Of a stretch of 39,616 nt of DNA, positions 1 through 39,616 are shown in pieces. The notes under the pieces are model-generated. The model ran no database searches. It was not told the DNA's origin and worked only from the letters and a program-made list of their open reading frames with translations. Where the stretch lies: positions 1 through 39,616 of the forward strand of contig JANOTL010000026.1 of NCBI GenBank assembly GCA_031416315.1. The letters are read 5' to 3'. Source of the stretch: Pseudomonadota bacterium (GTDB lineage: Bacteria > Bdellovibrionota_B > Oligoflexia > Oligoflexales > CAIYRB01). The position numbers and the translations under genes are program-made. Numbering within the stretch: position 1 is the first letter of the stretch; each line of letters starts with the position of its first letter.

Positions 1-88
1 CAAAGTCTGCATGATCAAGCGATCGGGAAATTGCCGGGGAATCCGGCGAGAGCGAGGGTCGCGTGACGGACGCTATGGGTAGCGCCGC

Positions 89-142
89 GAGATCCCTCGC
101 TCCGCTCGGGATAGACCCTGGCGCGAAAGCGCCAGGGTCTAC
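89..142. repeat. REP-like palindromic element(s) downstream of the kinase stop
   Basis: Perfect 13-bp stem TAGACCCTGGCGC-GAAA-GCGCCAGGGTCTA at 112-141. On the minus strand it begins with GTAG, the hallmark of GTAG-type REPs. It abuts GAGATCCCTCGCTCCGCTCGGGAT (89-112), which resembles common REP-like intergenic repeats. Confidence 0.55.
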
Positions 143-1885
143 TTAGGCGACTTCTTTCCCCAATCGCGGCTGTCGGCGCGGGAGTCGCAGGACGAAGCGC
201 GGCGTCGGACTGGCGCCGTCGTATTCCAGGCTGCCGCCGTGATCCTGCACCAGGCCGCGCGAGATGCTGAGGCCCAAGCCCGTTCCCTTGCCGACCTCCT
301 TCGTCGTGAAGAAGGGGCGAAACATCTTCTCGCGCACGGCGAGCGGGATCGGCGCGCCGGAGTTGGCGACGGTCAGGACGATCTCGGCCTCAGTCTTCTG
401 CGCCTCGATGGCGATCCAGGCGCCGTCGGCGGCACTGGCGGCGTCGAAGGCGTTCGAGAGCAGGTTCACGAGCACCTGCACGATCTGCGTCGGTCGGCAT
501 TCGATCGCCGTCTCCGCCGCCGCCTCGGTGCGCTCGTCGAGGCGCACGCCGCGGCTGAGGATGCGCTCGCGGCACAAGGACAAGGCGTTGTCGACGACGC
601 CGCCTAGCCGCTCCGGAGTGAACGGATCGCGTGCGCCGTCCCGCGCGGCCGAGCGCAGGCCGTGCACGATCCTCGCGATGCGGCCGGCGTTGTGCTCGAT
701 GCTCGCGAGGTGGACGATGACCTTGTCGGTCACGCCGTTCTCCGCCGCGTGCCGCGCCATACGCGTCTTGCCGTCGATGATGGCTAGGGGATTATTGATC
801 TCGTGCGCGATCCCGCCCGCCATCTCGCCGAGCGAGGCGAGCCGGCTGGACTCCGCGTGGCGGGCGCGCTCTTCCTCGAGCTCGCGCGCGGCGCGGCGCG
901 CTTCGGTCACGTCGAGCGCGGCGCCGAGGAAGCCGCCGCGCACCGGATCGAGGACGACGTGCAAAGCAGCTTCGCTCCCGTCCGCGCGGCAGAAGCGCGC
1001 CTCGAACGCCAAAGGCGCGGGCGCCTTCGCCCGCTCCTTCAATGCCTGGACGACGCGCTCGCGGTCGTCCGCGTGCAAGCGAGCGCGCCATCCGTCGCCG
1101 AGGCAGGCCTCGCTGCCGGCGGCTCCGACCAGCTCCGCCATGCGGCCGCTGGCGAAAGTGCACTCGCCCTCGGGGCTCGTCTCGAAGACGCCGATCGGCG
1201 CCAGGCGAAGGATACCGTCGAGACGCTCATAGGCGCGTTGCGCCTCTGAGCGGCCAGTCTCCACCTCCCGGAGACGGATCGAGTAGCCGAAGACGACTAA
1301 CGCGCCGACGATGAGGAAGTGGAAGCGTGCGTCGCTGATCGCGGTCGACGACGCCTCTAGGAAGAGGCCGATGAGCTCGAGCGCGGTCCAGGCCATGGCG
1401 CCGGTGACCAATACGCCGCGCCGCCCGAGCATGAGCGTCGCCATGACGAGCGGCATGAGGAGATAACCCGTGACGAAGCGGTACCCCTCGACGTCGCCGG
1501 ACGTCCCGAGCGAGAGCGCGACGGCCAGGATGTTCGAGGTCACCATCGCCTGGCTCGCGAGCGCCGCGTAGCGCGTGCGCGCCGTAACGTACACTACGGT
1601 GCAAGCGCCCCACGAGACGAAGAGCATCAAGCATTCGTGCATCTTCGACGACGAGGTCGGCACGTCGGTGAGGAGCGTCCGCAGGAAATAGATGCCGAGG
1701 AGAAAGCTCAGGAGCAGCGAGAGCGTCGCCGTCAGCCGCGCGCCGCGCGCGGCGTCTGGCCCGAGCGCCGCGGCGGCGGGATGGGGGGCGACGAGGCGGT
1801 CTAGGGTTCGTAAACGATTGATGTTTAGTTCGTCCTGCCCCGGGATGCGGGTATTCCTCCCTAGGCTTCGGGCGGCCTCGGCCAA
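143..1885 (-). CDS. Membrane-bound PAS sensor histidine kinase (start uncertain)
   Basis: About 6 hydrophobic TM segments, PAS (APIGVF...W...HADD), H-box GEMAGGIAHEINNPL, N-box QVLVNLLSNAFDA, and F/G2 boxes PFFTTKEVGKGTGLGLSIS. The TTG at 1885 is doubtful; the true start may be downstream. Confidence 0.9.
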   Translation of the reverse strand: MAEAARSLGRNTRIPGQDELNINRLRTLDRLVAPHPAAAALGPDAARGARLTATLSLLLSFLLGIYFLRTLLTDVPTSSSKMHECLMLFVSWGACTVVYVTARTRYAALASQAMVTSNILAVALSLGTSGDVEGYRFVTGYLLMPLVMATLMLGRRGVLVTGAMAWTALELIGLFLEASSTAISDARFHFLIVGALVVFGYSIRLREVETGRSEAQRAYERLDGILRLAPIGVFETSPEGECTFASGRMAELVGAAGSEACLGDGWRARLHADDRERVVQALKERAKAPAPLAFEARFCRADGSEAALHVVLDPVRGGFLGAALDVTEARRAARELEEERARHAESSRLASLGEMAGGIAHEINNPLAIIDGKTRMARHAAENGVTDKVIVHLASIEHNAGRIARIVHGLRSAARDGARDPFTPERLGGVVDNALSLCRERILSRGVRLDERTEAAAETAIECRPTQIVQVLVNLLSNAFDAASAADGAWIAIEAQKTEAEIVLTVANSGAPIPLAVREKMFRPFFTTKEVGKGTGLGLSISRGLVQDHGGSLEYDGASPTPRFVLRLPRRQPRLGKEVA

Positions 1886-1891
1886 ATTTGA
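1865..1891 (-). promoter_or_regulatory. Putative sigma-28 (FliA)-type promoter for the kinase
   Basis: Minus strand TCAAA-N14-CCCGAAGC, with the same spacing as stronger sites at 31372 and 31982. Confidence 0.35.
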
Positions 1892-2007
1892 GTAAAGGGG
1901 GCGGTGACGAAAGGTTTTATCTGACAGAACGAGCGGTTATACCGTTGCGGCGGCCTCCTCGGGCGCGTGATAGAAGTTGGGGGCACACCCGAGCGGAAAG
2001 TGACAAC

Positions 2008-2892
2008 GTGAGCGATCTCCACATCGGCAAGCCCGACTGGCTGAAGACCAAGATCCCTTCCGGCGAGACCTACGGCAAGATCAAGCGCGACCTGCGCGAG
2101 CGCAAGCTGTTCACCGTCTGCGAAGAGGCGAAGTGCCCGAACATCGGCCAATGCTGGAGCCAGAACACCGCGACGTTCATGGTGCTCGGCGACACGTGCA
2201 CGCGCGCCTGCCGCTTCTGCAACGTCAAGACGGGCAACCCGGGCGGTTGGACCGACCCGCAAGAGGCGGACCAGACCGCCGAGTCGGCGAAGATCATGGC
2301 GCTGAAGTATGCCGTGATCACCATGGTCGATCGCGACGACCTCGAGGACGGCGGCGCCGCGCACGTCGCCAAGGTCCTCCGTCGCGTCAAAGAGGTGAAC
2401 CCCGGCATCAAGGTCGAGATCCTCGCCGGCGACTTCAAGAAGAGCGAGGCCGCGCTCAAGACCCTGGTCGATTCGCGCCCCGAGGTCTTCGCCCACAACC
2501 TCGAGACGGTCGAGCGCCTGACGCCGCGCGTGCGCGACGCCCGCGCCAAGTACCGCCAATCGCTCGAGGTCCTGCGCCTCGTGAAGGAGCTCGCGGACTA
2601 TCCGATCGTGACCAAGAGCGCGCTGATGCTCGGGCTCGGCGAAGAGTTGGACGAATGCGAGGCCGCTCTGCGCGACATGCGCGAGTACGGCGTCGACTTC
2701 GTCACCATCGGCCAATACATGCGCCCGACGAAGAAGCACTTGTCGATCAAGCGCTGGGTTCCGCCCGCCGAGTTCGACCTCCTCGCGGAGAAGGCGCGCG
2801 CGATGGGCTTCCGCTCCGTGGTCTCCGGGCCGCTGGTCCGGAGCTCCTTTCGCGCCGACCACTATTACAACTTGGCGATGCAGGCCAAATGA
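2008..2892 (+). CDS. lipA: Lipoyl synthase
   Basis: KPDWLK, CEEAKCPNIGQC (CX4CX5C), radical-SAM CTRACRFC, HNLETVERL, GQYMRP, GPLVRSSF. GTG start at 2008. Confidence 0.97.
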   Translation: MSDLHIGKPDWLKTKIPSGETYGKIKRDLRERKLFTVCEEAKCPNIGQCWSQNTATFMVLGDTCTRACRFCNVKTGNPGGWTDPQEADQTAESAKIMALKYAVITMVDRDDLEDGGAAHVAKVLRRVKEVNPGIKVEILAGDFKKSEAALKTLVDSRPEVFAHNLETVERLTPRVRDARAKYRQSLEVLRLVKELADYPIVTKSALMLGLGEELDECEAALRDMREYGVDFVTIGQYMRPTKKHLSIKRWVPPAEFDLLAEKARAMGFRSVVSGPLVRSSFRADHYYNLAMQAK

Positions 2893-3761
2893 CCCTGCTC
2901 CTGAGAGCCTTGCTCGCGTTCGTGCGCGTGTGGCCGAAGGCGCACTTCGACCGCCTCGCCACGCTCCTCTACGTCGTTTGCCGGCCGTTTGCCGGCGGCG
3001 AGGTGCGGCCGCTCGCCGGCAACGTCGAGAAGATTTACGGGCTCCGGCGCGGTACGCACTTCGCGGTCATGTTCGCGCGCCAGAATCTCCATCATCAGCT
3101 GGTATGCGGCCTCGAGACGATGCGCGCGATCCAGGAGCCGGAGATCATCGAGGTTTCTGGACTCGACGCGCTGAAAGACCACGTCTCGGCCGCAGAGGCC
3201 GCCGGCCGCGGCCATTTGCTCGTCACCGCCCACCTCGGCAGCTGGGAGCTCTGCGCCTATTACGGGCAAAAAGCCGGCGCGAAGCAATTCCACGTGCTGG
3301 CGAAGCCGTCGCGAAGCCGAGCCGTCACCGCGCTCCTCGAGCGCATGCGCGTGAAGATGGGCACGAAAGTGCTATGGACCGACAAGAAAACCCTGGTCCG
3401 CGACATGCTGGGCGCGCTCAAGCGCGGCGAGTCGCTCGGCTTTGTCATGGACCAGAAGCCGGAAGGGCGCAAGGGACCGGTGGTCGACTTCCTCGGCGTG
3501 CCGACGGACTTCGTCTCGGGGCCGGCGACGATGGCCTCGCGCACCGGCGCGGCGGTGATCTCGATCTTTTGTTTACGGGAAGGCCCGTTCCGGTTCCGTC
3601 TCGTCTCGGAGACCTTGGCTTCGTCCGGTCATGGCATCACGGACGAGCTGGCGTTGACGCAGCGGATGGCTTCGGCGATCGACCGGGTGATTCGGTTGTA
3701 TCCGGAGCAGTGGACTTGGAATTATCGGCGGTGGAAGACGATGCATAGCGCCGCTCAGTGA
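2889..3761 (+). CDS. Lipid A / lysophospholipid acyltransferase (LpxL/HtrB family)
   Basis: ATG overlaps the lipA stop (ATGA). TAHLGSWE (HX4E), MDQ, VDFLG and C-terminal PEQWTWNYRRWK. Confidence 0.88.
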   Translation: MTLLLRALLAFVRVWPKAHFDRLATLLYVVCRPFAGGEVRPLAGNVEKIYGLRRGTHFAVMFARQNLHHQLVCGLETMRAIQEPEIIEVSGLDALKDHVSAAEAAGRGHLLVTAHLGSWELCAYYGQKAGAKQFHVLAKPSRSRAVTALLERMRVKMGTKVLWTDKKTLVRDMLGALKRGESLGFVMDQKPEGRKGPVVDFLGVPTDFVSGPATMASRTGAAVISIFCLREGPFRFRLVSETLASSGHGITDELALTQRMASAIDRVIRLYPEQWTWNYRRWKTMHSAAQ

Positions 3762-3763
3762 TA

Positions 3764-3905
3764 GCTCGGGGCGCATTTTTTATCGTTGAAGCGCTGAAGA
3801 GCGGAAGCGCAGATCGGCCGGCCGGAGCTTTTTTAGAATGCCTCCGGCCGACCGATCTGCGTTTCCGCTCCTCTGCGCTTCAGCGATGAAAAAAACTTCC
3901 GACGC
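3764..3905. repeat. Long imperfect inverted repeat (MITE/REP-like palindrome) between convergent genes
   Basis: Left arm 3776-3827 and right arm 3842-3895. About 47-bp core with 6 mismatches, flanked by T6 on the left and A7 on the right, with weaker pairing extending outward. Confidence 0.75.
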
Positions 3906-3913
3906 GCCGGCGA

Positions 3914-4585
3914 CTAGGGCGCCGGACGCCCAAACGCCCACCGCATCAAAGAATCGTACTCCCCCGCATCCGGATACGTCTCCTCGGCCGCCGGCGTATA
4001 CCCCGGCCGATCCGAGTGCCCGACCGCCGCAACCGTCCAACCGATGCGGTAACCGAGGTCCTCGTAGGGGACGGGATGCGGATCGTACGTGCCAGTCTCT
4101 TCGTTGTAGACGAGCCGCGGATACGCGATCGTGATCACCGAGGCCATCGTCTCTGAATAGCCTTCCTCCTGCGCCAGCCAAGGATCGCGCGGATGGGCCG
4201 CCGCGTACTTCGCGCGCAGGCCGGTGTCGCCGCGCAACGCATCGCGTTGCGCGCGGTAGGTGTTGTTGCGCATGAACACGTTGCCCCACCAAGCGCTGAA
4301 GCATTCGTTGTAGAAATCCGACCAGTCGCCGCGGCGCCATTCCGAGGGCGGCACGTTCGCCGAGGGCAGATAGATCGTCCCGCCGCTCATCCAGCCCGGG
4401 ACGTAATGCGGGCCATCGCTCGTGTAGGCGACGACGACGTCGGCGTTCACCGTAATGATCTCGTCGATTAGCTTCGTCGGCAGGCCTTTGGCAGCAGCAG
4501 CGGCCTGGTGCGGCGAAAGCGCGTGCGCGAGCGCGGACGACGACAAACAGAGAGCGAAAATGACGACGCCGAGACGCGACAGCAT
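3914..4585 (-). CDS. Secreted hypothetical protein, possible degenerate zincin fold
   Basis: GGAGG RBS at 4591-4595, ATG 4585, signal peptide MLSRLGVVIFALCLSSSALA, high GC3. Contains DFYNECFSAWW and EEGYSE. Confidence 0.75.
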   Translation of the reverse strand: MLSRLGVVIFALCLSSSALAHALSPHQAAAAAKGLPTKLIDEIITVNADVVVAYTSDGPHYVPGWMSGGTIYLPSANVPPSEWRRGDWSDFYNECFSAWWGNVFMRNNTYRAQRDALRGDTGLRAKYAAAHPRDPWLAQEEGYSETMASVITIAYPRLVYNEETGTYDPHPVPYEDLGYRIGWTVAAVGHSDRPGYTPAAEETYPDAGEYDSLMRWAFGRPAP

Positions 4586-4658
4586 GAAAACCTCCGGAGG
4601 GGATAAAGCTCCGGCGACTATAGACACGTGGAGGGAGCGACTCAAGCGCGTCGTTTTG

Positions 4659-6152
4659 TCAGATAAATCCAAAGCTTGGAGGTAAGATCGCGCCGCCGAG
4701 CTCAATCTCAAGGACCAAAGCCGCTCCGGCAGCCACGTGATCCTCGCCGAAGGCGGCCACCGCCTGCACGCCGAGCGGCAGGCCGTCCGCATCGACGCCC
4801 GTCGGCGCGGCGGCGACCGGGAGGCCCAGGACGTTGAAGATGCCGGTGATCGCGTGATCGAAGGGGCGCAGCATCGGCAGGTGATGCTTGCGCGCGACGC
4901 TCGCGTTCCCCGGGAAAAGGAGGAGCCCTCCGCCGCGCAGCATGCCCGCGATCCCGTCCGCCATCGCGTCGCGCTCGTCGCGCCGCCATGTCTTCTTCGG
5001 GATCACGCGCAAGAGGCGCTCGCCGATCATGTATTCGATCGCTGGGAGCGTGTGCCGCGCTTTACCCATGAGGGCATAGACGATCTCGACGGCGATCGAC
5101 GCGTTGCCGCCCGCGGCGCGCATGAGGTGCTCGAGCGGCGGCTGCTCGAGTTCTTTCATCGCGGCGACCCAGTAGTCGAAGGCGCGATGGAAGAACCGCC
5201 GCGGCAGCTCCTCCACCTCGGCGCCGCGCGCCGCAAAGGCCTTCGCCGCTTGCTCCACTGCCGCGCGCATCGTCTTCGACACGCGCGAGACCGAGCGCAT
5301 CTGGGGATCGGCGGAGAAAAAGACGCGTTTCCCTTGCCAATCGAGGGTCTTCGGCTCTTGCCAAAGCGACGCCCGCGCGCTCGTGGAGGCGTCGAAGCCG
5401 TCCGGCCCGGCTAGGGCGGAGAGCACGGGCAGAAGATCCTCGGCGTGCCGGGCCAAGGGTCCTATGGTGTTGAACTGCATCGCGTCGCGCGCGTGCGGCC
5501 AGTCGCCTTCGTAGAACGGCCAGTGGTCGGTGCACGGCACGAGCCCTGCCGACGGCTTCAGCCCGAAGATGCCGTTGAAGGTCGCCGGCTGCCGAATCGA
5601 GCCGCCGACGTCGCTGCCGAGCCCCAATGGACTGCCGCAGGCCGCGAGGATCGCGCCCTCGCCGCCGCTCGAGCCGCCGACGCCGCGCGTCGGATCGTGC
5701 GGATTCACCGTCCGCCCGAAGAGGAGGTTGTGCGTCTCCGTCCAGAAGCAGGCCTCGGGGACGTTGGTGACGCCGAGGGGGATGAAGCCCGCGGCCTTCA
5801 TCCGCGCCACCGTCGGGGCGTCCCTCGCCGCCACTTTGCCGCGTCGTGCCAGGAGACCCGCCGTGTTCGACTGACCCGCGAGCGCAATCGCTTCCTTGAT
5901 CGTGCACGGCACGCCGAGGAACGCCGGCAGCTCGCGCACGTCCGCGGCGCTCATGACCCGCGCCTCGGCCGCCCGGGCCTCGGCCCGTGCCGCCTCGTAG
6001 CGCTTCCCCACCACGGCGTTCAAACGCGGATTCACCGCCTCGATGCGTGCGATGAAGGCCTCGACGACGGCGACCGGGGAGATCTCGCGACAGCGGATCA
6101 ACGCGGCGAGGCGCGTCGCGCTCATCTGCAGAAGCTCGCTCGACCGGGTCAT
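4659..6152 (-). CDS. Amidase signature family enzyme (FAAH2-like)
   Basis: GVPCTIKE (catalytic Lys), GGSSGGEG, GSDVGGSIRQPA (Ser-cisSer-Lys triad), GLKPS, GPLAR, GLPLGVQ. Confidence 0.93.
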   Translation of the reverse strand: MTRSSELLQMSATRLAALIRCREISPVAVVEAFIARIEAVNPRLNAVVGKRYEAARAEARAAEARVMSAADVRELPAFLGVPCTIKEAIALAGQSNTAGLLARRGKVAARDAPTVARMKAAGFIPLGVTNVPEACFWTETHNLLFGRTVNPHDPTRGVGGSSGGEGAILAACGSPLGLGSDVGGSIRQPATFNGIFGLKPSAGLVPCTDHWPFYEGDWPHARDAMQFNTIGPLARHAEDLLPVLSALAGPDGFDASTSARASLWQEPKTLDWQGKRVFFSADPQMRSVSRVSKTMRAAVEQAAKAFAARGAEVEELPRRFFHRAFDYWVAAMKELEQPPLEHLMRAAGGNASIAVEIVYALMGKARHTLPAIEYMIGERLLRVIPKKTWRRDERDAMADGIAGMLRGGGLLLFPGNASVARKHHLPMLRPFDHAITGIFNVLGLPVAAAPTGVDADGLPLGVQAVAAFGEDHVAAGAALVLEIELGGAILPPSFGFI

Positions 6153-6177
6153 ACTCTCTCGGTACTATGGAACGGCA

Positions 6178-6900
6178 ATGGTAGCACACGCGATCACCCC
6201 AGAACTTGGCCTCGTCCGCCGCGCCGAAGAGCGCGCTCTCGCCTCTCTGCGCGCCTCCCGCCGCGGCGTCGTCGCCTGGGCGATCATCACCTCCGCGCTC
6301 GCCCTGGCGGATCCTTCCAGCGCGTCTCTCCTCGTCGGCGGTGCCGTCAGCCTCACCGGCGAGTTGGTGCGCGTCGTCGCCGCCGGCTACGGCTACAACG
6401 TCGGCGAGCTCACGGTGCGCGGTCCCTACCGCTTCGTGCGCCATCCCTATTTTCTGGGCTCGGCCTTGCTCTACCTCGGTTTCACCGTCGCCGCGCGCGA
6501 CCCCTTCGTCGCCGGCCTCGGACTCTTGGCGCTCGTGATCACCTACGCCTTGGACGTGCAGGCGGACGAGAATCGCTTGAAAGCCCGTCTAGGCCCGGCG
6601 TTCAGCGAATACCGCGCTCGCGTGCCGGCTTTCCTGCCGCAGCTCTTGCCCTATTCGTCGCCCGTGGAGTCGCAAGCGCTTGATTCGAGAGGATTTTCTC
6701 TGGGTCACGCCGTCTTCCGGGGCCGCCATCGCGAGCTCGGCCCTTTGGTCGGCTTGGCCCTCTCTTATGCCTTTCTCTTTCTCGTGTTGCGCTACGGCGT
6801 CATGAAGCCCTATCTCCGGTGGGCCGTACCTTTAGCCTCCGCGGTTTATGGCCTCGGACGCGTCATCTACTACCGCGTGGTTGGAGTTCGTCATGGCTAG
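6178..6900 (+). CDS. Isoprenylcysteine carboxyl-/phospholipid methyltransferase family membrane protein
   Basis: ELTVRGPYRFVRHPYFLG, DENRL..RLG..FSEYRARVPAF, multiple TM helices. Confidence 0.85.
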   Translation: MVAHAITPELGLVRRAEERALASLRASRRGVVAWAIITSALALADPSSASLLVGGAVSLTGELVRVVAAGYGYNVGELTVRGPYRFVRHPYFLGSALLYLGFTVAARDPFVAGLGLLALVITYALDVQADENRLKARLGPAFSEYRARVPAFLPQLLPYSSPVESQALDSRGFSLGHAVFRGRHRELGPLVGLALSYAFLFLVLRYGVMKPYLRWAVPLASAVYGLGRVIYYRVVGVRHG

Positions 6901-8071
6901 TCCGCACTGCACGCCTTTCCCCGATTATTACGACGTCAACGCGCTGCTCACCGAAGAGCAACGCCTCGTGCAGTCCTCGGTGCGCGCCTTCGTCGCCAAG
7001 GAGATCGAGCCGAAGATTCAGAAGGCGTACCTGAACGAGGAGTTTCCCACCGAGATCATCCCGAAGCTCGGCGAGCTCGGCCTGCTCGGCGGCAATCTCC
7101 ACGGCTACGGCCTCGCGGGCATGGACCACATCGCCTACGGCATCGTCATGCAAGAGCTCGAGCGCTGCGACTCCGGGGTGCGCTCCTTCGCCTCCGTGCA
7201 AGGCGCCCTCGTCATGTACCCGATCCATGCCTTCGGCAGCGAAGCCCAGAAAGAGGAATGGCTGCCGAAGCTCGGCACCGGCGAGGCAGTCGGCTGCTTC
7301 GGCCTGACCGAGAGCTACGGCGGCTCCGACCCCGGCAACATGAAGACCACGGCCGAGGACAAGGGCGACCACTGGCTCTTGAACGGCAGCAAGATGTGGA
7401 TCACCAACGGCAACTTGGCCCACGTCGCCGTCGTCTGGGCGAAGACCGACAAGGGCATCAAGGGCTTCGTCGTCCCGACCAAGACCAAGGGCTTCGAAGC
7501 GCGCAAGATGACGGGCAAGCTGTCGCTGCGCGCCTCGGTCACCTCCGAGCTCTACTTCGACAACGTCAAGCTGCCGAAGGACGCCATCCTGCCGAAGTCC
7601 GACGGCCTGAAGTCGCCGCTCTCCTGCCTCACGCAGGCGCGCTATGGCATCGCCTGGGGCGTCCTCGGCGCCGCCGAGGCCTGCTTCGACGAGGCCGTGA
7701 ACTACGCCTCCGACCGCGTCACCTTCGACCGCCCGATCGGCCACACGCAGCTCGTGCAGCGGAAGCTCGCGATCATGCTCACGCGCATCACGCAGGCGAA
7801 GCTCCTGGCTCTGCGCCTCGGCCAGATGAAGAACGAAGGCAAGATGCACTTCGCGCACGTGTCGATGGCAAAACAGAACAACGTCGAGATGGCGCTAGAG
7901 ACGGCCCGCACCTGCCGCGACATCTTGGGCGGCAACGGCATCATGGTCGAGTACAAGGCCATGCGCCACATGTGCAACCTCGAGACGGTCTCCACGTACG
8001 AAGGCACCAACGACATCCACCTCCTGATCGTCGGCGCGCAAATCACGGGCGTGCCCGCATTCGGAGCCTGA
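6893..8071 (+). CDS. gcdH: Acyl-CoA dehydrogenase, glutaryl-CoA dehydrogenase-like
   Basis: ELERCDSGVRSFASVQGALVMYPI, GCFGLTESYGGSDP, LNGSKMWITN, ARYGIAWG, RHMCNLETVSTYEGTNDIH. GGAG RBS. Confidence 0.85.
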   Translation: MASPHCTPFPDYYDVNALLTEEQRLVQSSVRAFVAKEIEPKIQKAYLNEEFPTEIIPKLGELGLLGGNLHGYGLAGMDHIAYGIVMQELERCDSGVRSFASVQGALVMYPIHAFGSEAQKEEWLPKLGTGEAVGCFGLTESYGGSDPGNMKTTAEDKGDHWLLNGSKMWITNGNLAHVAVVWAKTDKGIKGFVVPTKTKGFEARKMTGKLSLRASVTSELYFDNVKLPKDAILPKSDGLKSPLSCLTQARYGIAWGVLGAAEACFDEAVNYASDRVTFDRPIGHTQLVQRKLAIMLTRITQAKLLALRLGQMKNEGKMHFAHVSMAKQNNVEMALETARTCRDILGGNGIMVEYKAMRHMCNLETVSTYEGTNDIHLLIVGAQITGVPAFGA

Positions 8072-8073
8072 AA

Positions 8074-8610
8074 ATGCGGCGCTTCCTCCTCGGCCCCTTT
8101 GCCTTCGTCACCCTTGCCATGATCGCGGCCGCTTTCGGCTGCAAGGCGAATCGTTGGCGCGAGCAGGAAGCGAAGGACCCGGACGGCAAGGCCGTCTCGG
8201 TCCTGCCCCAGCGCGTGACGGAGGCGAGCGCCGACGCGGTCGCCGCGACCGGCACCGGCTTCGACGTCGACGAGCGCACGGGCAAGCCGCGCGCGAATTT
8301 GATCGTGCGCCTCGACCATTTCCCCGAGGCTCGTCCCGGCGCGACCAATTTGCCGATCTGCTATCCGCGCCTCGCGGCCGATTTCGACCTCGGCACCGTG
8401 ACCTGCGACGCCGAGGGCTCGCAACCGCAGCGCCTCGTCGCCGCCAACGTCGCGCAAGAGTGCTACACCAATCCCCAGCAAAAACGCAGCGAGCCGACGC
8501 AGGGGTTGCTCCTTCCAGGCTGCCGCCGCGCCACCATCCGCATGCACGGCTTCGAGCCGAAGCTCGCGCTCGACGTGGAGCAAAAGGACGTGGCGAGCAG
8601 CGCGCCTTGA
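8074..8610 (+). CDS. Hypothetical lipoprotein
   Basis: ATG 2 nt after the ACAD stop. Signal MRRFLLGPFAFVTLAMIAAAFGC with a lipobox-like Cys, plus four further Cys. Confidence 0.75.
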   Translation: MRRFLLGPFAFVTLAMIAAAFGCKANRWREQEAKDPDGKAVSVLPQRVTEASADAVAATGTGFDVDERTGKPRANLIVRLDHFPEARPGATNLPICYPRLAADFDLGTVTCDAEGSQPQRLVAANVAQECYTNPQQKRSEPTQGLLLPGCRRATIRMHGFEPKLALDVEQKDVASSAP

Positions 8611-8744
8611 GCGGGCCGTTCGACGATTTGACCGACGCCTGCTCGTGCTGGAACGTTCGCAGCACTCGGCGAGAAATGTTGGCTTGGGACTCTTTCCTGA
8701 TTATGTTGTCGACATAAACCACGACAAATTAGGGGCGTGAGGGC

Positions 8745-10172
8745 ATGGCGGCGCAAAACGACGTCGATCTGCGGCAAATCGCTCGCCAGGCCATGGTGGA
8801 GCTCGGCTTCGCGGTCGAGTTTTCCGCCGCCGCCTTGGCTGAGCTCTCGGCCTTGGACCCTGCGCCCGAGCTGGCTGAAGCCGGCGTTCGCGACTTGCGT
8901 TCGCGACTTTGGTGCTCGATCGATAATGACAGCACGCGCGACCTCGACCAACTGACGGTTGCCGAGCGCGTCGCCGGCGGTGCGGTCATCGTGTGCGTCG
9001 CCGTCGCCGACGTCGACGCCTCGGTGCGCCGCGGCTCGGCGCTCGATGCGCATGCCGAGCGCAATACGACGTCGGTCTATACGGCGGTCGAGACGTTTCC
9101 GATGCTGCCGGAGCGCCTCTCGACCGATCTGACCTCGCTCCGGGAGGGCGTAGGTCGCCTCGCGGTGGTCGTCGAGCTGCGCCTCGGGCCGAAAGGGGAG
9201 CTCGAGGGAGCCGACTTCTATCGCGCCGCCGTGCACAATTACGCCAAGCTCACGTATGACGGTGTTTCGGCCTGGCTGAACGGCGAGGGGCCGCTACCCG
9301 AGCGCGCCGCGCGCGCGGGCGAGGCGATGGCGGCTCAGCTACGCTTGCAGGACGAGGTCGCGGGGAAGATGCGGGTTCTCCGGCACGAAAACGGGGCGCT
9401 GGCGCTCGAGGTGTCCGAGTCGCGGGGCGAAGGCGCCCGCGCCCGCGCTCTGATCGAGGATTTCATGATCGGCGCCAACGCGGCGACGGCTGGGTACTTG
9501 TCGCGCCACGGCCTCCCTTCGCTGCGCCGGATCGTCCGGGAGCCCAAGCGCTGGGACCGGATCGTCGAGCTCGCGCGGGGCCACGGCGCGAACCTGCCCG
9601 CCGCTCCGGACGCGAAAGCGCTGGCGAGTTTCCTCGAGGCCCGTCGGCACGCCGATCCGATCCGCTTTGCGGATCTGTCCCTGGCGATCGTGAAGCTCTT
9701 GGGCAAGGGCGAGAATGTCGTGGAGCTCCCCGGCGCGACGAGCCTCGGCCACTTCGGCCTGGCGGTGCGCGACTATGCGCACTCGACGGCGCCGAATCGA
9801 CGCTTTACCGATCTGATCACGCAGCGGATCCTTAAGGCGGCGCTCGCGGGCGTCGCGACTCCCTATGCGCCATCGGAGCTGGCGCGCTTGGCAGCGCATT
9901 GCACGGCGCAAGAGGACGCCGCGAACAAGGTCGAGCGGCGCCTGCGAAAGTCGGCGATGGCGCAATCTTATCGTGACCGCATCGGCGCGGTCTTTCCGGC
10001 TCTCGTCACCGGCGCCGCGGCCAAGGGGACGTGGGTGCGCCTCCTCGCCTCGCCGCCCGTAGAAGGCAAGCTCGTGCGCGGGGAGCGCGGGGTCGACGTC
10101 GGCGACGAGGTCGTGGTGCGCCTCCTCCGTGTCGATGTCGCGCGGGGATTCATCGACTTCGAGCGCGCTTGA
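8745..10172 (+). CDS. Compact RNB-domain exoribonuclease (RNase II/R family)
   Basis: SIDNDSTRDLDQ active-site motif, VAVADV, TSVY..FPMLP, LIEDFMIGAN, HFGLA..YAHSTAPNRRFTDL, short C-terminal S1-like domain, no N-terminal cold-shock domains. Confidence 0.9.
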   Translation: MAAQNDVDLRQIARQAMVELGFAVEFSAAALAELSALDPAPELAEAGVRDLRSRLWCSIDNDSTRDLDQLTVAERVAGGAVIVCVAVADVDASVRRGSALDAHAERNTTSVYTAVETFPMLPERLSTDLTSLREGVGRLAVVVELRLGPKGELEGADFYRAAVHNYAKLTYDGVSAWLNGEGPLPERAARAGEAMAAQLRLQDEVAGKMRVLRHENGALALEVSESRGEGARARALIEDFMIGANAATAGYLSRHGLPSLRRIVREPKRWDRIVELARGHGANLPAAPDAKALASFLEARRHADPIRFADLSLAIVKLLGKGENVVELPGATSLGHFGLAVRDYAHSTAPNRRFTDLITQRILKAALAGVATPYAPSELARLAAHCTAQEDAANKVERRLRKSAMAQSYRDRIGAVFPALVTGAAAKGTWVRLLASPPVEGKLVRGERGVDVGDEVVVRLLRVDVARGFIDFERA

Positions 10173-10195
10173 GACTTACGGACACGATTGGGTCC

Positions 10196-10279
10196 CCTTC
10201 TCGCGGCCGTAATTGCCCGACCGTGAGAAGGTGCCCCGGCAAGTCGTTCAGCCGCTGATGAATCCAACGCGCTGAACGA
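10196..10279. terminator. Two stem-loops between the convergent RNB and DPGQ genes
   Basis: CCTTCTCGCGGCCG/CGACCGTGAGAAGG (10196-10231) and TCGTTCAGC/GCTGAACGA (10244-10279). No poly-T tail, so terminator function is uncertain. Confidence 0.4.
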
Positions 10280-10305
10280 TCGGACCGGGGACTCGACGCG
10301 CGCCG

Positions 10306-10587
10306 TTAGCGGCCGTTTTGTCCCGGGTCTTGACCAGGATCTTGGCCCGGGTCCTGACCGGGGTCTTGGCCCGGGTCCTGACCAGGATCTTGGCCCGGGT
10401 CCTGACCGGGGTCTTGGCCCGGGTCCTGACCGGGGTCTTGGCCCGGGTCCTGACCAGGATCTTGGCCCGGGTCCTGACCAGGATCTTGGCCCGGGTCCTG
10501 ACCAGGATCTTGGCCCGGATCATCCGCAAAGGCAGCGCTACTCAGGGCGAGCAAACCGGAGAGCAGAAGCGAGGCGAAAATTTTCAT
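10306..10587 (-). CDS. Small secreted (DPGQ)17 repeat protein
   Basis: AAAGGGAA RBS, ATG 10587, Sec signal MKIFASLLLSGLLALSSAAFA, then D(DPGQ)17NGR. All unit-to-unit nucleotide variation is synonymous in this frame. Confidence 0.85.
   Translation of the reverse strand: MKIFASLLLSGLLALSSAAFADDPGQDPGQDPGQDPGQDPGQDPGQDPGQDPGQDPGQDPGQDPGQDPGQDPGQDPGQDPGQDPGQDPGQNGR
10318..10521 (-). repeat. 17 x 12-bp tandem repeat with 24-bp higher-order periodicity
   Basis: Alternating units GACCCGGGCCAA and GATCCTGGTCAG/GACCCCGGTCAG on the minus strand. Confidence 0.97.
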
Positions 10588-10634
10588 GTCGGTTCCCTTT
10601 ACACACTTTTGAACAGCGACGCCGACAACCGGCG

Positions 10635-12230
10635 TCACTCTGCACCCGTAAGGTATTCCACGCTGTCGATGCGGATCGGCGCGCTGGACGGCGCCTCCGT
10701 TTGGTTCACCAAATGGAGCGACTCGAACGTTTGCAGCGGGATTTGCCCGCCCGCAGCGAGCTCGGCCAAGGTGCGCGTCACCTCCATCGGCGCCGATTGC
10801 CCTTGGTTCGGATAGAGCGGCAATCCGCGCGCGACGACCGCGAGGCCGGCGGTCGCCGAGCCGGCGCCGATCGTAAGCCCGACGAGACCCGCGGACGGCG
10901 GCAGCGCCGGCAGCACCACGACCTCGTTCGGCTGGAGCTCGACCGCGATGTCGAGGGCGAGAGGTCGATGGCGGCGCGTCGCCACCGGCAAATCGCGCAT
11001 CAGCCCGAGCACGGCGTCGTGGTCGATGTTGGGATTCTCGCGGCCGCAAAGGCGCTGCGCCAGTGGCACCCAAAGGAAGTCGGGATTCTCCGACAGCCAG
11101 GTACCGGAGACGATCTCGCCCGCTGCGTCGAGAACGAGCTTGTACGAATAAACGCGCTGATGGATCGCGCTCGCCGCGAATCCGAGCGCCTCGTCGCGCT
11201 CGAAGTCGTAGCCGTGCATGCGGAGCGTCGCGTCGACCTTGAAGGTGTTCGCTTCGCCGTCGACCGGCGCGATGACGAAGCTGGCGCCCGAGATGACGTT
11301 GTTGTCGACGCTCTCGTTCGGGTAGTAGTCCATGGCGAGAGGCTTGCCTTCGTCACGCAGATAGTGGACGAGCGCTTTGTGAAAGACGTCGGGGTAGATG
11401 TCGAGCGGATCGTCGGCCGGGCCTGCGTTGTTGCGCCGGCCGTAGAACGTCCAGTAAACGCAGAAGCTCGCCTCCGCGAGCATGCCGTTGAAGTCGGAGA
11501 TCAGCACGTTTTGCTGCGTCAAAGGATCCCAGCGCGGCGCATCGACCTCTTCGTGCAAAATCGCGCTAGCCGCCCAGCCGTTGCAATGCCCGCCCCAAGA
11601 AACGGTTTGCAGGGAGTGCATGCGCGCCTCCCACGCCGACGCGCCGGGGTTCGTCCCGGTACGGGCCTCGATCATCGCGTCGTACTTGCCCAGAGGCGAG
11701 CCGGGGCCGGCCGCGAGCTCGACGGCGGAATGCGGCCACCAATACGCGTCGTAAGGATAAGCCTCTTCCGGGAGCAAGTACTCTTGCGAGCCGGCCTCGA
11801 TGCGGATCGGATCGTCCTTGGCGAGCGGCGCCGCGCGGAAGTCGCGCAGGATCTTGCCCAGGCGCTGCGCTTCCGCTGCGGCGACGCCGGCGTGCGCCCG
11901 CCGCGCGTGACGTCCCATCTTCTCCTTCGCCGCGGGTGCCGGCAGCGGGTCGAGGCCGATGTAGCGAGACTTTATCGTCCGCAACTTGCCCTTCGCGCGT
12001 GATCCCGTCGTGATTGAGCGCAGGCGCCCTTCCGGATCGCGCTCATAGAGAGCGGTCAGCTCGGGGAGGAAGCGGCCGCCGTCGGCGTTGAAGACCAGAC
12101 TCTCGGACCCTGACTCGGCGTAGCACCAGATCGATTCGGTGACGGAGCCATCGGCAGGCAGATTCTCGGGGGAGTCGGGACTGTCGACCGCAAAGCAGGT
12201 CGCAGCGACGATGAGAGCTTCGGTGATCAA
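10635..12230 (-). CDS. Transglutaminase-elicitor (Phytophthora GP42-like) family protein
   Basis: Ordered family-like motifs PYDAYWWP, SPLGKYD, WGGHCNGWAASA (putative catalytic Cys about 11583-11585), YSYKL.LD..GEI.SG.W...NPDFLW. TTG start overlaps the S8 stop (TTGA) with a GAAGGAG RBS. Confidence 0.75.
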   Translation of the reverse strand: MITEALIVAATCFAVDSPDSPENLPADGSVTESIWCYAESGSESLVFNADGGRFLPELTALYERDPEGRLRSITTGSRAKGKLRTIKSRYIGLDPLPAPAAKEKMGRHARRAHAGVAAAEAQRLGKILRDFRAAPLAKDDPIRIEAGSQEYLLPEEAYPYDAYWWPHSAVELAAGPGSPLGKYDAMIEARTGTNPGASAWEARMHSLQTVSWGGHCNGWAASAILHEEVDAPRWDPLTQQNVLISDFNGMLAEASFCVYWTFYGRRNNAGPADDPLDIYPDVFHKALVHYLRDEGKPLAMDYYPNESVDNNVISGASFVIAPVDGEANTFKVDATLRMHGYDFERDEALGFAASAIHQRVYSYKLVLDAAGEIVSGTWLSENPDFLWVPLAQRLCGRENPNIDHDAVLGLMRDLPVATRRHRPLALDIAVELQPNEVVVLPALPPSAGLVGLTIGAGSATAGLAVVARGLPLYPNQGQSAPMEVTRTLAELAAGGQIPLQTFESLHLVNQTEAPSSAPIRIDSVEYLTGAE

Positions 12231-14323
12231 CGCACGACTCCTTCGCGTTCGGTCCAAAGGCGTACGTTCTTGAGGAGCCAGCCGTCTCGCTCGTCGCCGC
12301 CGTCCGAGACGAGGCGGAAGCGGATGGTCACGTCGCCGCCGAGCAGCGCCGCGGGGACCTGGACGAAGGCCGTCTCGAAGCCATTACGACGGCCGGTGAC
12401 TCGCAGCAGCTCTTGCCAGACGGCGCCGCCGTCGCTCGAGGCCTCGACGGCCCCGTAATCGAGGCTTGGCTCTAGCGTATGCCGCTGCCTGAGCTCGACG
12501 AAAAGAGCGGCGACGCCGACCGTGGAGACGCTCGGCAATGTCAGCGCTGAGTCCTGCATCTCGGAGTAGTTTCCGTCGGGACTGTCCGAGAAGACGAGCT
12601 CGGTCGTCGACGTGCCGTCCTCGCCCGGCAACTCAGCGGGAGTCTCCTGGACTCCCCAGGTGCCCGAAAGGCCCAGGCCCTCGGTCGAAGCGCCGGTGTG
12701 CTCGGCCGTCAGCGTCATCTTTCGCGCGGCGGCGCGGAGCGGCTCGCTGAGCGGGCTCAAGTTGCGGAAATCGTCGCGAGCGCGCACGGCGACGTAGATC
12801 TCGGTGTTGAAAGAGAGACCCGGAATTAGCTGGGCAAGGCCGCCCCCGGTGATGGTGCCGGCGACCGTCGCGGCCGTCCACAGCTCCTCTGTCGTGATCG
12901 GGGCCGGGGCGTAACGCACCTCGTACGATGAAGCGTTGCCGGAGATGCCGTCGTCTCCGGCTGCGTCCCACTCGATGGTGAGCGAGTCGCGTGCCGCGAC
13001 CGCGACGCGGACGTTGGCGACGGCGGCAGGCGCCACGACGTCGTCCTGCAGGGCATGCGCCAACGCCAACCGTCCTCCGGTCTGCGCCGCGATGCCCAGG
13101 ATGGGCTTACTGCTCTTGACGAGGCGCTCCACGATTTGGGACGCGTTGAGAGTCGGGTCCGCAGCTTTGACCAAAGCTGCCGCGCCCGCCACGAACGGCG
13201 TCGCCGATGAAGCGCCGGTGCGGTAGCCGTAGCCCCCGCCCGGAGTTGTCGAGTAGATCTTGACGCCCGGCGCGACAAGCGTCGTTACGGGACCGATCCG
13301 CGCCCAGGACGGCACGAGATCCGCGTGGTCGCTCGCGCCGACCGCGATCGTTGCGGCGGTTTGGAAGTCGGCGGGATAGATCGCGGGCGCGCTCGTGCCG
13401 TCGCTCGGACGACTTCCGGACGAAGACACCATGACGATGCCGGCCTCGGTGGCTGCGGTCATCGCCGCGGTGAGGCTCGGCGAGAAGTCCCGGAAGCTGA
13501 AGCTGTTGCTCGTGACATGGGCGCCGATAACGCGCGCATAGGCGAGCGCCTCGATCAATCCGGCGAGCGTTCCCGACCCGTAGCGGTCGAGGAACTTGAT
13601 CGGGACGAGAGACACCTGCCAATTGACGCCCGTCACGCCGATGCCGTTGCCGCCGACGGCGCCGATGATGCCGGCGCAGTGGGTGCCGTGCCCGTGGTCG
13701 TCCTGCGGATCGTTGTCGCCGCTCACCAGGTCCCAGCCGTGCCAGTCGTCGACGTAGCCGTTCGCGTCGTCGTCCACGCCGTTACTCTGCTTGTCGCGGC
13801 CTTGGTCGTCGGCGCCGGTCTCGCCCGCGTTGACGAAGATGTTGGACGCGAGGTCGGGGTGGGCGAAATCGATGCCCGTATCCAACACCGCCACGCGCAC
13901 GTCGCGCGAGCCGCGCGTTACGTCCCAAGCGATCGTTGCGCCAATGTCCGCGCCGGCCAAGCCACGCGTCTGGCCGGTGTTCTCGAGGCCGTAAAGGCGG
14001 AAGAACTCGGGATCGTCGGGACGGTGGTCGGCGGTGATGACGTAGTTGGGCTCGACGTGATCGACGCCGCGCAACGAGGCGAGCGCCGCCTTGTCGCCGC
14101 TCGTCTCGACGAGGAAGAGGCCTTCGCTTGAAATCTCGCGCAAGACGCGCATTCCGTGGCGCGAGAGCTGCGCGCGCAGGCTGACTTTCGCGCCGGACGC
14201 ATCGGCGTGGCGCACGATGAATTGCCCGGGAATCGCCCGAATTTCCGGCTCGGGAGCGGCGCTCGCGAGCGCCGTCCAAAGTCCGAGCCCGGCCCCGATG
14301 AATCGCCGGTCCCATGCCGTCAT
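12227..14323 (-). CDS. Secreted subtilisin-like S8 peptidase with propeptide, Fn3 and C-terminal beta-sandwich
   Basis: AGGAGAG RBS, signal peptide, I9-like prodomain (PGQFIVR...VEPNY), VAVLDTG, HGHGTHCAG, TGASSATPFVAG, Fn3 (W.AAGDDG..G.A..YEVRY), SDSPDGNY...DYG.VE.S.DGG..W. Confidence 0.92.
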   Translation of the reverse strand: MTAWDRRFIGAGLGLWTALASAAPEPEIRAIPGQFIVRHADASGAKVSLRAQLSRHGMRVLREISSEGLFLVETSGDKAALASLRGVDHVEPNYVITADHRPDDPEFFRLYGLENTGQTRGLAGADIGATIAWDVTRGSRDVRVAVLDTGIDFAHPDLASNIFVNAGETGADDQGRDKQSNGVDDDANGYVDDWHGWDLVSGDNDPQDDHGHGTHCAGIIGAVGGNGIGVTGVNWQVSLVPIKFLDRYGSGTLAGLIEALAYARVIGAHVTSNSFSFRDFSPSLTAAMTAATEAGIVMVSSSGSRPSDGTSAPAIYPADFQTAATIAVGASDHADLVPSWARIGPVTTLVAPGVKIYSTTPGGGYGYRTGASSATPFVAGAAALVKAADPTLNASQIVERLVKSSKPILGIAAQTGGRLALAHALQDDVVAPAAVANVRVAVAARDSLTIEWDAAGDDGISGNASSYEVRYAPAPITTEELWTAATVAGTITGGGLAQLIPGLSFNTEIYVAVRARDDFRNLSPLSEPLRAAARKMTLTAEHTGASTEGLGLSGTWGVQETPAELPGEDGTSTTELVFSDSPDGNYSEMQDSALTLPSVSTVGVAALFVELRQRHTLEPSLDYGAVEASSDGGAVWQELLRVTGRRNGFETAFVQVPAALLGGDVTIRFRLVSDGGDERDGWLLKNVRLWTEREGVVR

Positions 14324-14392
14324 GCCAGCTCTCTCCTAGTTCATCTGCAAAGATGTGCCGGATGTTGTTCCGGGGATAATGATCCTCCGCGC

Positions 14393-14420
14393 AAAAAAAA
14401 TCCCGGAATTACTTCCGGGT
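14393..14420 (-). terminator. Intrinsic terminator upstream of the S8 operon
   Basis: Minus strand CCCGGAA-GTAA-TTCCGGG-A-T8. Confidence 0.7.
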
Positions 14421-14594
14421 CTTGATTTATGCGTTGACGGAATGAGACACGGCTGCTTGACGCGGCTCAGGAACTTCCTGTTCCGGACGTGTCGCCCGTG
14501 TTGCGCTTAGGTTTGCGCGCGCCGAAATCGGTCGGCGACGACTGCCTCAAAATTGATACACTAACAAACTGCTGCTTGGGGTCGAGGCACCCGA

Positions 14595-15689
14595 TCAGTT
14601 CGGGAACAGGTAGCCCGCTACGCCTTCGTAGTTGGTCCAGCCGCCCTCGTTCACCTTCTCGCCGCCGCATTCAGCGGCGGTGGACGACTTGCCGACGCAG
14701 CCAGGTCCGGCCGCGAAGGTGAAGTGGTGGTCGCCGTTCGTCGGATTGTACCAGCGATGAATGGGCTTGGTGAACGGCTCTTCTTTTGCGAAGACCTGGT
14801 AGGCGCCTTCCAGGACGAACCCGAGCGAGGTGACGGCGTTGTTCTTCTCGGCCTCGCTCGTCGTATAGAAATGGTCGGCGCTCGCGCCTTTGAATAAGCG
14901 GTAGAACGGCGCAAGGCCAGGAACCGCGGGGCGATCGAGGGGCATGGCGTAGAAAGCGATGCCCTCATAGTTCGTCCAGCCGCCCTCGTTCACGAGCTCG
15001 CCGCCGCATTCGGCCGCGGCGGACGACTTGCCGACGCAGCCGGGGCCGGCGGCAGGCGTGAAGAAGTGGTCGCCCTTCGTCGGGTTGAACCAGCGGTGGA
15101 TCGGGATGGCGTCGACGCATTCGTCGCCGATGCGATATTTTCGGTTCGCGCAGACGAGTTCAGAGGCGAAGTCTTCGACGGCGATCGCGCCGCCGCTTCC
15201 CGGCGGCACGGGCGCCCCTTCGATCTCGGATCCGGTCCCCGGATTGCCGCTGGCGAGGTCGGAGTCTTCGCCGACCTGGACGAAAATCGTGCGTTCCTTG
15301 CCGTCGGGCCCCTTGACCAGAATCTTGGCGGGGCCGTCCTTGAGCGCCTTGAGATCGCATTTGGCGGCGTCGAAGCTGGCGACTTCCGGGGCGCTCGAGC
15401 TCCCCTCCGCGCCGGTGACCTTGAATTTTTCGCAGAGGTTGAGCTCGTCGCCCGGCTTCAGTTTCAGCGGCTTGTCTTCGGTCGGCAAGACCGGTGCGCT
15501 CGTGGTGCCGGGATTTTTTTTGCCATCTTTCTTGCCGTCGCCCTCGGGCTCGTCGCCATCTTCCGAAGTGACGCTCTCCTTCGGGTTCGGCTGCGCTTTC
15601 GTCGATTTCTTGTCGCCGGACGCGAAGTCACTGTCGCTGCAGGCGACGAGGCTCGCACAAAGGACGCTGGCGACAAAGTGACGAAGCAT
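14595..15689 (-). CDS. Lipoprotein with Lys-rich linker, Ig-like (Big_2-like) domain and three DUF5648-like repeats
   Basis: GGAGG RBS, lipobox LVAC, SSSAPEVASFD..Big_2-like segment, three (P)xxRxx....DH(F/H)(F/Y)T....EG repeats. Confidence 0.82.
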   Translation of the reverse strand: MLRHFVASVLCASLVACSDSDFASGDKKSTKAQPNPKESVTSEDGDEPEGDGKKDGKKNPGTTSAPVLPTEDKPLKLKPGDELNLCEKFKVTGAEGSSSAPEVASFDAAKCDLKALKDGPAKILVKGPDGKERTIFVQVGEDSDLASGNPGTGSEIEGAPVPPGSGGAIAVEDFASELVCANRKYRIGDECVDAIPIHRWFNPTKGDHFFTPAAGPGCVGKSSAAAECGGELVNEGGWTNYEGIAFYAMPLDRPAVPGLAPFYRLFKGASADHFYTTSEAEKNNAVTSLGFVLEGAYQVFAKEEPFTKPIHRWYNPTNGDHHFTFAAGPGCVGKSSTAAECGGEKVNEGGWTNYEGVAGYLFPN

Positions 15690-15821
15690 GGAACCTCCGA
15701 AGAGCGCGGATATCAGCCCATTGGTCAATCGGCCAAGTGACATGAATTGCCGTGAGCTTTCCGGGGCTTATGGTCATAATCGATTGTAATTGCAACCTAA
15801 TTTCGGCTGTCGAGCGGTGGC

Positions 15822-18800
15822 TCAGCGCTCGATTTCGAGCGCCAGGCCTTCACTGAATGCGGCATACTCTGGCGCATAAAGGGGCTGCAGCGTCGCCGCA
15901 CCGGCTTGAAATTCGCCGCTCGTGGCCGCGCGGAGCATATGCTTCAAGACGTGCGTCCCCTTCGGCAGCGCGTCGATGAAGAAATTCAGGCCGCTGTCGC
16001 GGACTTCCTCGTAGCGACCCAGGCCTTGGCTCCAGTTGTAACCGGTGGTGGTGGAAGCGGGCTCGAAGCCGGCCGGGCGAGGATCGCGAACGTGGACGAA
16101 CTCGGCGGCCTCTCGCGCGGTGATCGTGAGCTCGACCTCGACTTCGTCGCCGAGCGGGACCGTATCGCCGTCGTCGAGCGTTGCGAACGCCGCGGCGCGG
16201 CCGAGGAAGCCTTCGCGTTTGTGCAGGAAGCGGCGCTCGATCTTGAACAACGCGCCGGTTCCAGCGCGGGTCGGCTTCGCCGTCCGGTAGATCCAGGTGG
16301 CCGTGCCGAACGCCGGACCGTTGCCGCTTGCCGCGAAAGAGACTGTGCGCAATGCCTTGTTCTTAACGTTGTTTCCTGTGAAGACCAGCTCTCGCTTGCT
16401 CGACGTGCTTCTGCCTCCGATGGTGATCGTCACGACGGGGAGGTCCAAGGTCGCGCGCTTGCCGTAGTGCCGGAGGAGGGCGAACGTCGCCTCGGCTGTG
16501 GCGCGGGTCGACTTCCAGTGCGCGAGCTTGCGGTTCACGAGGAGCCAACGCGCGAGGCCCTCGGCGCGTGGATCTAAAGGGGCGAGCGCTTGGATGGCGA
16601 GGAGCGCCGACGCGTGGAGTTCGACAGGATCTTCAGCCCAGAGCCAAGGCTGCGCGCCCACGGGGAAGGAGGCGGTCCCCGTCGCCGCGTCTTCCTGGAG
16701 GGCATCCAGAGCGGCGCGGAAGACGGCGCTCGCGTCGGTCTTCCGCGCCGCCTTCGCTAGAGCTTGCGCGAGGAGGAGCTGGGGTCTTCGGCTCATTTTT
16801 TTCCAGACGCCGAACGCCGCATCGAGCGCGGCGCCGCGCGCCTTCGCGTCGAGGGAGTCCGAGGCGACGAGCGCGTACGCGACGAAGGCGAGCTCGTCGG
16901 GCGCGAGCTTCATCTTTCGCTGCCCGTCGATATACCGCGCTGTTCGGGAGGCGATCTTGGCCAGCTCGGGGTCGGCTTTGAGGTGCGCTTCTTCGCCGAC
17001 TGTCACCGTCGCCGCGAGCGACGACAAGACCAGCGCGCTCATATAGACCGAGGTTTTGCCGCCGGAAAACCACGGAAATCCGCCATCATCGTCCTGCAGA
17101 GCGGCCAGGCGCTGCAAAGCGCGCGTTTCGATTTTCGCGGCGACGCCGGGGCGCAAGAGATTCAGGCTCACCGCCTCCGCGTCCTTTGCCGAGGCAACCG
17201 GCGACGCAAGCCAAGGCGTCTCCTCGGTGGCGACGCGGCGGAGCGAATCGACCGGCAAGCCACCCGGCGCGGTTTTGGCGCTGGCTGCGAGCCGCGGCGC
17301 CGCGACGGCGACATAGCGAGCGACTCGCGCCGCGAACAAGCGGCTCGCCGACTGTTCCGCGCACTCGAAGGGATACTCGATCACATACGGCAGGGCATCG
17401 AGCAAGGTCTTCAGCGGATCGGCGTCGACGCGGACGACGACGCGCTCTAGGCTCATGTCGGCAGCATCGGGGACCGAGACGGACTCCGAGCGGTTCTGGA
17501 CACCCTTCTCCGCTTTGAGAAAAGCCGCGCGGGACTCGGCGACGATCTGCCGCGCGCTCAGAATCGGCAGTCGTCGTTTCTCGCCGTCCGCCAGCTTTCC
17601 CGCGCTTACTTTGGCCTCAACGACCATTTCGCGCGGCCCCAGAGGCGCTTTCACGCGGAGGGCCAGGGCGACGGACCCCGCGGCGCCGATGCGGAGCTTC
17701 TCCGTCTTCTTTGCCAGCTCGGCGCCGGCTTCGTCGCGGACGACGATCTCGATGACGGCGTCCGCGACCTCCGCACGCGCGTTCTCGACGAGCACCGTGA
17801 GCTCGGCCTCGTCGCCGTCGCGGACGAAGCGCGGCACAACGAGGCGCGCGGCGAGGTCTTTGGCGGTGCGTATCTGTCGCAAAAGCGCGCCGGCGCGCAG
17901 ATCCTTGGTCACAGCGTGGATCCAGAGGTTCCAAGCCGAGAGGGTTTCTGGTGCGGTGAAAGCGATGGTCGCGACGCCCGCTGCGTCCGTCGCGACCTGC
18001 GGCGCGAAGAACGCCGACTCGCGAAAGTCTTGCCGCGCGGGGGGAGCCGAGCCGGGCGGGCTTTGCGGGCCGGCGAGCTTCAGATCCATCGCCGGTTTCG
18101 CAGGACTCGGTCCGCCGCCGCCGAAGCTTAGGCCGCCGCTGCCGCTGCCGAAGCTGCCGACGGCATCGCCTAGGGCGCCGAGGCCGAGCGCTCCAGACGG
18201 AGTCTCTGTTGCCGTCATGCCGCCGGACACGACCGGCTCTCCGAGCCGTAAGGTGAGACCTAGTCCGAGAGACTTGAGGTTGACGCCCGCTGGAAAATTG
18301 GCCTTTTCCGCGATGAACGCCCATTTCATCTGGTCGCCGTGCAGGTCGGGCCAGGTCTCCTTCAGCCGCAAATTTATGGAGTCAAAATGAGTCGTCCCTT
18401 CGACGTGCTCGGAAGAGTTGATCGTAGACGGCGCGTTCATGGTCAACGGATAGAGGCTTAGAGGTGTAGGTGGCGCATGCTTTGCGATGCGATCAAGGCT
18501 CTTGTCATACATGTAGGCGAGGAGCTCTGCGGCGACTTTCTGGCGATCTCGGCCGCGTACGTTCACCTTCAATATTTCCTGGGCGCCGGGCTCGGTGTGG
18601 TCGCGAAACCGCTCGAGACTTATGTCTAGGATCCGGTCGACCCAAGGCACCGCGAGATCTTGGCTCGCGACGTAGACCTGGTGGTCGCGCACGACGGTAA
18701 GCTGAAGCACCAGGCCGCCGCGATCCTCCGACCGGATCGGCAGACGCAGGATGCCGTGAGCGCCAGGCTCCAGCGCGCGCCGCCAGACGCGCGCGCCGCT

Positions 18801-21722
18801 CCGATAGGCGTCGAGGAACAGCGGGCCTCCGAACCCAGAGTGCGCGAGAATCGTGGCCGTGTCGCCGCTCGCATGCTTGGGCTTAGCAATCGCGAGGAAG
18901 ACCGGTACCGCGAGCGGCAGCGGCGCGTCGCCGGCGGCGACGAAATTGAGTCTGGATTTGGCTTCCTTGTCGGTGGGATCGGTCGTGCGCAAAGTCACGC
19001 GATAGGCGCCTGGCGTGAGACCTGGGACCGAGATGGTGGCGCTGCCCGCTTGGTCGTGCAGCGCCTCGCCGCGCGCGACCTCGTCGCCCAAAGACCACTC
19101 CGCCAGCTCGCGCTGGGCGCTATAGGCGACTTCCGGAAGGATCAGTTCGAGGCGGCCGCTATTAGTCCTTTGTCGCGGCTTGCTCATTGTCTTAGGGCTT
19201 AGTCCACGCGACGAGCTGGGCGCCTGCGGCTGTGCCAGGCGATGGACGGTCCAGGTCGCCGCGCCGGCACGCGGGGCTCCGTCGAGGTCACCGCGCCAGG
19301 CCGCGAGCTCGATCGGCCTGCCCGCCGCCGCGAACCCGTCTGCGAAGGCGAGGCGTGTCATCAAGCTTGCGGCGGCGGCGCGCAGAGAATTCGAGATGGC
19401 GTGCGTCTCGCCGCCTCGATCGAGCGCCTCCAGCTCCAATCCGAACTCCCAAACGGCATCTGCGAGGCGTGGATCTTTCTCTGCACCGACGGGAGCTTTA
19501 GGTGTGAACTCGAAGCTGAAGCGACCAGTGGCATCGGTGACGGCGACGCCGGTTCCGAGATCCGCGCTCGCATGGACTTCACCATCGTCCGCGGCGGCAG
19601 GGGCAACGCGACCTTTTAATGCGACGGTCCATCGGACACGGGCGCCAGCTGCCGGCGCGCCGAAGAGGTAGCGCACCTCGCCTTCGACGAGCGCCGGTAC
19701 GCCGAGTCGTGCCGGCTCTCGCAACGGTAGGACTTTGGCCTCGAACGTCGGTCGCTTGTATTCTTCGACTTGCACGCCGGCGTTGCTGCCGTCGTCGCCT
19801 TCGATCTGGAGCGCCCAGCGGCCGAGCAGACGTCCTTCCGGCAGGACGAAGCTGCCAGCCACGCTGCCAAAGGCGTTGGCCTTCAAGGTTTTTTTCGTCA
19901 CCAGCTGGTACCGGGCGTCCAGAAGCTTGACCGTGAGCTTGCGCCCGGAGTCGGCGGCGAAGTCGCCGGCCTTTCTGCCGTGTCGATACGCCAGTGCCTT
20001 GAAATGCAGGGTCTGCCCGGGTCGGTAGACGGGACGATCGACGTAAATTAAAGCCCCTTGCTCGGAAGCTTCCGTCAATTCGAAGACGTTCATGAAAAAG
20101 ATGTCGTCGTCGACGACGACGCGCTCCTTACCGCTGCGGATCACGATGGCGCTTTGAGACGTTTCGCTCTTGCGCTTTCGCAAGACCCGGGCCCCGCCGG
20201 TCGCGTCGGTAGCGGCGCTGCCAAGGATCCGGCTCAAGCGTCCGTTGGCGGTCTTTGACCGGATTTCCACCGCGGCGCCCCGGATTGGTACGCCGGACTT
20301 CCCTTCGTAAACGTTCACCGCGGCGGCGTCGGGTTCCAGTCCGACGCTGTAGGCAAAGCTGGCGATGTCGAGGGTGACCGTTCGCAAGAGATTGCCAACC
20401 TTGGCAAAGCTGGGCCGTAGACTGGCTACGACGGTGTAGGTTCCGCGTTTTGTGAAGGGGGTCACGACTTCGACTTCATGCGCTTCGAAGTCGCCGACAG
20501 TCTCTATTGGCTGCGACCAAGCGAAGGCCGGTTTACCCTTCACGACCGTACCGGCGTAAGCACGAAAGTGGATCTCCGGCGCGTTGGCGACCGTGACCGT
20601 GATCGAGGCGCGGCGCGGGCCGTCGACCCGGACCGCCCGCATGTTCAGTACGGGGAGTTCGTGCTCCGCGATCAGTGCCCGAGCCGCGCGTCCGCCGATG
20701 GACCCAGGGTGCTTCGCTGCGGCGGCCGTCGCCAGCGCTCGTGCCGCGACGCGGTCTTCGCGATGCTCGAAAAGGCGCGCTGCCAGACGCGCCGTCCCGA
20801 AGGCCCACCAAGCCTCTTCTTCCTGGCCGGCGAGCGCGGCCTCCCATGCCGAGATCAGCGCGTCGCGCGCATCCGCGCGGCGCAGCCCGTCAAAAAGAGC
20901 GTCGAGTCGGTCGATCCGCGCAGCTAGGGCGGCGCCATTACGCCCCTGCGCCTTGTGCCAAGCCTCGAGGTCGGCATAGAGCGCGGCGATGCGATCCAAA
21001 GGATGAGTGACGAAATCGTCCGGGGCGTAAGCCTTGGGATTGGTTTCGAGCAGCTCTGCGACCGCGCGGCCGGCAGCCTCGCTCTCGCGCATTACGCCCC
21101 AGTGCGTCGTGTTGCCCAGGTGGGTGGCCGCCGCGCGTGTCAGCGCATCTCGGACGGTCGCGCGCACACCTTCTGGAAAGTCGTTGGGATCGACGAGGTC
21201 AGCATAGTCGGAAACTTTCGCATCCCCAAGAGCGTCGCGCGCTTTCCAGGCCGCACCGAGCGTGAGCTCTGCAGCGCGGCCGTACTCGGCTCGACTCCAG
21301 CTGTCGATGGCGCGTGTCGGCCCTGCGGCGGTGGGTTCGCCCGCCTCGCGAGTCCAGGCACGTTCTAGGGCTTGGCGCGTCGCCTCGGCATAGACCACGG
21401 CAAGGATGGCAGCCAGGGTCGGATCTTTTGGCGGGGGCTGGGAGCGCAGGGCTTCGAGTCCGCGGTCGTGCTGGTCGTAGATCGCAGCGTTCAGCGCGGC
21501 GATCTGGGCCAGTGCGCGGGCCGTCATGCGCTCGTCTTTCGCCTTGCGCGCCGCCGCGAGGAGCGGCTTGAGGCGCTTCAAGGCCGCGTTGGGCTCCGAG
21601 GCCCTCACAAGCGCCGCAACGGTTAGCCATTCGTCTTCGGGACTCGCACCGAGGGTGGGCGGGCCGAAAGACAGCAGGAAGACGAGAGCGGCGGGAACGG
21701 CGCTACGTAGGCGGGATTGCAT
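15822..21722 (-). CDS. Bacterial alpha-2-macroglobulin with thioester motif
   Basis: Signal peptide, DRPVYRPGQ, VEEYKRPTFE, RQDFRESAFF, PETLSAW, PRFVRDGD, YPFECAEQ (thioester CxEQ at 17352-17363), LQDDDGGFPWF, WKSTRATA, DPRPAGFEP, LYAPE. Confidence 0.95.
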   Translation of the reverse strand: MQSRLRSAVPAALVFLLSFGPPTLGASPEDEWLTVAALVRASEPNAALKRLKPLLAAARKAKDERMTARALAQIAALNAAIYDQHDRGLEALRSQPPPKDPTLAAILAVVYAEATRQALERAWTREAGEPTAAGPTRAIDSWSRAEYGRAAELTLGAAWKARDALGDAKVSDYADLVDPNDFPEGVRATVRDALTRAAATHLGNTTHWGVMRESEAAGRAVAELLETNPKAYAPDDFVTHPLDRIAALYADLEAWHKAQGRNGAALAARIDRLDALFDGLRRADARDALISAWEAALAGQEEEAWWAFGTARLAARLFEHREDRVAARALATAAAAKHPGSIGGRAARALIAEHELPVLNMRAVRVDGPRRASITVTVANAPEIHFRAYAGTVVKGKPAFAWSQPIETVGDFEAHEVEVVTPFTKRGTYTVVASLRPSFAKVGNLLRTVTLDIASFAYSVGLEPDAAAVNVYEGKSGVPIRGAAVEIRSKTANGRLSRILGSAATDATGGARVLRKRKSETSQSAIVIRSGKERVVVDDDIFFMNVFELTEASEQGALIYVDRPVYRPGQTLHFKALAYRHGRKAGDFAADSGRKLTVKLLDARYQLVTKKTLKANAFGSVAGSFVLPEGRLLGRWALQIEGDDGSNAGVQVEEYKRPTFEAKVLPLREPARLGVPALVEGEVRYLFGAPAAGARVRWTVALKGRVAPAAADDGEVHASADLGTGVAVTDATGRFSFEFTPKAPVGAEKDPRLADAVWEFGLELEALDRGGETHAISNSLRAAAASLMTRLAFADGFAAAGRPIELAAWRGDLDGAPRAGAATWTVHRLAQPQAPSSSRGLSPKTMSKPRQRTNSGRLELILPEVAYSAQRELAEWSLGDEVARGEALHDQAGSATISVPGLTPGAYRVTLRTTDPTDKEAKSRLNFVAAGDAPLPLAVPVFLAIAKPKHASGDTATILAHSGFGGPLFLDAYRSGARVWRRALEPGAHGILRLPIRSEDRGGLVLQLTVVRDHQVYVASQDLAVPWVDRILDISLERFRDHTEPGAQEILKVNVRGRDRQKVAAELLAYMYDKSLDRIAKHAPPTPLSLYPLTMNAPSTINSSEHVEGTTHFDSINLRLKETWPDLHGDQMKWAFIAEKANFPAGVNLKSLGLGLTLRLGEPVVSGGMTATETPSGALGLGALGDAVGSFGSGSGGLSFGGGGPSPAKPAMDLKLAGPQSPPGSAPPARQDFRESAFFAPQVATDAAGVATIAFTAPETLSAWNLWIHAVTKDLRAGALLRQIRTAKDLAARLVVPRFVRDGDEAELTVLVENARAEVADAVIEIVVRDEAGAELAKKTEKLRIGAAGSVALALRVKAPLGPREMVVEAKVSAGKLADGEKRRLPILSARQIVAESRAAFLKAEKGVQNRSESVSVPDAADMSLERVVVRVDADPLKTLLDALPYVIEYPFECAEQSASRLFAARVARYVAVAAPRLAASAKTAPGGLPVDSLRRVATEETPWLASPVASAKDAEAVSLNLLRPGVAAKIETRALQRLAALQDDDGGFPWFSGGKTSVYMSALVLSSLAATVTVGEEAHLKADPELAKIASRTARYIDGQRKMKLAPDELAFVAYALVASDSLDAKARGAALDAAFGVWKKMSRRPQLLLAQALAKAARKTDASAVFRAALDALQEDAATGTASFPVGAQPWLWAEDPVELHASALLAIQALAPLDPRAEGLARWLLVNRKLAHWKSTRATAEATFALLRHYGKRATLDLPVVTITIGGRSTSSKRELVFTGNNVKNKALRTVSFAASGNGPAFGTATWIYRTAKPTRAGTGALFKIERRFLHKREGFLGRAAAFATLDDGDTVPLGDEVEVELTITAREAAEFVHVRDPRPAGFEPASTTTGYNWSQGLGRYEEVRDSGLNFFIDALPKGTHVLKHMLRAATSGEFQAGAATLQPLYAPEYAAFSEGLALEIER

Positions 21723-21766
21723 GGGAGCTCGCGCATTCGTGGTAGAATCGATTGCCGAATTCTACT

Positions 21767-21948
21767 TCAACTGCGTCGATTCGAGCAGACCAGTCCGCCC
21801 TCCACCCTCAGGTCCAGTCCGTTGAGGTCGAGGCGCCAGCGGGTATTGGTCACCGTCACGGTGCCTACGTCGTCGACGCCGATGTTGGTGACGCTTCCGG
21901 CGCCGAACGTCAACGAGGACGTCCCGACGTTCTCGTGGATCGCGAACC
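21767..21948 (-). pseudogene. Possible orphan C-terminal gene fragment
   Basis: About 45 codons with near-total GC3 encoding a beta-strand-like NVGTSSLTFGAGSVTNIGVDDVGTVTVTNTRWRLDL, without a convincing start. Confidence 0.35.
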
Positions 21949-23736
21949 TTAACCCCAAAAGAAGAGCGACAGGTAGCAAGTGATCGCTGAAAGAATCACC
22001 GTGAGCGGCAACCCGATTTTCAAGAAGTCAGAGAAGTGGTAGCCGCCCGGCGTCAAAATCAAGAGATTGCCGTGATGACCGATCGGCGTCAGGAATGACG
22101 CGACGGCGCCGACCGTGACGGCGACCACGGCCGCGGTCGGAGAGATGGACGCGCCCTTGGCAAAGGCCACCGCAATCGGCGCAAGCAGCACCGTCGTCGC
22201 CGCGTCGGAGAGAACCTGCGTCACCAGCGCCGCGACCCAAAAGAAGACTAGGAGCATGGCGATGGGCGCCCAGCCGGTCGTGTGATCGAGGATGAGCTGG
22301 GCCAGGAGCTTATCGACGCCCGACTTCTCCATGGCGATGCCGAGGGGGATGACACCCGCGATCATGACGTAGATCTTCGTCTCGACGGCTTCGTAGGCTT
22401 CGTCCATCGACACGCAGCGGCTCAAGACCATGGCCATGGCGCCGGCCACGAAGGCTTGGTACGCCGGCAGCCAACCCGCGGCGGCGGCGGTGATCGACGC
22501 CAACATGATGGCGATGGCGATCTTCATCTTGAAGCGCTTCTTGGGACGCCCGATGAAAGGCATGAACATCAAAAAGCCGCGATGGGACGCGAGCGTCTCC
22601 AAGCGGTCTGTCGGCCCCCTGAGGACGACGAGGTCGCCGGACTGGAGCGGCACTTCCGCGATGCTGTCCGTCATCCATCCCGTTTTCCGCCACAGGCCGA
22701 GCGCGATGGCCCCAAAACGGTGATAGAAGCGGAGCTGCGCGATCGTCTTACCGACGAACTCCGACCGCGGGGCGACGATACCCTTCAAAATCTGCTGCTC
22801 GTCGTCGGCCGAGGCCAAAGAGCCGGCGGCGTCGCCCCCGTACTTTTTGGTCGCCGCTAGCGTCAGGCCGCGCGCTTCCTCGAAGGATAGCAGCTCGTCG
22901 GCGTTCGTCTTGATCAAAAGGACGTCGCCTTCCTGCAAGAGCGCGTCGTCGCGGTGGATCGACTGCGCCAAGCGGTTGCGGATCCAGCTGACCAGCTCGA
23001 AGCGCTTTTCGGTCTCGAGACGTAGGGCTTTGAGCGTGGCGCCGATCCACCGGCTCCCCTCGGGAACGACGACCTCGGTCGAGATGTCGCTGAGCCGGTA
23101 GCGGTCCTCCGACGAGTCGACGCCGGAGCGCTTCGGCAGGAGCCACTTCGCCACGAGCAGGAAGCCGAGACCGGCGAGGACCAAGGGTCCGCCGATGAGG
23201 CCGGGGGAGAAAATGCCGAGCGCCGGCTCTCCGGCACGCACGAGGACGTTGTTCGCCAAAAGAAAGGCCGGCGCCCCGATGAGGGTGAGCGTCGTGCCGA
23301 GCGACGCCGAGGTCGCCATCGGGATCAGGAGGCGGGAGGCGAAGAGCTTCCGGTCGCGGCAGAGCTTCATGACGATCGGCAACATCATGGCCGTGATCAT
23401 CAAATGATGCGTGAAAGCCGACATGGTCGCGACCGCGGCCATGATGACGAGCATCGCCCGCGCCTCCGACCCGGCCGAAAGCCGCCCGACGGCCTCCCCG
23501 ATCCAGTCCGTGACGCCGGACGTCGTCAACCCTGCCGACAGCACGAAGACCGCGACCACGATGATGGCGGGCTCGCTGGCGAGGCCGGAGAACGCGTCTT
23601 TTGCGTCGACGAGCCCGGTCATCGCCAACGCCAGGATGATCAATACCGCGATGACGTCGACGCGGAGCCACTCCGTGACGAAGAGCGTGACCGAGACGAC
23701 CATGATGGCAAGGAAGATGATTTGTTGGGTGTCCAT
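21949..23736 (-). CDS. SLC13/CitMHS-family permease with TrkA-C domains
   Basis: LFVTEWLRVD, LGTTLTLIG, two soluble TrkA-C-like segments, IPLGIAMEKSG, SDAATTVLLAPIA, FLTPIGH.GN.LI..PGGY.F.DF. Confidence 0.92.
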   Translation of the reverse strand: MDTQQIIFLAIMVVSVTLFVTEWLRVDVIAVLIILALAMTGLVDAKDAFSGLASEPAIIVVAVFVLSAGLTTSGVTDWIGEAVGRLSAGSEARAMLVIMAAVATMSAFTHHLMITAMMLPIVMKLCRDRKLFASRLLIPMATSASLGTTLTLIGAPAFLLANNVLVRAGEPALGIFSPGLIGGPLVLAGLGFLLVAKWLLPKRSGVDSSEDRYRLSDISTEVVVPEGSRWIGATLKALRLETEKRFELVSWIRNRLAQSIHRDDALLQEGDVLLIKTNADELLSFEEARGLTLAATKKYGGDAAGSLASADDEQQILKGIVAPRSEFVGKTIAQLRFYHRFGAIALGLWRKTGWMTDSIAEVPLQSGDLVVLRGPTDRLETLASHRGFLMFMPFIGRPKKRFKMKIAIAIMLASITAAAAGWLPAYQAFVAGAMAMVLSRCVSMDEAYEAVETKIYVMIAGVIPLGIAMEKSGVDKLLAQLILDHTTGWAPIAMLLVFFWVAALVTQVLSDAATTVLLAPIAVAFAKGASISPTAAVVAVTVGAVASFLTPIGHHGNLLILTPGGYHFSDFLKIGLPLTVILSAITCYLSLFFWG

Positions 23737-23828
23737 GGGTGAAGACGGTAAACTGCGATCGAGCCTAAAGCAATCGAACCGGTCGGCGGTGTGAGACAAT
23801 CGAGCCTCTCCTGTCACGAGGTCATGGC

Positions 23829-25262
23829 ATGAAGACACTACGCATCGGGCTCGGCTCGTTGACGCTGACGCTGGCGATCTTTCTCGGGAGCCTTGCTGGG
23901 CTATGGCCGGCGGAGCGCCGGCTCGCGGCGCAGATCTTGGCGTTCCCGGAGACGGCGGCTGGCGCGCCGGCCGCCGAGCGGATCGCGCGCATGCCGTCGG
24001 CCGCCTCGGATCAGGAAACGGAGCGGGTTCTCGCGAGCTTAATCAAGCAAACGGGCTGGTTCTCGGAGATCAAGGCCTCAGTCCACGATGGCGTCGTGAC
24101 CTTCGACGGCCGCGCTGAAAATCGCGATCAGCTCGATTGGCTGGCCAAGACCGTTGATCGTCTGCCCAACGTCGTCGCGGTCGTGAACAAGGCCGAGTCG
24201 GTCGTCGTCCCACTCGGGGACTTCAGCCCCGCGTGGAAAGAGACGAAGCGTTTGACCGAGAAGGCCACCGGCGCGCTCCCGACCCTGCTCATGACGCTCG
24301 CTTTGCTCGTGAGCTTCATCTTCGTCGGTCGCTACATGAAGCGTGGCGTGGGTTTCCTATGGAAGAAGCGCATCTCCAATCCGTTTCTGCTGTCGACGGT
24401 GTCCCGGCTGACGGTCCTGCCGATTTGGATCCTCTTCTTCTACTTGCTGCTGCAGACCGCGGGCCTGTCGAGCTTGGCGACGACCATCATCGGCGGCACC
24501 GGGCTTTTGGGGATCATCTTCGGCCTCGCGTTCAAAGGGATCGCCGAGAACTATCTGGCAGGTCTTCTCCTTGCGTCGCGCAGTCCGTTCGGCAAGGGCG
24601 ACCTGATCGAGATCGAGAGCTATCTGGGCTACGTCCAGAACTTGAACATGCGCGGAACGACCATCATCGACCTGAATGGCAACCTCATCCTGATCCCCAA
24701 CTCCACGGTGATCCAGTCCGTCGTCCAGAACCGGTCCGCCAACCCGCACACCCGGGCGTCGTTCACGATCGGCATCAGCTACCGGGACTCCATCAACAAG
24801 GCGCAAGAGCTGATCGTGAAGGCCATGGACGAAGTTCGGGGCGTGCTCAAGGATCCGGCGCCGAGCGTCTTGGTCGAAACCTTCAGCGCTTCCGCCGTGG
24901 TTTTGCGGGTCATGATCTGGTTCGACATCCACCAGACGAACCAGCCGCGGGTGACGTCGCGCGCCATGATTCACACGAAAGAGGTCTTGCTCGCCAACGG
25001 GATCAGCTTCCCCGACGGCGAGCGCGAAGTGGTCTTCGCCGAGCCGCTCGAGGTGCGGATGCTCGAAGCGAAAGGCGAAGGTCGATCGGTGTCGAAAGAG
25101 CGGACGGCGGAGAACATCGAGCGGGCCTCGGAAAACCTCGCGGAAAGCCGGAAGCATCAGCCGCCGACCGCGGACCCGCAGGGGGAGGACCTGCTGAAGC
25201 TCGCCGAGGTGAATCCTTTGCCGATGAACGTGACGAAGAAGGATTTGCTGGATCGGGAGTAG
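23829..25262 (+). CDS. BON-domain mechanosensitive channel (MscS family)
   Basis: N-terminal BON (DGVVTFDG...VVAVVN), TM helices, GLAFKGIAENYLAG, PFGKGDLIEI, G.V..LNMR.T, IPNS, GISY, ISFP. Confidence 0.92.
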   Translation: MKTLRIGLGSLTLTLAIFLGSLAGLWPAERRLAAQILAFPETAAGAPAAERIARMPSAASDQETERVLASLIKQTGWFSEIKASVHDGVVTFDGRAENRDQLDWLAKTVDRLPNVVAVVNKAESVVVPLGDFSPAWKETKRLTEKATGALPTLLMTLALLVSFIFVGRYMKRGVGFLWKKRISNPFLLSTVSRLTVLPIWILFFYLLLQTAGLSSLATTIIGGTGLLGIIFGLAFKGIAENYLAGLLLASRSPFGKGDLIEIESYLGYVQNLNMRGTTIIDLNGNLILIPNSTVIQSVVQNRSANPHTRASFTIGISYRDSINKAQELIVKAMDEVRGVLKDPAPSVLVETFSASAVVLRVMIWFDIHQTNQPRVTSRAMIHTKEVLLANGISFPDGEREVVFAEPLEVRMLEAKGEGRSVSKERTAENIERASENLAESRKHQPPTADPQGEDLLKLAEVNPLPMNVTKKDLLDRE

Positions 25263-25280
25263 GCGTGGGCATGTTGACGG

Positions 25281-25311
25281 ATGGCTTGGAGCGCATTTTT
25301 TTATCTAGAAG
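25281..25311. repeat. Partial second copy of the left end of the 3761-3905 palindromic element
   Basis: ATGGCTTGGAGCGCATTTTTTTATCTAGAAG versus ATAGCTCGGGGCGCATTTTTTATCGTTGAAG at 3761-3791. Both lie in convergent intergenic gaps. Confidence 0.5.
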
Positions 25312-25313
25312 GC

Positions 25314-26732
25314 TCAATCACAAACCCACAACGCAGTCCCCGAAACATCCACCCCAATCGCTCTCACCTCGACATGCGCCGACCCCGACTTACAGAAAGC
25401 CGCCGCCTCCTCCATCGACGTCGACCCGTAGGTATAGTCCCGCTTCAGGAGCACCTGCCCCTGATCCGCCCGACGGTCGATCCCTTGCGGCTTCACCTTG
25501 CCGAGCAGCGCCGGATCGGCCAAGTTGTCCACGACCTCCCGCGTCGTCAACCGCTGCTCGGTATCGACTTCGCGCCGCCACTGATACCGGCTCCCGCCGA
25601 ACGTATCATTGTGTGCCACCGCCTGATCCCACTCGGCGAAGCACGGCAGCTGGTCGTTCCGGGGGCTCGACATGTTGTGGAACACGTACCAGTTCGAGCA
25701 CGAGGTCTTCCCTTGCCCGCCGCCGCAGCCGTTGCACTCCCACTCGCCGATGTTCTTCCCGTACCACTGGATCGACTTGTCGTCGTACCAGTGCTTCGCG
25801 CAGCAGTAATCGTGCCGCGTCCCGGAGATGTCGAAGTGGCACTCCGCCAACTGCGGCCGATTCTTCGGATCGCTCCCCGGCTCGCAGCCGACGCCGCCCT
25901 GCGCGCCTAGGAAATGGAGCCCGCAGCCCGAGCCGCTCGCCCACGGGCACGCGAACATCTCCAGGTCGTTGCAGTTGTCGTAGCTCCGCGTTCCGTCCGA
26001 CGCGTAGCAGGAACAGCCGGCGGGCGCGCGCCACGCGCCCGGATTGTCGTCCCACTTGGCGCAATTCACGAAGGGCTTCGGGACGCACCAGGCGGCCGTA
26101 TTGCCTGGATCCGCCGCGTAAGCCGCCACGTCGACGTCCCAGCCGAAGCGGAAGGGGGAGTCGCCGGCGCTGTCCGCGCCGACGCCCTTTTGAACGACGT
26201 CGGCCGTCGCGATCGAGGAGCACGCCAGGAACGTCGAGAAATCCGCGAGCGCCAGGCCGTCCTTCCGTTTCGGCGCCGAGTCCTTCAGTCCAAGCCCCTT
26301 TGGGTTCAGCCGAGAGCATTCCGTCGCCGCCCCGCGGCAATCGTAGCAATGCGTCGCCTTCCCCGCCGCCGCCGCCGTGCAGCCGAGATCCGTGGTCTTC
26401 CCATTGGCCTCCCGCTTGAGGCAGGTCGCCATCGGGAACTCGTTCTCCGCATAGCGATGCGTCGGATCGAGCTGGCACTGGCTCCACGCGCAGCCCTTTG
26501 AGCAGAGCCCGCCGTTGTTCTTGCCGGCGTCGCACTGCTCCGGCTTCTCCACGACGGCGTTGCCGCAGACGGCGGCGCCGCCGTCCGTCTCCGGCTTGGG
26601 CGCTGAGGGGTCGGCCTGTCCGGCCGTGCCCGGCAGGGCTTTCAAGGCCCCCAGGTCGCCCTCGGTCGTTTCGATGGTGGAGCGGCAGGAGGCGAGCGTC
26701 ACGCAGAGCAGAATGAGCGAAAGTGCGCGCAC
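25314..26732 (-). CDS. Cysteine-rich lipoprotein with a Myxococcus Cys-rich (DUF4215-like) repeat
   Basis: GAGGTG RBS, lipobox LASC, VCGNAVVEKPEQCDAGKNNGGLCSKGC, 28 Cys after the lipidated Cys. Start is GTG 26732 or TTG 26735. Confidence 0.8.
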   Translation of the reverse strand: MRALSLILLCVTLASCRSTIETTEGDLGALKALPGTAGQADPSAPKPETDGGAAVCGNAVVEKPEQCDAGKNNGGLCSKGCAWSQCQLDPTHRYAENEFPMATCLKREANGKTTDLGCTAAAAGKATHCYDCRGAATECSRLNPKGLGLKDSAPKRKDGLALADFSTFLACSSIATADVVQKGVGADSAGDSPFRFGWDVDVAAYAADPGNTAAWCVPKPFVNCAKWDDNPGAWRAPAGCSCYASDGTRSYDNCNDLEMFACPWASGSGCGLHFLGAQGGVGCEPGSDPKNRPQLAECHFDISGTRHDYCCAKHWYDDKSIQWYGKNIGEWECNGCGGGQGKTSCSNWYVFHNMSSPRNDQLPCFAEWDQAVAHNDTFGGSRYQWRREVDTEQRLTTREVVDNLADPALLGKVKPQGIDRRADQGQVLLKRDYTYGSTSMEEAAAFCKSGSAHVEVRAIGVDVSGTALWVCD

Positions 26733-26736
26733 CAAC

Positions 26737-27525
26737 TCACCTCGCAAGTTTTTCCGCTTCCGCCAGCGCCTCTTCGAGGTAGGACCCCGCGCCGATCGTA
26801 GCGAAGGTGACCTTCCCGGTCTTGTCCATGACCACCGTCATCGGGATCGCCGAGACGTACCATTCCTTTTGCAGCGCGTGCTCTTTGTCGCGCGCGATGG
26901 TGAAATCCGGCGCCACCATCTTCGCGTAGTTCTTGAGCTCGGCCTCTTCCTCGTCGGAGACGGCGAGGACCGCGACGTTCGCGTTCTTCTTTTTCATCTC
27001 CGCGGCCCATTTCGACAGGCGCGGGTGCGACGCGCGGCAGGCCGGGCACCAGGTCGCCCAGAACTCTACGACCGCGACCTTGCCCTTGAGCGTCGCCTGC
27101 GTCACCGGCGCGTCGCCGTGGATTCTGTCCAGGACGAATGCCGGCGCCTGCTTGCCGACGACGCGCTGCTTCACCAGCTCGAGCTCGTCGGGCCGCGCGA
27201 CGAGCTTCACGTCTTTCGTCTCGCTCTTGCCGGCGCGCAGATACTCCACCTTCACCGTGTTGCCGACGCCCTGTGAGCGCACGACCTGGATGAGCTCCTC
27301 CGGCTTCGAGACCTTGGTGCCGCCGATCGCCGTGATCTCGTCGCCGGCCTTGAGCCCGTACTCCGCGGCCGGCGTTCCGGCGATCACGTCCTTGACCGCG
27401 ACCCCGACCTTCCCGGCCTCGATCGCGACGCCGAGCCAAGGCTTCACTTGCTCGACCTTTTGCGCGGACGCCGTGCCGGCGACCGAAACCAGCAGAGCCA
27501 ACACGACAATTTGCAGATTTTTCAT
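26737..27525 (-). CDS. Exported PDZ + TlpA-like thioredoxin protein
   Basis: Signal peptide, PDZ (WLGVAI...GTPAAEYGLKAGDEITAIGG), EFWATWCPAC, cis-Pro AIPMTVVMDKTG. Confidence 0.9.
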   Translation of the reverse strand: MKNLQIVVLALLVSVAGTASAQKVEQVKPWLGVAIEAGKVGVAVKDVIAGTPAAEYGLKAGDEITAIGGTKVSKPEELIQVVRSQGVGNTVKVEYLRAGKSETKDVKLVARPDELELVKQRVVGKQAPAFVLDRIHGDAPVTQATLKGKVAVVEFWATWCPACRASHPRLSKWAAEMKKKNANVAVLAVSDEEEAELKNYAKMVAPDFTIARDKEHALQKEWYVSAIPMTVVMDKTGKVTFATIGAGSYLEEALAEAEKLAR

Positions 27526-27633
27526 GATTGCTCGCAACAGCGGGGCGACGGGCGCGTGGGCGAATGCGTGCGGAGGTGAGATAATCATACTCCAGATCCA
27601 TAGGGTGTCTTCAATCACAGTTGGGGGATGTAC

Positions 27634-28149
27634 ATGAGGAAGTTCCTGCTGGGCGCCGCTTTTGCGCTCTTTGCGACCGCGAGCTACGCGAACCAGATCG
27701 ACCCGGCGGCGACCGAGTTCCCGTGGATGAACGGCCCGTCGCGCGACGCCCGCTACTCGCTGTCCGCGGACGCCAACCGCAACAAGGTCCACGTCATCGA
27801 AGCCTACGGCATCAGCTGCAGCTGGTGTAACCGCAACGCGCCGCAGGTCGACGCGTTGGCGACCGAGTACATCAGCAACGTCCGCGTTCAGGTCCTCGAC
27901 ATGGGCCTCGACTCCGCCGACCGCGACTACGCCCGTTGGATCCAGATGCACGCTCCCAACCACCCGGTGGTGAAGGACGAGGGCCGCGTCGTGTGGCAGG
28001 CCTTGATGCAGGAGAACGGCATCCCGCAGACCTTCGTCGTCGCCTGCGACGGCCAGCTGATCGGCGCGACGATCGGCTATTGGGGCGAGGAAGAGAAGAA
28101 TACCTTGCGCGAGGCGATCTCGCGCGCGCTGGATACGACCTGCGACTGA
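27634..28149 (+). CDS. Exported TlpA/thioredoxin-fold protein
   Basis: Signal peptide MRKFLLGAAFALFATASYA, CSWC motif, GIPQTFVV.CDG cis-Pro loop. Confidence 0.82.
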   Translation: MRKFLLGAAFALFATASYANQIDPAATEFPWMNGPSRDARYSLSADANRNKVHVIEAYGISCSWCNRNAPQVDALATEYISNVRVQVLDMGLDSADRDYARWIQMHAPNHPVVKDEGRVVWQALMQENGIPQTFVVACDGQLIGATIGYWGEEEKNTLREAISRALDTTCD

Positions 28150-28188
28150 GCGATCAGGACGACGGCCCAGCCGTGACCTCCGCTCCGG

Positions 28189-28212
28189 GGGCCCCATCGG
28201 GGGCCCTTTTTT
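28189..28212 (+). terminator. Intrinsic terminator
   Basis: GGGCCCC-ATCG-GGGGCCC followed by T6. Confidence 0.8.
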
Positions 28213-28243
28213 AATGGAAACTTTGCCGGCTCGCCGCCGGACC

Positions 28244-28568
28244 TCACAGCCCTGGCCGCAGCCCGTGATCTTTCGGATCGATCAGAAGCTGATGCGGGTG
28301 GCCGCCGATCGCGGGTAGCGTGCGCTCGCCTTCGAGGGTCTCGGCTTCGATTAGAGCGCGCACGAAGGCGACCGGCGGGTCGTCGGTCGCGAACGAGGCG
28401 GCGGCCGGAGGCGGCTTCCGGCGGAGCAGCGGGAGCGCCTTCGCCCGGCAGGGGCGCAGGCCGAGAGGGCGCCGCCCGTCTTTCGGACGCGCTCGATCCG
28501 GAGCAAGCTCCGATGAGCGCGATCCAGACGGCCAAGGAGCTGAAGGTGATGGACCGAGCGAAAGGCAT
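28244..28568 (-). pseudogene. Possible frameshifted small lipoprotein
   Basis: Lipoprotein signal MPFARSITFSSLAVWIALIGAC plus a Pro/Ala linker in one frame. A protein-like tail SFATDDPPVAFVRALIEAETLEGERTLPAIGGHPHQLLIDP is in another frame. Confidence 0.4.
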
Positions 28569-28687
28569 TTGGATGGCTCTCGGTTCAGCGTCTGAGGACT
28601 TGAGCCGTGCCAAGGCGCGTGCATGCGGTGGGGTCCAAGACCGGTAGAGTATTGACGGAAAAACGCCGAGACGCGTCGATCGGTTTG

Positions 28688-28719
28688 GGGTCACGGCGAT
28701 CCGAGGGGCCCTTTTTTTT
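28688..28719 (+). terminator. Terminator-like hairpin with T8 in an intergenic region
   Basis: GGGTC-A-CGG-CGAT-CCG-AGG-GGCCC followed by T8. Confidence 0.4.
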
Positions 28720-28805
28720 CGCCCCCGCGCCCGCAAGTTTCCCGAATTTACCCCCTCCTTCCGCCGACTCGCCCAACTCTGCCGCCCGCATTTGCACGCT
28801 TCTCC

Positions 28806-28832
28806 TCAGGTCCGGCTTGCGGCGGACGATAC
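28806..28832 (+). promoter_or_regulatory. Putative sigma-28 promoter, possibly for a leaderless mRNA
   Basis: TCAGG-N14-GACGATAC ending 7 nt before ATG 28840, which lacks an SD sequence. Confidence 0.5.
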
Positions 28833-28839
28833 GCCCACC

Positions 28840-31152
28840 ATGGTAAAGCAGGTCGAAAGTCAACTCCTAGAGGCGAACAAGCTGATCTTCGTCAAGCGCT
28901 ATGCTGACGCGGAGCGCTTGCTCGAAGAGCTCGTCGAATCGGCCGACGGCCGCGAGGAGCTTTTGGTCCACGTCCGCCGCGTCGAGCTCGCCGCGATGCT
29001 GAAGCGCTTGGACCAACTGCGTGGCGAATACGTCCGCTCGCTCCGCGACGCCAAGGACCCCGCGATGCGCAAGGTCCACGAGACCTGCCTCGCCTTCGTC
29101 GACCAGCACCTGGAAAGCCCGAGCCATCCGGAGACGATCAGCGTCTTCCAAGAGCTCTTGAAGAAGCACGGCCCCTTCGCTGCCGCCTATTACGGGATCG
29201 GCTACGGCATGGAGGCGCAAGGCAACCACGAGCGCGCCGTCTTCAACTACGAGCAGGCCCTGTCGCTCGACCCGCGCTGGTACATCGCGTATTTCGGCCT
29301 TTCGCAGGTGTATTACCAAATCGGCGACGAGAAGAAGGGCGATCACTTCTTCTATCTGTTCGAGCAGGCCGCGCCTTACAACGTGTACGGCAACTTCGAG
29401 ACGCATCGGAAGCTTTGTCAGGAGTTCCTCGAGGACGAGCGGTTCGTCGAGGCCGAGGCCGCGATCCAGACGCTCTCCGAGTGGTGGATGGACAACAAGG
29501 GCTCCTGCCCGACCGAGGTCCAGATTTACGAGCTGCTCGCCACGGCGCGCATCTCCGAGTCGCAAGGCGACCGCGCCCAGGCCGAAGGCCGCAGGAGTCG
29601 CGCCTCTGGGCTTGCGCTGCTCGCGCTCGAGGACCCGAAGACTCCCGAGAGCGTCCTCTACTTCATCGCCAAGGTGCTCGAGGAGTTCGACGACTTCCCG
29701 AAGGCCTACAAGTTCTACCGCAGGATCCTGCGCGCCGACGGCCAATCGCCGGCGATGGTGCAGAAGATCGGCAGCCAGTTTCTTTCCATGGGCGAATTCC
29801 GGCTTGCCCGCGACCTCTTCCAGGAAGCCTACGACGCGCACCCAGAAAACCCCGACATCCGCTTCTGCCTCCTCGTCTCAAGCCTGAAGCTCTCGACCGT
29901 CAACGTCGAAGAGTACCTGATCGGCCGCGAGCGCCTGCGCCAGCTGACCGAGAACGGCGGCGACAAGGTCGAGCTCCTCGCGCTCCTGCATTCGCTGATG
30001 GCGAAATTCGACGGCGACGCCGACGTCCAGGGCCACGTGGCCGACGTCTATTTGCGCCTGGGCAACGTCGAGCGCGCCACGCGCCACTACGAGCGCATGT
30101 ACGAACTCGACGGCAAAAACCGCTCCACCGGCCTGAAGTACGCTTCCTTCATGATGCAGTACGGCGAGCCCGACCGCGCCATGGGCATCCTGAGCAAGAT
30201 CGCGACCGACGCGAGCTTGTCGCAAGACAGCCAAGCCGAGGTCTACTGGCTCAAGTCGAACTATTACGCGCGCAAGAAAGAGTTCCGCGAGTCGCAGACC
30301 TTGCTGCGCCGCGTGCTCGCGATCGACCCGTGGAACGTCTCCTACTTGGTGCAGGAGATCATCAACCTCCTGGCGCTCGCGACCCTCGACGACGAGCTCC
30401 GCAAGGTCGACGCGATCCTCCTCTCCCTTTCCGCCGAAGGCGAGCAAAAAGTCGACTGGACGGAGTTCGACGCCAACACGCGCCGCATGGAGAGCCAGAA
30501 CGCCTACGAGCTCGTCTACTCGCGCCGCAAGCTTCGTTACCTGTACACGAACGGGTCTGAAGACGCGCTGCTCGAGCTGGTGCGCGCCGCCTGCCGCCAC
30601 GACGCGACGCGCGGTACTTACGACTTCATGAAGCTCCTGAACACGAACTTCGACAGCCCCTCGATTCACTGGGCTTTGGGCATCATCTCGAAGGAGCTCT
30701 GGCGCCTCGAGACGGCCTCCGTCTGGTTCGAGCAGATGCTCCTTTACCCGAACATCAGCGCCAAAATGCAGGCGCGCGCCTACGTCGAGCTCGCCGACTG
30801 CTTCATCTGGCAGGGCCGCAGCTTGGACAAGGCCATCGAGTACGCGAAGCTCGCGTACGACCTCGAGAGCGGCAAGGAGCAGCGCACCACGCGCGTGCTC
30901 GGTCACGCGTATCTGAAGGCCGGTCAGATCCGTCAGGCGAAGCTGCACCTCGAAGAGCAGGATCCTGCGATCGACCACGAGGTCCGCTACCTGCAAGGCC
31001 TCCTGCATTACCGAAACGGCGCGCGCTCACGCGCCAATGAAGTGTGGAAGCCGCTCCTCACCGTCGTGAGCGAGAGTTTGCGTTTCCACAACATCAAACA
31101 AGAAGTCCTGAAGTTCTACTTCGACGGCGCGCCGTATCTGAAGGCGAACTGA
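28840..31152 (+). CDS. Large tetratricopeptide-repeat protein
   Basis: Repeated TPR consensus (AAYYGIGYGMEAQGNHERAVFNYEQALSLDP; VADVYLRLGNVERATRHYERMYELD), very high GC3. Confidence 0.88.
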   Translation: MVKQVESQLLEANKLIFVKRYADAERLLEELVESADGREELLVHVRRVELAAMLKRLDQLRGEYVRSLRDAKDPAMRKVHETCLAFVDQHLESPSHPETISVFQELLKKHGPFAAAYYGIGYGMEAQGNHERAVFNYEQALSLDPRWYIAYFGLSQVYYQIGDEKKGDHFFYLFEQAAPYNVYGNFETHRKLCQEFLEDERFVEAEAAIQTLSEWWMDNKGSCPTEVQIYELLATARISESQGDRAQAEGRRSRASGLALLALEDPKTPESVLYFIAKVLEEFDDFPKAYKFYRRILRADGQSPAMVQKIGSQFLSMGEFRLARDLFQEAYDAHPENPDIRFCLLVSSLKLSTVNVEEYLIGRERLRQLTENGGDKVELLALLHSLMAKFDGDADVQGHVADVYLRLGNVERATRHYERMYELDGKNRSTGLKYASFMMQYGEPDRAMGILSKIATDASLSQDSQAEVYWLKSNYYARKKEFRESQTLLRRVLAIDPWNVSYLVQEIINLLALATLDDELRKVDAILLSLSAEGEQKVDWTEFDANTRRMESQNAYELVYSRRKLRYLYTNGSEDALLELVRAACRHDATRGTYDFMKLLNTNFDSPSIHWALGIISKELWRLETASVWFEQMLLYPNISAKMQARAYVELADCFIWQGRSLDKAIEYAKLAYDLESGKEQRTTRVLGHAYLKAGQIRQAKLHLEEQDPAIDHEVRYLQGLLHYRNGARSRANEVWKPLLTVVSESLRFHNIKQEVLKFYFDGAPYLKAN

Positions 31153-31371
31153 CTTATCTGGCCGCGTAGCCAGAAAACATATTGACGTGCCGGGCCGTTT
31201 GTGGAAAATAGGACCCGAGCAAAGTCATTCCATCGTTAAAGAGCGCAGCGCGAACCGGGAAGCCGGTGTGCCATAGCAGAGAGCAGTCTTCTGCGGGGCC
31301 CACAAGCAAATTCCTGAGTCGCGGGCAAACCCCAGTTTCGCAACCCGAAACAGGATGTTTTGGGTATTCGC

Positions 31372-31398
31372 TCAAGTTTCCGCACGGGATGCCGATAC
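31372..31398 (+). promoter_or_regulatory. Putative sigma-28 (FliA) promoter
   Basis: TCAAGTTT-N11-GCCGATAC, close to the FliA consensus TAAAGTTT-N11-GCCGATAA. Confidence 0.7.
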
Positions 31399-31486
31399 GC
31401 TCGACCAAAGTTACATGGTGCCCAGGTGGTTCGCGGCTTTAGGGCTTTAGAGACCAGACAGGACGGTCTCGCTAGAGGAGGCTCGT

Positions 31487-31852
31487 GTGAAAGCGAAGAT
31501 CGAAAGGCTTGGGGGTACTCGTCCGATGCAAAACATGATCGAGAATTGCGCGCACTGTAACGAAGAGCAGAAGTCGCGTCGTCGTGATTTCAGCGAGCAG
31601 GCCTGGGCCGCGCTCGTGGTTTGGAGCGAAGTGCAGAAGACGGAAGTCGACCAAGCCATTTGCGACGACTGCTACAGCGAGCTCCGCGAGGTCTTGATCG
31701 ACCGCGCCGAGGAGATCGAGACCGCCGCGAAGACCAAAGATACGAAAGACATCCCGGCCGCCAAGAAGGCCATCAAGGCCGCGACCCCGGTCGCCGCCGC
31801 CGCCGCCGCGCCGCGCTCCGTGCCCGGCTCGAAGGTGCGCAAAGCTAGCTGA
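31487..31852 (+). CDS. Small protein with CxxC...CxxC (Zn-ribbon-like) and Ala/Lys-rich tail
   Basis: GAGGAGG RBS before GTG 31487 (alternative ATGs downstream). CAHC and CDDC, tail AAKKAIKAATP...KVRKAS, followed by a terminator. Confidence 0.8.
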   Translation: MKAKIERLGGTRPMQNMIENCAHCNEEQKSRRRDFSEQAWAALVVWSEVQKTEVDQAICDDCYSELREVLIDRAEEIETAAKTKDTKDIPAAKKAIKAATPVAAAAAAPRSVPGSKVRKAS

Positions 31853-31898
31853 GCTAGCGTCCCCACAATCTACGCCTTTCGACGTTGAACGTCGTTTC

Positions 31899-31922
31899 AG
31901 GGAGCCGCGAGGCTCCCTTTTT
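31899..31922 (+). terminator. Intrinsic terminator
   Basis: AGGGAGCC-GCGA-GGCTCCCT followed by a T-run. Confidence 0.85.
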
Positions 31923-31981
31923 CTCGTCCGCGAATCGCCACCTTCGCTCGCACGGCAAATCTTGCCGGAGGCCTTACCGTC

Positions 31982-32008
31982 TAAAGTTTGGACGCTCCTC
32001 ACCGATCC
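31982..32008 (+). promoter_or_regulatory. Putative sigma-28 (FliA) promoter
   Basis: TAAAGTTT-N11-ACCGATCC, with a perfect extended -35. Confidence 0.65.
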
Positions 32009-32059
32009 CTCTCTCGCACGAAGCAAAAGTTCCGCCTCACTGCTAGGGAAGGGTTCCGC

Positions 32060-33583
32060 ATGCCGGCGAATCTCGACAACGAAGTCCTGGTCACGAAGAT
32101 CCAAGCCCTAAGCGAGCTGACGCGCGACGCCCGGGAAGAAGGCGGCGGCCTCGCCGCCCGCGTCCGAGCCTACGAGACGGCCCTGGCGGCCTTCTGGCGG
32201 GCCGACTTCGGCACCGCGGCCGACCTGGCCTCGCAGCTGCTCGCCGACGAGCCGGACAGCGCGGCGCGGCACCAGGCCTACCGCCTTTGGATCGAGTCCC
32301 TGGCCGAGCAAGGCGACAAGGCCTCGCTCCGCTGCTTGAAAGACCACTTGTTCACGCGCGGCCAAGCCGAGCCCGACGAGCACACGACCTACGCGGCGCT
32401 CCGCGGCGTGGCGCATTTCGAGCTGGACGAGATGCAAGCGGCACGGCTTCTCGCGAAAGCGATGAAGGACGAGGTCCAAGATCCTTATGCTCTCGAGCTC
32501 GTGCAGCTTGTCGAGCGTCGCCTGAGTGAGGCCGGCGCTCCCGAGACGTTGCCCTCGCTGCTACGCGCCACGTCGCCGATCGTCGACTACTTTCATTGGC
32601 AATCGATCGCGCGCTCTTTCGTCGGCCGTCAAGGCGGCTCCGAAGGCCGCGAGCCGCTCGTCGAGACGCTCCTCGTGATCCGCGAGCACCATCGCGGCGC
32701 GCCCTTGCCGCTCGTCGCCGAATACCATGCGCAGATGGAGTCGGGCCTCTACGCCGGCGCGGCGATCTACGCCGACCGCCTGTGCGAGCTCTACCCAGAA
32801 AACGTCGATTATCAGTACTACCGGGCCTTCGCGCAGTTCGAGGACGGCAACTACCCGACGGCGCGCGCCATCCTGCAGACCGTCGTGAGCCGTTTCGGCG
32901 CTGACGATCCGGAGGTCGTCGGCCTCCTCGGCCACTGCTTCGCCAAGCTCGGCGAGCCCGAGCAGGCGAAGCGCCACCTGATGCGCGCCGCCAGCCTTCT
33001 GCGCAGCGAGGGCATGCCTTCTTCGCATGTGCGCCTCGAGCTGGCCAACGTCGAGGAGGAGCTCCGCGGCGACGCAGTCGATCCGGCCGTCGAGGAGCTG
33101 CCGCGCGAGTCGCGGATGTGGGTCGTGAATCTCTCCGCGCGCCGCTACCACGAGCTCATGACGGCTTCTGAGTCGGCCGTCGACCGCCTCCTTCGCCCGA
33201 TGGGCACCTCGCCGCGCAACGGCGACTTCGTCCTCTTCACCTCGCCGCCGGAAGGCGACCAGAGCGGCACCACCGAGTGGAACATCGTCGCGATCTACAC
33301 GGTCGACTCGGAGCCCTTGTGGCATCCGGTCTACCGCCACCACACGGCGCTGAAGCTCGTGGTACGCATGAATCACGCCATCCCGATGGAGATCCAGGCC
33401 GCTCCGGAGGCCGAAGGGACGGTCACCGAGCGCCCGGGCGCCGACGATCCGATCCGCTTTGGCGTCTATGAGATCGAGCAAGGCCACGCCCTCGACATCA
33501 TCGAGCGCGCGATCGAGCAGCAGAAAAACGGTATCATTGAGAGGCGCGCCCAAGGCGGCAAAGCCCGGCGTCCCTCTGCCTAA
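32060..33583 (+). CDS. TPR protein with C-terminal EVE/PUA-like domain
   Basis: TPR helices (YQYYRAFAQFEDGNYPTARAIL; LLGHCFAKLGEPEQAKRHL). C-terminal W....GDFVLFT...IVAIYTVDSEP...LKLVVRM..AIP. Confidence 0.8.
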   Translation: MPANLDNEVLVTKIQALSELTRDAREEGGGLAARVRAYETALAAFWRADFGTAADLASQLLADEPDSAARHQAYRLWIESLAEQGDKASLRCLKDHLFTRGQAEPDEHTTYAALRGVAHFELDEMQAARLLAKAMKDEVQDPYALELVQLVERRLSEAGAPETLPSLLRATSPIVDYFHWQSIARSFVGRQGGSEGREPLVETLLVIREHHRGAPLPLVAEYHAQMESGLYAGAAIYADRLCELYPENVDYQYYRAFAQFEDGNYPTARAILQTVVSRFGADDPEVVGLLGHCFAKLGEPEQAKRHLMRAASLLRSEGMPSSHVRLELANVEEELRGDAVDPAVEELPRESRMWVVNLSARRYHELMTASESAVDRLLRPMGTSPRNGDFVLFTSPPEGDQSGTTEWNIVAIYTVDSEPLWHPVYRHHTALKLVVRMNHAIPMEIQAAPEAEGTVTERPGADDPIRFGVYEIEQGHALDIIERAIEQQKNGIIERRAQGGKARRPSA

Positions 33584-33595
33584 GGAATCGGCTCG

Positions 33596-34882
33596 ATGAA
33601 ACTCTTCCCCTCCGCGTTGTTCTCGGTCGCGATCCTTGGTCTGCTCGCGGCGCGCAACATGCCGCTGGCGCTAGCGCAAGACGAGGCGCCGGCCGAAGAG
33701 GCCGCGCCTGCAGAAGACGACACCGTGCTCGACGGCGCCACCGAGGCGCCGGCCGGGGATCCCGGGGAAGCGGCGAGCGAGCCCGCGGAGGCCGTGGAGG
33801 CTGCTCCCGTCGGGGGGGCGCAGCCTGCCGAGAAGGCGCCTCAGGCGCCCGCGCCTGGGACGCCAAAGTCTCCGGCCCAAGCACCGGCTCCGGCGAAGGC
33901 CGTGGCGAAACCGGCCGGCAAGGCCGTGCCTGCGGCTCCGGAAGCTGCGGAAGCTGCGGAAGCTGCGGAAGCCGAGGAAGAGGCAGAAGAGGAAGCTGCT
34001 CCGAGCGCCGCGGCTCCCGCCGGCGCAGCGCCGGCCGCGGCAGGGGGCGCGGAGTCCGCGTCCGAGCCGGCTCCTGCCGGCGAGACGACCAACGCCGACG
34101 CGCCGCCGCAATTCACCGCCGACGGCGAGAAGCGCTACGACCTTCTCTCCGACGGGCAGCGCTTGAAGCTGAAAGAGGGCGAGCTAAGCATTATCCCGCC
34201 TTTGGGCTGGGAGCTGCTCACGACGCTGCCGACGACGACCCTGCAAGCGACGGTTCCGAGCAACACCACAAACTTGAAGTACCCGCGCACGATCCAGGTC
34301 CTCCGCTTCGACGGCCCGAAGTTCATGGACGACACGACGGCCACGGCCTTCGAGGACTTCATCACCAAGAAGTATGCGGCCGCGGCGCCGGGCATCGACG
34401 CTTTCAAGGTGAAGAACCACCTGCCGATCGACATGACCGACGGGCGCAAAGGACTGCTCTTCTACACCGAGTTCGTGCTCGGCGGCATGCCGCTCATGCA
34501 GGCGCACATTCTGATCTCTTCGCAGAAGGCGCACTACCTTCTGAGCTACACCGACATCGCCGAGAACTTCGAGAACGACGACCAGAGCAGCCGCTTCCTG
34601 ACCGAGGCCTGGCAGTCGATGACCTCAGTGGAGCTCGACACGCCGTCGCCGGTACAGTTCGAGGCGATCGCGCGCATCGGCGTCGGCTTCGCCGCCTTCG
34701 TGCTGCTCGCCTTCGCCATCTGGGCATTCCGCAACGCGCGCGCCAAGAAAGCCTACGCCTACTACGGCAGCGGCAAAGGCTTGGACGACGTCGAAGTGAC
34801 GCAAGAGCCGCAGATGGTCGCAGGGAAGCCCGGCGCGGCGCCGGTGAGCGGGCTGAGCTTCCACGGCGACGACGAGAAGTGA
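33596..34882 (+). CDS. Exported, C-terminally anchored protein with Ala/Glu/Pro low-complexity stalk and a PsbP/DcrB-like domain
   Basis: Signal peptide, about 150 aa A/E/P-rich region including (GAAGCTGCG)3, SIIPPLGWE..., YLLSYT, then TM helix IGVGFAAFVLLAFAIWAF. Confidence 0.75.
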   Translation: MKLFPSALFSVAILGLLAARNMPLALAQDEAPAEEAAPAEDDTVLDGATEAPAGDPGEAASEPAEAVEAAPVGGAQPAEKAPQAPAPGTPKSPAQAPAPAKAVAKPAGKAVPAAPEAAEAAEAAEAEEEAEEEAAPSAAAPAGAAPAAAGGAESASEPAPAGETTNADAPPQFTADGEKRYDLLSDGQRLKLKEGELSIIPPLGWELLTTLPTTTLQATVPSNTTNLKYPRTIQVLRFDGPKFMDDTTATAFEDFITKKYAAAAPGIDAFKVKNHLPIDMTDGRKGLLFYTEFVLGGMPLMQAHILISSQKAHYLLSYTDIAENFENDDQSSRFLTEAWQSMTSVELDTPSPVQFEAIARIGVGFAAFVLLAFAIWAFRNARAKKAYAYYGSGKGLDDVEVTQEPQMVAGKPGAAPVSGLSFHGDDEK

Positions 34883-34930
34883 TCCGTCGAGGCTTGTCGC
34901 GCCGGGCCATTCGGCGTATCCTCCGCCCTG

Positions 34931-35977
34931 ATGTTTTCCGCCATGCGCTACACGAGCCAAGTGCTCGAATTAATTGACCAAAGGCTGCTTCCCAACCAGG
35001 AAGTCTGGATCCAATGCCGGGACCTCGAGACGGTCGCGGTCGCGATCGAGACGATGGCCGTGCGCGGCGCGCCCGCGATCGGCTGCGCCGCGGCTTTCGG
35101 TATCGCAATCGACGTCGCCTCTTTGCCCGATGGCAAGTGGTCCGACCATCGTGCGCGCTTCGACGCCTCCGTCGCTCGCCTCGCGCGGACGCGTCCAACT
35201 GCGGTCAATCTCTTCTATGCGCTCGACCGCATGCGCGCGCTTGCCGCCGAGTTCTCTCCGGGCGAAAGCATGGCGACGGTGAAGGCGCAGGTCGATCGCC
35301 TCGCCCGCACGCTGCACGACGAGGACCTCGCTACGTGCAAGGCGATCGGCAAGCATGGCGCCGACGCCTTTCCGCAGGGTAAAAAAGCGCGGATCTTGAC
35401 CCACTGCAACACCGGCAGCCTCGCCACCGCGGGCTACGGCACCGCGCTCGGCGTCGTGCGCGCGCTTTTCGAGCGGCAGCTCGTCGAGGTGGTCTACGCC
35501 GACGAAACCCGTCCCTGGCTTCAAGGCGCGCGCCTCACCGCGTATGAGCTGAAGCAGGAGCAAATCCCGTACAAATTGATCGCCGACTCCGTCGCTGCCT
35601 ACTTGATGCAGCAAGGTAAAGTGGACGCCGTCATCGTCGGCGCCGATCGCATCGCGGCGAACGGCGACACGGCGAACAAGATCGGCACGTACGGCCTCGC
35701 GGTGCAAGCGAAGCATCACGGAGTCGCGTTCTACGTTGCCGCGCCGCGCACCACCTTCGACCCGAAAATCGCCACAGGCGCGCAGATCCCGGTGGAGGAG
35801 CGCGATCCCGACGAGCTGCGCAAGACCGGTGGCACCGTCTTGAGTCCGGCCGACGCGCCCGTCTACAATCCCTCCTTCGACGTCACGCCGGCGGAGCTGA
35901 TCACCGGCATCGTCACGGAGAGCGGCGTTTTGCGCGCGCCTTACGGGCCGGCGATCGCGAAGCTTTTCGGGCGCTGA
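34931..35977 (+). CDS. mtnA: S-methyl-5-thioribose-1-phosphate isomerase
   Basis: DQRLLP, MAVRGAPAIG, RPTAVNL, LTHCNTGSLAT, DETRPWLQGARLT, GADRIAANGDTANKIGTY, NPSFDVTP. Confidence 0.96.
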   Translation: MFSAMRYTSQVLELIDQRLLPNQEVWIQCRDLETVAVAIETMAVRGAPAIGCAAAFGIAIDVASLPDGKWSDHRARFDASVARLARTRPTAVNLFYALDRMRALAAEFSPGESMATVKAQVDRLARTLHDEDLATCKAIGKHGADAFPQGKKARILTHCNTGSLATAGYGTALGVVRALFERQLVEVVYADETRPWLQGARLTAYELKQEQIPYKLIADSVAAYLMQQGKVDAVIVGADRIAANGDTANKIGTYGLAVQAKHHGVAFYVAAPRTTFDPKIATGAQIPVEERDPDELRKTGGTVLSPADAPVYNPSFDVTPAELITGIVTESGVLRAPYGPAIAKLFGR

Positions 35978-36004
35978 GGCGTTCACGGCCTCGGCTCGGG
36001 AGCC

Positions 36005-36547
36005 CTAGTCGCCGAGCGCGAGCTCCAGCTTCTCGAGCAAGCCGTCCACTTCGCGGCACCGGTTGACCTCCGCGAGGGCGAGGAGCTTGGCGGCAATCTC
36101 CCCGCGCGCGTTCCGCACCGTTCGCGTCGTCGCCTCGGAGACGCATTCGCTGGCGATCGTCTTGCGCGCGCGCAGCATCAGCGCCTCAACCTTCTTCGCC
36201 TTGCTCCCCGACTTGAGGCCCGTACGGGGCGCGAGCTTTGCGCCTCTGCACGCGAAGAGTTGCGCTTTCTTGCCCTCGTTCCAGATGACGAGAACGGAGG
36301 TTTTGAAGGGCGGCGGATCCTCCGGCTGCCACTGCGTCAAGAGCACGATGAGGGACGGCGTATCCCGCCGCTTCGCGACGACCGCGTCGGCCGCCTCGGC
36401 GCAGCGCTCTTCGAGCTCGCGCACCGCCATGGGGCGCGTCGCCGCGCTGTCCTCCGGCGTGACGCAGGCCGTCGTCGCCAGGATCAGTCCAAGAAGATAG
36501 GTCGATCGCCAGCTGATACGCTTGCTCCTTCGTTTCTCGGCACGCAC
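36005..36547 (-). CDS. Hypothetical lipoprotein (start uncertain)
   Basis: Hydrophobic stretch YLLGLILATTAC followed by a high-GC3 ORF with four more Cys. Nearest canonical start is GTG 36547; an AAGGAG-N7-ATC site is at 36517. Confidence 0.6.
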   Translation of the reverse strand: MRAEKRRSKRISWRSTYLLGLILATTACVTPEDSAATRPMAVRELEERCAEAADAVVAKRRDTPSLIVLLTQWQPEDPPPFKTSVLVIWNEGKKAQLFACRGAKLAPRTGLKSGSKAKKVEALMLRARKTIASECVSEATTRTVRNARGEIAAKLLALAEVNRCREVDGLLEKLELALGD

Positions 36548-36718
36548 GATCGGTGCGTTGGTTTCGCGCGAAACCAAACTTGATCCAGAGACACTTACCA
36601 TAACCATTGCGATCATTCGGAGGTTCCGGGAGGCACGGCGCTCGGCGAGCAGCGCCACGACGGACGCGTTTCCGATTGCATGCGATCGATGCAAATGCGA
36701 AGAAGATGAAAGTGAAAA

Positions 36719-36795
36719 GGGCGTTTAGCTCAGTTGGTTAGAGCATCTCGTTTACACCGAGAGGGTCTGCGGTTCAAATCCGTAAACGCCCACCA
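36719..36795 (+). tRNA. tRNA-Val (anticodon TAC)
   Basis: Acceptor GGGCGTT/AACGCCC-A-CCA, D-arm GCTC-AGTTGGTTA-GAGC, anticodon stem TCTCG-TTTACAC-CGAGA, T-arm GGTTCAAATCC. Confidence 0.98.
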
Positions 36796-37009
36796 TTCCG
36801 AACACGGACGAACCCCGGACCTCAAGAGTGCAACTTGGGGGCGGGTTCTTACCCGATAGCCTGATCATCTGCGAACGCACAGTACTCCGCTTCGTGCGGC
36901 TGGTTACCCGAATCGTGTGGGCAGCGCGGCCGGCAAGAGCGTACTCGTGCGTCCGCTGTCTGCCCGTTTTTCGACCAAAAGGGGTCCAAGTCGGCAGATA
37001 GCGCTTTCC

Positions 37010-37036
37010 TCAAGGTGCCTAAGATACTGCCTATTA
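37010..37036 (+). promoter_or_regulatory. Weak sigma-28-like promoter upstream of the 37160 gene
   Basis: TCAAG-N14-GCCTATTA. Confidence 0.35.
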
Positions 37037-37069
37037 GACGTAAAGGTGGCAAATCGATGCTTGATTAGT

Positions 37070-37096
37070 TTGTCGGCCTCGTCGTCGCGCTCTTGA
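37070..37096 (-). promoter_or_regulatory. Sigma-28-like promoter pointing back toward the tRNA
   Basis: Minus strand TCAAG-N14-GCCGACAA. Confidence 0.45.
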
Positions 37097-37159
37097 GCGT
37101 CTCGCGTACGTGCAGCTCGCATCCGATACAGTTTTCGAGCTCAGATGCGAGGTCAGTCC

Positions 37160-39376
37160 ATGCCTTCAAAATTCCCCGTCGGCCAATCGCTACTGATCGT
37201 CGCCCTCCTGGCTTCAATCTGTTGCGGAAAGGAAGCCGGTAGAGACCCATCCGCCGCCAACGGTCCGAAGAAGAAGCAAAGTGTTGCTGACGAGGCCGGT
37301 ACCGTCTCAGAAGGAAGCGATCGCGTCGGGTCGAAGACGGAAGGCGGCTCATCGTCGGCATCAGGCGGCGGCGAGGCTTCAGCGTCGGGCGGCACGGCAG
37401 CCGAGGCGACGGCATCGGGCTCGAAGCTTGCAAGCGTCGTCGACCTAGTTCTAACTGCGTCCGATCCGCGGATGAAAGGCAAGACCGGCTGCCACTCCAA
37501 GCGCTTCGCAATGACGTTCGTCGCTGGCTCGCTAGCCGCAAAGCGACAAGGCGCGTCCGGCCCGGAATGCGCCGCATCCCAAAGCGATGCTCTGGTCTAC
37601 GGCCCAAGCACGGACCAGGTTCCGAAAGGCGTAAGCTCAGCCGCGTTTCTCCTGCTCACCAGCAAAGACGTTCCCGGTCCCGTCGCGAAGATTGACGTTT
37701 TCTGCCCGCAATCAGGCAAGTCCCTTGCCAGCCGCGAGGTGCGTGGCGATCAGTTCGTCGAGTCCTACGGGCCACAAGTCTTTACGCTGACATTCGATAC
37801 GACGAGCGAGACGACCTGCGACCTTCTGGAGTTTCGCGTTTTCTGGATCGACGGCCTAGTCCACTGGTTTCGTACCACCGTGAGCGGAAGCGACACCGCG
37901 GTCTTCAAGCCAGGCGACGCACCTGCAATATCCTACCCCGGTGTCACAGACGGCGGACAGCCGGCGCTCCCCACCGTGAAGTGGCACGCCGTCGGCTGCT
38001 TGGTGGGCAATCTTGGGTGGACTACCGCCGACACCCTTCGCTTCGGGACGGCGTGCGGCAACCTGCAGCCCGCGAGCGGAAACGCTACGCCTCGCGATGT
38101 CCACATGACCTACGGACCCATGACCACCGCAATAGGCGACGGCGTTCGACACGCGGTTTTCCGGGTAGTCGATTTCGGCGGCGCGCAAGCTCGACTGGAG
38201 GTTGCAAGCGCCAACGGTCAGGCGGTCCTCGCGTCTCGTGACATCGGACCCGCGGATTTTCCGGAGCAAAAGGCCGCGGTCGATATTGATGTGCCTTTTT
38301 TCCAAGATTCTTCGCGGTTCCCGCAGGTCGAATTCCGCATCCTGTGGAAGGGGGGCACGCTCGAGCATCAGCAGACGACCATTTCCGCGCGCGATCCGGC
38401 CGACCGATCCTGCACCGGCGACCGCGACTGCCGCGCCGCGCCCAAAGGCTGCGTGTTTAATTACGCCGCGACGACGGCCGGCTACGCCGTGATGCCCTAC
38501 ATTTGTCGTCGGGATCACAACATCGCCGCCGCGGAATACGAGCCGTTTGGCGGCGAGGGCACGCCCGCGCCCGGTACCTGCGTCGAGCCGGCGCCGTTTT
38601 GCGTCCAGAACAAGTGCCAGGCGGATCCCGAGGCGGGTGTGGCTGGAGTGCTGATGGATGAGCGCATGCTCCTCCACCGGGGGAACAACGACCCACGCAG
38701 CATCAAGGTGGAGTTCCGTGACAACGCGACCTCATCGCGGCCAGAAGTAGTCCTTCACGCACGTTGCTCGGATCCGGGACTCAACATGCCTTGCCCGTCG
38801 GCAGCTGCCGAGCACCAACTTGCGAGCTTGCGGCACACGCCTTACGGGAACTGGTGCGGCAGCTACGAGTTGCCGCAGCCGCTCCATCTCAAGGTCCAGT
38901 TTGCGCCGGAAACGAAATGGATCCCGAAGACTCAGCCTCCGGGATCGGGCGAGGTGCCTTTCGCCCTGATCGTGTTGCAGCCGCTCTTCGAGGACGGCAA
39001 GTACGTCAACGTTTGGGCGTACAAGGAAACCGCCACGCAGAAATTCTATACCGTGACGATGGATCTTTGCCGATTCCCCGGCGACGCCTGCGAGCACAAG
39101 TCGCCGGATGCGCACCACTGGACGGTCGAGGCGTCCGACATGCCGACGACGGTTTATATGCGATTCATCAATGGAGCGGTTGCGATGCTCGATTCGAACG
39201 GGGATCCGATCCTCGGGCGGCGCAAGGACCAAGCGTCCGGCGCGGCGCCGGTGCCGGTGGAATCGGCTGAATTCTCCAGCGTTGGGACGCTCTATTCCGA
39301 AACCGACATCTCGGTCATGAACGAGGAGAACGTCGTACTGGAAGGCGTCGTGCTGTCACGGAAATTCGTTCCCTGA
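37160..39376 (+). CDS. Large exported/lipoprotein with two YGP-type beta-sandwich repeats and Cys-rich segments
   Basis: GAGGT RBS, signal ...LLIVALLASICC, Ser/Gly/Ala linker, repeats LVYGP...LASR....F...LEFRVFW and MTYGP...LASR....F...VEFRILW. Confidence 0.75.
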   Translation: MPSKFPVGQSLLIVALLASICCGKEAGRDPSAANGPKKKQSVADEAGTVSEGSDRVGSKTEGGSSSASGGGEASASGGTAAEATASGSKLASVVDLVLTASDPRMKGKTGCHSKRFAMTFVAGSLAAKRQGASGPECAASQSDALVYGPSTDQVPKGVSSAAFLLLTSKDVPGPVAKIDVFCPQSGKSLASREVRGDQFVESYGPQVFTLTFDTTSETTCDLLEFRVFWIDGLVHWFRTTVSGSDTAVFKPGDAPAISYPGVTDGGQPALPTVKWHAVGCLVGNLGWTTADTLRFGTACGNLQPASGNATPRDVHMTYGPMTTAIGDGVRHAVFRVVDFGGAQARLEVASANGQAVLASRDIGPADFPEQKAAVDIDVPFFQDSSRFPQVEFRILWKGGTLEHQQTTISARDPADRSCTGDRDCRAAPKGCVFNYAATTAGYAVMPYICRRDHNIAAAEYEPFGGEGTPAPGTCVEPAPFCVQNKCQADPEAGVAGVLMDERMLLHRGNNDPRSIKVEFRDNATSSRPEVVLHARCSDPGLNMPCPSAAAEHQLASLRHTPYGNWCGSYELPQPLHLKVQFAPETKWIPKTQPPGSGEVPFALIVLQPLFEDGKYVNVWAYKETATQKFYTVTMDLCRFPGDACEHKSPDAHHWTVEASDMPTTVYMRFINGAVAMLDSNGDPILGRRKDQASGAAPVPVESAEFSSVGTLYSETDISVMNEENVVLEGVVLSRKFVP

Positions 39377-39616
39377 CGCCGGCCGCCAAGGGAACTTTCC
39401 CGCTGGACACCGATGCCATACAAAAGTATGGTATCAACAGGACCAGCTCGGAGGCGAAGCCATGACCCAATTGCAGCTCTTTTCTCCACCCCTCCCTTCT
39501 CCCAACACCCCCCGCGGTCGACCGACCGACGACCGTCGCACCCAGGTCATCGCCGCGCTGCGGGCGATTCGTCGGAACCTGGCGCGCGAGGGCCGTAACG
39601 GGAACTAGGAGGGGAG

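Follow-up and report, generated by a model that had tools for sequence, protein, structure and literature searches.

A GP42-fold cysteine enzyme and a linked DPGQ-repeat gene: a candidate enzyme and glutamine-donor pair in Bdellovibrionota-related bacteria

In eukaryotes, repetitive proteins with low-complexity Pro/Gly/Gln repeats (glutenins, involucrin, small proline-rich proteins) are substrates of transglutaminases (TGases). Enzymes of the GP42 type carry out Gln-Lys cross-linking and, in the account given by a 2016 review, GP42 homologues occur only in oomycetes and Vibrio (PMC4915311); a His directly after the catalytic Cys (the 'CH' motif) is described as typical of them in PMC10318531. 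For the TGase of Streptomyces mobaraensis, the text of PMC4757070 names an activator, TAMP, and the inhibitor substrates SSTI, SPI, and DAIP. In the literature that we searched, no bacterial enzyme of the GP42 type had an identified natural substrate. We analyzed a 39,616-nucleotide stretch of DNA (hereafter, the window), and found that, in contrast to the distribution given in the review, the family is almost ubiquitous in an entire bacterial class and occurs there in multiple copies, with GP42-fold enzymes in 122/131 genomes of the window's bacterial group and up to 15 per genome.

The locus consists of three co-oriented genes (Table 1). On re-examination, the layout given in a preliminary description of this DNA was borne out throughout: three genes, a 4-bp overlap, a 47-bp gap, 17 DPGQ units, and a terminator. 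The overlap is the TTGA shared by the TGase start and the S8 stop. The terminator pattern is weak by itself, since 8 such sites were found versus 4.9 +/- 2.2 in shuffles. A second assembly, which may come from the same source run, is identical over 10489-14700 (bar three letters near 14655, which stem from a local repeat) and over 10000-10360; it fails to bridge the array, so the count of 17 repeats is that of the window's assembly alone. A fusion of the S8 and TGase genes masked by assembly error is unlikely, given that the second assembly is identical there and that the S8 protein terminates where its homologues terminate.

Table 1. Features of the locus, in window coordinates
Feature	Coordinates	Strand	Details
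Terminator-like hairpin and T-run	14392..14419	-	Hairpin 14419-14402; ends upstream lipoprotein gene; 5' boundary of unit
S8 subtilase gene	12227..14323	-	Start 14323; 698 aa; PF00082 E 1.6e-42
Altered S8 oxyanion segment	13412..13426	-	SSSGS for AAAGN; Asn -> Ser304
Shine-Dalgarno-like AAGGAG	12238..12243	-	7 nt 5' of TGase TTG start
GP42-fold (PF16683) transglutaminase-like gene	10635..12230	-	TTG start at 12230; 531 aa
N-terminal domain (residues 10-135)	11826..12203	-	Six-strand sheet and helices; invariant Cys pair
Active site His215-Cys216-Asn217	11580..11588	-	Invariant in 71/71 aligned homologues
C-terminal beta-sandwich (residues 416-531)	10638..10985	-	In some orthologues only
DPGQ-repeat gene	10306..10587	-	ATG 10587; 93 aa; starts 47 nt past TGase stop
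17 x 12-nt array	10318..10521	-	Variation synonymous only

The preliminary description had taken the window's enzyme for a GP42-type transglutaminase. In a profile search against PF16683 it scored 25.0 bits, right at the curated cut-off, and no NCBIfam model scored above its cut-off for the enzyme or the partner proteins. The predicted structure (pLDDT 92) has GP42 (3tw5) as its best Foldseek match (E 3.1e-10), and direct comparison with 3tw5 yielded Z 21.6 and rmsd 3.8 over 265 aligned residues, the next best structure reaching Z 7.2; the subfamily profile likewise matches 3tw5 (E 1.4e-11). The fold thus stands, as does the catalytic Cys: Cys216 lies at a helix start in 71/71 homologues, and the aligned position in the 3tw5 chain reads Ser, presumably an engineered mutant. 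The Cys-His motif does not stand, however. It is absent from the subfamily, in which Asn217 occupies the place of the GP42 His in 71/71 aligned homologues, and the reaction catalyzed may therefore differ. P0072 was omitted from alignment A1. Because Asn217 and not His follows Cys216, the enzyme is not a strict GP42-type member; it is one with a modeled GP42-like fold, a putative GP42-like function, and a variant active site. His215, His205, and His284, all invariant in the subfamily alignment, are possible substitutes for the missing His, and Asn310 and Glu253 (each 67/71) fall in the registers of the third polar residue of GP42-type enzymes (either an Asn of strand 2 or a helical Asp).

The N-terminal domain is confined to this subfamily among the loci compared. 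It has no Pfam family, no Atlas match, and no clear match to a solved fold (best Z 5.2), which is no proof of a new fold; homology to the Cys-pair module found in some partner proteins was rejected (hhalign probability 3%). The C-terminal beta-sandwich gave weak matches to carbohydrate-binding and fiber domains (Z about 7).

The DPGQ protein is made of a signal-like segment of 22 aa, 17 DPGQ units, and NGR, and is likely exported. Its units are encoded by six different 12-mers that differ at third codon positions only, and this pattern points to selection on the peptide. A DPGQ-repeat gene is linked to the enzyme gene in 20/86 subfamily loci, or 18/68 clusters when dereplicated at 90% identity, with the repeat downstream in 10, upstream in 6, and fused in 2; none of 74 more distant loci has such a neighbor. 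The linked enzymes are 26-57% identical, at GC contents of 33-66%. Two further proteins, P0143 and P0146, are also fusions. In the reverse search, DPGQDPGQ was found in 9/401 genomes, in 8 of the 9 beside or inside an enzyme, and the reversed-pattern control in none of the 401; seven of these eight are loci already present in the forward search, and related genomes are not independent (G134 and G135 were assigned by coordinates). The linkage anticipated by the preliminary description is thus conserved, and its expectation of neighboring signal-plus-Gln-repeat genes and S8 proteases held for the former and failed for the latter. The partner variants share only the Gln repeat, which may be bare or accompanied by a small Cys-pair module or a Cys-rich region (25 Cys in L119). 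Across many bacteria that are only distantly related, the enzyme gene adjoins or fuses with the repeat, which is therefore likely to be the Gln donor on which the enzyme naturally acts. Counting against this, 50/68 clusters have no counted DPGQ neighbor (41/53 where both flanks are in view), and the linked loci are concentrated in a single part of a quick, unfinished tree, one clade of which has such a neighbor in 0/37; in three genomes of that clade, DPGQDPGQ gave no match. Nine loci without the core pattern are absent from this tree but included in the 18/68 count.

Because of the fold, the invariant Cys216, the synonymous-only array, and the three linkage arrangements kept at such low identities, we suggest, with a probability of roughly 0.55, that the conserved unit comprises two genes: a GP42-fold cysteine enzyme, its activity a prediction, and a small dedicated Gln-donor repeat scaffold. 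Both proteins would be exported, Cys216 would form a thioester with the Gln residues of the repeat, and the acyl group would then be handed to Lys or other amines on further proteins, either secreted or at the surface. Lacking Lys, the mature repeat cannot polymerize alone; being multivalent, it could serve as the scaffold through which a matrix or surface layer is covalently cross-linked. A point against this scheme is the signal region of the window's enzyme, which is very short, with 11 aa before Cys12 (20 from an upstream TTG) versus a median of 30 in 69 homologues; clear leaders are seen in homologues, the L042 orthologue among them.

The variant active site also bears on another explanation, unlikely but the most probable of the rivals, under which the enzyme would be a deamidase or peptidase, that is, a papain-like hydrolase, either converting Gln to Glu to yield a polyanionic metal-binding peptide or cutting the array into short peptides. 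A site reading His-Cys-Asn rather than Cys-His is consistent with it, as is a repeat devoid of amine-bearing Lys; papain-like folds host many reactions, as outlined in PMC10318531, and the Streptomyces TGase commonly hydrolyzes substrate Gln in liquid culture, in the account of PMC4757070. Yet enzymes with the canonical Cys-His also lie beside Gln repeats of differing sequence: the same-genome paralogues C119 (GNPGQ repeats) and C40 (GDGGQ repeats), and L302, which together with L264 has a signal-plus-Gln-repeat neighbor among 60 loci of other subfamilies. Moreover, the sole solved relative is a transglutaminase, and repeats fused onto the enzyme's own C-terminus suit self-anchoring.

The close coupling and occasional fusion of the two genes, and the lack of an amine acceptor in the repeat, could also mean that the repeat has a regulatory role, as a Gln-rich decoy or chaperone occupying the enzyme during export and shielding the cell's own proteins from cross-linking. 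The repeat gene retained next to a split enzyme in G303 fits this idea. We consider it improbable, as the repeat is missing from most orthologues, and the 25-Cys partner and the arrays within lipoproteins and an S8 pseudo-protease suit a structural role better.

The S8 subtilase has a signal peptide, a pro-domain, a catalytic domain, and Fn3-like and C-terminal beta domains, and retains its triad (Asp148, His212, Ser372). An intact paralogue of it lies at C171:46395-48500. The preliminary description took it for an activator of the TGase, whose basic N-terminal stretch of about 130 aa could be a pro-region; the matured TGase would then cross-link the repeat. The gene overlap with its Shine-Dalgarno-like site speaks for this three-part scheme, as do the intact triad and a divergence concentrated in residues 266-420 (34-44% versus 51-69% among relatives), as a specialized enzyme might show; the Streptomyces zymogen is protease-activated too, but the enzymes responsible there are a metalloprotease and an aminopeptidase, according to PMC4757070. 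The comparative data nevertheless leave it little credence. No S8 gene lies beside the TGase at any of 160 other loci (68/86 subfamily loci having at least 2 kb upstream), and no TGase follows the related S8 genes at 29 loci (mostly with about 700 nt of flank). The oxyanion Asn, whose role in subtilases is covered in PMC11593635, is Ser304 here and retained in 10/10, 8/8, and 40/40 S8 relatives in three comparisons; the SWG preceding it is also changed, and the Thr before the nucleophile is Ala371, whereas 40/40 relatives keep both this Thr and the Asn. The window's S8 is thus likely crippled. Nor is the supposed pro-region a short basic peptide: residues 1-130 have a pI of 7.8 overall (4.1 for 11-65; 11.7 for 66-130 only), and they form a folded, conserved, disulfide-bearing beta domain in the model (pLDDT 91), the last part of which aligns with the GP42 structure. 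Such a domain could still be cleaved. Taken as a whole, the best explanation, at slightly better than even odds, is that the S8 gene was added locally, that its oxyanion site has been remodeled, and that enzyme activation does not require it. Processing of a cyanobactin-like precursor by the S8 protease was rejected because no conserved association ties the S8 gene to the repeat gene. In one other genome (G408), a dead S8 subtilisin bears (DPGQ)10.

In the window genome, Gln-containing tandem arrays adjoin a PF16683 gene in 4/9 cases and non-Gln arrays in 0/29 (Fisher p 0.0017; the C26 and C40 repeat genes, missed by the gene caller, were added by hand to the 4/9). Counting against a dedicated substrate, PGQ[ND]PGQ arrays in the window's phylum group have an adjacent TGase in 1/29 places examined, and PGQ showed no enrichment over its permutations in the window genome (with crude gene calls and signal rules). 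That the repeat serves these bacteria as a disordered linker of a generic kind, adjacent through shared descent or co-regulation of secreted proteins with no enzyme-substrate relation, would accord with the 28/29 array places away from TGases, the missing enrichment, and the grouping of linked loci in one tree part, but it is the least probable explanation of all in view of the order switches and fusions, the linkage retained across divergent enzymes, the 8/9 of the reverse test, the Gln repeats independently beside other paralogues, and the absence of non-Gln arrays beside TGases.

NPGQ arrays are present in many lipoproteins and, with the (DPGQ)10 subtilisin, hint at a portable tag. We tentatively extend the enzyme-scaffold reading, in a form we hold to be rather doubtful, to (D/N)PGQ as a portable transglutaminase tag of Bdellovibrionota/Oligoflexia, whereby an expanded set of GP42-fold enzymes would weld tagged lipoproteins, stand-alone repeat scaffolds, catalytically dead subtilisins, and the enzymes themselves into a covalently joined surface layer, comparable in Gram-negative cells to sortase anchoring or the cornified envelope. 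On this view the window's crippled S8 would be cargo, in line with the G408 protein. The gene linkage singles out a candidate substrate of four residues, and a day's work with a synthetic peptide would suffice to test it. Should the pairing prove right, protein conjugation would gain a new enzyme/Q-tag pair; it would also bring to light an active site of the variant form His-Cys-Asn and point toward a covalent surface layer, so far undescribed, in relatives of Bdellovibrionota.

Among known systems, Phytophthora sojae GP42 (PF16683, 3tw5) resembles the window's enzyme in fold over residues 89-413 (Z 21.6), in the position of the Cys, and in the FH and PDF-W motifs; it differs in having Cys-His for His-Cys-Asn, and the window's enzyme adds an N-terminal beta domain, a C-terminal beta-sandwich, and a linked Gln-repeat partner. 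The spore-coat enzyme Tgl of Bacillus subtilis belongs to a different family and works inside the mother cell, and to our knowledge none of its substrates comes from a neighboring repeat gene with a signal peptide. The likeness lies in the spot-welding of a multivalent protein scaffold (SafA/C30, GerQ, YeeK) at the cell surface, as presented in PMC6490927. The Streptomyces mobaraensis TGase, as portrayed in PMC4757070, is secreted by a bacterium, cross-links Gln to Lys, and has dedicated substrates that are themselves secreted, all as predicted here, but is of another enzyme family, with a 45-residue propeptide cut off by a metalloprotease; its substrates are folded inhibitors, whereas those of the window would be tandem Gln repeats, and in contrast to its zymogen/activator system, no protease is conserved beside the enzyme here (S8 at 0/160 loci). 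Finally, the Cys-rich L119 variant is similar in make-up to the eukaryotic repetitive TGase substrates, an analogy of composition only, with no homology claimed.

Judged from their sequences and neighbourhoods, enzyme and DPGQ-repeat gene form a real two-gene module. The three minus-strand genes of the unit lie where the preliminary description had placed them, with the TTGA overlap, SD and 47-nt spacing that it gives. DPGQ is under coding selection: codon variation within the array is confined to third positions, as it is in five other arrays checked. A second assembly, possibly of the source run (freshwater sediment), agrees across the coding parts covered, with the array not bridged. Past the terminator, immediately upstream, come genes for a bacterial alpha-2-macroglobulin and for a DUF5648 lipoprotein that contains an internal repeat; an RNase II-family gene converges on the unit, and no terminator pattern was found between the two.

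Coordinates of the unit, its surroundings and related genes (G000, the window's own genome; C, contigs; L, fetched loci)
Feature	Location	Strand	Remarks
S8 gene	14323-12227	minus	
TGase-like gene	12230-10635	minus	TTG start overlapping S8 stop as TTGA; AAGGAG 7 nt upstream
Short enzyme leader	12230-12257	minus	
DPGQ gene	10587-10306	minus	93 codons; signal-like leader, 17 DPGQ, NGR; 47 nt beyond TGase-like gene
Terminator-like hairpin	14419-14402		
Alpha-2-macroglobulin and DUF5648 genes	15822-21722 and 14595-15689	minus	
RNase II-family gene	8745-10172	plus	
Signal + Gln-repeat gene (one of a set of three)	G000 C119:41769-end + C69:1-126 (GNPGQ)		adjoins PF16683 paralogue; C69 part probably its tail
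Same set	G000 C40:28964-29431 (GDGGQ)		adjoins PF16683 paralogue
Same set	G000 C3:13118-13741 (PGQGN)		stands alone
Small secreted Cys-containing protein	G000 C178:3882-4406; L013:498-1184		
Cys-rich partner variant	L119:7859-8317		
Split enzyme with (DPGQ)6 gene	L359:5105-6192 (G303:C7)		
S8 pseudo-protease with a (DPGQ)10 that separates pro-domain from catalytic domain	L357:16624-19278 (G408:C36)		flanked by two intact-looking S8 genes

We fetched 160 enzyme loci, 86 of the subfamily to which the window's enzyme belongs and 74 more distant, and counted as linked any same-strand ORF with at least two [DN]PGQ motifs that was fused to the enzyme gene or at most 400 nt from it. Such an ORF was found in 20 of the 86 subfamily loci versus none of the 74 others. 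After dereplication at 90% identity, 18 of 68 clusters were linked (10 downstream, 6 upstream, 2 fused), as were 12 of the 53 with both flanks in view. The linked enzymes are 26-57% identical, and their loci span 33-66% GC. Every repeat partner whose 5' end is intact starts with a leader and is otherwise bare, carries a small Cys-pair module or has Cys-rich spacers; one variant, with 25 Cys and CGCPTQDPGQG-type repeats, resembles keratin-associated proteins in make-up. In a quick tree, which omitted 9 loci, 14 of the 25 other rows that fall on the side of the window show the link, versus none of 37 in a clade made up mainly of Pseudobdellovibrionaceae; one locus of that clade (L052) has a divergent Gln-repeat lipoprotein nearby. 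Conversely, of 401 genomes searched, 9 contain DPGQDPGQ (none the reversed pattern), and in eight of the nine it adjoins or sits inside a subfamily enzyme. Seven of these loci were known from the forward search; in the new one (G303) the enzyme is split and lacks its catalytic segment, and the (DPGQ)6 gene behind it is intact.

To judge by the names of homologues, the host is probably related to Bdellovibrionota/Oligoflexia. Of 131 genomes surveyed from its group, 122 have PF16683 members (at most 15 matches each), versus none of 14 controls; 8 full-length copies and one fragment are in the window's genome. There, 4 of 9 Gln arrays and 0 of 29 non-Gln arrays adjoin PF16683 genes, the linked ones including two canonical Cys-His paralogues (on C119 and C40). 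Among 60 loci of other subfamilies, signal + Gln-repeat genes are neighbours of the enzyme gene at two (L264, L302), and a Gln-rich tail is seen at L013; under a stricter rule, 29 short loci (L010-L038) gave no Gln-repeat neighbour. Three PF16683 genes stand in tandem at L296 (G069:C367), and a conserved small secreted Cys-containing protein with short Gln-rich ends follows another PF16683 subfamily.

The enzyme had been described as a GP42-type transglutaminase, which holds for the fold and the cysteine. It scores exactly at the PF16683 cut-off; its structure model (pLDDT 92) has GP42 (3tw5) as sole match (E 3.1e-10), with Z 21.6 across residues 89-413 versus 7.2 for the next best. In an alignment of 71 close homologues Cys216, His205, His215 and His284 are invariant and Asn310 and Glu253 nearly so, but the residue after Cys216 is Asn in 71/71, where GP42 is described as having His directly after its catalytic Cys (PMC10318531). 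Together these features argue for an enzyme that would work like GP42 by fold, but with a variant active site. With such a fold and such a site it might instead be a deamidase or peptidase, which we consider unlikely. The basic N-terminal pro-region of about 130 residues proposed earlier is not supported: residues 10-135 fold, in a confident model, into a domain whose Cys pair is invariant, and residues 1-130 have a pI of 7.8, so that a simple basic propeptide is not indicated. We found no clear known match for this domain. The leader is abnormally short; an in-frame upstream TTG at 12257, without a clear SD, would give an Arg-rich start.

Building on the observed fold, catalytic Cys, coding selection and linkage, we favour, at a probability of roughly 0.55, a joint reading in which enzyme and repeat protein would be exported, the enzyme would form a thioester with repeat Gln, and acyl transfer to amines on other proteins would yield a cross-linked layer. 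That the repeat protein serves as a decoy or regulator is improbable.

We hold equally improbable the original model, in which the adjoining subtilisin activates a transglutaminase acting on (DPGQ)17 as glutamine donor. The S8 protease is not supported as a conserved activator: none occurs in the 160 enzyme loci, no TGase lies downstream of 29 related S8 loci, and oxyanion residues are altered. Of the 60 other-subfamily loci, one has an S8 at a distance of about 2.3 kb and another a weak match. The window S8 keeps Asp-His-Ser, but its oxyanion Asn is Ser, the Thr before the nucleophile Ala and SWG SFS, residues described as organising the oxyanion zone (PMC11593635). The Asn is retained by 10/10 top homologues, 8/8 paralogues and 40/40 further relatives. 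Divergence is concentrated in residues 266-420, for which 130 genomes yielded no relative above 44%. The protein is likely weak or inactive. As a counterpoint, the ninth DPGQDPGQ match (G408) is an S8 homologue (37% across 330 aa) that has lost the catalytic Asp and His and shares SFS; the subfamily enzyme of that genome lies on a different contig. These two cases only hint that degenerate S8 proteins are cargo.

Against the favoured reading, the majority of enzyme orthologues have no repeat partner, and PGQ[ND]PGQ, present in 18 of the 131 genomes, lies near a TGase at only 1 of the 29 places fetched; at 17 of the 29 the protein has a rough lipobox match, and the motif often comes behind Lys-rich stretches. 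NPGQ arrays sit in the linkers and in the tails of numerous predicted lipoproteins (L229-L257), frequently preceded by Lys-rich stretches, with which they may form Gln-donor/Lys-acceptor pairs. PGQ showed no enrichment over its permutations in the window's genome. The pattern is compatible with a portable tag as well as with a common linker. Given the linkage of subfamily enzymes to repeats, we regard the lack of any functional link as the least probable reading.

A search of the freely available literature, at the level of titles and abstract starts, found no bacterial PF16683 gene paired with a Gln-repeat gene, and PMC4915311 gives GP42 homologues only for oomycetes and Vibrio. The Streptomyces transglutaminase (as described in PMC4757070) and Bacillus Tgl (as described in PMC6490927) are functional analogues from other enzyme families.
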